Assembly: GCA_019828565.1 (NCBI GenBank)
Contig: JAHDYR010000053.1
Location: forward strand, 1,090,272 to 1,154,271
Origin: Carpediemonas membranifera BICM
Lineage: Eukaryota; Protista; Fornicata
Direction of reading: 5' to 3'
Length of the DNA stretch: 64,000 bases
This document shows, one piece after another, positions 1-64,000 of this stretch. The position numbers and the translations under genes are program-made. Under the pieces are notes generated by a model. That model did not search any database. It was given only the letters and a program-made list of their open reading frames with translations, and had not been told where the DNA came from. The first letter of the stretch is position 1; each line of letters starts with the position of its first letter.

Positions 1-368
1 CGAGCTCCTCCATGCGGCAAAAGTGCGGCTCGATCTTCACATGCGGGAAGCTCTGTCTGATGCGCTTGGCAGCAACCTCTGCTTTCGATCTTCCGATGTC
101 CGACGTCCTGTGTGAAAGATGGAGGGGGTACGAACGTGAATAGGAACTGCCTGTTTAGGTTAGTGAGATCAATAACGTCTAAATCAATCACATGGATGTT
201 TGTGAAGCCCGAGGCGGCAGCGTCCTTGAGAAGCTCGCAGCCGAGGCCACCGGCGCCCAGTATCAGGATCGGCTGATGAATCAAGGGCGCGTATTCCTCA
301 CCCTGTTCATGTTGCTGCAGATGGCGCGTCATGAACTGCTGGGCGGTGCATCGCTGCTTTATCTTCAT
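1..368 (-). CDS. UBA3: NEDD8-activating enzyme E1 catalytic subunit, 5' part (runs off window start); one 28-nt intron at 108..135
   Basis: Manual translation after splicing gives [74 protein letters not shown], a ThiF/E1 adenylation motif. IHVID and PHF favour UBA3 over UBA2. Not in the ORF track; start codon tentative. Confidence 0.8.
108..135 (-). other. Spliceosomal intron, 28 nt (UBA3)
   Basis: GTTCGT...TTTCACACAG; removal restores [14 protein letters not shown]. Confidence 0.85.
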
Positions 369-652
369 GCCTTGTGTCGAATGGGGCAGCTTAACCCCGA
401 CAGTCCTGGTCACGTGGCAAGGTCACCCAGCGACAGCTCGGGGTATGTCTAAGGTGCACTCTCGTTCTCGTCGTTCATCTGGCTGTGATGTGGTGGAGAT
501 TCAGGATCGAAAGAAGATAGCAGGTCGAGTCAGTATTACTCGTATTACCAACCATGACAGCTGTCTAGAGCTCTATCTGCGCTCAATTAGCCCGTTCTCG
601 TTGTTTACGTCGCATGTAACAGTCTCGCCAATTGCGACGGACCATTGCATCG

Positions 653-2227
653 ATGTTTGGGCTCCGCGAAAAGGCTGGGATGTCGCAGGCGGTTATCAGC
701 AAGGAGGATGCGGAACGGATTATCTACGAAGCGAGTAAGGATTCGCCCTTCTTCAAGGCGCAGCAGCGAAAGGAGGAAGAACTCAAAGCCCGCTGCGCCC
801 ACGTCGTTCGCAGGGCCGAATCGCTGCTCCCCGTGGAGAAGAGTGGGGCTATACGGCATGCGGAGAGGGAGGTCAAGTCGCTCCTGTCGACGCTGGCCAA
901 GGACGTCAAGGGTGCCCGGTGCTTCATCCACATTGACATGGACGCCTTCTTCGTGCAGGTAGAGGAGCGCGACAACCCATCATTGCGTGGCAAGCCCGTT
1001 GTTGTGGGTCATCCACGTTCCATCATCTCCACGTCCAACTACGAGGCACGAAAGTACCATGTCCGCAGCGCCATGGCCGGTTTCATCGCCAAGAAGCTGT
1101 GTCCAGACCTCATATTTTGTGAGCTGCGGATGAAAGCATATGCGGAGGTCAGCCGGCTGTCAGAGCAGGCGTACGCCGCCGTCGACCCCGGCTACGAGAT
1201 GCATAGCTTGGACGAGGCCTCCTTGGACGCCACAGAGTACCTTGCACGGCACCCTGAGATGACTGCAGACGACGTGTGCGAGCAGATCAGGGCCAAGGTC
1301 TTTGAGCTGACCCAGCTGACCTGTTCAGCCGGGTCCGGGCTATCGAGGCTGGCTGCTAAGATCGCTAGTGATATGAGGAAGCCCAACGGCCAGTTCCCGA
1401 TCGGGCGGTCAGTACATGCCCATGTCTCCTTCTTTGACGGGCTTCCACTGAAGAAGATCACCGGTGTCGGCCAGGTCACCGAGCGTATTCTCGCAGCTTT
1501 AGGTCTAGTAACGTGCAAGGACGTCAGAGACCAGCCGCACCAGCTGGCAGTGCTCCCGCTGGCCTCAAGAGACGGTCTACTGCGCCTCTCTCTCGGCATA
1601 GACAGGCCCCGCCAGCCAGTGCACCGACACAGCATGGGGGTGGAAAGGACCGTATCGGCGACAGTCAACAAGGAGTCTGTGTGGGCGTTCGTTGAGGGTC
1701 TCGCCGGCCAGCTGAAGAGCCGTCTCGATGCAGCGGGGGTTGCTGGCGAGACTATGTGCTTCAAGTGGAAGGACGACAAGTTCAGGTCATTCACACGACA
1801 GGAAAGGATGCCCCAGCAGACCGCAGACCGGGATAAGCTCCTGGACGCCGCGAATAGGCTCCTGGGTAAGGTTCTGGCGGAGACAGATAACTTCACGGCC
1901 AGGCTAATCGGGCTCCAGGTGACGCTGGGGGCAAGCTGTGCAGAGGGTGAGCGGTTGAAGAGCACGCTGGTGGCACAGGCGGGGGGTGTCGCGTGCCCAT
2001 GCTGCGGGCGTCGGTTCGCGAGCGAGCACGACGTTGACGGTCATATTGAGATGTCGGGGTGCGGGCTCGAGAAGAAGCCCAGGACACGGGCTAAGGCCAA
2101 AGCCAAGGCTCCTAAGGCGAAGACGAAGACAGAGCTGAAGGAGAGGCCAGTGAAGCGGGTGGGCAGAGCCAAGCGGGGGCAGACGAGCCTGAAGGACTTC
2201 GCCCCAAAGACATACAACATCGATTGA
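653..2227 (+). CDS. POLK: DNA polymerase kappa (Y-family, DinB) with C-terminal UBZ-like zinc finger
   Basis: N-clasp KAGM...IIYEASKDSPFF; catalytic HIDMDAFF, STSNYEARKYHVRSAM, SLDEASLD; KIASDMRKPNGQ; CPCC..H..C finger. Confidence 0.93.
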   Translation: MFGLREKAGMSQAVISKEDAERIIYEASKDSPFFKAQQRKEEELKARCAHVVRRAESLLPVEKSGAIRHAEREVKSLLSTLAKDVKGARCFIHIDMDAFFVQVEERDNPSLRGKPVVVGHPRSIISTSNYEARKYHVRSAMAGFIAKKLCPDLIFCELRMKAYAEVSRLSEQAYAAVDPGYEMHSLDEASLDATEYLARHPEMTADDVCEQIRAKVFELTQLTCSAGSGLSRLAAKIASDMRKPNGQFPIGRSVHAHVSFFDGLPLKKITGVGQVTERILAALGLVTCKDVRDQPHQLAVLPLASRDGLLRLSLGIDRPRQPVHRHSMGVERTVSATVNKESVWAFVEGLAGQLKSRLDAAGVAGETMCFKWKDDKFRSFTRQERMPQQTADRDKLLDAANRLLGKVLAETDNFTARLIGLQVTLGASCAEGERLKSTLVAQAGGVACPCCGRRFASEHDVDGHIEMSGCGLEKKPRTRAKAKAKAPKAKTKTELKERPVKRVGRAKRGQTSLKDFAPKTYNID

Positions 2228-2292
2228 CGAGCAGCAGTCTTAGTGAACTGTAAAGTTTAATCCGCGATATGTAATTATGTAATTCAATGTGA

Positions 2293-5200
2293 TTACCCCG
2301 ACTTTGGTGACGGAGGTGCGATAGGAGGTAGCATGGGCATCTGAAGCTTGGGTGCACCCGTCTTCACTGCAGAGGAGGGCAGCTGGCCTGGTTTCAGTTG
2401 CCTTAGCTTTGTCCAGTCGCCCTTTGGGGTATCCGGCGGGGGAGAAAGCGGCTTCGACGGCAGAGGCGAGGGCGACACATCAGAAGGGCCGCCATTGGGG
2501 ACGATGGGGAGCTTTGGGAGCATGCCAGCGGGCGCGGCGGCTATCGGAGAGGGTGACAGGGGCACGCCGATGCGGGGCAGGGCAGATGGGGGCGTGGGCT
2601 TCGCCACAGCGTTGATGGGCACGGCGTTCGGCATGGATGGCAGAGCCGGGAGATGGGAGGGGGGCAGCACGCGCGGGGTGGCTGCGGGGACATCTGGTGT
2701 AGCCGGATCGACGTCCATGGCGGACTGGACGGTTTTGCCCTTCTTCATCGATATGAATAGGAAAACACCGGCGGCGTCCACGGCAACGAAGGCACCACCA
2801 CCGACGAGGACGGCAGCGATGGCGATGCAGCAGCAGAACGACACGAGTAGCAGCAGGAGGAGGACGATTACAACAGCGACGATGGCCCCCGAGGAGGATG
2901 ACCCGCCATCAATGGGATCAGTCACCAGGGGCGTCACTGAGACGAACAGCTCGCCAGAGTAGAATGCCGCGACCTTGAACCCGCCCGTCGTCATGGTGAA
3001 CACTGCGTCGACGGTGGGGACAGAAGAGGCAGTCGCCATGGCTACACAGACGTCGCCATCCTGCAGGAAGAGAGACTCTGCGGGCTGCGTGACGTCATCA
3101 ACGACGAGGGTGACGCCAGTCGTGTCAGTAAAGTCGACCTCCGCGACACCGACGCAAAGCACAACGCTGGTGCCACTGGCGACGTCGCTGAACGATGGCG
3201 TGAAGTCGGTGTGAAGCTCCGTCCCGGTGACGGGCTTGTCGGTCACACAGAGCACCTCGCTGCCGACAATCCTCACTGCCGTCAGGGCCTCTGTATAGGG
3301 CCCCAGCGTCATGGAAGCGGGGCAAATAGTACTGATCACGATGCCCTCGAGAGAGCCGGAACCCAAAGAGACCGTGGGAGAGCCGATCTCGAGATCGGAT
3401 TCGACTGAAAGAGTGTGAGAGCTGGAGCCACCCGAGGTCTCTACTTCTAGACTGTAGTTGCCGGAGACGACGGTGTGGTTGGCCGTCAGGGGCACGATTA
3501 CGGTCTTGCCGGTGTCGGGGTCACTTACAAGCATGCAAGTGAGTGATTCAAACGTTGCCGATGTCACTGGTTCGTCGATGATGACGGCATCGGTGTTGTT
3601 GCTGACGGTACGGCTGCAGCCAGAGTAGGCCCCGTCAGAGGGGGTGAGCCAGCCGCTGGGGCAGGTGAGGCAGCCGCTGGCACCCGTCACAGGGCTGTAC
3701 TTGCCGCTGTTGCAGGGCAGAGCAGATGTCTTGCCCGTGATGTCGGCTGGAACGTAGTAGCCGCGGTCGGCCTCGAAGCAGGCGGTGGCGGCGCTGGTGT
3801 TGGAGAAGAAGCCGCCGTTGCACATGAAGCAGCTCGCCTGGCCGGTCTCGTTCTGAGCAGTGCCTGGCGTGCAGCTCTCCTGTGTAACATGCTGCCCGCT
3901 GTCGGCAGGCACATAGTGGCCCTCATCCGCCTGGGAGCAGCTCGTCGCGCCATCGGAGCTGGAATAATTGCCGTTGTTGCAGGCATAGCAGCTGGCCTGA
4001 CCGGTCAGGTGCTGCGCGGTGCCGGCCGAGCACTGGACGGCAGCACTGTGATCGCCGACGCCATGGGAGCCCGCGGGGATCGTCGTGCAGGATGACGCAC
4101 CAGCAGCAGCGTACTCGGTGGCGGCGCAGTCGGTGCATTGGCTCGCACCATCCGCGCTGGTCTGCCCGGCCAGACAGGTGCTGAACGTCTCGTGAGGTTC
4201 GTCGACGTTGGGGACGTAGTGGCCAGCGGTGGCGTTCAGACACTCAGATCGGCCTGGTGTATCGCTGTAGCTGCCGTTGAAGCAGTTCTGGCACGTCAGC
4301 TGGCCCGTGTACGGGTTGGCTGTTCCCGCTGCACAGGCCGTGCATTGATAGAAGGACGCGATCGCCCGGCCGGCGCTACAGTTGGGCGGGTTGACGATGT
4401 AGACGAGGCCCGCGTCGGTCTCGGGGTCGGACCAGACGAGACCAAACGAGCTGACAGCAACACTAGTACCGAATGAAGCGCTGAATGACCCTGTGTGCAC
4501 GAACTGCGTCGCCTGTGTGAAGCCCGTGCCCTTGGTCCAGAGGTAGACGCGACCCCGGGCGGATGAGGTGACCGCTAGGTAGCCATCACCAATACCGATG
4601 GCAGTGCCAATCGCCTCGTCGGCATCGGGGTCCCAAGATGCGAGGCTGTCCCCATTGGACTGGGCGATGGCGTCGTAGACAGCGATGCTGCCAGCGTTGG
4701 CGTCTGATCCAACCGTGTAGGTCGGCCCAGCAGCAGCAACGGTCTCACCGCTCACAGCGAATGGCGCACCGACGTCTGCGACAGTGAGCGTGGGGTTCGG
4801 GGCCGCGCTGACAGACCCCGCCGTGTATGCGAGGACGGGATCCTGACTGCTGTCGTCGTGTCCAACGAGGATGATGGCAGTCGACCCGTCATCAGCGATG
4901 CCGACGTGCTTGCCGAAACCAGACATGGTGGCTATGACGATGGCACTGTTGGACGTGGCCGTCTGAACCCAGCCGCCAGTCTCAGTGGCGTTCTCGAAGA
5001 CGTAGAAGGCGCCGTGGCCAGAGACAGCACCGCTGGTGCTGTCAGGCACGCCCACAACGACCAGGCCGCTGTCACTAACGGCGATGGCGGTGCCAAAGGC
5101 GTTGGAGTCGTGGGGAACGCTGGTTGGTGTGATCTGCTGGAATGTGCCGAATGTCGTCGAGCTTCGGGGTGCGGCCTCGACGTAGTTGCTGTGGCCTCCA

Positions 5201-8200
5201 GTGCTGACGACGATCCAGGCGCTGCTGAGTGCGATCTTTGCGCCCCAATGGTCATGGTCGGCTGCAGGGGTGACCAAACCAGCGAACGCCCAGGTCGCGG
5301 CACTGAACTCGTACTTGGCGATGGCACCGACGTTCGTGGCATCAGGGTAGACTGACGCGAGGATCAGGTCGCCCTCAGCAGCAACGGCCACCCCGAAGTC
5401 GTGGGGGGCGCTAAGGCTTGGGTCCGGGGCGAGGGTGAGGACGGCGTAGTCAGTATCACACGATGCCTGCCCGGTAAGGGTCTGGCTCGCCCCGATGCCG
5501 CAGGGGAGCTCGGTCGTGCTGCCCTCCAGTGGGACGTAGTGGTCTGTGGTCGCCTCAGTGCAGTCGGCCAGTCCCCCAGTGGCAGCAAAGGAACCGGCTG
5601 CGCAGAGCTCGCATGACGTCTGGCCAGTCAGGCTCTGGTGTTCACCAGACGGGCACGTCTCCTGACTGGTGTGCGGCTGGGCGTCGGCGGGCACATAATG
5701 GCCGGCAGAGGCGGGGGTGCAAGCAGTGGCCCCGTCGCTGGAGCTGTAGTGACCAGCAGTGCACGTCTCGATCGCCGTGGGGGCATCGGGGTCGACCACT
5801 GCATAGCCTGCCGTCGCCGTGATGCAGCTCGTCTGGCCCTCGTCATGCTGGTACTGCCCTGCCGGACACAACGTCTGTGTCGCGTGGGGCTGACCGTCGT
5901 TGGGGACGAAGTAGCCTGAACTGGCGGGGATGCACTCGCTGCTCCCGGCAAGGCTGTAGTAACCGGGGTCGCACGGCGTACAGAAGAAGGGCGACCCGTT
6001 AAACACTGAGCCGGATGGGCAATCGGCGCAACTGTGCCATGTATCGGCGTACTGGCCAGCGGGGCAGTTATACGAGGACCAGACGAAGATACGACCGGTC
6101 TGGCCATCGCTGGGGGTCGCCGCGATAATTGCGTTGGCAGTCATCGCTACTGTCGACCCGAGGTTACCCGATGCGACCTGGTCGGTGTCGGCCGGCTGGA
6201 TGTAGAAGGACTCGGCCCAGTAGCGGGGGTACTCTTCAGTGTAGATGTAGACCGCCCCTGTGCTTGCTGGTAAGGCGCCCGGGTCAAACTGAGGCACACC
6301 CGCGGCAGCGTAGCCATTGGCCATGCCGACAGACATACCAAGGTCGATGTCAGAGGCGGCGGCGAAGCTAGGGATAATAGAGTCGACCCAACCCGCCGTT
6401 GAGCGCTCGAAGCTGTACACGGCGCCGAACGAGTCTGAGGGCGCGCCGACTGTCAGGAACCCGTCAGCCATGGCGACGGACTGACCGAAGAGCGTGTTGT
6501 CAGTGCCAGGTAGGGGGGTAACCGAGGCCCAGCCCGAAGAGAAGGTGTGTGTGGATACTCCGCAGTTGACGCCGGTGCTGGCATCACCAGGGCACCCGAG
6601 GGCAAGGCTGAGGCCGCACTGCTGGAAGGCACTGTTGCCGATGAAGGCGCTGAACGTCCAAGTAGGGTATGTGCCAGCCGACGGCGTGTAGATCACAGCA
6701 CCGCCGGCACCGGCAACGGCAGAGAACGTCGAGGCGGGTGCGCCGACGACGAGGAAGGACGATGACGCGGCCAACGCGGTGCCGAAGCCCGAGGCCCCCG
6801 CCTGGTCTGCCGCGGTGATCGTCTGCGAGTAGCTGAAGACAGCACCGTCTCTATTGTAGATGTACACGACGCCGTCGGTGTCATGGCTGGGTGATCCGAC
6901 GAACAACTGCATGTTCGTTGTTGCCAGGGCTGTGCCGCACCTGTCGCCGGCCACAGAGTCGCCAATGACGAGGGTCTGCTCGAGATCGAAGGCCAGCATG
7001 GTCGGGTTGAACTGATAAACGTACACACGACCCATGTCGGGGGCAGCGGAGGCGTCTGGCACGGCTGGAGCTCCTACAACAATGACGTCGTCGACAATCA
7101 CAACGGCCATACCAAAGTCGTTTGCGGTGTATGTGATGGCCGCCGGGGGCTCGACTGGGACGTACTGAAGGGAGGAGACGCACTGGCCGCCAGAGTTGGT
7201 TCGGACCACAGTTTGGTCAGCACTGCACGTGACACAGGTAAGGGAGCCGGCGGTCGAGTATGAGTCACTGGGACACGCGGTACAGCTGTGCCAGTCGGAC
7301 CCGTAGTAGTTGGCGGGACAGTCGGTCTTGGCCAAGATAAAGATGCGGCCGGTGCTGCCAGTGTCTGGAGCACCAAAGACCACTGCCCTATCAGACGCTA
7401 TTGATGACCCAAACAGCGTTACGGCGTCGTAATCTGGGGCAATGGGGGTGAGGTGGCTGCCGGACTCAAGGTCGAAGGTGTAGGCCAGGCCGCCGTCAGG
7501 CACGCTCGTCGTCGTCGTCGCCGTGGTGATGTCGGCGTAGGGCGCGGCAGCGAAGAGCGCGGATCCCGTGACGACGATGCTGGTGCCGACCTCCTCGCTG
7601 GCGGTCGGTGTTAGGGCGAGCATGCGCTTGTCGATTGCCCACGTGGTGTCAGCGGGGGAGTAGACGTAGCGGGCGACAGCACCCGTGTTGCTGACATCCA
7701 CAGTGCCAGCCGTATGGGTGTAGAGGGCGTAGCCGACAAACAGGGTCGCCCCATCCTCCAGCGCCAGGGCACGCCCGAACTCTTCGCCCGCAGCCGGTGG
7801 GTCGAATGTCAGCGTCTGGTCGGGTGTCACGGGCCAGGCCGAGTTGAACCGATACACCGCGACGATGCCAGGCTTGGCGTGGTCAGTAGTGGAGGGGGCG
7901 CCGACGGCCAGCACTGTGCCGCTCAGGGCGAGGCTGAGACCGAACTCAGCACCGTTGGTGTCGTCCGGGCACGCGATGTCGGTGTCAGGCTGCCAGACGT
8001 CGTCGGCGTCGAGGACATACACCGTGACCGACCCAGTTCCCTCGCTCGGCCATGCAACGACAAGGGTGCCGCCGTCCAGTGCGAGTGTCTTTCCGAACTC
8101 GCCGCCTGTCGTCCCGCGACTCGTGATGACTTGAGGTGAGTCGGAAAAGAAAGTGCCGAATCGAAGCACAGCGAGGACGGAACCAGACTCCGAGGAGATG

Positions 8201-11200
8201 CCCGGAGCCCCTGCGATGACCCAGCGGTCGTCCATGACTATCGCAGAACCGAGCAGGTTTGTGCCGATCGACGAGCTGTGCGTGTCGACGAGAGTCCAGC
8301 TTGACGCCGCGTATTGCAGCAGCTGAAGCTTGCCGGTGCCATCACCGGGGGATCCAACGACAATGAAGTGCTCGAACGAGGCCAGACCCGCGCCGAACGC
8401 ATATCCTGAAGCCGCCCCGGCTGGATCATCCGTCGATACCATGGGGGGGAAGGTGGCATCGCAGCCGTCGTTGGTGGGGTTGACAGCATAGCCGGTGGGG
8501 CATGTGCGACACTCGAGGGAGTGGGCCTCGGAGTACGTACCGGCCGGGCAGGTGGCGCATGTGAACCAGCTAGAGGCATACTGCATTGCCCCGCAGTCGG
8601 GTGTCAGGAAAAATACCCGACCCTCGTTGGTGGGGGCAGTCGCATAGGCGTCGCCCGGTGCTGCTGAGATGATGGCCTCGCTGCAGACGCCGAGGTGGGA
8701 CCCAAGTGCGGCGTGGGCCTCGGGGACGGGGGCGAGGATGGCGTATACGTCGGTCACAGAACCGGGGCTGACGACGAACGACCGGATGATGCCTGCCCCA
8801 CTCACGGTGTCGGTGGAGTATCCGGGGCCGCCGACGAGGAGGGTAGAACCGTCGATGTGGACAGCCGCGCCAAACCGCTCGAGGTTGGTGAAGCCCTCTA
8901 TCTGGTGCAGCAGAGTCCAAACGCCCGAGGTCTCTGTGAAGAGGAAAACGGCGCCGTTGGCAGTGTCAGAGAAGAATAGCTCAGCACCCACAGCGACGGT
9001 GATGCCATCAGTGCTGACTGCGGACCCAAACCGGTCACCGGACGCGAGGACAGCCAGAGAGGAGAGCACAGTAGCGGTCCACGACCCGTCGTTCGTGAAC
9101 AGCAGGGCCGTGCCGGTTGTAGTCCCGACAGACGCAGAGGGGTCGCCGATGATGACCCAGCCGGCCTCATCACTGACGGCAATAGCCGAGGCCCACTCAG
9201 AAGACACAGCGACGGCCCCAGGAGGGCTGAGCGTCGTGTTCAGGGTCCACGTAATGCCGACCTTCGCGAATACTGCTGCATCAGTGGCCGTGGATACAAC
9301 CAAGGTCTGCTCGGTCGCCTCGAGTTGGCAGCCCCAGCAAGAGCCAGGACCTGGGCGATGGTGAAGTGGGCGCCGTCCCTGTCGAAGATGGCGACACCGG
9401 AGCCGAGGTCTACTGCGAACAGGGCTGACTGAGTGAGGGCCAGGCCGCCACAGAAGGCGGTCGCCGCACCAATGCCAGCGTCAGTGGCTGTGATTGTGTG
9501 GAGCTGAGACCAGGCCCCCCCGTCCATGGTGAAGATGCGGGCCTCGTTGGCATCCGGGGCGGTTACGACCATGGTCGCGCCGTCGATCACGGCGCGGGCT
9601 GCGAAGGACTCAGCGGTGGCCGCGGGATTGTGGTAGACGGAGACCTCGAAGCTGTCAGTGCAGCCGTTCCTGAGGCTATTGACCACTGATCCGGCAGGGC
9701 ACGTGGTGCACTGCATTGCCCCAGCCAGACTGTAGGAGTTCGAGGGGCAGGCCGCGCAAGTGAGCCACGAAGTCGGGGAGTACATGGCGCTGCAGTCGGC
9801 GGTGATGACGTATGCCGCGCCCTGGCCATCGTCGCCAGCATTAGGGGCGGGCACGGCGATGTACTTCTCGGTCTGACGGACGGAGGAGGCGAACTTGTCA
9901 CCAGTCACGAGGCCCTTGGCGACGATGGAGCTGAGGAACGCCCAGGTTGTACCAATCAGCTGGTACATGTGGAGAACACCCGTATCGTCGTCCTCGGCAC
10001 CGATCGCGAGGTACTTGTTTCTAAGGCCGACAGAGGACCCGTATCGCACGGACGACAGCTCGTTCATGGGGCTGAGTGTCGTCTCGGTGTAGGACTGGGT
10101 GCCCGGGTCATACTCATAGACGTACGCCTTGCCGCTAGTGTATCCGGGGTTGACCTGGTGGTCCGGTCCACCGACCACGAGATAGTCGCCCTCGTCGTCA
10201 GAGGCCACGTCATGTCCAAAGGACTCGGTCCCAGTGGTGGCGGGGTGCCCGTTCAGCACCTGGCTTAGCATCCAGCCCGAGTTGTCCTTCATGACATAAA
10301 CTGCACCGACTCCACTCGAGGCGCCGGGAGCACCGACAGCGATGAAGGTGCCGTGTATGGCGACGGCGTATCCGAACTTGTCTCCGGACGAGCCCGGTGT
10401 CGCCACGATCTCCTCAGTGGCCCAGTCGACATCGGAGAAGACGAAGAGCTTGTCGGTGGCCGAGGCTCCCACGGCGATGAAGTCTGGGCCAATGGCGACG
10501 GACTTGATAGTGGCGCCGAACCCATCCGACGCTGCAGCAGACGAAGACACTGTGGTGTAGGGGCCAATGGTGTCGCCCGTTCTTATGGCAACGACGAGTG
10601 AGGCCGCACCCGGCACGGAGGCGACGAGGAGGTCGTCAGTGAGGTCCACGGCGGACCCCAGGAGACCAGCGGGGAGGCCGAGGCCCGGGTGGACGGCCTC
10701 AGTCCAGGATGCTCCAGCAATGGCGAAGATGGATAGCTGGCCATCGTCCGTGGCCGAGTCGGAGTCAAACTCTGGAAGACCAAGCACCGCGACGTTGCCG
10801 AAAGCACCAAGTGCACCTGAGTAGTCGCCGACGAGAGTGTCTGCGGGGAGCAGTTCTTTGGCGATGAAGGACTCGACGCATCCCGACTGGTCCGGCAGGA
10901 TCCTGGTGCTGAGACCGCAAGTCGAGCAAGACTCCGAGTCTGCCGCGGCGTACTGGCCAGCAGGACATGGGGTGCATGAGTGCCACGTGAGAGGGAACTC
11001 GCCGCTGGGGCATGAAGCGGTGAAGATGTCCGCGGTGCCGGCGTCTGGGCTGCCGACGACCAAGGTCAGCGGTGTGCCGCTGATGGACGCACCGAAATGG
11101 CCGCCGGTGGAGGGGGTCGAGGGCTCAATGACGAGATCCTCGGACCATCCGTCGTCGGCGTGCTTGCTGAAGAGGTAGATGGCTCCAGCGCTAGTGGCAG

Positions 11201-14200
11201 AGGCGGAGTAATCGGGTGCTCCTACGGTAATGAAGGTCTCTCCAACGTGGACAGCACGACCAAACGACGCGCCCTCCGCGGGTACGAACGGGCTTACGGT
11301 CGTGGCATACTTCCAGCTCGCGCCCTTCTCGTAGATGGAGACGGCACCGACGATGCCGAAGCCCTCGATAACATAACCGGGCGCCCCGACGACGAGAACG
11401 TCGTGGGCGACAGAGATGGCTGTGCCAGACGCCACTGCCGTGTGGAACGAGTGGTCGACGAGCTCACCCTGAACGAAGCCACCGGCCCCGTCGTCGTAGA
11501 AGACGAGGACACCGCCGAAAGTGTCGAAGCCGGGGGCACCGGCAAACACGTCGCCCTCGTAGACGGCTACGCTGGTACCGAGGGCGTCAGTGGCGGATGC
11601 ACCCGAGAAGTTGTCGTCGAGCGTCCAGGTTGTGGCGTGCTTATAGATGTAGACGCCGCCGTTACCACCCAGCAAACCTGGCGCACCAACAGCAAGCAGG
11701 TCGCCGTCAACGGCAAGGGCGTGACCATAGTCGCTGCCGCTCGTGGCGTCGGCGTCCAGCGTCTGCGAGTGAGAAACGGTCAGGCCGGCCCTGACGAAGA
11801 TGCACACGGCACCGTCGCCCGCGTCAGAGGCCACTGCGAGCCACGTGCTGGACAAGGCCATTGTGTGCCCGAACGCCGCGCTGGCTACAGGTGAGGGCTG
11901 CTCGGCGTCGTAGTACTGCGTCCAAACATGTGAGCTGACTCTGCCGATGAGGGCTTGGCCCGCAGCTGTGACGCTGCCGGTGGAGTCGGCGGTTGGTTCA
12001 GTGATGATGACGACGTCGCCGAAGGCCCCGACAGCGGTGCCGAAGCCGGAGCCATGGACGGCAGTCTCAGTCTGCTCGAAGACGGTGGAGCATGCAAGCT
12101 GGTCAGACGATATGTTGGCGTACGGAGGGCACCAGGCACATGACGCCCAGCTGGCGCTGTAGTAGCCGGGGACACACCGCATCGTGGCGATCAGGGCGCT
12201 GGACTGCGTCGACGCGGACTCCTCTGCGCTGCCGATGCCGATGGAGTGGGAGTTGACCGAAACGTCGTGACCGAAGTGGCGGCCGGCACGAGCGTAGTGG
12301 GGGAGGATGTAGTCGATTCTGGCCCCCAGCACGGACCCGTCGAACGTAGCGAAGGACACTGCGCCGTGGTGGGCGTGGCTGACATACTCTGTCTTATCCT
12401 GCACGCCAATTGCGATGGAGGACATGTATGCGGCAAGTGCGGAGGCGTAAGCGTTGTCCTCGGGCTCAGCCTGCGTGTAGGTGTTCGTGGCCGCGGTGAA
12501 CTGAGTCCCAAGTGACTCGTAGAAGAGGGAAAGCTGGCCTTGACCGGTGTTTGCCTCGGGAGCACCGACAAAGAGGGTCTTCGCGGTGCCGTTTACCGCA
12601 CCGGCAACTGAGTAGCCATAGGCGTCCGCGGATGAGCCTGAGATCTGAACTGGAGTGGGCAGAGCGTCGCCCACGGTCGCCGAGAAGGGGTGGAGCGACC
12701 ATACAGCCCCCATGGTTGGTGCGCCGACGATGAGCTCGTCGTCGATGAAGACAAGGTCGAGACCGAAGCCGTTGTCCGCATCCGAGGTGGTTGCCGAAAC
12801 GGTCGCCTTTCCAAACCATTCCCCGTCCGCGAGGTAGTAGACGAGCACGCGGCCAGTGAAAGGGGAGGCCTTGAGAGAGCATCCAACAGCCATGTAGCTG
12901 TCAGACGGACCGCCGATGGCGATGGCCCGGCCGTAGCTCTCGTATGCACCCGACAGATCCTGGAGCTGCCCGTGGTACTCAAAGTACTTGCGGTACCGTT
13001 CGTAAACAAAGACGCTTCCGGTAGCAGTGGCTGGGTCGCCATCGACGGTGCGGTGGGCAGGCGCCCCGACCGCGAGCCAGGCATCTGTCATCGCCATCGA
13101 GAACCCGAACAGTGCGCCTGTGTGGGCGATCGGTTCGGGTCTGGTGATTGTGTCGTGCAAGCTCCAGCTCCTGCCGTCGTACGTGTATATCGCGACGATA
13201 CCGAAGCCCACCGCATTGGGGTGACCGACGAGGAAAACATGATCGCCCAGCAGGACGGTCGACCCGAACAAGTTGTCGGACTCGTCAGCGTCGAGTGGGT
13301 CAGCGAGCTCGCTGATGTGGGCGGCCAGATCGAAGCCCATACCGTCCTCCCGCATGACCTGGTACGAGGGCAGGCTCTTGCAGTAAGTATCGGTGACGCC
13401 GCTGTAGCTTCCATCACCGCATGGGGCGCACGTGTATCGCGAGTCCGACCACTCGCCGCTGGGGCAGTGTTGAACGGCCTCGTAGTGGTAGTAGACGGCG
13501 CCGGCCACAGAGGTAGTGTCGGCCATGGTGAAGAGACCGCCGTCGACAGTGACAGAGCCAGTGTCACCAAGCGATGTGGTCGGGATTGTGACATCCTCGG
13601 TGCTGGTCCACGTGGCGTTCCCAGGGAAGTATGTCGCGTACTGGGCGATGGTGGTCCCACTCTCTACACCCACGATGGCGGTGTTGTCCTTGACGAAGCA
13701 CGACTTGCCGCCGGACTCCAGTTCAAAGACCTGCTTGAACGCCGCGTTGCCGGGGACGTAGTCGCGGATGAAGATGTAGAAGGAGCCACTGTTCTTGTCG
13801 CCGATAGCCGTCAGGAGCTCACCGTTCATTGACAGGGCGATGCCGGTTCCAGTATTCTTCCCTCCGTATGCTATACTGTCCAATGTAAACGACGACACGC
13901 CAGTGGCTGCCTCTACCGTGACCCTGAAGATGACGAGGGCGCCGCAGTGTGGCTGGGACGGAGTGTCATTGCTTACGGCATCAAAAGCTCCGACAACAGC
14001 GAAGTCACCTGAGACTGCAACGGAATGACCGTACATCTTATTGGTGGGGGTGTAGCCGTTGGCGTCATTGTCGAGCACGCTGAACAGCGTCCAGTCGCCG
14101 ACGGTGTAGATGAACGCCTTCTCGGCCCCAGACGCGCCGTCAGTGCCGACGATGAGGTAGTCTTCGCTGATGTCCATGGAGTACCCAAAGTCTAGCACAG

Positions 14201-16814
14201 TGCTCTGGCTCACAGTGCCGCGGTGGACGAAGGTCGTCATGTCGTAGCGGCGGTACATCATGACAGTGCGGGCACCGGGGGCCGAGACGACAAGCCATTC
14301 ATCCGTCAGAAGGACCTTGCGGCCAAAGTTAAGCAGCGAGCTAGTGACAGTTGCCACGAGTTGCCACGGGACGGCGTTACCGGTGAGCTGGTAGATCTTC
14401 ACCTGCCCGTTCACAGTGCTCGTCCCAGCAAACCCAACAGCCAGGTAGAAGCTGTCCTGCGATGTCGAGGAGATGGCGAGGCCGGCCGGACCAGCGGGGG
14501 TGAACGAGCTGAGCTGTCCATTGAGAGAATGGGCGCGGTACTCGGCACACGAGAGGGCGTTCGCGGGTGTGTTGGCGGCGTCGAACACCTTTTCATCGCA
14601 CGCGCCGCACGTGTACCAGCTGGTTGGCGCCTCGCCGGCATCGCAGAAGGGCGTCAGACGCTGGGCGTCGTATGCGGTCGACATGACGATGATCTCGTGG
14701 TCGGACGAGACTAGGTCGAGTCCGTAGCGGTCGTCGGCAGCCAAACCCGAGACTGTAGTGTTGAGAGACCACTCGTTGCCGTCAAGGACGAAGAAGAACA
14801 CGCTACCGACGTGATCAAGGCCGTTAACCTCTGCTTCTGGAGCGCTGACCGTCAACTCGGCGGCTGTGAGTCGAAGAGCAGACCCAAAGAGGGTCCCAGA
14901 GCTGTATGTGGGCTCTACCACGGTCTGGCTGTAGAGATATGAGTTGCTGGTCGAGTCCCACGTGTACAAGAAGACAGCCCCGCCGTTGGCCGTGGTGCCC
15001 GTCGCAGTGGGGTCACCCACGGCCAGAGTTCCGCCGTGGTAGGCGAGGGCGGTGCCGAATGTGCCGGCAGTGTCTGGAACAGCGAGCTCGTCGCCTGTGG
15101 GGGTTGCTGTCAGGGCGGTCAGGTCGAACAGCAGGACTGCCCCGCTGCCCCCCGTCCCGGGTGATCCCACGACGATGTAGTCGTCGATAAAGAGGATGGC
15201 CGCACCGAAGTCATCGCCGCTCGTCTGGGCGCCGTACAGCGTGGCAGCAGGAACAGTTGGGTCCGCTGCGGCGAGGTCGATGAGATCAACCCGACCATAA
15301 GTGGCAGTGTGGTCGTCGTAGCTGTAGGCGAGCCTGTGGCCCATGGGCATGAGGGCAATAGCAGTGCCCATTATGTCGCTTGCATGACTCAGGGGCAGGA
15401 CGGTGCTTTGGTACGAGAGCCCATCGACTGCAAGACTGATGCCAACAGTCTCACCCGACCGTGGGAAGCAGACGACGTCAGTGTCCGTCGCCACGGCCAC
15501 CCAGTACAGGGACATCGCCACGGCCTTGCCGAAGCCCGTGTACGTCCCGGTCATGCTGAGGGTCGTGGTGTTGCCCGCGTCAGAGCCCAGCACGGTCGAG
15601 AGGACCACCTCACCGTCGTTTGAGTTGGCAGAGGGGTCACCCCGACCCATGACACCGGCGTACGTGGCTGCGGTTATCGGGTTTGGGACGTTGACCAGGC
15701 CAACAGACAGTGTAGACGCCAGCACGCACCCGGTCAGGTCAGCGGTGGGCAGCTGACTCAAGGCGCAGGTCGTGCACTCGAACGGACCAGGGTGATACGA
15801 CTTGGAGTTGCAATGCCGGACGGCGGCGAGGGTAGCGGCACCCGTGTCGGCAACGACGACGGCTGACTCAAAGACGGCGAGTCCGTCACCAAATGAGACG
15901 CCGGAGTATGCGACCGCGCTGACGAGGGTCAGGTCCTGCCCGGCCGAGTATATGTAGGCCTCCTGGGATATCCCGCACCCGACGACGACGAGGTCCCCGT
16001 AAGAGGCCAGGGTCTTCGCGGTGGACGAGCTACCGATGGTCAGGCCCGTATTAGCGATAGGCGCGGAGGGGGTGTCGATGTCGTAGACGACCACGGCGTC
16101 TGTCGCACCCGTGGCCTGGAGGACGACGAGGCGCTCAGTGGCCACTGCTCTGGCGACGGACTCGGCAAATGTGTACTGGTGGTCGCTGACGTAGAACAGC
16201 TGGAGCGTGGTGTCGGTCAGCACGGCGACATTCGGGCCCCACACGGAGAAGCCCTTGTTGCCGAAAGTTCCCGCAGTGACGGCCTCAGCGGAAACGATCG
16301 AGAAGCGCCAGTCGAACAGCCCTGTATCCTCGTTGTAGTCGAGCAGACGGATCTCGTCCTGCTCTGGGATGGAGATGTACACGTTGTCCGCATATGCCTT
16401 GAGCTCGATCGAACATGGCGCCGAGTTGCAAGCATCATAACTTTGGACGTGATCGAACGAAGTTCGGTTGTAGATATGGACACTCGTGGTGGATGCGATG
16501 AAGACGTAATCCGACGTGGCGGCGAGAGATCGGCCGAACATGTCAGATGCAGCAGGGTATGGGGCCACCATGTTCCTGTTTTCAATCCATTTGTGGCCAA
16601 CAGTCTGGTATTTGTATATATAAACCTCACCAGCGTCAGTGAAGCCGTCAATTGTGGATGAGGGGGCACCGGCGAGCAGGTATTGATCAAGAGGAAGAGA
16701 AACCGCCGTAAGCGGGGAAGTTCCGAATGAACTTAAAACGCTGGGTATGCTATATGTTGGGGATAGCAATACCAGCGGCAGAAGCGCGCCAAGTATCAAA
16801 AGAAGACGCTTCAT
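2293..16814 (-). CDS. Giant type-I membrane protein (~4,840 codons): signal peptide, many FG-GAP/integrin-alpha-like propeller repeats alternating with Cys-rich GCC2/GCC3-like repeats, TM segment, Pro-rich tail; one frameshift near 9330
   Basis: MKRLLLILGALLPLVLLS signal at 16814; repeated FGxxxA...VGAP...GxVxxF; CxxCPAGxY repeats; hydrophobic IVAVVIVLLLLLLVSFCCCIAIAAVLV. ORFs 9240..17015 and 2293..9303 join if one G is added in the GGGG run (CCCC at 9332-9335 on +). Confidence 0.85.
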
Positions 16815-17060
16815 TGCTGAAAAATTGGAATCATCCTTAACTCGCTCCCAGATGCGACGGATGATGCCAGAGCCGGAAAGACGCTTAAACCCAATTCCTG
16901 CTGACGGGTGTCTGTGTCGTGGCTCACTTTTGCCTGGATCGCTATTTAGGAATGATTGGAATCGCAATTTGCAGAAATCCACTCGAACATACATCATCGC
17001 CTGTCGGCAAGACAATGCCTAAGATGGCGCTATAGGCATACAAACACATCGTTGCGATTC

Positions 17061-18899
17061 TTATTGACCGAGGGAGTCAAATGCCTGGAGAGGGCCTGTG
17101 AGGTTGACCTCCACTCCATTGACAATGTCCCCAATAAACCGCCTCGGTGCAATCTGGGTGGGTGTACGGAAGGCCTCGATGGCGTCTAACCCGACGTCCT
17201 CATCGTCGTCCTCGTCGAGCGCGAGGACTCTGGTGAGGCGGGGGATGTCGTCACCCACAGTTGCCCAGCCCGCCTCGGTCGGGAAGTAGAAGGCAGTGTA
17301 TATCTCGTCAGCGGCCCGCCTCTCCTGTGTTCTCAGCAGGCTGACGTCGAGGGGCAGGGAGAAGACGTCGGCCCTCGAGTCAACCACCGCAGTCTCCTCG
17401 GCGTCGGCACGCACTAGCACGATGAAGCTGGGAGAGGCGAACACCCGTTTCACTGGCCACGGCAGGTTGAGGACAAGTGGGGTCTTGCTGACCAGATAGA
17501 CACTGCCCAGACTGCCCGCCGGGAGCAGCGGCGCCAGATGTGACCGGATCAGACCCGCAACAACCAGGCGGCCCTCGGATGCATAGAGGGCGGTGTCTCC
17601 GCCGGCATATACGATGGAGTCGATGCGGACGGGGGGCTCGACAAACCCGGTCAACGCCGAGTCGTGCCCGAGCCCGAACTGGGCCCAGTTGTTGTACCCC
17701 GCCATCAGTTGGCGCTTCCCATCCCCCATCAGGGCCATGTCATTGTTGACGACGAGTGAGGTCGGCATGAACCCCTTGGGAAAGGGCACGCGCTGGAATG
17801 TCGAGAAGTCCGCGTCAAGCCCACCCATGAAGTACTGCGCACCCGCCCCGGCCACCAGCATACGGATAGGTGTGCAGATTAAGGTAAAGTTCGAGCCCAT
17901 ATCGACCCGGATGATCGCGTCGGCCTTCTGCCAAGGAGGAAGGGCGGCCTCGAACTCCGCGACATCAGGGCATCCCGTGAACTTCACGCGGGTGGGGTAC
18001 TCGATGTCCTCGCCGGCAACACCGAGCTCGCCGTCCTCGTTGGCCCCCCACACAAACACTCCCCTCGGTGTTCGGGCAAATACAGCAGTGGGGCTGGTAG
18101 TCAGATCGAGGACGGGGGGCAGCCTGACCATGGTGTACGACGTGGACGTGGCCAGATGGTCGTGGGGGTATCCCATCTTGTTATGAATGGGGATGCCTCT
18201 GCTGAAGACTCGGCCCGCATACGACCGGAACAAGGTCGTCCCGTTGACGTTGAAATGCTGCTCCTCTACGGCCTGGAATGAACCCTCACGCTCAGCCACA
18301 GCCCATGAGAACCGAGTTTTCTTGCATAGGAACCACATCGCTTTGGCGGGCCCAGTCAACCGATTCCTGTCAGCATCCTCCTGGGCAATAGTACGAAACA
18401 CCGTGTCGTCCGTCTTGGAAACCCTCCACCCGTGCTCGTTGTGTACTTCCCTGTCGTCGAGGTCTGGATCTGCCCCCGCCTGCAGGAGAACAGCCCACAG
18501 CGTGCCCTGGAGCAGCGTGTGCGCGCACACGGGAAGATCCTCGCCAGCAGCCAGTGGGACGTTCATGCTCAGTCTCGGGCCATCGGTAAGGAGGACGCGG
18601 GCCCTGTCGAGCAGACGCTGTGAGTTCGGACCGAGAGTTGGGACTTTCGTGATCAAATCAAGAAGAGATTCCGACGAAGACTCGCTAATTGACTCTAATG
18701 TGGCATCAGCATCGTGGCCTAGTGATAAGGTTTCCTGAAAATGCCGCGAAAAGGCGTGAAGTATTAGCGAAGGAATATCACCAGGGATAGAAGCAGCTGC
18801 TGATCTGGAATGACGATATGCTGTAATAAGAGTGTCTTTGATAAAATTGTCGTTGTCTCCTTCCCCGTTAGCGGCATTTTTCAACTTTGCATTCATCAT
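17061..18899 (-). CDS. RCC1/BLIP-II-like repeat protein
   Basis: 612-aa ORF with VFARTPRGVFVWGANEDGELG and MAGYNNWAQFGLGH RCC1-type repeats. Confidence 0.7.
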   Translation of the reverse strand: MMNAKLKNAANGEGDNDNFIKDTLITAYRHSRSAAASIPGDIPSLILHAFSRHFQETLSLGHDADATLESISESSSESLLDLITKVPTLGPNSQRLLDRARVLLTDGPRLSMNVPLAAGEDLPVCAHTLLQGTLWAVLLQAGADPDLDDREVHNEHGWRVSKTDDTVFRTIAQEDADRNRLTGPAKAMWFLCKKTRFSWAVAEREGSFQAVEEQHFNVNGTTLFRSYAGRVFSRGIPIHNKMGYPHDHLATSTSYTMVRLPPVLDLTTSPTAVFARTPRGVFVWGANEDGELGVAGEDIEYPTRVKFTGCPDVAEFEAALPPWQKADAIIRVDMGSNFTLICTPIRMLVAGAGAQYFMGGLDADFSTFQRVPFPKGFMPTSLVVNNDMALMGDGKRQLMAGYNNWAQFGLGHDSALTGFVEPPVRIDSIVYAGGDTALYASEGRLVVAGLIRSHLAPLLPAGSLGSVYLVSKTPLVLNLPWPVKRVFASPSFIVLVRADAEETAVVDSRADVFSLPLDVSLLRTQERRAADEIYTAFYFPTEAGWATVGDDIPRLTRVLALDEDDDEDVGLDAIEAFRTPTQIAPRRFIGDIVNGVEVNLTGPLQAFDSLGQ

Positions 18900-19033
18900 C
18901 GTTGGCTCCCGGTGTCACAGCAGCTCTCGGATCAAACGGCAGTCAACCGATCCAGCAACCCCGGTATATCTTGGTGGTGATAGCACTCAGCTGCTGATAT
19001 TTAGTCCGCGTTAAATCCACCCCACCCCAGCCT

Positions 19034-19700
19034 CTATCTGAGACGATACTTGCCTCGACAGCAGTCGGCCTCCTTCCCGCCGTGCGACAGCCACACCCAC
19101 ATGCAGAAGTCCGTTGCACCGACAGGCATCCCGACTTCACCCGCGGAAAAGGCCACCATCGCTTCTACAGCAGGCCTGTCAGTGCCCCAGCCTAATCCCG
19201 CGGCCAATCGGATCATATGAAGGTCCGGCTTGGCGACACTGACCAGCCCAATGTTCCTGGCGAGGTGAGACTTCACCACCGGCCCGATTCGGGGCAGCGT
19301 GGTGAGGTAGTCCTCACCCTGGTCCAGAAGTGTGGCACGGAACGACGACCAGCTGGCCGCAGCATCCGGGCCGTGCTTGAACCGGGTGTAGACGTCTGCA
19401 ATGGCCCTGGTCTTTGCCTTGTTTCTGAAGATCTCGCCCATTCGACCGTCATCGCCATCACACGCTGCAAGCTTCGTACTGTAAGACGCAGCTATCTTGC
19501 CCTTGAAACCAGATGCCACAACAACGTATATGTACTCCTCGAGGAAGTCATCCACATCCTCCACGAGCTCAGTCCGGGACAGGATCCACTCCAGGTCCGT
19601 GGGATGGAGCTCCTTCGTGAACTTGATCGCCTGCGTGATGGAAACGGCGAAAACATACCTTCTTGAACTTTGCAAGCGTTTTATCCTTCTCACCGTGCAT
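19034..19700 (-). CDS. Helix-hairpin-helix (HhH-GPD-like) DNA glycosylase-fold protein; 28-nt intron at 19631..19658
   Basis: LTTLPRIGP HhH motif followed by HLARNIG..VAKPDLH; FLEEYIYVVVASGF. Splicing gives an ATG start, MHGEKDKTLAKFKK-AIKF. Confidence 0.7.
19631..19658 (-). other. Spliceosomal intron, 28 nt
   Basis: GTATGT...CATCACGCAG; removal links the ATG at 19700 in frame to the ORF. Confidence 0.8.
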
Positions 19701-19767
19701 TTCAACGAAACCCTGCTCCCGGGCACACGGAGTTTAACGAGAATTTAGCGCTATTCTACAACAATGC

Positions 19768-20427
19768 TCAGCTAGGCAGTCGAGGCTGAGGCAGGTCTGC
19801 AGCTGTGGGTGTGTGGGGCATGGGCGTCCGCCGCCCCTCGAACTGCTCTCTCATGCTGCTCAGCAGACTTGACGTACGGGACGAGATCGTCCGCTGCAGG
19901 TCGATGTTGGTCTGCAGCACTGCATGGCACATGTCTTTGATGCTCTCTGTGATCGCTGCGTCTGGCGTGGGCCCCGCCAATGTCGCGGCTGAGAGTTTTT
20001 CGAGGCTACCCAGGAGGGTGCGGAGGTCGGCCTCGTCAGACGGGCTGAGCCCAGTGTCCTGCTCGACGAGGGTGTGAAGGATGCCTGTGAGTGCTACACC
20101 TCTCTCACTGAGCCTGTCGACGACAGCCTTGTCGATTGAGCGGCTTCTGGCTGCTTCTGCAAGGGTTCGGACAGCCGGGATGGCACGTAGAAGGAGGTCT
20201 ACGCTCATGCATGAGTCATCAATGGGATTTGATTTCGGATTTTCCTCTGTTGGGACCGCGGGGGAGAGAAGGGGCTCAGCAAAAACGGGTTTTCGCCGCT
20301 TACGGCGAGCCAGCATGACTGAAGCGAAAATGCAGGCCAATACAAGGAGAATGACAAAGATGCATAAGAACAGCAATACTATGGTAACGGCTAAACCCAG
20401 CCCAACAATTATGGCCACGTCAGCCAT
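19768..20427 (-). CDS. Hypothetical membrane-anchored protein
   Basis: 219 aa; long N-terminal hydrophobic stretch followed by RRKRRK; helical C-terminus. Confidence 0.65.
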   Translation of the reverse strand: MADVAIIVGLGLAVTIVLLFLCIFVILLVLACIFASVMLARRKRRKPVFAEPLLSPAVPTEENPKSNPIDDSCMSVDLLLRAIPAVRTLAEAARSRSIDKAVVDRLSERGVALTGILHTLVEQDTGLSPSDEADLRTLLGSLEKLSAATLAGPTPDAAITESIKDMCHAVLQTNIDLQRTISSRTSSLLSSMREQFEGRRTPMPHTPTAADLPQPRLPS

Positions 20428-20785
20428 CGTATTGTCAGATCTGCGCCCAAATTATGCACAAGAGAGACCGCCCCAGAGATGACTATGGAGCACCAGAGAA
20501 CAGCAGACCCCCACCGTTCATGACCCTTGACTTGGTCTCGACTTGTGAGGGTCATCACAGCCAAGATAACAACTACAGCAACAATCCATGTTACCGTCCA
20601 TAGATAAGATCCAACAACACAAAAACGCGCGAACACCGCAACCTGCAGTGCTAGTTAGCCCCGCATTCGCGTCTCCCACAGCTGAGGACAGTAGGGCCTT
20701 GGCGAAGTCAGTTTCGGGCCTGGAGATTGTTAGCCAGGACAGGACGAAGCTTCCGTTTGCAAAGCTCATCTTTACTCGTCGAAAG

Positions 20786-21439
20786 ATGAACATCTGTGGC
20801 TGCCTCGCGCTCGTCTGCCTCCCACCATGCTGCTCCGTGCTCGTACTGGCGGCACTCTTCGTCGTTATCGGGTTCCCGGCACAAGCGAGTGGCACGGGTG
20901 TTGTTGCGATCCCTGCGTCCTTCACCCTTGACTCTGACCTCTTTGTTATCGGATTCCAGCAGACACTTTCTGGCGATCACGGGACGACGTTGGGATACAT
21001 GTCCAGCAAGCTACTAGAGTTCAACAACGACGAGCTGATCCTGATGGACGCGTCCAAGGGCGAGGACAGTAGCAGCACGAACGCCGCCTGGAAGGATGCG
21101 GTGACGTCGGGGTTCGATGTATACAACGGGTCCACCCTCCTCGGGTATGTCGAGAAGACAGCCACGGCGACACTCCCCACGACGCTCAAGAGTAACTACA
21201 AGATCTACGACGCGGGGTCGACCCAGATCGGGGAGCTGCAGCAGAAGATCCTGACTGACCAAGAGTTTGACCTTTTCAACTCCACGGCCGACGTCGTGGC
21301 CACCATCTCGTACGATTCGCACTTCTTCAGCGGGGGAACGTGGAAGGTGACATTCGAACCTGAGCCTGACACGGCCCTGTTGCGACGGCTGCTGGTCCAT
21401 CTGCTTGCATACCTGTCGGAGGTCGCTAGTGTGGTCTGA
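20786..21439 (+). CDS. LURP-one/Tubby-C2/scramblase-like protein with N-terminal Cys-rich TM segment
   Basis: Repeated beta-hairpins (FDVYNGSTLLGYV, YKIYDAGSTQIGEL, FDLFNSTADVVATI) and a C-terminal hydrophobic helix RRLLVHLLAYL. Confidence 0.6.
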   Translation: MNICGCLALVCLPPCCSVLVLAALFVVIGFPAQASGTGVVAIPASFTLDSDLFVIGFQQTLSGDHGTTLGYMSSKLLEFNNDELILMDASKGEDSSSTNAAWKDAVTSGFDVYNGSTLLGYVEKTATATLPTTLKSNYKIYDAGSTQIGELQQKILTDQEFDLFNSTADVVATISYDSHFFSGGTWKVTFEPEPDTALLRRLLVHLLAYLSEVASVV

Positions 21440-21525
21440 TTTACATTCCCCTATTAATAATACGTATCATATAAACGAGCAGCTCTAATACTGGCAAGGT
21501 ACTGTACTTTGCTACTCTGAAGCAT

Positions 21526-22756
21526 CTACATGCCCGGCCGTCGGACTCCGTCCGGACATCCGTCGAACATGACGTGGCCGGCCGGCCGACCCTGGGGGTC
21601 CCGCAGCGAGAGGTACACCCGCCGTGTCTCGAGGTAGTCGCCGATCGGCAGCAGCCCGGTCAGCACCGTCCCCGTCGGCGTTGTCACCACCACGCCCCAG
21701 CCGGCCGCCATGCCTATGTTCCATGGACGTGCGGCGGACCTCATTCGGGTCAATGAGTGTCTCCCCGACATCGGAGAGCGGGCCCTCGAGCACGAGCTCG
21801 TCGTTGGGTTTGAACACGGATACAGTCCCACCAACGTCGATCTGAGCGGGGTGGAGGGCAACACCCGGCACTGTTGTCGGCGACTCCGCCCAGAACTTAT
21901 CGACAGTGACGTTACAGAACATGAGAGGCTGGACCTCTGCCTCTGGGATGGCGTCGAAATCAATCAGGGTCGACCCGAGCGGAGTCATTGATATAAACTC
22001 GGGTAGGTCGGCAGAGTACACCTCAACGCGGACTGAACCCACTCCTGTGACGTCGAAGGGGTCGATGCGGGCACAGCCGTCGAACCCCACGCCATGCGGG
22101 GCCGACTTGAACAAGATGGACTGCCCGTCGGGCGTGCGGATGATGACGATGACGTACTTGAAGTCCTCCGTCGTCTGGTGTACTGTGAGTGCGATGCGCC
22201 GACATGGCCTCTCGAAGCTGTCCTTGGTGAAGCGGGCCTGAACGATGTACGCCTGCAGCATGTCCCGCCACAGCGCCACGACAGGCGCTGGCCCGCCCAT
22301 GAACAACGTCCGCTTGGGGGAGTGCAGCACGATGCCGGTCTCGCAGGACTTCGGCCGTTTGAACTCGGGCGGGAACAGCGTCACGGCCGTAATGTCCTTG
22401 AACGATTGGTGGTAGTACACCTGGGAGAAAGGGGACATGCCGTCGAGGCTGGTGATGAAGCAGGGGGTGATCTGGTGGGTCCGCTGGGCCCACTTGCTCT
22501 TGCCCAGCGCCATTTTCCAGAAAGTATGGAAGCGAGATGATGTTTGGTGAATCTCTACATCGCAGAATGGCAGCTCCGGCTCCGCTGTAGGCTTTATCGG
22601 CTCTACAACAGGCGTTTCAAGTAAACACTCGTTTTCGACCTCTGAGGGACGGCGTGCGATTGCCAATGGAAGTGGGATGCCTTCTTCGTCCTCTTCGGCG
22701 TCATTAACAGTCAATAGTCCCACTGCGTCCTCCCCGAATCTCTCCTCTTCAACCAT
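21526..22756 (-). CDS. Hypothetical protein with PH-like and C2-like regions; 3' part needs a frame change (probable 26-nt intron 21714..21739 plus a 1-nt indel)
   Basis: VRVEVYSAD...PLGSTLIDFDAI is C2-like; LFMGG..VALWRDMLQ is PH-like; the C-terminus continues in ORF 21526..21963. Confidence 0.5.
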
Positions 22757-22892
22757 GACGCGACTCAGATTCTTTTGCCATAAACTGCACATTGGTTGTA
22801 AATGCTCATCAGCGTCGAGCTGCTCTTGTTCTAGTCAGCAACAGCCATTCTATCATCACCCACCATCATCGTTCACAACATTCCCTTTACAT

Positions 22893-23687
22893 TTACACAT
22901 AGCCACCGCCGGGCCCGCTCAGCACGGGGTACTCCGTCAGATGGTCCCGACTGTTGGCCTGGCGGGACCGGCCTGTCTCCTTGACGTCTGCTGCGGAGCT
23001 GCAGTCCGAGTGTACGGGCCACCGTTCCTCGTCGTCAGAGGTCGAGTGGATGGCCATGGGAGGGTACCGGAGCTCCAGCCAGACCCCGAAGGCCGGTGAG
23101 TCGATGGGCAGAGTGCGGTCCACGTTCTTGCCAACAGAGAGGGTGCAGCCGCAGAGGGAGTAGTCTTCCTGCCGCTCGATCAGGAAGTCGTCGATGGCAG
23201 CGAACACTGCCTCCGCGTGGCGCTTATTCTGGCCGCCCTGGACGATCAGCGAGGGCACGGTGACGAAGACGATGACCATGGCGACAAAGGCGGATAGGAG
23301 CGCGATGACAGGACAGACGAAGATCACGACCAGCTTGGCCTCACTGTACTGCGCCGTCGTAGCATAGTAGAAACCGGCAGTGGTGCAGGTGGCGACGATC
23401 ATGAGCAGAAAGGCGATGATGCAGGCGATGGGGCCTGCAGCACGGAGACGGAAGGGGAGACGAGTGGGCTTTGGCCAGGTCTTTGATAGACGCTCGTTAA
23501 TCCCGGTGAGAATCGTTTCATTGGAATCAGGGAGCAGAACGGAGTTCACAAGGCCAGGGAACTGGCTGGTAAGCTCAATGTTCCATCCGGAAGCGCTGCG
23601 ATGGCGTCTGAAAGGCAATACGAGCAAACCAGGACCATTTTGAGGTGGATAGGTGGCTTTGTAGAGCAGATGCTTCTTTTCAAACAT
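22893..23687 (-). CDS. Hypothetical two-TM membrane protein
   Basis: Long ORF with two hydrophobic segments (IACIIAFLLMIVA; LVVIFVCPVIALLSAFVAMVIVFV). Confidence 0.6.
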   Translation of the reverse strand: MFEKKHLLYKATYPPQNGPGLLVLPFRRHRSASGWNIELTSQFPGLVNSVLLPDSNETILTGINERLSKTWPKPTRLPFRLRAAGPIACIIAFLLMIVATCTTAGFYYATTAQYSEAKLVVIFVCPVIALLSAFVAMVIVFVTVPSLIVQGGQNKRHAEAVFAAIDDFLIERQEDYSLCGCTLSVGKNVDRTLPIDSPAFGVWLELRYPPMAIHSTSDDEERWPVHSDCSSAADVKETGRSRQANSRDHLTEYPVLSGPGGGYV

Positions 23688-23934
23688 TATTGAGAGAATG
23701 AAGTTCAACCTGCGGTCGATCACACGGATGCAGGCACCAATCAGAATCCAATCAAATACCAGGACCCAAGATTACTCGCAGAAGCACAGATCAGGGCGGC
23801 ACACATCTCGTGGATGGATAGCGCCACTTCAGTCACAGGGTATCGCCGCATGTCACGAGTGAGTCTGTTCGATGGGCTCGAAGGACCTCGACTCTGAGCA
23901 TCTGCTGACTTATTTAGAATACAGGAACATCGCC

Positions 23935-24511
23935 CTACATGACGGGTACCGATATCAGGGTGGGGCCGGCCGCCTCCTCCTCCGTCTCGGTGTCCAGGTC
24001 ATGGTCTGCTGAGGACAGGCCAGCAGTCGCCCCACTGGACTTGATATCATCTGGAACGCTGCGATTGCGGTTGTATAGACCGGCCATGACACGCTGGGGG
24101 TCCTCCGTGATGGAGACGACGCCAACCTCAGAGGCGCCGCGGGTGCGGGCATTCTGGAACCACTGTGTGAGTGATGGAACGGAGACATACTGTCCGGACG
24201 CGGGTGGTCTCGAGACCGATGTACTTTGCGATATTACTGATGGCCTCTCTCGATGGGTAACGATTGGTCTTGAAGCAGCCGACAAGGATGCTATACTGAT
24301 GTGATGAGAAGCACCGACCACGCCTTCCACGTATTTGATTGCGTTGCTTCTTTCTTATTGGCAATTTGGGGGCAGTGGAGCCTTCAATTCGCCGAAGTTC
24401 TTCCATAGCTGCCACCAGCGCTTGGGAGAGTTGTTCAGTGGTCAAATTATCGCTACTAGAAGCATTCAAAGCATATTTGCTGTCATTTGCTCCTTCTTCG
24501 GCAAAATTCAT
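23935..24511 (-). CDS. Homeodomain transcription factor (Q50); 28-nt intron at 24163..24190
   Basis: Spliced product RRGRCFSSHQYSILVGCFKTNRYPSREAISNIAKYIGLETTRVRT-WFQNARTR. Confidence 0.85.
24163..24190 (-). other. Spliceosomal intron, 28 nt (homeobox helix 3)
   Basis: GTATGT...CACTCACACAG; removal restores VRT-WFQN. Confidence 0.9.
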
Positions 24512-24986
24512 GAGACACAAAGAGAAGTGCTTTTTGGTTCGGTCTGGCGAATTTGTTTCCACTTTTTTCTGGCCGGCAATGATCCAGATATCCGTCATGC
24601 GACATGGCATGGAGCCGACTGAACTCTCCGAGTTGACCCTTGTACCATTCAAAATGAATTTCCTTTTTTCCAGCAAATCTCGTACAACCCGAAAAAGATG
24701 GGAATTGATCATCAGAAAATTGCATTGAAAAATTCATTTGCGCGGCAGTTTCGTTCCCATTGGCGGATTGGACCGGGCGTGGAGCGACAGTACAGCCAGA
24801 ACTCTCTTCATTGTGTCTCCCCAATTTTGCCATCAATTTTTTTGGGAAGAGGAGAAACGTCTTCTGGCTGACACAAGCACCACTGGGGGGCGAGAGGAGG
24901 TGGGGCGAGGCCTTCCCGGAAAATAGGGTATTCTCCTTTTCGGCAAAAATGGCTGAAACGTTCCTTTCGCTCAAGTCGCATTCACA

Positions 24987-25745
24987 ATGGCTGGTTTCGG
25001 CAAGGCTAAAGGAAAGAAGGGCAAGAAGGCCGGCCGTAAGGCTGTTGATGCGTTCGCCAAGAAGGAGTGGTACAACATCCGCGCCCCCGCTGTCTTCACT
25101 GACCGCGATGCTGGTGTTACCTGCGTGAACCGCACCCAGGGTACTCGCATTGCCTCCGACTCTCTTAAGGGCCGCGTTTTCGAGATCAACCTCGCTGATC
25201 TCCAGAACGACGAGGAGGTTGGCTTCCGCAAGATGCTCCTCCGCTGCGACGATGTCCGCGGTGACGACGTCCTCACCAACTTCCACGGCATGGAGATGAC
25301 CTCCGAGAAGAAGTACTCTCTTGTCCGCAAGTGGCAGACCATGGTTGAGAACTCCATCGACATCCGCACCATCGAGGGCTACGTTTTCCGTGTCTTCTCC
25401 GTTGCTTTCACGAAGAAGAAGTACGGCCAGGCCAAGCGTAACTGCTACGCCCAGACTGCCCAGGTCAAGCAGATCCGCCGCAAGATGACTGAGGTCCTCG
25501 AGAAGGAGTGCCGCGATTGCACCATCAGCAAGTTCTTCGAGAAGGTCATGCAGGAGTCTATCTCCAAGGACATCGAGAAGTCCTGCTCCGCCATCTTCCC
25601 CCTCCAGAACTGCTACGTCACCCGCGTGAAGCTCGTCCGTGCCCCCAAGGTCAACCTTAACCTTATCACCGACATCCACACCGACAAGAAGGTCGACGCC
25701 GGCAAGAAGGTCGAGAAGGTTGCCCCTTCCAGCATCGATGCTTAA
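24987..25745 (+). CDS. RPS3A: 40S ribosomal protein eS1 (S3a), copy 1
   Basis: KKEWYNIRAP, NRTQGTRIASDSLKGRVFE, LTNFHGM, SLVRKWQT, IFPLQN; strongly biased codons. Confidence 0.97.
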   Translation: MAGFGKAKGKKGKKAGRKAVDAFAKKEWYNIRAPAVFTDRDAGVTCVNRTQGTRIASDSLKGRVFEINLADLQNDEEVGFRKMLLRCDDVRGDDVLTNFHGMEMTSEKKYSLVRKWQTMVENSIDIRTIEGYVFRVFSVAFTKKKYGQAKRNCYAQTAQVKQIRRKMTEVLEKECRDCTISKFFEKVMQESISKDIEKSCSAIFPLQNCYVTRVKLVRAPKVNLNLITDIHTDKKVDAGKKVEKVAPSSIDA

Positions 25746-26486
25746 GCTCCGTAAAACGGTCCCATAATTCCATTATCAGTTTACTATTGGCGCAATCCGA
25801 GAGGAAAGTTCGACTGGTCGACGATGAAAGACGATCCAGCTGTTCAACGCTGCCAGTTGATGGCACCACCCCTGACAGCTTGCATGGTAGTCTCTCTGCC
25901 TTGAGCGGCGCCTGTCGCGAGCAGAGAGCGGGAACGTAAAGGGGAGGACCCGGCTCTATCTCGCATTCGCCTGCGAGCGTTGGTTTCTAGGCGTCTATAC
26001 GTCATATGCGTTGGCGTACAGTTACTCTACAGGCTTGTTTTCAAACATAAGTTCCGTTGGTCGTAAGTCCGATGAGGGTTCTCATCAGGTTATTGTTGAG
26101 TCTAATTAGCTGCGTTTTACAGCGTAAACGGCTCATATTGGCGATCGTCGCGTCTGCCAGCGACACTGGGGCATGGGGTCGATGCATGGTATCTCCCCGG
26201 GTTCACCCTACCTTGCCTATTGGATAGTAGTTAGGAGGATTTGTTCACATATTAGACGCATGCTCCATTCACTCGCGAAAACTGCTCAGCCAGAACTCTC
26301 GCTCACTGTTGTCGTCTCCCCCAATTTTGCCATCAATTTTTTTGGGAAGAGGAGAAACGTCTTCTGGCTGACACAAGCACCACTGGGGGGCGAGAGGAGG
26401 TGGGGCGAGGCCTTCCCGGAAAATAGGGTATTCTCCTTTTCGGCAAAAATGGCTGAAACGTTCCTTTCGCTCAAGTCGCATTCACA

Positions 26487-27245
26487 ATGGCTGGTTTCGG
26501 CAAGGCTAAAGGAAAGAAGGGCAAGAAGGCCGGTCGTAAGGCTGTTGATGCGTTCGCCAAGAAGGAGTGGTACAACATCCGCGCCCCCGCTGTCTTCACT
26601 GACCGCGATGCTGGTGTTACCTGCGTGAACCGCACCCAGGGTACTCGCATTGCCTCCGACTCTCTTAAGGGCCGCGTTTTCGAGATCAACCTCGCTGATC
26701 TCCAGAACGACGAGGAGGTTGGCTTCCGCAAGATGCTCCTCCGCTGCGACGATGTCCGCGGTGACGACGTCCTCACCAACTTCCACGGCATGGAGATGAC
26801 CTCCGAGAAGAAGTACTCTCTTGTCCGCAAGTGGCAGACCATGGTTGAGAACTCCATCGACATCCGCACCATCGAGGGCTACGTTTTCCGTGTCTTCTCC
26901 GTTGCTTTCACGAAGAAGAAGTACGGCCAGGCCAAGCGTAACTGCTACGCCCAGACTGCCCAGGTCAAGCAGATCCGCCGCAAGATGACTGAGGTCCTCG
27001 AGAAGGAGTGCCGCGATTGCACCATCAGCAAGTTCTTCGAGAAGGTCATGCAGGAGTCTATCTCCAAGGACATCGAGAAGTCCTGCTCCGCCATCTTCCC
27101 CCTCCAGAACTGCTACGTCACCCGCGTGAAGCTCGTCCGTGCCCCCAAGGTCAACCTCAACCTTATCACCGACATCCACACCGACAAGAAGGTCGACGCC
27201 GGCAAGAAGGTCGAGAAGGTTGCCCCTTCCAGCATCGATGCTTAA
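26487..27245 (+). CDS. RPS3A: 40S ribosomal protein eS1 (S3a), copy 2
   Basis: Protein identical to copy 1. Confidence 0.97.
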   Translation: MAGFGKAKGKKGKKAGRKAVDAFAKKEWYNIRAPAVFTDRDAGVTCVNRTQGTRIASDSLKGRVFEINLADLQNDEEVGFRKMLLRCDDVRGDDVLTNFHGMEMTSEKKYSLVRKWQTMVENSIDIRTIEGYVFRVFSVAFTKKKYGQAKRNCYAQTAQVKQIRRKMTEVLEKECRDCTISKFFEKVMQESISKDIEKSCSAIFPLQNCYVTRVKLVRAPKVNLNLITDIHTDKKVDAGKKVEKVAPSSIDA

Positions 27246-27420
27246 GCTCCGTAAAACGGTCCCATAATTCCATTATCAGTTTACTGGCGATGGATTGGAC
27301 CGCACACAAGGAGCGCGGGATAAATTCATTCGTGTTGTCTGGCCTTCGTGCTGTGTGACCGTATACATTTGCCAATGTATCAACGTAATGCTGACCTCCA
27401 GCAAAACACAACAAGGCCAA

Positions 27421-27696
27421 ATGGCGGAACAGTTCAAGAATGCTCTTGTAACGGAATGCGACATGAACGAAGAGCTAAAGGTTGATATTGCCGAGCTTGT
27501 AGTGACGGCAATTGAGAAGTTCCCGTCGGACCTCGAACAAGCGTCAAAATCTCTGAAGGAGACGCTTGATCAGAAGTTTGGCGGGAATTTCCAGGTTGTT
27601 CTCGGGTCGGGATTCTCGTATGCTGTGGCGCATGAAGAAGGCTGCCTTTTGCTGATGTTCCAGGGACCAATTGGTGCTCTCGTGTTCAAGTGCTGA
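27421..27696 (+). CDS. DNAL4: Dynein light chain, LC8 family (axonemal DNAL4/LC10-like)
   Basis: CDMNEELK..VVTAIEKF...LKETLDQKFGGNFQVVLGSGFSY...LVFKC. Confidence 0.8.
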   Translation: MAEQFKNALVTECDMNEELKVDIAELVVTAIEKFPSDLEQASKSLKETLDQKFGGNFQVVLGSGFSYAVAHEEGCLLLMFQGPIGALVFKC

Positions 27697-27992
27697 AGTC
27701 TGGTGTGATGAGCCGTTTGTAAGCATTATACGTCGAGCGCATGAGTAAATTCGAGCGACCGTATGCTTATCTGACCCACCTGACGCCACCAGATCACTCG
27801 TCGGGTGCCCATGCCCACACACCGGTAGGCATGATGAAACGAAGATAAAACGAAGGTAATTCGACTGCAACACTTATCAGATAGTTTTCGGGTATTCGCA
27901 GCGAGTCATGCAGTATCAGGGCCCGCCCACTAACCGGCGGCCATGGGCTGGGTGGCCTGCGGAAGGGGCTGAGAGGCAGTCGGGCTGGGTGC

Positions 27993-30900
27993 ATGAAGAT
28001 ACATGGAAGCACCGTAAATCGTAAATACCCATTCGTCAGCAACGCGAAGAGCATGCTCTCGCAAGAGGACAATGCTTCTGGCCCTGATAGTGTTGCAAAG
28101 GAGCACAAAATCAGTGACAGTACGATTCTAGATTCCCTGTTCGGCCCTCAACCATCGGTGACACCCAACAACAGCCTGCTCGACGATTTGCTTGGCATGT
28201 ACGCCCGTAACGCTAAGAATGCTGCAGTTACGGAAATCTATCCCTTGTCTGTGACGCCCATTATCAGTCCTGCCATGAATTCCGCCGAGGCCAACGCGCT
28301 TGACGACTTCGTAGTAGCGGATGAGCCCGCTGAGAAGCCCGCCGAGGAGCCCGTCGAGGCCGACGCGTTTGACGACTTCGTAGTAGCGGATGAGCCCGCT
28401 GAGAAGCCCGCCGAGGAGCCCGTCGAGGCCGACGCGTTTGACGACTTCGTAGCAGCGGATGAGCCCGTCGAGGCCGACGCGTTTGACGACTTCGTAGCAG
28501 CGGATGAGCCCGCTGAGGAGCCCGTCGAGGCCGACGCGTTTGACGACTTCGTAGCAGCGGATGAGCCCGCTGAGGCCGACGCGTTTGACGACTTCGTAGC
28601 AGCGGAAGAGCCCGCTGAGGAGCCCGTCGAGGCCGACGCGTTTGACGACTTCGTAGTAGCGGATGAGCCCGCTGAGAAGCCCGCCGAGGAGCCCGTCGAG
28701 GCCGACGCGTTTGACGACTTCGTAGCAGCGGATGAGCCCGTCGAGGCCGACGCGTTTGACGACTTCGTAGCAGCGGATGAGCCCGCTGAGGAGCCCGTCG
28801 AGGCCGACGCGTTTGACGACTTCGTAGCAGCGGATGAGCCCGTCGAGGCCGACGCGTTTGACGACTTCGTAGCAGCGGATGAGCCCGCTGAGGAGCCCGT
28901 CGAGGCCGACGCGTTTGACGACTTCGTAGCAGCGGATGAGCCCGCTGAGGCCGACGCGTTTGACGACTTCGTAGCAGCGGAAGAGCCCGCTGAGGAGCCC
29001 GTCGAGGCCGACGCGTTTGACGACTTCGTAGTAGCGGATGAGCCCGCTGAGAAGCCCGCCGAGGAGCCCGTCGAGGCCGACGCGTTTGACGACTTCGTAG
29101 CAGCGGATGAGCCCGCTGAGGCCGACGCGTTTGACGACTTCGTAGCAGCGGAAGAGCCCGCTGAGGAGCCCGCCGAGGAGCCCGTCGAGGCCGACGCGTT
29201 TGACGACTTCGTAGTAGCGGATGAGCCCGCCGAGGCCGACGCGTTTGACGACTTCGTAGTAGCGGATGAGCCCGCTGAGGCCGACGCGTTTGACGACTTC
29301 GTAGCAGCGGAAGAGCCCGCCGAGGAGCCCGTCGAGGCCGACGCGTTTGACGACTTCGTAGCAGCGGATGAGCCCGCTGAGGCCGACGCGTTTGACGACT
29401 TCGTAGTAGCGGATGAGCCCGCTGAGAAGCCCGCCGAGGAGCCCGTCGAGGCCGACGCGTTTGACGACTTCGTAGCAGCGGATGAGCCCGCTGAGGCCGA
29501 CGCGTTTGACGACTTCGTAGCAGCGGAAGAGCCCGCTGAGGAACCCGCCGAGGAGCCCGTCGAGGCCGACGCGTTTGACGACTTCGTAGCAGCGGATGAG
29601 CCCGCTGAGGCCGACGCGTTTGACGACTTCGTAGCAGCGGAAGAGCCCGCTGAGGAGCCCGCCGAGGAGCCCGTCGAGGCCGACGCGTTTGACGACTTCG
29701 TAGTAGCGGATGAGCCCGCTGAGAAGCCCGCCGAGGAGCCCGTCGAGGCCGACGCGTTTGACGACTTCGTAGCAGCGGATGAGCCCGCTGAGGCCGACGC
29801 GTTTGACGACTTCGTAGCAGCGGAAGAGCCCGCTGAGGAGCCCGCCGAGGAGCCCGTCGAGGCCGACGCGTTTGACGACTTCGTAGCAGCGGATGAGCCC
29901 GCCGAGGCCGACGCGTTTGACGACTTCGTAGCAGCGGAAGAGCCCGCTGAGGAACCCGCCGAGGAGCCCGTCGAGGCCGACGCGTTTGACGACTTCGTAG
30001 CAGCGGAAGAGCCCGCTGAGGAACCCGCCGAGGAGCCCGTCGAGGCCGACGCGTTTGACGACTTCGTAGCAGCGGAAGAGCCCGCTGAGGAGCCCGCCGA
30101 GGCCGACGCGTTTGACGACTTCGTAGCAGCGGAAGAGCCCGCTGAGGAGCCCGCCGAGGAGCCCGTCGAGGCCGACGCGTTTGACGACTTCGTAGCAGCG
30201 GAAGAGCCCGCTGAGAAGCCCGCCGAGGCCGACGCGTTTGACGACTTCGTAGTAGCGGATGAGCCCGCTGAGAAGCCCGCCGAGGCCGACGCGTTTGACG
30301 ACTTCGTAGCAGCGGAAGAGCCCGCTGAGGAACCCGCCGAGGAGCCCGTCGAGGCCGACGCGTTTGACGACTTCGTAGCAGCGGAAGAGCCCGCTGAGAA
30401 GCCCGCCGAGGCCGACGCGTTTGACGACTTCGTAGTAGCGGATGAGCCCGCTGAGAAGCCCGTCGAGGCCGACGCGTTTGACGACTTCGTAGCAGCGGAA
30501 GAGCCCGCTGAGGAACCCGCCGAGGAGCCCGTCGAGGCCGACGCGTTTGACGACTTCGTAGCAGCGGAAGAGCCCGCTGAGGAGCCCGCCGAGGAGCCCG
30601 CCGAGGCCGACGCGTTTGACGACTTCGTTGCAGCGGATGAGCCCGCTGAGAAGCCCGCCGAGGAGCCCGTCGAGGCCGACGCGTTTGACGACTTCGTAGC
30701 AGCGGATGAGTCCGCTGAGGAGCCCGCCGAGGCCGACGCGTTTGACGACTTCGTAGCAGCGGAAGAGCCCGCTGAGGAACCCGCCGAGGAGCCCGTCGAG
30801 GCCGACGCGTTTGACGACTTCGTAGCAGCGGAAGAGCCCGCTGAGGCCGACGCGTTTGACGACTTCGTAGCAGCGGAAGAGCCCGCTGAGGAGCCCGCCG

Positions 30901-33570
30901 AGGCCGACGCGTTTGACGACTTCGTAGCAGCGGAAGAGCCCGCTGAGAAGCCCGCCGAGGAGCCCGTCGAGGCCGACGCGTTTGACGACTTCGTAGCAGC
31001 GGAAGAGCCCGCTGAGAAGCCCGCCGAGGCCGACGCGTTTGACGACTTCGTAGCAGCGGAAGAGCCCGCTGAGGAGCCCGCCGAGGCCGACGCGTTTGAC
31101 GACTTCGTAGCAGCGGAAGAGCCCGCTGAGGAGCCCGCCGAGGCCGACGCGTTTGACGACTTCGTAGCAGCGGAAGAGTCCGCTGAGGAGCCCGCCGAGG
31201 CCGACGCGTTTGACGACTTCGTAGCAGCGGAGATCCCGCTGGGAAGCGGAGCGTCGAGCCGACGCGTTTGACGACTTCGTAGCAGCGGAAGAGCCCGCTG
31301 AGAAGCCCGCCGAGGCCGACGCGTTTGACGACTTCGTAGCAGCGGAAGAGCCCGCTGAGGAGCCCGCCGAGGCCGACGCGTTTGACGACTTCGTAGCAGC
31401 GGAAGAGCCCGCTGAGGAACCCGCCGAGGCCGACGCGTTTGACGACTTCGTAGCAGCGGAAGAGCCCGCTGAGGAGCCCGTCGAGGCCGACGCGTTTGAC
31501 GACTTCGTAGCAGCGGAAGAGCCCGCTGAGAAGCCCGCCGAGGCCGACGCGTTTGACGACTTCGTAGCAGCGGAAGAGCCCGCTGAGGAGCCCGCCGAGG
31601 CCGACGCGTTTGACGACTTCGTAGCAGCGGAAGAGCCCGCTGAGGAACCCGCCGAGGAGCCCGTCGAGGCCGACGCGTTTGACGACTTCGTAGCAGCGGA
31701 AGAGCCCGCTGAGAAGCCCGCCGAGGCCGACGCGTTTGACGACTTCGTAGTAGCGGATGAGCCCGCTGAGAAGCCCGCCGAGGAGCCCGTCGAGGCCGAC
31801 GCGTTTGACGACTTCGTAGCAGCGGAAGAGCCCGCTGAGGAACCCGCCGAGGAGCCCGTCGAGGCCGACGCGTTTGACGACTTCGTAGCAGCGGAAGAGC
31901 CCGCTGAGAAGCCCGCCGAGGCCGACGCGTTTGACGACTTCGTAGTAGCGGATGAGCCCGCTGAGAAGCCCGCCGAGGCCGACGCGTTTGACGACTTCGT
32001 AGCAGCGGAAGAGCCCGCTGAGAAGCCCGCCGAGGCCGACGCGTTTGACGACTTCGTAGTAGCGGATGAGCCCGCTGAGAAGCCCGCCGAGGAGCCCGTC
32101 GAGGCCGACGCGTTTGACGACTTCGTAGCAGCGGAAGAGCCCGCTGAGGAACCCGCCGAGGAGCCCGTCGAGGCCGACGCGTTTGACGACTTCGTAGCAG
32201 CGGAAGAGCCCGCTGAGGAGCCCGCCGAGGAGCCCGCCGAGGCCGACGCGTTTGACGACTTCGTAGCAGCGGAAGAGCCCGCTGAGAAGCCCGCCGAGGC
32301 CGACGCGTTTGACGACTTCGTAGCAGCGGAAGAGCCCGCTGAGAAGCCCGCCGAGGCCGACGCGTTTGACGACTTCGTAGCAGCGGAAGAGCCCGCTGAG
32401 GAGCCCGCCGAGGCCGACGCGTTTGACGACTTCGTAGCAGCGGAAGAGCCCGCTGAGGAACCCGCCGAGGAGCCCGCCGAGGCCGACGCGTTTGACGACT
32501 TCGTAGCAGCGGAAGAGCCCGCTGAGAAGCCCGCCGAGGCCGACGCGTTTGACGACTTCGTAGCAGCAGAAGAGCCCGCTGAGGAGCCCGCCGAGGAGCC
32601 CGTCGAGGCCGACGCGTTTGACGACTTCGTAGCAGCGGAAGAGCCCGCTGAGAAGCCCGCCGAGGCCGACGCGTTTGACGACTTCGTTGCAGCGGATGAG
32701 CCCGCTGAGAAGCCCGCCGAGGAGCCCGTCGAGGCCGACGCGTTTGACGACTTCGTAGCAGCGGATGAGTCCGCTGAGGAGCCCGCCGAGGCCGACGCGT
32801 TTGACGACTTCGTAGCAGCGGAAGAGCCCGCTGAGGAACCCGCCGAGGAGCCCGTCGAGGCCGACGCGTTTGACGACTTCGTAGCAGCGGAAGAGCCCGC
32901 TGAGGCCGACGCGTTTGACGACTTCGTAGCAGCGGATGAGCCCGCTGAGGAGCCCGCCGAGGCCGACGCGTTTGACGACTTCGTAGCAGCGGAAGAGCCC
33001 GCTGAGGAACCCGCCGAGGAGCCCGTCGAGGCCGACGCGTTTGACGACTTCGTAGCAGCGGAAGAGCCCGCTGAGAAGCCCGCCGAGGCCGACGCGTTTG
33101 ACGACTTCGTAGCAGCGGAAGAGCCCGCTGAGGAGCCCGCCGAGGCCGACGCGTTTGACGACTTCGTAGCAGCGGAAGAGCCCGCTGAGGAACCCGCCGA
33201 GGAGCCCGTCGAGGCCGACGCGTTTGACGACTTCGTAGCAGCGGAAGAGCCCGCTGAGAAGCCCGCCGAGGCCGACGCGTTTGACGACTTCGTAGCAGCG
33301 GAAGAGCCCGCCGAGGAGCCCGTCGAGGCCGACGCGTTTGACTTTGCGGACGAGCCAATTTCGATTGCCGACTTCGACAGCTTCGATGCCCGTGACCATG
33401 CACCGCAGTGCCCCTTCTCCCAGCGCCCAGCCCAGCCCGTGAGCTGGGAAGCAGTCGCCAGTCGGCACCGCTGGGTGGGTGGCGGGCTTCTGTTCTCGGT
33501 GCAACCTGCCGGGGTCCGGGAGCCAAAGGTCCTCGACTACAATCCCTTCGACAGCGTGTTTGATGGTTAG
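27993..33570 (+). CDS. Acidic low-complexity protein with about 100 (estimated) DAFDDFVAA(D/E)EP repeats; frame break at ~31230-31260
   Basis: Unique N-terminus (ILDSLFG, SLLDDLLG), in-frame repeats of 39/51/63 bp, unique C-terminus ending YNPFDSVFDG* at 33570. Confidence 0.75.
28301..33342 (+). repeat. Coding minisatellite: core GAGGCCGACGCGTTTGACGACTTCGTAG(C/T)AGCGGA plus 0-2 extra 12-bp modules
   Basis: Directly visible tandem array; all unit lengths are multiples of 3. Confidence 0.97.
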
Positions 33571-33699
33571 CATAGTTTAGTGATTTAAAACATAGCAGGC
33601 GGACTATAGTTGTGTGTTGGCGCTCATACGCATCTGGGGCGACCTTGCCGCATGCCGCAGTTTTGCCCTCAAGTTGAACAGCGACGTCGAGTGAGAAGA

Positions 33700-36273
33700 A
33701 TGGATTCAGACTTCTTTGACATTAACTCGGACGACGTCATTGAGCACCTTTCAAATACTCTATCACAGTTCGAAGACGTCGTGAAAGAGGCAGAACAGCC
33801 AGAATTTTCTGATAGTCAAGAGAGCTCGAGCTCATCGGACTCAGACAACAACAGTGCCGGCCCAGTGGAGTATCAGCCGAGCAGTGAGATGAACTACGCC
33901 TCAGATTCCGTGGCATCAAACCCCTACGACGAGATCTTCGCCCACCACACCGACGCCATCCTTGACGAGCCTGAGCAGGAGAATTCAGCAGAACCGGAGC
34001 CCGAATACACAGCGTCTGACCGGAGCGACAGTGAAGAGTACGAGACACCCTCCCCCGACCCGCCTTCAACGGCCCCGCTGCCCGACGTTGTTCCCCGGAG
34101 CCGCTTGGCGACGACCATGGCCGTGTCTGACCTGGACGAGTCGTATGTCATCACAGACGAGTCCGACGACGGCTTCTCGGTGCCGCCCGACCCCATCAGC
34201 GACCGGTCTATGGTTGGGTTAATTTGCGGGCTTATGGTGGAGGCCTTCTTTCTCCAGAGCGTGCTCCACCTGCCCGCCAACGACCTCAGAGACGAGCTGG
34301 ACATGGAGGGTGTGCCTGTGCCCGACTTTGACATTGCGGCCTTCACCGCGGACCAGGTGACGGACTCAATGTTGGAGTCGGACGTGATACTGCTGCCCGA
34401 CCACATCCACACCTTGTACACGGCGGTCAATAGGCTCAGGGAGCAGCTGGACATCCACAGACACGACCTAGAGAGGCGGCAGATGGACAACGCCGTCGAC
34501 GACCTCCGCTTCGGACGACAATTGGCGTCTGAGCCGATTGCCACACAGCTGCTCAAGGACCTCGCACGGGCCACGGTTGTCGAGTTCACCTCCGTCTGCT
34601 CCTGGGAGGCGTCGTACGACCGTCCGCTGCTGCTGCCAGCCCCCCACAACGCCATGGCCGACGAGTATGCCGACGACGAGGCCGACAGGGCCAGGGTCCT
34701 CGTGCTGCTGCGGCCCATACTGGAGCAGGCGGCCAAGGAGCAGCAGGACCTCTCCCAGTGGGTCGAGGACACGCTGCTGTCGATGAGCAGGGGCGGCGGG
34801 CTCGACCCCTCGGCGACTGACCCCCTGCCCCTCGCCGTCGACACCACTGCCGTCGATAGGGCCCATAGCGCCGTGGCGGTTGACATGGACGCTGTACACG
34901 ATGCACTAAGGACACTGGCTGACGAGTACGAGGTGAAGCTCAAGGACGCCGGCCTGCTCGACAAGAACGCCGAGATCGAGGGCCTGGCCGCCGAGCCCGA
35001 GACCATTGAGGACATCCTGGCGCAGCACCTGCAGGACCTGACGCTGGAGACGCCTCAAGTACCTGTCCCAACGTTCGGACTGCCCAGCGAGACGGCCCTC
35101 GAGATCTGCTTCCTCGGCCAGGCCCCGCCATCGAGCTACGACGCTGAGCCCGTCCGGGCCTCGAAGTTCCAGACGCCCAACACCCTGAAAGCCATGGAGC
35201 AGCGGCGACTGAATCGTATGGTGCTGCAGTCCATGAGAGGGCGACACGTCAAGAACGATCCGCTCTACTCGACCCGGCCCGCCGACTATGCCACACCGTA
35301 CGTCGGCACCGGTATTTACAACAAGGACCTCTTCTACTTCCCCCCCGCCGTCGCATGCGAGGACCCCGACGACACACGCGCCCTCATCGCTGCGGTCAAC
35401 ACCGCCCACGGCGTCGACCTTGGGCTGGGTCGGGAGGAGGCGCCCGAGGACACCGCGAGGGAGGAGGACGCGATCGCCCAGAGAGAGGCTGAGGTCCAGC
35501 AGCGGACAACTCGGCTTTGGGCGGCCGTCGGGGGAAGGACCCCGTTCGTGCAGAGAAGAACGCAGTCATCGCTCGCCATCATGGGCCCTAAGGCCGCCGC
35601 CTCGCTCAGGAGGTCCAAGATGGCTGAGACAAAGCACTCGCTACGTCTCCACGTGGGCCTGTCCGCCGAGCGCGAGGCCCGCGACGCCGTCAGTGAGGTT
35701 GTCTCGATGTCCTCGAAGCGAACCCGCTCTGCAATGTCCATCTCCAGGTCGGCCCGCACCCACCTCGACCCGAGAGCCGAGGCCATGCTCACGATCGTGG
35801 AGAAGCGCAAGCAGATCCAGAGAGAGAAGGCGCGTCGGTTGCTGCAGAAGGAGCGCGAGCAGGGGCGGGCGTCAAGCCCAAGGGAGCACAGCAGTGCGAG
35901 CAGCCGGAGCTACGTGCCATTCCAGAAGTCCGGAAAGACCGTCCTCGCTGCCATCCGGCGCCAGGCAGCCCTCCGGCAAGAGGACACCACCGCCGGTACC
36001 CATGCTCTCGTACGCGGCCACAGCGGGCTGGTGCGGCAGTCCCAGAGCAACCAGCACGTCCGTATCCACGAGCCGACACCCGACCTGCAGTTCCAGTACG
36101 TCAGACCGCCGTGGTTCGGGGCAGACAAGGGCCACAGGTTCGCCGGTGAGGCAGCTGAGACGTACAACGTCATCCTGGGGGCTGACACAGCGTATGTGAG
36201 GCAGCCCAGGGCGAACGAGCGCGACTTCCTCGAGAGCTACGACTTCACGGAGGAGGAGCGTCTCCGTGTGTGA
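33700..36273 (+). CDS. Hypothetical protein (acidic N-terminus, coiled coils, basic C-terminus)
   Basis: Long uninterrupted ORF with typical codon usage; no family recognised. Confidence 0.7.
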   Translation: MDSDFFDINSDDVIEHLSNTLSQFEDVVKEAEQPEFSDSQESSSSSDSDNNSAGPVEYQPSSEMNYASDSVASNPYDEIFAHHTDAILDEPEQENSAEPEPEYTASDRSDSEEYETPSPDPPSTAPLPDVVPRSRLATTMAVSDLDESYVITDESDDGFSVPPDPISDRSMVGLICGLMVEAFFLQSVLHLPANDLRDELDMEGVPVPDFDIAAFTADQVTDSMLESDVILLPDHIHTLYTAVNRLREQLDIHRHDLERRQMDNAVDDLRFGRQLASEPIATQLLKDLARATVVEFTSVCSWEASYDRPLLLPAPHNAMADEYADDEADRARVLVLLRPILEQAAKEQQDLSQWVEDTLLSMSRGGGLDPSATDPLPLAVDTTAVDRAHSAVAVDMDAVHDALRTLADEYEVKLKDAGLLDKNAEIEGLAAEPETIEDILAQHLQDLTLETPQVPVPTFGLPSETALEICFLGQAPPSSYDAEPVRASKFQTPNTLKAMEQRRLNRMVLQSMRGRHVKNDPLYSTRPADYATPYVGTGIYNKDLFYFPPAVACEDPDDTRALIAAVNTAHGVDLGLGREEAPEDTAREEDAIAQREAEVQQRTTRLWAAVGGRTPFVQRRTQSSLAIMGPKAAASLRRSKMAETKHSLRLHVGLSAEREARDAVSEVVSMSSKRTRSAMSISRSARTHLDPRAEAMLTIVEKRKQIQREKARRLLQKEREQGRASSPREHSSASSRSYVPFQKSGKTVLAAIRRQAALRQEDTTAGTHALVRGHSGLVRQSQSNQHVRIHEPTPDLQFQYVRPPWFGADKGHRFAGEAAETYNVILGADTAYVRQPRANERDFLESYDFTEEERLRV

Positions 36274-36323
36274 TTCTAGTGTCATAAATAGTGATGAATT
36301 CTCCGGAAGACCTCTTTCAATTG

Positions 36324-36877
36324 CATCATTTGATTAGCTGAACCATCATTCATACCATCCCCCTTGTTAACCACCGACCGGCAAATATGCGCCCTCGGGG
36401 TGCGAACTGTGATGTCGAACCACTGAGCCAAAAGGGAAAACCCGGAATTCCATTTTATTTATTCCTCAAAAGCAACCTGAGCGCGGAAGGCACTGACACA
36501 GGTAGCCTAGCCAAAACATCTGACCTGAGATGGCTGTGTCACACGATAGGGAAGATTAAAAGGTACCGTCACCCACCCCAACAGAGGCATTGTTGACCCG
36601 GCAATTACCCTCGGCAAGGGCGAGTGCGATGTCAATCTTGAGCCGGTGGATGTCCCAGCGACTCGGGGACTGCGGGTCGTGGCGAGACTTAGAGCCCGCC
36701 ATCGCCGCGATCTCCTTGAGGAAGTCGAGTGAGCTTGCCAGAGAAGCGAAGCCATCAGCGCCCAATGCAAACGGACGCACGTCGGGCTTGTTAGCCTTCT
36801 TGTACTTCTCAAGCTTGTGTTTCTCCGCACCTCGCTGGTTATTGGACACTGCGGTTTCCACATCATTTGATTAGCTG
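36324..36877. repeat. 17-bp target-site duplication CATCATTTGATTAGCTG (36324..36340 and 36861..36877)
   Basis: Exact direct repeat bounding the insertion. Confidence 0.9.
36341..36860 (-). mobile_element. 5'-truncated CRE-like non-LTR retrotransposon insertion (end of REL endonuclease region plus 3' UTR/tail)
   Basis: Frame 36556..36861 reads AEKHKLEKYKK..VRPFALGADG..LDFLKEIA..RLKIDIALALAEGN, the ExxKxxKY...PF...GN pattern of R2/CRE-type C-termini; flanked by an exact 17-bp direct repeat. Confidence 0.8.
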
Positions 36878-36933
36878 TGCACTTTATGTCATCAGTTTTG
36901 CAGGGTTCCTCTTGCGCCGCCAATAATTATCAA

Positions 36934-37541
36934 ATGGTCTTCAGCTTCGCAAATTGGTTCCTCAACATGCTTTCCTACCTTGGGCTCTATAACAAGAAGG
37001 CCAAACTGGTATGCTCATTCTATTCTCACTCACATAGGTATTCTTGGGCCTCGACAACGCAGGCAAGACCACCCTCCTTCATATGCTCAAAGACGGGAAG
37101 CTTGTGCAGCACCAGCCGACGTTGCACCCCACAAACGAGGAGATCCGCATGGGCAAGATCACCTTCTCTGCCTTCGACCTCGGAGGGCACAAGGAAGCCC
37201 GCCGTATCTGGCAGGACTACTACGCCAAGTGTGACGCTGTTATCTATATCGTGGACGCCGCTGACCACGAGCGCATGCAGGAGTCTGCCGAAGCCCTGCG
37301 CGAGCTGCTTGAGTCCGAAGAGCTAGCTGGCGTGCCCTTCGCCATCCTTGGCAACAAGATCGACCGGCCCGACGCCTGCTCTGAGCCCCAATTTATGCAG
37401 ATGATCAACATCCACACCACTGGCAAGCAAACGACCAAGGAGGAGCTCGGCACGACCCGCCCCATCGAGGTCTTCATGTGCTCTATCCTGCGCAAGACTG
37501 GCTATGCCGAGGGCTTCCGCTGGATCGGGCAGTACCTCTAG
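36934..37541 (+). CDS. SAR1: COPII small GTPase Sar1; 29-nt intron at 37009..37037
   Basis: [46 protein letters not shown], GFRW. Confidence 0.96.
37009..37037 (+). other. Spliceosomal intron, 29 nt (SAR1)
   Basis: GTATGC...CACTCACATAG; removal restores the frame. Confidence 0.92.
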
Positions 37542-37664
37542 ACACGCCTCGGTTGAGCTTGCCCCGGCGTCTATGGTGCCTAATAAACTAGTGCTGCTTC
37601 TCCACTAACGATACTGCTCCATGGTCTGGGGTTGCTCGGGAATGAAGTCGTCTCCACAGTCAGA

Positions 37665-40055
37665 ATGGACCTGCTGCCCGAGCTCCCCCATCGAGCATGG
37701 GAGATTCTTCGTGGGCTGGCCAATGTGGTCCCATCTCATCTATACATGGTCCTTGACGGCGTATTGGGGTTTGATTGCGAGCCTGCGCCGATCGATTCCA
37801 TTATTTCGTCTGTACGGGAGCTCTTTGACCTTTGGGAGGAACCCAAAAGCCGAAATGAGGCTATCTATCCGCATTACGCCTCCCTTATCCTCGGTGCCCT
37901 GGTCCATGCCCGCTACGCTGAGCCCGAGTCCGCCCCCGCCCCTCCTCTCCCCTCAGCCGTCTCCCCCGCTGACCTGGGCGCCCTCGCTCCTCAGGGCGTG
38001 CAAACGATCAAGGACCAAGCGGACATGCTGATCCAGGAGCTGCTTGACTGTCCTGTTCCGTTCGCCATTCACCCTCCATTGGTCCTCGTCGGACTGACCA
38101 TGGCGGTGGGCTCAGAGACGACGACGTTCGCCAAAGGGCTTGTATCCATGCAGTCGTCCCGACCATCTGGCTTACTGGCGCTGTACTCGCACCTGGGAGA
38201 GGGGCGGACTGACGTGCAGGCAGTCGACAGCGTCGCCTCGATCGCAGCCACCTTCCCGGTGCTCGTGGAGGATGAACAGGCCTGGCTACACGCTCTGTCG
38301 GACCAGATATGCACCCTGCTCCAGTCCGAGACGCCCGTGCACGCTGATCTGGCCGCCCGGCTGGCCTTCGCCCTGTGCGACCGCTACGGCCAAGCAGCCC
38401 TGCCCATTCTGAGTGATCTGATCCGCCCCCTTCGCACCCCCCAGCCCGAGTCGACGTTGTACGAACTGATCGAGGCTCTTCACCACCTCGTGACGTTCGC
38501 CGTGCCCGCCCGCCTAGTATGCGACGGGCTCAGGCCGGCGCTGCCTGTCCTGTTCCACCTCTACGTGTTCCTGAGGGGCACGGTGCTGTCGACCAAGACT
38601 GCTGTCGGAGAGACCCTCGTCCGCGTCATTCGACACTGCGGCCTCCCCGCGGACGCGTTCAAGGAGGTGCTGACTGCAGATCAGAGGGAAGTCGGGCTTT
38701 CATTCCGTCTGGGTGACCATGGCAGCGTCATGTCTGTCCCCTTCGACCACAGCCAGGGGGGGGACCAATCGGCACTCGACCAGCTTCAGTCGGTCGGCGA
38801 GGAGGACTTCGTAGGACCCGACGGCCCCGTTGTAGACGCCGCGGCTGCCCTAGCTGACCTCCTCCCAAGGCATGTGGCCGGCAACCTCATGCTCGACTTC
38901 CTGGCCGCACATGTCGCCCGTAAGAGCAGGCCCATCGAGTCGGACGGCGAGTTCAGGCAGGAGGCCGTCCTCGAGCGGCTGTGCGACACCCTGGGCCCCA
39001 AGATGGTCACCAATACTGCCCAAGTCTGCGGTGTCGCGGCGGCCCTCCTCGACTCCGCCGACCCGGGTGACCTGGCGGGCCTTGCCATGGTGCTGACAGT
39101 GCTGCTCGTGGCACTGGAGTCCGGCGACCGTGTGCGGTACGGCATGGTCTCCGGCATGATAGCCCAGGTCGAGCGGCTCACGCGATACCCCCCCGAGGCG
39201 GGGGAGGTGCCCGAGCTCGCCCGCATCGTGTACGCTGCAATGATCGCGCTACCGATCAGTGAGGGCGACGAGCGTGCGGCGGGGGCGGGGGCATCAGTCG
39301 ACGAGATCCTGGCCGCGATGAGGTCAACCGTGCTGCCCGACCGGGTGTGGGCGATCGCCCAGCTCGAGGACGCCGTGCGGACCGGAACATGCCCCATGCC
39401 GGTAGAGCAGTGCGTGTCCCTGTTCGAGAACCAGCTCCGTGACGACGACGGCTACATGGTTGGTGCGGCGCTGTCCGGCCTTGTCACCCTCACCCACCAG
39501 GCGCCGGACCAGGCCTTGGGGGTGCTGGCAGCAATAGTCACCGACACCACCCGGCCCGTGGAGCAGCGCAGCAAGGTTTGCGAGGCGTTGTACCAGATGG
39601 CACGATCTCTCGGCCCCGCTGTCATGGCTGCTCGCCGAGGACCCCGTCTCATCGCCACCCTGCTGACTGTAGCCGAGTCTGAGCGGACGGTGGTGGTTGC
39701 GTCTGCCCTGCTGACCCTGGCCTCGCTCCTTCGCGCCTTCCCCATGCTCGTGCTCGGTCGGTTCCAGGACGTCTATGCCCGCTGCGACGCCGTGCTCAAG
39801 GCCGCACCAGCGAACGAGGTCGACCGGTACAACCGTCTGGCTGCTGCCCAGCTTGTCTTCGAGATAGTGGACGTGAGCCTAGGCGATGACGGCCAACTGT
39901 GGCATGTGCTGGGTTCGACTGGCCGACTGCGGGCGACCTGCTCCCGTCTCCAGGATGATGCCGAGGCCGCCGTCGCCCAGATGATGCGCCGAACCGTGGC
40001 CCGCATTGCTGAGTTCTCGGACAAGTTCGTCGGCACTCGGCCGGGATGGGACTGA
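37665..40055 (+). CDS. TANGO6/Rtp1-like armadillo/HEAT protein
   Basis: LRDDDGYMVGAALSGLVTL and RSKVCEALYQMARSLG resemble the RTP1_C1 region; helical-repeat composition. Confidence 0.65.
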   Translation: MDLLPELPHRAWEILRGLANVVPSHLYMVLDGVLGFDCEPAPIDSIISSVRELFDLWEEPKSRNEAIYPHYASLILGALVHARYAEPESAPAPPLPSAVSPADLGALAPQGVQTIKDQADMLIQELLDCPVPFAIHPPLVLVGLTMAVGSETTTFAKGLVSMQSSRPSGLLALYSHLGEGRTDVQAVDSVASIAATFPVLVEDEQAWLHALSDQICTLLQSETPVHADLAARLAFALCDRYGQAALPILSDLIRPLRTPQPESTLYELIEALHHLVTFAVPARLVCDGLRPALPVLFHLYVFLRGTVLSTKTAVGETLVRVIRHCGLPADAFKEVLTADQREVGLSFRLGDHGSVMSVPFDHSQGGDQSALDQLQSVGEEDFVGPDGPVVDAAAALADLLPRHVAGNLMLDFLAAHVARKSRPIESDGEFRQEAVLERLCDTLGPKMVTNTAQVCGVAAALLDSADPGDLAGLAMVLTVLLVALESGDRVRYGMVSGMIAQVERLTRYPPEAGEVPELARIVYAAMIALPISEGDERAAGAGASVDEILAAMRSTVLPDRVWAIAQLEDAVRTGTCPMPVEQCVSLFENQLRDDDGYMVGAALSGLVTLTHQAPDQALGVLAAIVTDTTRPVEQRSKVCEALYQMARSLGPAVMAARRGPRLIATLLTVAESERTVVVASALLTLASLLRAFPMLVLGRFQDVYARCDAVLKAAPANEVDRYNRLAAAQLVFEIVDVSLGDDGQLWHVLGSTGRLRATCSRLQDDAEAAVAQMMRRTVARIAEFSDKFVGTRPGWD

Positions 40056-40088
40056 GCAGTGATACATTTACGTGACTTATGTAAAGAC

Positions 40089-40997
40089 TCAGGGCTTCTT
40101 GCAGTACGACCGGCGCATGATCCTGGCTAGCAGGCCTGGGACGAGGACCTGAGCCCAGTAGACCAGCCAGAAGCGCCGCGGGATGATGATCATCCGTTTC
40201 CCGTCTGCGATGGCCTGCACAGCAACCGCAGCGGCGACATCCGGGCTCAGCGCGTGCTTGGAGTTGGCACTGACCTTGGCGCCAGGTCTGCTGAGCGACG
40301 AGGCCCTCAGGTTGGTGTCAAGCCATCCGGGGCACACCACCGTGACATTCAGCCACGCGTTCTCTGTCGCCAAGGCACCGAAGAAGCCGTGGAGAGCGTG
40401 CTTTGATGCGGAGTACACAGCGCGTGTCGGGGTTGGGGCAAACCCTTGGATGGACGAGACGACAGCGATGCGGGGGCGAGTGGCGGTGCTCAGCAGGGGC
40501 ATCAGACGCTGAGTCAGCACGACAGAGGCTGTGAAGTTCACGTCCATGACCCTCTCCAAGTGGGACAGGGGAGTGACGGCGGCCGGGCAGTGGGAGGAGA
40601 TGCCCGCGTTTAGCACGAGGCAGTCGATGGACGAGATACCCAGAGCCTTGATGGCATTGGCTGTAGCCTCCGCACCCTGATGGTCGACGTCGCCTGCGGT
40701 ATCGCTCGGGATGCTGCTGAGGTCTGCGCTGATGATGTCGACTGTCAGCGACGGCGACAACGCCCGGCACTCCGTTGCTACATCGGCCAGACGCTGACGT
40801 GAACGGGCGATGAGGACAAGATACTGTGCCCGACGGGCATACTGGAGCGCGAAAGAATGACCGAGTCCGCTGCTGGCGCCGGTGATAACGACCGTGCCGT
40901 ATGAGCGTTCCACATGCCGTACACGCGAATATATGAAGTATATAGCGACTAATAGCGCTATTGAGGCGAAGATCGCCACATTGACTGTGATGCCCAT
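40089..40997 (-). CDS. Short-chain dehydrogenase/reductase, membrane-anchored (DHRS7/11beta-HSD-like)
   Basis: TGASSGLG, LNAG, VSS, YSASK, VCPG; N-terminal TM. Confidence 0.92.
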   Translation of the reverse strand: MGITVNVAIFASIALLVAIYFIYSRVRHVERSYGTVVITGASSGLGHSFALQYARRAQYLVLIARSRQRLADVATECRALSPSLTVDIISADLSSIPSDTAGDVDHQGAEATANAIKALGISSIDCLVLNAGISSHCPAAVTPLSHLERVMDVNFTASVVLTQRLMPLLSTATRPRIAVVSSIQGFAPTPTRAVYSASKHALHGFFGALATENAWLNVTVVCPGWLDTNLRASSLSRPGAKVSANSKHALSPDVAAAVAVQAIADGKRMIIIPRRFWLVYWAQVLVPGLLARIMRRSYCKKP

Positions 40998-41071
40998 CGC
41001 TCTGAGCAAGGCCGAGTCGAGAGTCCGAAACTACCAAGGGTTGCGTGGCACGCATATATGTGTTTAATGGC

Positions 41072-41788
41072 CTAGTTGCAGTAGTCGCCGCCGTCCACGA
41101 GAGTCATGTCGACCGCGGGAGCAGGCCCGGGTCCGCTGTACACCAGGGGGTCCTCGTCCATGTCAGCCGTCCACATGTAGCACACGGCGCCAAACATCAG
41201 CACGGCGAGGAGGATGGTGGTGAAGGCGAGGGCGAGGCGATAGAGGGAGGTCTGGAAGGAGACCACGGGGTCGCTGGCCACTGTCAGCAGTAGCACGGTG
41301 TCGGGGCGCCGGGCCAGGTACGCCGTGAGCTTCTCCGAGATGTCGTCGTGCGACCGGGAGAGGGTGATCGTGCAGAAGGGGGCCGAGCACTGCGTCAGCG
41401 TGCTGTCAGTCGCATAGCGGTTGTGCTCTCCGTTAATGTGGTAGTACGACGGCGGGTGAGCTGCCGAGACGTTGCTGATCTGCGTGGAGCTGGCGAAGAT
41501 GGTCTTGAGCCCGGGCTGGTTGTCGAAGATGACGGTGGTGTCAGGGATCTCGATGTGGAGCACCGATGAATATGTAGGGTAGGAAGTCCGCGACACTATT
41601 GCCTCAGAGGTGTTGGAAATAGGGAGAGCAGCAGCAGTTGCCGCAAAAGAATAAAACTGTGTAGCACTCATCTGATCGCCCTTCACGAGACTTCCTGAGA
41701 CAGTGAGGATGTTTGATGGATCGTATAGATACACGCCTCCTGCGAGAACATAGCAAAATGCCAACGTAAGGATGAGAAGAGCTCGCAT
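41072..41788 (-). CDS. Single-pass secretory protein, ATP6AP2/(pro)renin-receptor-like C-terminus
   Basis: Signal peptide MRALLILTLAFCYVLA; TM followed by MWTADMDEDPLVY, similar to MWNMDPGYDSIIY. Confidence 0.5.
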   Translation of the reverse strand: MRALLILTLAFCYVLAGGVYLYDPSNILTVSGSLVKGDQMSATQFYSFAATAAALPISNTSEAIVSRTSYPTYSSVLHIEIPDTTVIFDNQPGLKTIFASSTQISNVSAAHPPSYYHINGEHNRYATDSTLTQCSAPFCTITLSRSHDDISEKLTAYLARRPDTVLLLTVASDPVVSFQTSLYRLALAFTTILLAVLMFGAVCYMWTADMDEDPLVYSGPGPAPAVDMTLVDGGDYCN

Positions 41789-42110
41789 GGCGTGTAACTG
41801 GTCGAAAAATGCACCTCCTCGTCCTGCCAATGTCAAGCGCTAAGCTGGTATCGCATCGCTCCTTCCCATACAGGGTCCGATCTGCTCTTAGCATCGCTCG
41901 GCACATGCTATGTTTCGGTCAACTAAATGCCCTTGACAGCTCAAACTCCAAAAACTCTATAGGCCTGCCTTCGGCCGAAACTGCCCGACGCGATGGGCAG
42001 GGTCTGGCGGGGGTGTATGCTGGTCGTTCATTGCTTCTCTGATGGGCGCAGGTTAAGGCCGAAAACGATCGTCTCGAACGCCGAAAACCGGAAATCGGAG
42101 ATTGGCGACC

Positions 42111-44023
42111 ATGACGAAGGACGACAAGTCTATTCGCGTATATGCACGACTGCGACCTTCAAATCACTACGCGGAAGACGAAATTGAGGTCCTAGCGGAC
42201 GAATGCATGCTAAAGTTGAGAACTGCGGAGCAAGAGCAGCAACGGAACTATATTAACAACAAGAAGAAGTCGTATCAGTTCAAGTTTGCCAATATTTTTG
42301 AGCCCACGGCAAAGCAGGACTTCGTATACAACATGACTGCCAGGAAATGCGTCGAGGAGTACGTCTCGCCCCCCACCAGCCTCACACAGCGTCCTAGAGG
42401 GCTTCAACGCGACAGTGTTTGCCTATGGCCAGACTGGATCAGGTTCGTATCCCCCACGACGATGACACAGGCAAGACCTACACCATGACGGGAGGCAATG
42501 GGGAGTACGCCCTTCGCGGTATCATCCCCCGGTGTATCGAGCACATATTCGAGCGGCTAGGGTCTGCTGCGGACAACACGGAGGTGTGGGTGACGTATCT
42601 CCAGGTGTACCTCGGCAAGGGCTACGACTTGCTCGGGGGTGACATCTCCTCGAGCTACCAGTCCACCCTCGATGATTTGCCCCGGTTCACACTGCGAGAG
42701 GACGCCAACGGGGTGAAGCACGCTGACCTGTCCCGGCACGTGGTCCGAAACAAGAGCGAGGCCTTGCTCAAGCTGTTCGACGGTGACTCCAACAGAGTCG
42801 TCGCCGCCACCGCCATGAACGACGCGTCGTCCCGGTCCCACTGTGTGTTCACACTCGGCATACGACAGAAGCTCGCTGGGTCGGGCGCCTATCGCGTGGC
42901 CAAGCTCAATCTGGTCGATCTTGCCGGTTCCGAGCGGGTTTCCAAGACCCAGGCCGAAGGTGAGGTACTCAACGAGGCCTGCTACATCAACGGCAGCCTC
43001 TTCCATCTGGAGCGGGTGATCAACACGCTCTCGCAGAACCAGGGCAAGCGGCCAGACAAGCGGGCCCACGTACCTTACAGGGGCAGCCTCATAACGTCGC
43101 TGCTACAGGACAGCCTTGGGGGCAACAGTCGCACCATCATGATCGCCACGCTGTCGGGCGACCCGGCTAACTTCGGCGAGACCGTGAGCACGTGCAAGTT
43201 CTCGATGCGGGTGGGGTCGATCCAGAACACCGCGGTTGTTAACGAGGAGACTGACCTCAAGATCGTCCTCAAGAAGCTCAGGACGGAGAATGGCGTGCTG
43301 CGGCGACAGCTCAAGAGCTTGCGGGAGGGCAATGGAAAGCCGGCCATGCCCCAGTCGCAGGCCAAGACCCAGGCCCAGGCGGACGTCAGCATAGACGAGG
43401 TCAAGGCCAAGAACGCCAACGCCGCCCGCATCATCCGGCAGCGGCAGGCCGAGATCGCTGTGCTGACGGACATGCTGAGCGAGGTCATGCCCGGCGTCGG
43501 CGAGCCCGGCCAAGAGATCGCCACGGCGCCGGCCGGGTCGTCCCTGCTCCCATCCAGGAGTGGGACAGCTGAATCTGTCAGGCATGTGGTGTCCCCGAAA
43601 CCGGACACGGACGCGATGATGGCGATCTCGACAGTGCCGCTGGAGCAGGTTCCCCCCGCCCTGCTGTCATCCACGGACACCGGATCCCGCCGAGAACTGC
43701 TGCGGTTGTTTATGACGGGGTACACCATCGACCCGGCATACCCGACCCAGCACGCCTATGTCAAGGACCGCGTTCCCGCAGTGAAGGCCATGGGCGCCGA
43801 GTACAAACAGATCGCGGCCCAGCGTACGAAGCTGCTCGGGGCAGAGCCTGTGGACATGGCGGCTGTGGCGGCAGCGGAAGCCAGGATGCGCGAGCTGCAG
43901 CAGGCGCTCGCACAGGAGAAGCCTCGCATCGAGGTTGCCCTGAAGGCGGTGAATGCCGAGAAGGCGCGCTGGGCGGCGGACTTCGAGCGTTGGGCAGGCC
44001 TCGCAGCGGCGACCCTGCGGTGA
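42111..44023 (+). CDS. Kinesin, kinesin-9/KIF6-like; introns at 42359..42389 and 42443..42470
   Basis: After splicing: [55 protein letters not shown] is KIF6-like. Confidence 0.9.
42359..42389 (+). other. Spliceosomal intron, 31 nt
   Basis: GTACGT...CCTCACACAG. Confidence 0.88.
42443..42470 (+). other. Spliceosomal intron, 28 nt (in the P-loop)
   Basis: GTTCGT...ATGACACAG; removal restores GQTGSGKT. Confidence 0.92.
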
Positions 44024-44286
44024 GGCCGACAGCATGCCCCACGATGACATCATACCATAGCTAGCTAGTAAATACACGCAGCCCTGATAAAGCAGACGTG
44101 ATGCGTCCCCCTGCTATGGCATGGCTGGTGACGTCGGCACTCATGAGTTGCAGTACCTGGCTGGTAAGGGGGCAATAAGGGGGTTAGTTGCCATCTTTGG
44201 GTGGCGAAGTCCGCCATAGCTGCGCGGTAGGGCAGATATCACTCTCGTAGGCGCCGCGAAGTTGGGTCTTATTCTGCACGGACATC

Positions 44287-47200
44287 ATGAAGGACGACCT
44301 CTCGGTCTTCGTTGACCCCTTCAATGGGATGAAGGAGCGCTATGCAGCGCTTCTAAGGAGTCAGCGGAAGATTTTGCAGAAGCCGCGTCCACCTCGCAGC
44401 GCTCTTATCGACACAGTGACGTCGTTGCTCGGAATCGTCAGTGTTGAGAATACCGAAGTTACCAACAGCAAGCGACAGTTTATTTGCATGCTAGCTGCTC
44501 AGTTCGCGACCAATACGCCGCAAAGCGAGCGCCTAGCTGTCATTGTTCCGAGCGATGATGGGGCTATCCGATTAGCCAAGGACATGAAGGCGCAGGGCAT
44601 AGAGGCGTCGGCTGGACCGAACACAGGCCAGGCCCCCGTGGTGGTGGTGGCATACACAGCTCTGCCCGCCCCGCTCGGCCGGGTGACGACGGTGGTGCTA
44701 GCCCACACACCATGGGCCACACCAGCGGCGATAGACAGCCTGCTCGACCATGCCACTGACAGCCCCTACCAGCTGTTGCGGGTGGTGTCCAGGAGCACAG
44801 TCGAGGCGAGTCTGTTCGACCGACTGACCGGCGACCCGCAAGAGGGTCTTGATCCCTGGGCCCCCGTCGAGGGCCTTAGCAGGAATGGCCGCACCCAGGA
44901 CAGCATGTTCCCTGACTCCGCGCTGGAGCTCGTGCTGGCGATAGGAGCGCAGGGCGGGCACGGCGACGGGATCCCCGGTCTACCGGCCGGCCTGCCCGAC
45001 GTCATCGCCAGGCATAATTACCCGACCGCCGATGACGTCATCAATGGCCCGAATGCCCCGTCGGCCGGCCCTCTGGTGAACCAAATGCTGGCATGCCTAA
45101 CGGTCGAAGAGGAGCCCCCCAAGCTTGAGGGCGATATCCTCAAGTCGGGCGATATCTTTATTGATTCGCAAGCGGTCCAGCAGATCCTGGCCAGGGTATC
45201 CAATATCGCCTTGCCCGACTCTGCTGTCGGAACCGGTGTCGGCGCTCTCTGCGGCCCCCAGCTGGTGCACCCGACAAGCACCCTGCACCGCCATGGCGAC
45301 ATGTTCGAGCAGTTCTTCGACGACATGTTCTCGTTGACCGGTGGGCCTAACCAGAACAAGGCCCTGGCCCCCGTGCAGAGTAGGGACCGAGTCGTGTGCG
45401 CCGCCCTCAGCATGGTCTGGACTGCTCTGTTCGACGCCCCCGATAAGGTCGCCGACGTGCCTCTCCTGGCCGCTGTCGAGCTCTTTAACCCCATGGCGAC
45501 CCTTGAGTCGTTCGAGGAGGCCTTTGATGAGCCCCCCGCGTTCGGGCTGGGCGACCTGGAGCTCCCACCGTCAGACCTGGGCCAGGCGTCCGTCACAGCC
45601 CCGCAGACGCCCGTGCCCAAGGTGCGGCGCCAGAGGAAGCGGAAGAAGCCCGTTGCCGTGCGGGTTGTGTCCCCTGTCGAGCAGTACCGTCGTCGCAGCA
45701 CCAGGGTGCGGTCGGCTGACCAGCCCTCCCTCTCGGAGCCACCTTCTCCACCCTCGCCACTCTCTCCCCTGCGGAAGAGGGCTCGTGGTGACGAGTACTA
45801 CAAGCCGTCGTCGGCGTACTACTTCCTGGAGGATCCCACCGACATCCTCTACCTGCCCGAGGTCGAGATTGCCCTCGACGCCGCTGACAGGCTGTCCAAC
45901 ATGTGCTTCGTAGCCCCGCCCCGCTTCCCGCAGCACGAGGTCGGTGTCCTCTCGCAGCTGCCCGACATCCCGAGACTCGCCGTGAGTCTGCAGGCTGACG
46001 AGCAGAATAAGCGGTCAATACGCACCCGTCAGAAGGACAGGACGAGGGCCAAGACGCTGTGGCCGCTACCCCCGGCCGAGCTGCTGACTGAGGTCCTCGA
46101 GGGGCCGGCGTTCGAGCCCCAGCCCAAGAACAGGCGGCGGTCCGCCCTTGTGACTATGCTGCAGCGGCACGGCTTCGGTGTGGGCGAGACGCCGGCCCGC
46201 GTGTTCAAGCCCGTGCTGACGAAGTGCAAGGCGCACCACCTGTTGAAGGCGCTCAAGCCGACCCTCATCGTCAGGGCACTGGCGGAGGTCGTCGTGCTCG
46301 CTGTGAACTTAGCGCAGCACCAAGAGCTGCTGCGGTCGGACGAGCAGTACGCCCGCCACCTGACAGCCGAGGACCGAGCGTTGTACGAGACGAAGCAGAA
46401 GCTGCTCGGACAAGTGTCCGCGGGGGAGCTCAAGACGAGGCTCGAGGCGCTGCGACTGGTGCACATGAAGTTGTTCGCTGTCGAGCAGTGTGGCCGGCCC
46501 TTCGCGATCGCCGAGTGCGGTCAGACGCAGTTCAGCAAGCCCGTCGCCGGGTGGGACCACAACCACGACTACACGCTCCTCGCTACTCTCGTAGACGTCG
46601 GATACGCCCGGTGGCAGGACATGGCCCGCGTCGACAAGTACACCCTGGCTGCGGAGGTGCCGCTGGGCCCAGCCGATGGCCCGCTCGACCAGGGGGCGAA
46701 AGCCATCCAGGCCAAGATCGCTACGTTCCTGAAGAACCGCGTTGCATTGCTGGAGGACGCGCTGCGCTTCGAGCACCAGGTCAGAACGGACCCGCTGACG
46801 CTGGCCGAGGTGTCTTTCCGACGGGAGAGGGAACACATGCCCGTGCGGCAGATCATGATGGCAAAGCACGCCTTCGACCACCAGCTGGTGATGCTGCCAC
46901 TGACGATCGAGGTGGCGCACTACATTAGGTTGAAAAGGGAGCTACTGGAGAAGATCACGGCCTTCCACGCTGAGCACATGACGACAAACGGGGTCAACCT
47001 CGAGCTCCGGCGGGAGATCGAGAAGTACAACGCCGTCATTCACGAGCACGTTGTCCGCAAGACCATCGACCTCCGCGTTTTCAATCAGCGCACGTTCGCG
47101 GCATCCCACCATTACTACGAGGCGGCCAAGGCCAAGTACCAGCTGGTCGACTCCCTCTCGCGGGAGGGGTTCCCGCCGGACACTTGCGAGAGAACACGTC

Positions 47201-47577
47201 GTCTGCATGCCGAGGCCGAGCGTCAGGGCCGTGAGTGCCAGAAGATCAGGGCCCAGTCAGCCCGACTGCAGGCCGAGTTGCAGGCGGCCATGACCAACCA
47301 GAGCGAGTTCAGAGAGACGCTGCGGTCCCGCGTGTTGCCCAACCCTGCGGACCCCCGCATCGTCGTCGGGAGGAGCGAGGTGTCCATCCTCACCGAGCTA
47401 CCGACAGCTACCCAGGCGATGCAGGTCGTGTCGTCATTCGAGGATAAGAAGACCCCCGCCGGGTCTGTTGACATGCTTGCCGTTCCCGATCTCAGCAGCG
47501 GTCCCATGATGGGCGCCGGGGTGATGCAGCTCATGGGCCTCACAGGCGGGCAAGCGTCCCGGGCGGCGGGCAGGTAA
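44287..47577 (+). CDS. CHD3/Mi-2/PICKLE-like protein lacking chromodomains and ATPase lobe 1, with degenerate lobe 2
   Basis: WDHNHDYTLLATLVDVGYARWQDM and FLKNRVALLEDALRFE match the CHD C-terminal SANT/SLIDE-like region; VTTVVLAHTPW...LLRVVSRSTVE is a decayed HELICc. Confidence 0.7.
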   Translation: MKDDLSVFVDPFNGMKERYAALLRSQRKILQKPRPPRSALIDTVTSLLGIVSVENTEVTNSKRQFICMLAAQFATNTPQSERLAVIVPSDDGAIRLAKDMKAQGIEASAGPNTGQAPVVVVAYTALPAPLGRVTTVVLAHTPWATPAAIDSLLDHATDSPYQLLRVVSRSTVEASLFDRLTGDPQEGLDPWAPVEGLSRNGRTQDSMFPDSALELVLAIGAQGGHGDGIPGLPAGLPDVIARHNYPTADDVINGPNAPSAGPLVNQMLACLTVEEEPPKLEGDILKSGDIFIDSQAVQQILARVSNIALPDSAVGTGVGALCGPQLVHPTSTLHRHGDMFEQFFDDMFSLTGGPNQNKALAPVQSRDRVVCAALSMVWTALFDAPDKVADVPLLAAVELFNPMATLESFEEAFDEPPAFGLGDLELPPSDLGQASVTAPQTPVPKVRRQRKRKKPVAVRVVSPVEQYRRRSTRVRSADQPSLSEPPSPPSPLSPLRKRARGDEYYKPSSAYYFLEDPTDILYLPEVEIALDAADRLSNMCFVAPPRFPQHEVGVLSQLPDIPRLAVSLQADEQNKRSIRTRQKDRTRAKTLWPLPPAELLTEVLEGPAFEPQPKNRRRSALVTMLQRHGFGVGETPARVFKPVLTKCKAHHLLKALKPTLIVRALAEVVVLAVNLAQHQELLRSDEQYARHLTAEDRALYETKQKLLGQVSAGELKTRLEALRLVHMKLFAVEQCGRPFAIAECGQTQFSKPVAGWDHNHDYTLLATLVDVGYARWQDMARVDKYTLAAEVPLGPADGPLDQGAKAIQAKIATFLKNRVALLEDALRFEHQVRTDPLTLAEVSFRREREHMPVRQIMMAKHAFDHQLVMLPLTIEVAHYIRLKRELLEKITAFHAEHMTTNGVNLELRREIEKYNAVIHEHVVRKTIDLRVFNQRTFAASHHYYEAAKAKYQLVDSLSREGFPPDTCERTRRLHAEAERQGRECQKIRAQSARLQAELQAAMTNQSEFRETLRSRVLPNPADPRIVVGRSEVSILTELPTATQAMQVVSSFEDKKTPAGSVDMLAVPDLSSGPMMGAGVMQLMGLTGGQASRAAGR

Positions 47578-47670
47578 CTGGCATACAAGGCATATTATAA
47601 AGGCGCCGCGGTGTGTATGATGGTCTCTTGGTGAAGTCGACTCTGGCGACTGTGATCACCATCGAACGGG

Positions 47671-48756
47671 ATGGGAAAGAGCAAGGGGAAAGGCTCAAGG
47701 CAAATAGAGAAGAAGGCCGTGGAGGCGAAACGCAAGAAGGCACAACAGCTCAATCGCCAAAATGCAAAAGCCGTTCTGAAAGGCGCAAAAGGGAAAAGTG
47801 GCGCCTCCACCGAGAAAGTACCACCACCACCACCAGGTAGCCCACCAGCAGCCTCTACTACAGTTACTAAGCCTGCTCCTCCCATCAAAAGCGAGTCTGG
47901 TGTGAAACCGTGCCGCAGCTGTGGCACCGTCGACCCAAAGCGCTGTCCGGACGGGACGTACTGCATCCGGTGCTGGGCCAAGGTGATTAAGGGTGATACG
48001 TGCGTCGTGTGCGGCAAGGCTGTGTACTTCCGGGCGCCCAGCAACCAGGCGATGGAAGTATCGGTTGTGAATTTAGATGTGTACCGGTGCCACTCTTGCA
48101 ACTTGCTGTGTCATGTTGAGTGCTTCAAGCCAAAGAACATGAACCCTAAGAGGAGGAAGACGTGTCCTGTGTGCATGGGAAAGGCAGAGATCTACCCGTT
48201 CCCCTTCTCGACCAAGCTGCCAAAAGTCTATGTCGAGGCCATCGTCGCCCAGCAGAAGTTCGCCCGCGACCAGCAGAGGCAAGCCGAGTTACAGGCAAAG
48301 CAGCAGGCCAAGCGGCAGACCGACAAGGCTGCCCCGTCCGTTAAGACCGTCACCCGACATGTGCAAACCACGACACCAGTCGCCCCAGCCCCAGCTGCTC
48401 CAGCCAATACGACTGTAGCCACCCCAACCTCCGGGACGTGGGGCCGGCCGGTAAAGGTGAATGGCTCCTGGACTGGCCAGAGTCTGGAGCACTTCGCCCG
48501 CACCCCCAGGGAGGCCCATGTGATGCAGCTCATGAGCCGTGTCGTCGCAGAAGACGCCGACCGGGTCATGCTGTCTGTCGCGTCCCACATCGTCAAGCTC
48601 AGGTCGGCAGCTGAGACAGTCGGACAGGTGTCGGGGGAGGGGGAGTCCGAGCTGTACCACGTGACCAGGGACATCGTTGTCACTGCTGCGACGGAAATCC
48701 AGAAGCGGTGCGCCGAGCTGCTCGGCCACATAGAGCAGATAGTATCGGGTGATTGA
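47671..48756 (+). CDS. PHD-finger-like zinc-binding protein
   Basis: CVVC...CHSC..CHVEC...CPVC (C4HC3) plus an upstream CRSC..CIRC; basic N-terminus. Confidence 0.7.
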   Translation: MGKSKGKGSRQIEKKAVEAKRKKAQQLNRQNAKAVLKGAKGKSGASTEKVPPPPPGSPPAASTTVTKPAPPIKSESGVKPCRSCGTVDPKRCPDGTYCIRCWAKVIKGDTCVVCGKAVYFRAPSNQAMEVSVVNLDVYRCHSCNLLCHVECFKPKNMNPKRRKTCPVCMGKAEIYPFPFSTKLPKVYVEAIVAQQKFARDQQRQAELQAKQQAKRQTDKAAPSVKTVTRHVQTTTPVAPAPAAPANTTVATPTSGTWGRPVKVNGSWTGQSLEHFARTPREAHVMQLMSRVVAEDADRVMLSVASHIVKLRSAAETVGQVSGEGESELYHVTRDIVVTAATEIQKRCAELLGHIEQIVSGD

Positions 48757-48871
48757 TTATCATTAAAACATGCGGTTGACCTGGAAAAGGGTGTGGATGG
48801 TCTGAATGCGTCAAGGCAGCGTTCAAGATTTCGCGTCTTATGCTAGACGATTACACACTTGAAACTGGCGC

Positions 48872-49543
48872 ATGGACAATGCTATCAACTTCAAATTCAT
48901 ACTGGTCGGCGAGTACAAGGTGGGGAAAACGTCATATGTCAAAGCAATGATGAAGCAGGCCGTGGACGAGCAGTACAAGGCCACCGTTGGGGCCGATATG
49001 ACGTTTGTAACGAAAGAGATCTCTGGACACCCAGTGAAGATCAATCTGTGGGACATAGCGGGACAGTTGAAGTATGTGAGCATGCGGAGCACGTTCTATC
49101 GCTCCGCCAGTGCCGCTATTATCATGCACTCGCTCGCCCCAGAGGACATGAGCACCGCTGCCGCAGAGATTAAGGGCTTCGTCGACAGCATCAGGACGGA
49201 GACGGCCGTGGAGCTGAACGACGGCACGGAGGACAAGATCCCGATCTTCGTAGTCGGGAATAAGTCGGACCTCCAGCTCGCCGACGGGCCGACGCCGCAG
49301 GAGCTGGAGCTACAGGAGCAGCTGGCGGAGCACGGGATCGCAGGGTACTACAAGACGTCTGCGCTGACGATGGACAACATCGACGAGTCATTTGACCGCA
49401 TGGCCGAGTTCGTGTTCGAGTACTACGCCGCGAACGACCTGCTCGACCTGCAGGACGACACAGGCATCATTGACATCCGCCAGCCGGCCTCGAAGTCTGG
49501 TGCTGGGTGTCTAGGAATCCTCGGCCTCAGGAAGCGCAATTAA
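48872..49543 (+). CDS. Rab-family small GTPase, Rab32/38-like
   Basis: GEYKVGKTS, YKATVGAD, LWDIAGQ, GNKSD, TSA. Confidence 0.85.
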   Translation: MDNAINFKFILVGEYKVGKTSYVKAMMKQAVDEQYKATVGADMTFVTKEISGHPVKINLWDIAGQLKYVSMRSTFYRSASAAIIMHSLAPEDMSTAAAEIKGFVDSIRTETAVELNDGTEDKIPIFVVGNKSDLQLADGPTPQELELQEQLAEHGIAGYYKTSALTMDNIDESFDRMAEFVFEYYAANDLLDLQDDTGIIDIRQPASKSGAGCLGILGLRKRN

Positions 49544-49634
49544 AAATTTTTTAAAACCTGGCTCCCAAGTTAATGTGAGAGCAAGAGAATCGCCGTAAAT
49601 ACAGTTCATTAAATCCGGTGTTTACAGCTTAGAC

Positions 49635-50666
49635 CTATGGGGCGATGGTGTACACCGTGATGTCGTCAATGACGTCCTGCCGGTCTTCCAGGGCCGTGAT
49701 CTCCTTGCACGCGACCGCCTTCGCCTCGGTTGAGTCCACCTGGGTGAATTTAGCCAGGGCCCGGGCGATGTCAGCCTGTCCCATCCCGGCGTTGCCCAGC
49801 ATTGTCTCCAGACTCGGCTTGGTCACGGCGAAACCGGGTCGTGTGCGGCCGGTCGTGATGTTGTCGATGACGGCAGACCATGCGGCGATGATGCGGGCAG
49901 GGTCTACGAAGAAGTCGAACACGTTGTGGATGTACAGCACGTCCGCCTGGGAGAGCGCGCCCTTGGCAGCGGGGGACGTCACATCGCACTGCTGGACGCT
50001 GATCTGACCGTAGCCTCGGGCCGCCGCGACCTTCGACACAAGGTCGTTGTACTCGGCTGAGATCTCCAGCCCCACGAGACGCCCGAAGTCGGCCAGCACG
50101 GCGGCACCAAACAGGACTGGGCCAAGGCGGGACCCGACGTCAACGAGTGTCATCGTCCTCATCCGGTCGACGTCCGCGGGCGACACCACCAGCTGGTTGG
50201 GGAACATGGCCGCGGGGAGAATAAACCTGAAGACGGCGGCGAGGGCGGGGACAGGGGCCGAGTGCGAGATGATGTCCAGCGGGGCAGTGTCATGGCTGCC
50301 GCAGTGGTTGCAGTAGTGGCTAGGAATTGTCCCGTCGTCCATCATTTGGTCCACAAGGCTGTCCGGATAGAGGAAGTCATCGTATACCACCGTCGTCTCG
50401 GGGTTCAGCTCGGAAAACTCCCCTGACTGTGGCCACGTCGATGACTTGGTCGAAGGGAAGTCGCCGGAGACGTCTACGTGTGGGCGGATGTCCTCAGCGA
50501 CAGCTTGAAGCTGCTCCATCGTGTCTGCAAGCTCGTTTGTGTGATCGTGGCTGACGAGATCGAAGAATGTGTCAGCGATGAACGTTTTGAGATCTTCTCT
50601 GTCCTCATGCGAGGCGGTGGCCCTGAAATCCTGCAGGAGCGCCTTCAGCTCATCCAGAGACGGCAT
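49635..50666 (-). CDS. Class I SAM-dependent methyltransferase (uncharacterised eukaryotic family with CxxC)
   Basis: VDVGSRLG motif I, GLEIS motif II, ADVLYIHNVFDFF; YCNHCGS...IISHS. Confidence 0.75.
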   Translation of the reverse strand: MPSLDELKALLQDFRATASHEDREDLKTFIADTFFDLVSHDHTNELADTMEQLQAVAEDIRPHVDVSGDFPSTKSSTWPQSGEFSELNPETTVVYDDFLYPDSLVDQMMDDGTIPSHYCNHCGSHDTAPLDIISHSAPVPALAAVFRFILPAAMFPNQLVVSPADVDRMRTMTLVDVGSRLGPVLFGAAVLADFGRLVGLEISAEYNDLVSKVAAARGYGQISVQQCDVTSPAAKGALSQADVLYIHNVFDFFVDPARIIAAWSAVIDNITTGRTRPGFAVTKPSLETMLGNAGMGQADIARALAKFTQVDSTEAKAVACKEITALEDRQDVIDDITVYTIAP

Positions 50667-50816
50667 ACTTGTCGGTGCAGATTAGGCCACGAACCAAGAC
50701 TCACCCCCATTAGACTACTGGGCATAGTCTACGTCTTAGACGGTGGATGAACCTTTGCATCCCAACAAATACACTGTGGCTAAATCTGCTCGAGGCGAAG
50801 TGAGTTAAAGAAGCTG

Positions 50817-52826
50817 ATGGGTGCAGGTGAGAGCCGTTTAGCGGTCTCCGAGGCTCTTATTCAGCTTGAAGAACAGCAGAATCCAATAGAGGATGGTCAT
50901 ACCGCCATTTCCTCGCTCCTTGACTCGTCCTTGTCTTCTGAGGAGCTTTTCGCCCTTGTGTCGCTCTCTTCCATCCGTTCCATTGCAAAATCACATCAAC
51001 AGAACATTTGCAACATCCTCGATGGCTGCCTGCATGAGCTGGACGTCTTCCTGGCCGCGTTCAAGGCCGACGAGATTGACAACTGTAGCCCTACCCGGGC
51101 CCTCAACGCCGTTCGCCTCATCACCCGCATTACGCCTGTGCTATACGAGCTGGCCGCCACGGACGAAGCACTGCTTGGTTACATCCACGGAGGCTTTGCT
51201 GTCCGCGCCGTGGACGCCGTCCTCACCGCCCTGTTCCTTCCCGGGTGGACGTGCGGCGTCATGAAGAACCCCGGCAAGCCCGACGCCCAGACAGGTATTG
51301 TGGGAGCCTGTCTGTGGGCTGGCGGGCTCGTGTCACAGGCACCCAAGGCACCGCCGGCCGCCGTCCCCGCAAGAACGGACCTGCTGCGGGCCCTGCTCGC
51401 CCTGCTGTCCATCGACATCTACAAGAAGGCCCCTGCGACCATCGTGCCGTCACTCCCGATCGCTCACTTCAACAGCGTGTCGAGTCCCAACGGCTTCCTG
51501 TTCCTCATCTCCACCCTCAACGTCATAGCCGGACTTCAGCCTGATGCCGGCATACCGTACGTCGGCGCCATCTCCACCACCCAGCAGCAGCTTGCGACGC
51601 AGGCCAGGCTGGCCATAGACGTGTTGTCGATCACACTCGCGTCGTGTCCGTCGGGGAAGCCACACAGGGCGCCCGGTAAGCGGCGGCAGCGCGTGGCAGA
51701 CGCATCAGAGGATGAGGATAATGAGCCTACAAACGTGCTGGCGTTCCATTTGAAACACATTACCGCCCCCGACGCCCTGAGCTTCATCTTCGAGGGCATC
51801 TCGAAGCTTACGGCCAACCCCGCGGACGTCACAGGGGCGTTCATGCCCGGCGCACACTTCAAGATCACATTTGTGCCCGAGCTCGCGGTGCTGTTGACGA
51901 TCATGATCCGAAACAACCCCGACTTCGCCGCGTACATCTCCACGTGTCGCCGGATTGACCCGTTCGTCCGGGGCCTCATCCATCTCGTGGTCTCGCTCAT
52001 GGCGGACAAGCCTAGCGACGACTTCACCGTCGGGTCTATCTACACGGTGACCAATCTGCTTGTAACTCTCTCCACGAACCGAAGCTTTGCCGTGGCGCTC
52101 GGGCAGAAGCTCAGCAAGGCCATACGGATCGCGGGATTTACCTTCAGCGCCAAGGACACTCTCTTCGACATTGCGGTGTTCGTCATGGCACAGGTGGTCG
52201 TCATGTACCATGCCCGTGTCCCCGCCCTCGCCATCAACGCGGCCCTCTTCCTATCGAACTCCACGCCGTACATGCAGACGCTGTCCCCCACCGTCGCTGT
52301 GTCCCTGAAGGACTTTGTCGTCGTCGCCCTATCTGAGGATCTCACCAAGATCACCCCCACCGGCAAGACCATCGCCGTGTGCGCTATCGAAACGATGAAC
52401 AACGTCATCCACCACCAGTTCGCGGGCAACAGCGCCTTCATCCTCGAGCTGATCAGGTCCCAGTCCAAGTTCGCACGAATGATTGATGCCGCCCGGCGAG
52501 TGCAGGACAGAGGAACTGATCCCAGCGACCTTAACCGGTGGCTGGCGTCCCTCCATGTCGGCTCCATTGTCACCGCCCTCAAGGTCCTGACACCCCACGT
52601 CACTGAGCTGCAGCGGCACGGCGTACGGGATCCTAAGATCAGGGAGATGCTCAGCGGTAGCACTCTCATCGGCCTGCTGCCCATCGCACCCCAACTGGTG
52701 GTCCGAAGCGGTGAGAACAGCAGCGCAGCGGTCTGGTTGCGGGGTTACTCATGGTCACTGGCGCTACACCAATGGGATGACGTACCCATGTTTGACCTCG
52801 CCACTGTCATGTTTTTCAAGCGGTAG
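50817..52826 (+). CDS. HID1: HID1/Ecm30 (dymeclin-related) Golgi protein
   Basis: MGAGES myristoylation-type start, LNAVRLITRITPVLYE, LFLPGWT, LSTNRSF, IHHQFAGN, C-terminal WLRGYSW...F. Confidence 0.8.
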   Translation: MGAGESRLAVSEALIQLEEQQNPIEDGHTAISSLLDSSLSSEELFALVSLSSIRSIAKSHQQNICNILDGCLHELDVFLAAFKADEIDNCSPTRALNAVRLITRITPVLYELAATDEALLGYIHGGFAVRAVDAVLTALFLPGWTCGVMKNPGKPDAQTGIVGACLWAGGLVSQAPKAPPAAVPARTDLLRALLALLSIDIYKKAPATIVPSLPIAHFNSVSSPNGFLFLISTLNVIAGLQPDAGIPYVGAISTTQQQLATQARLAIDVLSITLASCPSGKPHRAPGKRRQRVADASEDEDNEPTNVLAFHLKHITAPDALSFIFEGISKLTANPADVTGAFMPGAHFKITFVPELAVLLTIMIRNNPDFAAYISTCRRIDPFVRGLIHLVVSLMADKPSDDFTVGSIYTVTNLLVTLSTNRSFAVALGQKLSKAIRIAGFTFSAKDTLFDIAVFVMAQVVVMYHARVPALAINAALFLSNSTPYMQTLSPTVAVSLKDFVVVALSEDLTKITPTGKTIAVCAIETMNNVIHHQFAGNSAFILELIRSQSKFARMIDAARRVQDRGTDPSDLNRWLASLHVGSIVTALKVLTPHVTELQRHGVRDPKIREMLSGSTLIGLLPIAPQLVVRSGENSSAAVWLRGYSWSLALHQWDDVPMFDLATVMFFKR

Positions 52827-54005
52827 TTGCTGCCCTTTTATGTAAATGCAATCTTTACAGCTTTGTGTCTGTTTATGACGTGGGGGTGGCCCTATAGGCA
52901 GGACTCGTCGCACTCATTGGTGCATTTCCTGCGGGGAAGACGAGGATCGACCGAGCATCAAGGCGGGCGCCGGATCACGCGCAACCTGAATACGTCGAGT
53001 GGTTATCGCTCTGCTGATTCCAGGAGCGCTGTCCATTCACGTCCGACTCGCTATTTGGGGGTCGAGTCTCATCTCGAGTCTGAATGAACTGCGCACTCAT
53101 GCTGCAAGGGAACTGTCAGAGCAAATCAGCGCAGGGGAGAGGAGGGACCAAACGTGCGCGAGGGCAGGCCGGGAGGCCAGCCCTCTGGCGCACAGCAAAA
53201 TCGGTCTGGTCGGTCAGACCCATGTCATCCCAGACTCCATCACTCAAAATGGTGCGTGCATGCATGCTTTAGAGCCCATTCCGATGCTATATCGACCATC
53301 AATTTGGTTGGTGACATGTTCACCTGACTTTCGAAATCGTCCCGAGATGAGCGATGCCGTCACCTCGACTACAACCATCGAATCGCTGTCGCTCTGCCAT
53401 AATGCCTGTATAGCCCTCTAACATCTGGATCCGGGCCATTACCAGCGGGCGCACACTGGAAGTATGCGTTTGGAGTCGGCCCAAACTTCGATTTCGACCG
53501 ACATCGAACATGACGAATAGAGGTAGGAGAAGGCTGAAACTTACGCCATTGCATCAGAATAGAAGCTTATACAGGATGACTGACCCATCTTTAGTTTTTA
53601 AACTCCCAACCTTAATTTCTGGTCGTCGAAATGACGACTCAGTTTGACTCAATCCAGTCCCAGCCTGTACCCAATGGCATCACTCCAGCTACAAGGTCTG
53701 GATCGGGTGTGATTACACCGCCTGCAGCCTTGAATACAACGTCAGGCGTCCTCGACGGGCGCGCAGAATATGCCATCTTTTTTTCACACATTCCTTCGCG
53801 CGCTCTAATAATCGCTCTCCAAGCACCTCTGCTGCTATATTTGTGTAGGATGCTCATTTTGTCACGTCTAGATCACGATTCCTCGCGTTCGCTCTCTCAG
53901 TTTCGGTCACTTCTCGTGCCGAACTAAACAACATCAATCAGGTGCGCCGACGGGACCCTGAAGCGGCAACAAGGTAAGTCCGCCACCATCTAATGATGTC
54001 AAAAT

Positions 54006-54292
54006 CCTAGCTGTGCGCCACAGCGTCTTCGGACACGTGGGTTTGCATTGGCCTGTGGCCCTTGTTGCACACCGGGATATCCGCGCCACTTTGCACGGCG
54101 CGGAACCCGGCTTCTAGCTAGGAGCGCGCGGGCAGTGTGAGACTGCCGCGCAACATCAGATGGACCTAGGACAGTGAGCCTAGATGATACACTTGGACGA
54201 CCCAGCGGCTGCTAGCGGTTGGCGAGTGTATGCGGGAGGGCAGCCCGCGGCGTGGAGCCCCCATCAGAGCTATACCCGTGGGGGGTCATTTT
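54006..54292 (+). ncRNA. Candidate structured non-coding RNA (class unknown)
   Basis: Series of adjacent hairpins including a cUUCGg tetraloop, ending in TTTT; no convincing ORF; strand inferred from UUCG and the T-run. Confidence 0.35.
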
Positions 54293-54300
54293 CGTCCGAA

Positions 54301-57240
54301 ATGTCCGAATTGCCGGATTTGCCAATGGCTGCATCAGGGCTCATTGGGCGATAGCCTCAGCCCAGCCCCGGCGCCGAGTCCCGCCCCTGCTGCCCGAGCT
54401 CGCCCAGCCCTATAGCCCGGACGGTGTCCAGGTGAGACGATGCGTGACATCGCCCGTGCAGCAAACACTACACTAGTGCGGCGACTGACGGCTAATCTGT
54501 CCGTAGCCGATGACGGACGCCGTGCCCGTCTCCTCATTCGCCATGCTGGACACTGGCGCCGCCCAGTTCGTCGCCTTTGACCCAGCCCATCCCGACGCTG
54601 CTGTACCACCGTCGTTTGCTTTGGTCGGGTTCCATGCCTGCACGGTTTAATGGCGCTGCGCAGTTTTGACCGGGCTCGGGTTGACCCTATGTGGCGTGGC
54701 ACGGCGCTTGTCGGTATGGCCCAGGTCTACCTCAACCCCGAGGGGATTCCCCACAATGTCTTCGCTAAGAACCGCACAGACGAGGAGACACGCAACGTAG
54801 CCAACGCTGTCCAGATCATCCGGGAGGCAAGGCCGCTCCTCACCGCATCCGAGCTGGTCTGCCTCGAGATCGGGTGTTGCTATCGTCCGGGGTGACTCCA
54901 AGGACCAATGCGAAGAGCTCCTGTCGCGGTTGAACTCTCTTGTAGCCAATGACCCGACGATGGACATAAGTTTGAAGCGACACTCGGCTTTGACGAAATT
55001 GCACGTCAACAAGGACACCAGTGCTCAAGGAGCTCAATAAGAACAGTCACATCACGCCAGAGCAAGCAGACGCGTACGTCGAGGCCATGCTTCTCGATCC
55101 GGACCCTCAACCCCGAATCCACCCAAACTTTATGCTTTATTCGCACAACCTCTGATGGCGGCTCGTGATGTCCTGGACGCCCAACATCGCCCCCCTCGCG
55201 GAGTTTGTGCTCACGGTCGTCAAGTTCAGCATGACCCGCACCCCGAGGGCGCATATTTGCCTATCCAGCGGCCCTCTCGCCCAGTCCAACCGCGAGAAGC
55301 TTGTCGCTGCCCAGTCGCCCGAGCTCTTCTTGATTGTCAAGGAGACCGTCACTGGCTTCGGGGGCTGAGTGCTGGGCCTCGACTCAGACATGGCCGGGAT
55401 CCGCCAGCTCCTCAACACCCTCCGGGACGAGGACACCAGCCCAGAGACCATGGCCCGCGTGTGGTCCGTGGTCGCCATACTCAGGGCCAGGCCGCCCGTC
55501 CTCCCGCCCTGCCCGACCTAGAGGCGCTGGCGATGGACTCCCTGGCCCACCACAGGCTGACGGACCCCGACTACACACTGACTGCGGACCCCGTAGACGT
55601 CGCCTATCTCGCTGATGTGGCGGGCAGCGTGTATCTATCCATCGCCCAGCTCCTCCACGCCGACCCCAGCCCAGCCCTGGCCCAGTTCGCCGTCAGTCGG
55701 CTGCCCACGGCATTCCTCGGCCTCAGTGAGACGAGCGGCAGCACCACCCTCGCATACGGCACATACGCCCTGCTCAGCATGCTCGTGGCCCAGGACGCCG
55801 TGCCGCTGGCTTACCTGCTCACTACCATTGAGGCCGTCCTCTACTGCCTCGGCGTCGGTCTCCACACCTCTCTGGCCGAGGTCCTGCCGACGATCTCCCA
55901 GGGCTTGAAGCGCGTGCTGGCCAACTCCACCGACGCCTTCGCCCTGTTCCCCGTGACGGCAGTGTTCAACTCCCTGACGGCGTACTTCTCCTTGGTCACG
56001 TCACTACCGCACGCCCCGGTCAGTGTCGTCCTCGGCGGACTCATTGGCTTCCTGCACAACGCCTTTGGATCCGCCCGCGCCGTTGCCCCGCTCCCCAACC
56101 TCTCCGTCGACCTCACAGCCCTCGTTGACCAAGCCCTCATCCCCAACGGCATGCCCGGGGTCTCCCCTGTCATCGCAGCCCTCGTGCAGCTCTCCAAGGG
56201 TCCCGCCGGGCAGTGCCTGCTCGCTGCTGAGGCCATCACCCTCCTCATCCAGGCGGCTGGCACTCGGGCGGTTGCCGTGACCATCGCCGACGCCCTTCCC
56301 GTCCTCGTCGGGCGATCTCGCGGTCATGACGCACGGGTCAGCCGAGGGTGCGGCCGACGCCCAGGCCGTGCTCGACATGCTCCACGTGCTGCAGACGATC
56401 ATTGCATTCTCGGACCCCGACCTTGCCGTTGATTTAATCAAAAGCTCGATGATTGTTGAGAAAATCTTCAGATCGCCAAGACCTGGAGCCCCATCCCTCT
56501 TCTACAAGCTCCTTGGCGCTCTGCCCGTGGGTGCCCCGTCTGGCACCCTCGCACACGCCGCGACACCCGCGGACTTCTACTACATCGCCCTGACGCGGGC
56601 CGCCCAGCTTCTCTCGGCCATCGTCGCCCACCTTCGCTCCCCTGCCGAGCTCGCGGGTATGCTTGAGGCCTGCACCGCGATGATCACCCACCTTGCATGG
56701 GCCGACCTCCACTCGGGCTGCGACACCATCGCCGTACAGCTCTCGACGGCTATGATGACCATCGCTTACTACTCTGTCGGCCACGCCAAGGCCGGGAACA
56801 TCAGAGCCGCTGTCGTGAGCCAGTACCCTGCCGTCATAGCCCATTGCCTCGCCGCGTTGCCCGGCCAAGAGAACCCGGCGCCCATGGTCAACCTCGTCGC
56901 GAAGTCCGTCCGCGCACTTTATGCCTCTGTCGAATGGAACGTTACAGAGGCGCAGGTTCAGAAGCCTATGCCGCCCGTCGTCATCGAGGCGACTAAGAAC
57001 GTCCTTGCGCACTTTACAGTCGGTATTGACACGGAGCAGTTCACGCATGCGTGGGTCGACGTCATTGAGGCGGCGCTTATGGTTCTCTTCCTCTCCGGCG
57101 ACGACTTCAAGGGCATGACCACCGTTGTGGGCCGGCTAACTGCCTGGTACGGCTCTGTGTGCTCAATGGACAAGGCCGCCTCTAAGTCGAGGCCGATGAC
57201 TGTGCTGCACACGGTGCTGAATAGGGTCACGTCGGGATGA
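54301..57240 (+). pseudogene. Large helical-repeat (HEAT/ARM-like) gene broken by many frameshifts: pseudogene or poor consensus
   Basis: Coding-like codon usage hops between ORFs 54650..54895, 55165..55368, 55155..56432 and 56326..57240; 5' boundary uncertain. Confidence 0.55.
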
Positions 57241-57281
57241 GGCCGGGTCAATAGATTAAACGGATGGCTTCTGCTGCTGGA

Positions 57282-57552
57282 TTACAAAGACTTGAGGTCC
57301 ACGGCGTCCTGGACGAAGCGCTGCGCCAGTCTGACAATGAACTTGGCGCAGCACTTCGTCGGCACATGGTGTTTCTCGGACCGCAGCCTCGCTAGCAGTA
57401 TTGAGATCTCGGCAAGGTCTCGTTTGTCGAGCACCCTCCGCTGTCGCTGATCCCGAAGCCCTCCACAGGACCACGCGGATCGCCCACATCGCCATGGTAC
57501 CCGCACACACGACACCAGCAGCACTTGCCACACTAGAGCTGGCGTCCATCAT
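57282..57552 (-). CDS. Possible small protein with one frameshift
   Basis: MMDASSSVASAAGVVCAGTMAMWAIRVVLW joins RVLDKRDLAEISILLARLRSEK...DLKSL* in another frame. Confidence 0.25.
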
Positions 57553-57559
57553 TCGTAAG

Positions 57560-60500
57560 GTGCGGTCGAATCCGATGGTCCATGACGATCTCCACTGGGC
57601 ATTAATGACGCGATACGCAACGTTGATGGCGGAGCGGGCTAGAGCAGGGATGTCTACTAATTTAAGCGTGATTAAGTCCGGCTTCGGGTGGAGAAGCGGA
57701 CACGAAATGACCGCATCGAGGCGCTCAATGGGGCCAACAAGGCCCTGGTCGAGCAGAAGAAGGGGCTCCAGGAGCGTCTGGGGGGTTCCGAGAGGGCCCG
57801 CGTCCATGTCGGCCGTAAGCTGCCCGAGCTGCGGCTGGCGTGGAGCCTGGCCGGGGGATGGGATCGCCGCCCTCCTGGAGGTCGGCAACGCCGGTTAGGG
57901 CTTCAGGCTTGGCGATCCAGGCCCTTATGTCGCTCGCGACGTTAGCATCAGCGTTTGGGCCGATGTTGGCACCGAGGAGCTTGTGGTCCTGGATGGTATT
58001 CTCGGTGACAGACACGTCATCGAGGTAGGCCTTGAGGCAATCGGCGTGCATGACCAGCTCCGGAGAGTTGAGGCGTACCGCATGGCCAGGCTGAAGAGCG
58101 CTGGGCCAAGTGGGTCGCCTTGCTGGGTACATTCGACAGATCTGAGGGGCGGTAGGTCACCGACGGGGGAGAGGTGGGCTGGGTCGGCGTACATTGTTGT
58201 GCAGTACCCCAGAAGGGCAGGGCACAAACTCTCGATGGCCGCTGCGATGAGCGGGCGCGAAACCGTGTTGAAGGCGTTGGAGAAGTCGAACGCAACTACG
58301 AACTCCTCATCGTACTGGTCACGCGCCCAGGCCGCGATTTGCTCGCAGCCGGATTTCTCCCCCAGACCGAACTGGTTGGGGAGGGCTTCGCTAAGGTGGG
58401 GGCCAACCTGTCTCATTGCAATGACTCCTGCGATGCGACGAATGGTCTCGCCAATCGCGATGGGGCGGCCCTTGCCTGGCTGGCCTGGCTTCCCAATAGG
58501 GAGCAGTATACACTCCGCGAGGAAGGAGAGGTGTCTCTGACCAGCGAGGATGTCATTATCAGCGGGACCATCCGTTTCGACAGCTCGTTGTTGGAGGCGA
58601 CCATCTGGTGGAGCGGGGTGAAGTCCATCACAGAGGGTCCTGGGCATGACTACTCGCGGTTGGCGGCCATGATCGCTCGGTGCACGTCGGCACCGGTGGC
58701 CACTATCGAGGCGGTAGGGGTGACCCCGTTTGGGGGCGTCAAGTCTGCAAGGTCGGCGGGGCAGTCAGCTGCTGTGAGCGGGTGAAGCCGGCTGAGCTCA
58801 GCATGTACCACGTCCGAGTCAGGCAGGTCCCCAGACTGGCTGAGGCTGCGGTATGCCTTCCCGGTGCGGTCGAGTTCGTCGCACATGCGGATGGCGCGCT
58901 GCTGCTGGCTTTCGTCGGAGAAGGGACCGGACGAGAGGGGAGGCTGTCCACCATCGACGACCGTTTGCACGGCCGACCGGATGGCCCTGTTCCTGCTTCT
59001 GCGGTTTCGTCGGGAGGTCCCGCCGCGGGAGACGTAGGCTTTCAACCTCCCCAGCTGGACAAACTGGCGGATCTGCGCCAGGGCTCTATCTTGGGCCTCC
59101 GTCGGTGTGTCCGTCCTCCGTGCGTTGTACTGCCCGAGGAGGTGAGTCCCGCTGGCGTTACCTTCCTGACAGCAGAGTTGGTCATACGCTTGGAGGCGAG
59201 GCGGAGAGCCAATTCGGGTCTCCGTTGGGGGCGGGTGTCTCCGCTTGGGCGGTAGACGTACTGGTGGCCGCTTCGCGGGCTGGGCGGCGCTCTGGATGTG
59301 CCGCCGACTCGATGAGTCTGGCCATCTCAGCCGCCTGCCTGGCCCGAGTGAGGCCGGCCTGGTCTTTGACAGCGGTCGAGATGTCCTCAGACATTCGGCC
59401 GAGTGCGGTCGCGGTGTTTCGGTACGCGGCTTGCAGTGGCCTTTGTGAGCGTGACGTGCTCGATCACAAGGTCGTGCCGTCGTCGGTACGGGGCGTCGCT
59501 GCCGAGGCAGGCAATAACCCCTGGCGTAGCCCAGGTAGGCAGCACGCCGTCGAAGGCCACTGTCAGCGCATCGGTGACCATGTTCCTGGCCGGGGTGGGT
59601 GCCAGATCCTCGTCGATATCTTGATCACTCCCATCCGAGTCTACCGTGCTGGTGCCAGAGGCAGAGAAGAAGTGCCTGCCAAGAGCCCTCAGTATCTCGG
59701 CCTTGGTGGTTCTGGTCGAAGGTCTTGCTGCGCGGGGTAGTTCCCTAAGGAGGGACTTGAGGCTGGGCACACTTGCCTGCGTTCTTGTTCGTTGTTCGTT
59801 GGGGATGAGTTCGGCCCAAGCCACGCTGCTACCAGATACTAGCGCGGGTATGAGCCTGTCTGGTATGCCTGGCAGGTGCTGCCGGATGAGGGCCCGGGCG
59901 TCCGGTGAGAGTGGGGCCGCCGGTGCTACATCCAATTCAATGGCCGATGGCAGATGTGCCATCCTCGCTCTCGACCAGGATGTATTCCAGGTGGGCGGTG
60001 GTGACCTCGCCTGTGATGGTGACCTTCGTCCAGGTGGTGGGTGTCTTGGCGAGCAGGGGAGAGACAATAAAGGCTGCACCGGTCCTGATGAGCCTGGAGA
60101 GGATGTGGCGGCTGTCGCACGGGAGTCCTTCCATGATAGCTTGGCGGATGCCCGTGCCGTCATCGGGGAGGCCGCGGGCTGTTTCTGCCCGGATCGACTC
60201 CGCTGTCTGGAGGTCGTATCCCTTGGCCGGCCTGAAGAAGCCAGCAGCAGATGCGCGGCGTATGGCGAGTTGGTGGGCTGGAGGGGCGTTGGAGTTGGCC
60301 AAGAAAGCATTTGCAAGTGCAATGTTCGACTCCCCCTCCAGCCCGCCCCTCAGGATGATGCTGCGGCATTGTCTCGCGTACCCTCTGAAAGATTCGGCGT
60401 CGGCCGCGGTTGTGGCGAGGAAGCGAGGTGAGTTCCTCCATGGCGTGGGAGATATACGTGGTGACGGTATCATCCAGGGCATCGGCTATTGCGGCCAGCT

Positions 60501-61020
60501 GGTTGCGGAATATCGAGGGCCGCTCGTGGGGCTTTTTGGGGGTTTTCTCTGTGCGGTAGACGCGCGTCGATCAAACTAGGGTTTGCCCTGGCTGGACTGG
60601 TCTGCTTGGGCTGAGCGTGGGGGATCTTAGCTGGCTGCCCGGGTTGAGCCGCGGGCTGACCTTCGCTGGTTGGGTCTGCGTCTGGGCTTGGTCGCGGCCG
60701 GACTGTTTGGCGTCCTGATGGGGCCGCGACTGGGACGAGGGCTGCACTTGATCACGGGCGGGCTGGGGCGGGCCGCGGGGTGCACTCGGCTGGACTGTTT
60801 CGCTCCTCTTTTTAGAGTTTCGGACGTAGTCCAGTCTGCCGCTCGGAAGTGGAGTTCTTCTTGTTCCAAGGCTATCTCCATCGCCTTCTTGAGGACGTCT
60901 GCTGTGACGCGCTTGGTCGAATTGACGGCTAGTGCTACTCCAGGTCCAGGGCTACGTTCCCGGCGGATGCTATCTTGGCCTTCTTGAGGCAGGTGACATA
61001 GGCCTGCACCTGGAGATAGC
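57560..61020 (-). mobile_element. Decayed CRE-like non-LTR retrotransposon (long N-terminal region plus reverse transcriptase; no intact endonuclease seen)
   Basis: GKAYRSL..LSRLHP, CPGPS, RPIAIGETIRR, NQFGLG..GCE, FDFSNAFNTVSR, QQGDPLGPALFSL, YLDD, KLLG; internal stops, frameshifts and an apparent deletion after YLDD; ends approximate. Confidence 0.85.
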
Positions 61021-61021
61021 A

Positions 61022-61560
61022 TTAATGGTGGATCTTCATCACACCGTATTGGGCGGCTTCAAGTGCCCATCGAATGACTTTTGGGTTCGTTGCCTCGGTC
61101 ATGTATATGAGATTGGCGTGATCGGTGTGAAGGTGGATTCCACAGCCCGTGATCATCTCGGCGAAGCGGTGGGGGTTGGCAACCAGGCCATAGCACTCCT
61201 TCTCAGTCGTGTTCCAGTTGAGTTGGTAAAACCGGAAGTCAAATCGAACGTGGCGAACACCTCCGCGCTTCTGACGCGGCCGAAAGGATCCTCGGGCGTC
61301 GGGAGGACCGCGGTCACCGGTATCGTCGCGGCGTTCAGATATCGGTAGTCTAGGACCGGCGGAAGGTGGCCGTGGCGTTGGGGATGAGGTTGAGCGGCGT
61401 GAGCCACTCGAGGTCCCCAGCCGGGTCGATGACCCCAAGCTCGCACAGTTCATCGACGATCGAAGCGGCGGCGTCAGCTTTGGCCTTGTTCATCGAGCGA
61501 GTCGGTGCGCGATAGGGTGTTGCTTCCTTGGGAGCAGCTCGATCGACATCTCGCCGAGCA
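61022..61560 (-). mobile_element. Ty3/gypsy LTR-retrotransposon pol remnant (RT N-terminus fused directly to RNase H C-terminus); may extend to ~62300
   Basis: ELCELGVIDP..EWLTP, LDYRYLNAAT..LPTPED..FATFDLTSGF, then QLNWNTTEKECYGLV..LHTDHANL..KVIRWAL. Confidence 0.8.
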
Positions 61561-61655
61561 GAACGCCCCGTCTGTCAAGTGGGTCGTAAAAAAAGACGTT
61601 GACATGTTGCTCTACGAGACGCTTGAAGGCGTCGGGGTAGATGTCTGCTACCTGT

Positions 61656-61675
61656 ACCTTACCTTACCTTACCTT
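61656..61675. repeat. (ACCTT)4 microsatellite
   Basis: accttaccttaccttacctt. Confidence 0.8.
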
Positions 61676-62390
61676 GGAGGCAGACACGGTCGGGGAGAGG
61701 CTGACCGTTCGGTCGCAGGTCGATATTGAGTCGCTCCAGGAGTCCGCGGGAAGCCAGTGCGTCGAACGCAATGTTGTCGGTGAACAAGAGCTTTGTCTCG
61801 AGCGCGACTTCGTGGTACAGGGGTCCGCCGTGAAGCCTGGTGGGGTCCTCGGGCGTGCATGTGTACGTGGCGACTGCTTCTCCTACGCCGATACCATGCA
61901 AGGGCGGGGTCACACGGCGAGCTGTGGGGAAGGCGCGCAGATGGCGAGTGTGTACGAGGATGTCGTTGCGCAGATTGAAGGTGCCAAGTCCTCCAACCCT
62001 GAGTTGGCAGAACCAGCGTTTCCTAGATCGTTAGTGCCTGGGTAGCCCTAACGATTAAGCCAATCTCCCGGTGATACCGTCCCAACTCATTGTGCTGGGT
62101 CGGGTCCATTTTTCGAAGATGGTCGCCCCTTGAAATCATGAGTTGGGCAGTGCTCATGAAAGCACTTATAGCGTGTGGCAACGACGGTGTCCCAGTGCAC
62201 TCTAGCTTTGACCATGTTCCGGTCGATGCAGAGCTTCGTCGGCGTGGTCTCGCTGAGCTCGTAGGCATCAATGCTGTTGTTTAAACAAGCCTCCTCAGTG
62301 CCATGGACCACGTGCCGATCGTACTCAAGTGAAATGCGTGTTGCGCGCCATTTTTTTTTTGCAACGCCATTATCCCGCCACTCAGTGGCA

Positions 62391-63359
62391 ATGGCCCAAT
62401 TTGTCCAAGGCTCCTTTCGGTACAAAGAGCTCCCTGTAGTCGACTTTAAGCCTTCAGATTGCTCTTCTATGGCCGGTACTACTCAACAGGACACCCTCTT
62501 CGCGGAACAACTGCGCTGCTTCCTTCAGATGGACAGAACCACACGCCCATTGTCTCAAGACTACATTAATCTCCAATCTACGACGCTTTCCGACGAGGAC
62601 CGCGATCGTGAGGTCGCTTGGCTCGCGGACTTCTGCGAGCAGAACCATCTGGCTGACAACCGCTGGCACATGGCCTTTGCCCGCGCCGTGGACATCATAG
62701 ACCGCTATATCTCGAGCGCGTTTGTCCACGAGACGTCACTCCACCTTCTCACGATGGTTGCCTTCTTCATTTCATACAAGGTCGACGACGACCAAGGCCA
62801 CGAGATCCTGACCTCCTCCTTACTGCCACTTCTCCCAAACTGCACCGGCAAGGAGATCCTCCACGGTGAGCTGGAGATCCTGGACCGTCTTGAGTGGAAT
62901 GTGGACCGCCCCACACCCCAGCACTTCGTCCTCATGGCCCTGTTCCAGGCCAACCTCGGCGAGCAGGTCCTGGCTGAGGTTTATGATGCGGCCAATCGGT
63001 TTATCATGATTGCGCTGTCGTCGTCGAGTCTGGCCTGGGCGCAGTCCTCTGTGATCGGGACTGCCGCGCTCATGTGTGCCCTGACATACCTGTTCAAGCT
63101 CAAGCGGTCATTCACCGCACGGTGTCCGCTCTCGTATGACCAATGGGTCGAGGTGATTTATAACACCCTCGGCAGTGTGATGAACCACGCTGAGATGGTG
63201 CAGGTCGACGATCTTGCGAGATTTATTATGATCGACTACTATGCATCCAAGGGAGTGAATGTGAAGGAGGAGGAGGAGAAGCAGACGCCGAACGACAGCG
63301 GCGACGTTGTGGAGAGGGAGAGAGACGCCCCTCCGACGCCGCAGGCACCCGCCCAGTGA
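62391..63359 (+). CDS. Cyclin (divergent cyclin box)
   Basis: RDREVAWL..AVDIIDRYIS..LHLLTMVAFFISYKVDD..ELEILDRLEWNVDRPTP. Confidence 0.88.
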   Translation: MAQFVQGSFRYKELPVVDFKPSDCSSMAGTTQQDTLFAEQLRCFLQMDRTTRPLSQDYINLQSTTLSDEDRDREVAWLADFCEQNHLADNRWHMAFARAVDIIDRYISSAFVHETSLHLLTMVAFFISYKVDDDQGHEILTSSLLPLLPNCTGKEILHGELEILDRLEWNVDRPTPQHFVLMALFQANLGEQVLAEVYDAANRFIMIALSSSSLAWAQSSVIGTAALMCALTYLFKLKRSFTARCPLSYDQWVEVIYNTLGSVMNHAEMVQVDDLARFIMIDYYASKGVNVKEEEEKQTPNDSGDVVERERDAPPTPQAPAQ

Positions 63360-63402
63360 GCTGTGTATATTGCATAAAGTAGCGCTCTTCCATGACGGGG
63401 TT

Positions 63403-64000
63403 ATGGTGCAACGACTTGCATTGGTCGGGGGGAACATCGCGATGTTGGTTGCCCATCAGATCTCTCTCACGAAGGAGCGCGCCCAGAAGCTGCATGCGGA
63501 CGCCGCTGCCACCAAGACCAAGATTATCGAGCTGGTGGGCAACCCCCAAGGATCTCAGGCTCGCGGACCTACAGGCGCTGGAAGACGCTCTGATGGAGCG
63601 TGACTCGTGTCCTGGCATCACGGACCTGACGGAGGTGGACCCCTCGCGATACACGGAGAACAGGGTGCCCCTTGGCGTGCTAGAGAAGCAGTTCGCGGAT
63701 GTCATAGTCAAGATGAAGCGGAAGAGGTCGGAAGTGGCAGGGAAGCGCGTCAAGAAGGAGACGGCAGAGAAGGAGACCAAGGCCGAGGACAAGCCGATCA
63801 AGCGGAAGGCAGCCAAAGCGATGACGAGGAAGGTCAAGTCACCAGCATATGACGACAGCGACGATGACTTGGCCACTCCTGTGCCCAAGCCGAGGGCCGC
63901 CAGTAAGAGGACGCGGAGGCCGCCCATCCCGGAGCCAGAGTCTGACAGCGCCGGGACCCCTGACTCTGCAGCGCAGTTCCCGTCGATCAAGCAACGCATC
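63403..64000 (+). CDS. Hypothetical Lys-rich protein, 5' part (runs off window end); frameshift in C5 run at 63543-63547
   Basis: Removing one C joins MVQRLALV...IIELVGNP to KDLRLADLQALEDALME..., open to the window end. Confidence 0.45.

Follow-up and report, generated by a model that had tools for sequence, protein, structure and literature searches.

An 87-nt foreign insert in a retroelement copy of Carpediemonas membranifera: a probable one-off chimeric retrocopy, or possibly a repair scar, and not a sequence-capture system

Introduction

Does the tail of a retroelement in a free-living metamonad keep a record of sequences taken from its host? The question is raised by a stretch of 64,000 nucleotides of the Carpediemonas membranifera genome (C39:1090272-1154271, hereafter the window), in which the original prediction described an exact 25-nt copy of a gene located 19 kb away, carried in the 3' tail of a retroelement among segments punctuated by GGTT, and proposed a candidate sequence-capture system. 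Three options had been offered for this tail: (a) a cumulative record of earlier target sites; (b) small RNAs captured during target-primed reverse transcription (TPRT); and (c) a guide or silencing cassette directed at host loci. To our knowledge, the mobile elements of this metamonad lineage are essentially undescribed. The published genome comprises 24.2 Mb in 69 contigs with 57.1% GC (PMC8516963), and the genome searched here amounted to 24.24 Mb in 69 contigs.

Results

A 25-nt copy of a pseudogene located 19 kb away

36380..36404, minus strand: 25-nt pseudogene copy, in element sense and gene sense
55237..55261, plus strand: donor 25-mer, on the pseudogene patch most diverged from the intact paralogue
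54301..57240, plus strand: frameshifted member of a multi-copy gene family encoding a helical-repeat-like product, with indels of 19 and 8 nt relative to the copy on contig C7

Read on the plus strand, positions 36380-36404 are the exact reverse complement of 55237-55261 over 25 nt. No match for the 25-mer arose in shuffles of the window, and a scan of the whole genome (24.2 Mb) with up to 3 mismatches found it at these two places only, which confirms that the exact copy exists and does not result from chance. Homology is lost sharply at both edges of the pair, as had been described. Comparison of the strands also bears out the predicted orientation: on the element strand (minus), the 25-mer runs in the coding direction of the gene family at 55237, and hence in the sense of both the element RNA and the gene mRNA. 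There is thus a real 25-nt copy of a nearby gene within the 3' tail of a non-LTR element that is 5'-truncated and flanked by a target-site duplication (TSD).

The donor gene belongs to a small family, with an intact paralogue of 1068 aa on contig C7 (L046:413-3619:+) and fragments on C9, C24, C67, C8 and C37. The C7 gene is the founder of this family, which includes the window pseudogene; its product is alanine/leucine-rich and probably of the helical-repeat type, and neither Pfam nor solved-structure searches of the family gave a match. The C7 and C24 paralogues align collinearly with the pseudogene over the 25-mer, where they differ from it at 8 and 7 of the 25 bases, respectively. Since the paralogues differ to this extent, the tail 25-mer was copied from the 55237 copy itself, 19 kb off in cis, a distance that a random genomic place would satisfy with a chance of about 0.16%. 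The donor site is uninterrupted, with no element inserted. Over 2,082 aligned columns, the pseudogene diverges from C7 by 5.4%, and the densest 15-nt cluster of substitutions (8 substitutions at 55245-55259) is located inside the donor 25-mer. All five first codon positions of this patch are unchanged, and for this reason it looks like old coding divergence and not like random replacement. The most diverged patch of the pseudogene overlaps the captured 25-mer.

A 5'-truncated copy of an apparently R2/CRE-like element

36324..36340: left TSD copy, 17 bp, catcatttgattagctg, the same 17-mer being found at 36861-36877
36861..36877: right TSD copy, 17 bp, the same 17-mer as at 36324-36340
36467..36860, minus strand: 5'-truncated element body, made up of the final 101 ORF codons (36556-36860) followed by the 3' UTR (36467-36555)
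36341..36379, minus strand: canonical 3' end of the element, 39 nt, composed of the terminal module (GGTCGG-TGGTTAACAAGGGGGATGG) and a short tail ending in GGTT

The whole 5'-truncated composite element occupies 36341-36860 on the minus strand, between perfect 17-bp direct repeats, and its body (101 codons and 3' UTR) shares 74-87% DNA identity with at least 20 other genomic copies. In a longer relative (L002), the ORF runs on into a CCHC motif and then into an RPD..D..K endonuclease-like region; when read by eye, these motifs appear as C..C..HH..CC followed by RPD, D and K at the spacing of R2-type endonucleases, and the window ORF retains the KPD portion of the endonuclease-like motif. A Pfam search of L002, the longest relative (503 aa, a part downstream of the RT core), gave no match, nor did a search of the element ORFs against solved structures (PDB); the protein clusters of the Atlas nearest to the L002 ORF carry RVT_1 (score 0.96). 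Judged from the motifs read by eye, the element appears to be an R2/CRE-like non-LTR element of the restriction-like-endonuclease type.

The hallmarks of TPRT are all present, namely a variable 5' truncation, a common 3' end and TSDs. The family copies with TSDs range from 70 to 520 nt in length, share the 3' module and are flanked by duplications of 8-17 bp. Lengths of 70-333 nt were recorded for the other copies whose duplications are recognisable. Among nine copies, each target duplication has a sequence of its own, which indicates that the family is not site-specific and lacks the single specific target of CRE, SLACS and R2 proper. Short copies of 70-140 nt with TSDs, together with extra bases at the 5' junctions, are encountered; the family is prone to abortive early synthesis. 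The RT-bearing neighbour element at about 57.3-61.0 kb was considered as the master of this copy and rejected, its 3' end and C-terminus being without similarity.

The motif CATCATT occurs at 36326-36332, at the far end of the TSD, and at 36346-36352, on the cDNA strand of the terminal tail. At a distance of 17 bp from the nick, the target offers a possible pairing partner for the AAUGAUG of the element RNA tail; this may reflect a microhomology used in target choice, or chance.

A 26-nt module conserved at the 3' end

The terminal module of 26 nt has 33 genomic matches at up to 3 mismatches, with the consensus G(G/C)TCGGGTGGTTAACAAGGGTGA(T/G)(G/T)G (L061-L090; the window copy is listed at 36341-36366). 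Our census of 3' ends covers about 35 other copies, five of them belonging to the subfamily of the window copy and about 30 to sister subfamilies, and in these the module comes directly after the 3' UTR. The five copies of the same subfamily read ...GCTTTGT(C/T) straight into GGTCGGGTGGTTAACAAGGGTGATGG and a few bases. Downstream of the module stands AATAAAA or TATGA, with 0-9 further purine-rich bases before the TSD; the mixed A-rich tails ending other copies consist of AATAAAA and purines. The module is common, almost unchanged, to retroelement subfamilies with unrelated upstream UTRs and is more conserved than the ORFs, and it is likely to be a recognition site for the RT. In most copies the GTT or GGTT found near junctions opens the TSD itself, as in GTTGTTGACGCA, GTTCGACTCC and GGTTACGC, and reflects a target or pairing preference, not a delimiter.

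Direct pairs of modules about 3.43 kb apart were also observed (C1:44124/47557, C11:643265/646688, C18:18043/21468 and C54:464982/468410, corresponding to L076/L077, L081/L082, L085/L086 and L090), some of them 20-50 kb from contig ends and with repeated downstream flanks. The ORFs readable near these paired modules are short and gave no match in Pfam. The pairs may be head-to-tail arrays of elements, possibly subtelomeric.

Anatomy of the 87-nt insert

36453..36466, minus strand: A-rich 14-mer, AGGAATAAATAAAA, resembling the mixed A-rich tails of other copies
36408..36452, minus strand: 45-nt copy of a 44-bp mini-transposon (reference copy L032:1484-1527:+)
36405..36407, minus strand: GTT linker from the mini-transposon copy to the 25-mer, with candidate origins only

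Between the body of the element and its canonical 3' end lies a clean insertion of 87 nt (36380-36466), placed exactly at the boundary between UTR and module and without loss of element sequence. It is unique to the window copy, none of the approximately 35 other copies being interrupted there. On the element strand, the insert is composed of the 14-nt A-rich tract, the 45-nt mini-transposon copy, GTT and the 25-mer. The A-rich 14-mer and its junction with the mini-transposon were found at no other place in the window or the genome. The GTT linker could be a non-templated addition, a flank of some further source or a part of AGTTC; the latter sequence is also found 10 nt upstream of the donor 25-mer in the gene, a weak link to the linker.

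At the right junction, the last 3-6 nt of the 25-mer (TTTGCC) overlap the TTTGTC/TTTGTT of the canonical element, and MAFFT aligned the terminal GCC of the 25-mer with the canonical GTC/GTT/GCT, which gives a microhomology of 3-6 nt, TTTG(C)C. No templating from the flanks (±500 bp) was detected, the longest match of 8 nt being at chance level. Neither the tail nor the 44-bp unit folded better than shuffles, and Rfam searches of the tail and of four mini-transposon loci returned nothing meaningful.

In two other copies as well, the 5' edge of the module is the point of a break. One (L062:1501-1540; C6:881717) is a module-only fragment in otherwise unique DNA without a clear TSD; in the other, L064:1480-1526 (C8:632884), a 9-nt stutter, GGTCGGGTT, directly precedes the module. 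With the window insert, three discontinuities are thus located at one module edge.

The 44-bp mini-transposon family

The 44-bp unit is dispersed in 13 genomic copies (L032:1484-1527, L034-L044 and window 36408-36452) with sharp ends (TGTGG...TCACA), and perfect 4-bp target duplications surround 5 of the 10 other full-length copies (binomial p ~4e-10). With its TG..CA termini and its short TSD of fixed length, it is a miniature transposon of the integrase type; its size is well below that of usual MITEs or solo LTRs, and no autonomous partner was identified. The window copy is the most diverged (A>T, +TTT) and has neither the first TG nor a 4-bp TSD, which indicates that it was copied in and not transposed. 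Around CCCTTTTGGCTCAG, the unit presents what we take to be a resemblance to the dinoflagellate spliced leader. Its identification as a spliced-leader RNA was rejected, as the leader-like sequence of the RNA contigs described below differs from it and the unit has transposon-like TSDs.

The neighbouring SAR1 gene

The SAR1 transcript contig starts only about 35 nt downstream of the retroelement insertion. The SAR1 gene has a GT..AG intron of 29 nt (37009-37037), which is spliced out in the RNA contigs. Two different RNA contigs (runs X1-X3; SAR1 5' end, 36894 onward) start with the same leader of 23-25 nt, CTGGACCTTGGCTGTCACTCAAA(AG), joined at AG. The assembly contains no copy of this leader, even when mismatches are tolerated, and the leader represents either an adapter of the library or a spliced leader whose genes were not assembled.

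GGTT does not delimit captured segments

The (G/A)GTT motifs are located where they had been reported, at 36341, 36369, 36405, 36418 and 36439. Their reading as separators of captured segments fails, since 3 of the 5 GGTTs fall within longer units found unbroken at other genomic places: what had been cut into ttcccttttggctcagt, ggtt and cgacatcac is one contiguous piece of the 44-bp mini-transposon, and the last two supposed segments (ggtcggtggtt / aacaagg...gat / ggtt) are the normal end of the element. GGTT as a delimiter was rejected, the motif lying inside conserved units or at the first bases of the TSD. When the tails are aligned, the variable nested arrays that had been anticipated in other copies are replaced by one invariant and uninterrupted tail, shared by about 35 copies. 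There is no repeated delimiter with variable units and the structure exists in one copy, which removes the basis of the proposed capture system.

Discussion

Template switching and its rivals

The locus is real and ordinary: a one-off chimeric retrocopy, or possibly a repair scar, and not a capture system. The anatomy of the composite, the uniqueness of its insert, its donor, the single TSD and the position on the module boundary are direct observations. The best explanation, on which we place about even confidence, is a single accidental chimeric retrocopy generated by serial template switching of the element RT during one integration. The polymerase would be the RT of the element, the templates would be RNAs and the switches would have followed this order: TPRT would start at 36340/36341 on the conserved 3'-terminal module of the R2/CRE-like element RNA; the RT would copy 39 nt to the 5' edge of the module and lose its template there; it would move to a sense transcript of the pseudogene 19 kb off, entering at the TTTG(C)C microhomology, and copy 25 nt; the next template would be a transcript containing a copy of the 44-bp mini-transposon; the RT would then resume on an element RNA cut short immediately before the module, landing on the A-rich 3' end of that RNA, and copy 394 more nt before the 5' truncation, the product being sealed in one 17-bp TSD. 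Transcription of both the pseudogene and the mini-transposon would be presupposed. On this reading, the composite has no function and is a fossil left by a poorly processive, template-jumping RT.

Several observations are in agreement with template switching. A single perfect 17-bp TSD flanks the whole composite, so that one integration suffices and nested insertions are excluded; as in known chimeric retrocopies, one duplication surrounds unrelated sequences and the 3' end of the element adjoins the target. The insert stands on the exact 5' edge of the module, where L062 and L064 are also broken, and the family is prone to abortive synthesis with extra bases at 5' junctions. An RT landing on the 3' end of a tailed RNA would be expected to leave an A-rich tract such as the 14-mer after the upstream piece of the element, and this tract is in tail sense while the 25-mer is in mRNA sense. 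The copied tracts of 25 and 45 nt have distant or unassigned sources and no local templating. The CCHC motif followed by RPD..D..K, as read by eye in the longer relative, is the layout of R2/CRE-type endonucleases, and R2-type RTs are able to jump between separate templates with non-templated addition to give one cDNA (PMC8857657).

Three features are less easily accommodated by template switching and lead to its main rival, the repair of a break at the UTR/module boundary after integration, by alternative end joining or microhomology-mediated switching (Pol theta or MMBIR-like, possibly on RNA), an explanation that we consider possible and rather unlikely. In the repair version, a 3' end copies three distant templates in turn and re-anneals through the TTTG(C)C microhomology. 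The element is contiguous without loss, which obliges template switching to assume in addition that the RNA was cut there or that the RT returned precisely, and which repair accounts for as a clean insertion. The 3-6 nt microhomology at the right junction, the one junction with a known source, also fits a sense-strand synthesis returning to its first template, as in break repair. The donor 19 kb off in cis is explained more naturally by DNA proximity, an RNA donor requiring a local nascent transcript. The DNA repair of this lineage is moreover unusual: C. membranifera lacks Ku/NHEJ and has a complete set of alternative end-joining genes (PMC8516963). Against repair, typical Pol theta scars are local, of 3-30 bp, with primary tracts rarely above 10 bp (PMC7165422), whereas the tracts here are of 25 and 45 nt with nothing drawn from the ±500 bp of flanking DNA. 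Repair also requires a second rare event within a 520-bp copy whose TSD stays perfect, and a chance landing on the exact module boundary that bears two other discontinuities of RT type. An assembly or consensus artefact in this repeat-derived region can hardly be credited: the sequencing runs found hold small parts of the window and none spans 36304-36638, but the TSD and flanks are coherent, the insert is built of genuine classes of genomic sequence, an internal chimera of 87 bp is atypical of long-read assembly error and short reads at high depth were used to polish the published assembly (PMC8516963).

The three options of the original prediction fare as follows. Option (a) would make it a cumulative record of earlier targets, acquired by read-through, with one master at 55237. 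It draws on the GTT that precedes the 25-mer and the GGTT that precedes the TSD, (G)GTT being often the TSD start elsewhere. However, the site at 55237 is intact and collinear with its paralogues, and no hidden insertion allele is expected there since the genome is reported as haploid (PMC8516963). A read-through flank should furthermore follow the terminal module and not precede it, the TSDs of the family measure 8-17 bp and not 25 or 45, and no intermediate copies exist in the genome; option (a) is largely refuted and very improbable. What stands of option (b) is the uptake of foreign RNA during TPRT by a template-jumping RT, which is close to the best mechanism; its small-RNA part is speculative. 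In that version, the RT would need only a detachable module and would routinely jump at its 5' edge onto nearby RNA 3' ends, the 25-nt and approximately 45-nt pieces being complete small RNAs, which we consider improbable. If true, small RNAs would have left a natural record of themselves in the DNA of this tail, 25 nt being the size of a Dicer product and the source pseudogene adjoining retroelement debris, and the sharing of the module would explain the same 3' end in unrelated families. Option (c), a programmed capture giving a guide, a silencing cassette or a spacer array against host loci, could invoke the 25 nt of the copy, which falls within the size range of diplomonad small RNAs. It is contradicted by the anatomy of the genome: the structure is present in one copy among about 35, the other copies have no pattern of delimiters and variable spacers, 3 of the 5 GGTTs are inside conserved units, and neither a structure signal nor an Rfam match was obtained. 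We assign it almost no probability.

One candidate "sequence-capture system" is thereby removed, and what takes its place is a clean natural case, in a free-living metamonad, of several templates combined into one chimera at the 3' end of an early-branching non-LTR element that appears to bear an endonuclease. The three independent discontinuities at the exact module boundary provide a lead to the site of RT binding and release. The analysis also brought out the conserved 26-nt 3' module of several families and the 44-bp mini-transposon family.

Comparison with known systems

Template jumping by R2-type RTs was reportedly the subject of earlier work by Bibillo and Eickbush. As in R2 of Bombyx mori, one continuous cDNA would here be made from physically separate templates, with jumps at template ends and sometimes a few added bases (PMC8857657), and the element would belong to the same enzyme class, which has a C-terminal restriction-like endonuclease. 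In contrast, the jumping of R2 is an in vitro property and that of the window element is deduced from one genomic fossil; R2 is also specific to rDNA, whereas the window family is found at varied sites. The U6-L1 chimeras are L1-mediated chimeric retrocopies in which the foreign RNA forms the 5' part. Like the window composite, they join several RNAs in a common orientation, place the element's 3' terminus at the target and have a single TSD around the whole. Unlike in L1 chimeras, the foreign pieces of the window stand between two contiguous parts of the element, and a return to the element RNA is needed.

The CRE/SLACS/CZAR and NeSL elements and the Genie/GilM/GilT elements of Giardia belong to the early-branching non-LTR elements; each encodes one ORF that has a CCHC motif, and a PD-(D/E)XK-like endonuclease follows the RT. 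The window family appears to share this layout. The window family differs from the CRE/SLACS group by having no specificity for the spliced leader or rDNA, and by a 3' end made of the 26-nt module and a short mixed A-rich tail instead of a plain poly(A). A head-to-tail arrangement has been reported for the telomeric elements of Giardia, and some members of the window family may likewise stand in such pairs, 3.4 kb apart. Pol theta insertions and synthesis-dependent MMEJ resemble the window insert in their multiple patches, microhomology at one junction and intact flanks (PMC7165422), and the organism probably relies on alternative end joining (PMC8516963). The window templates, unlike those of Pol theta insertions, are not local, and its tracts are longer than those of typical primary synthesis (PMC7165422).
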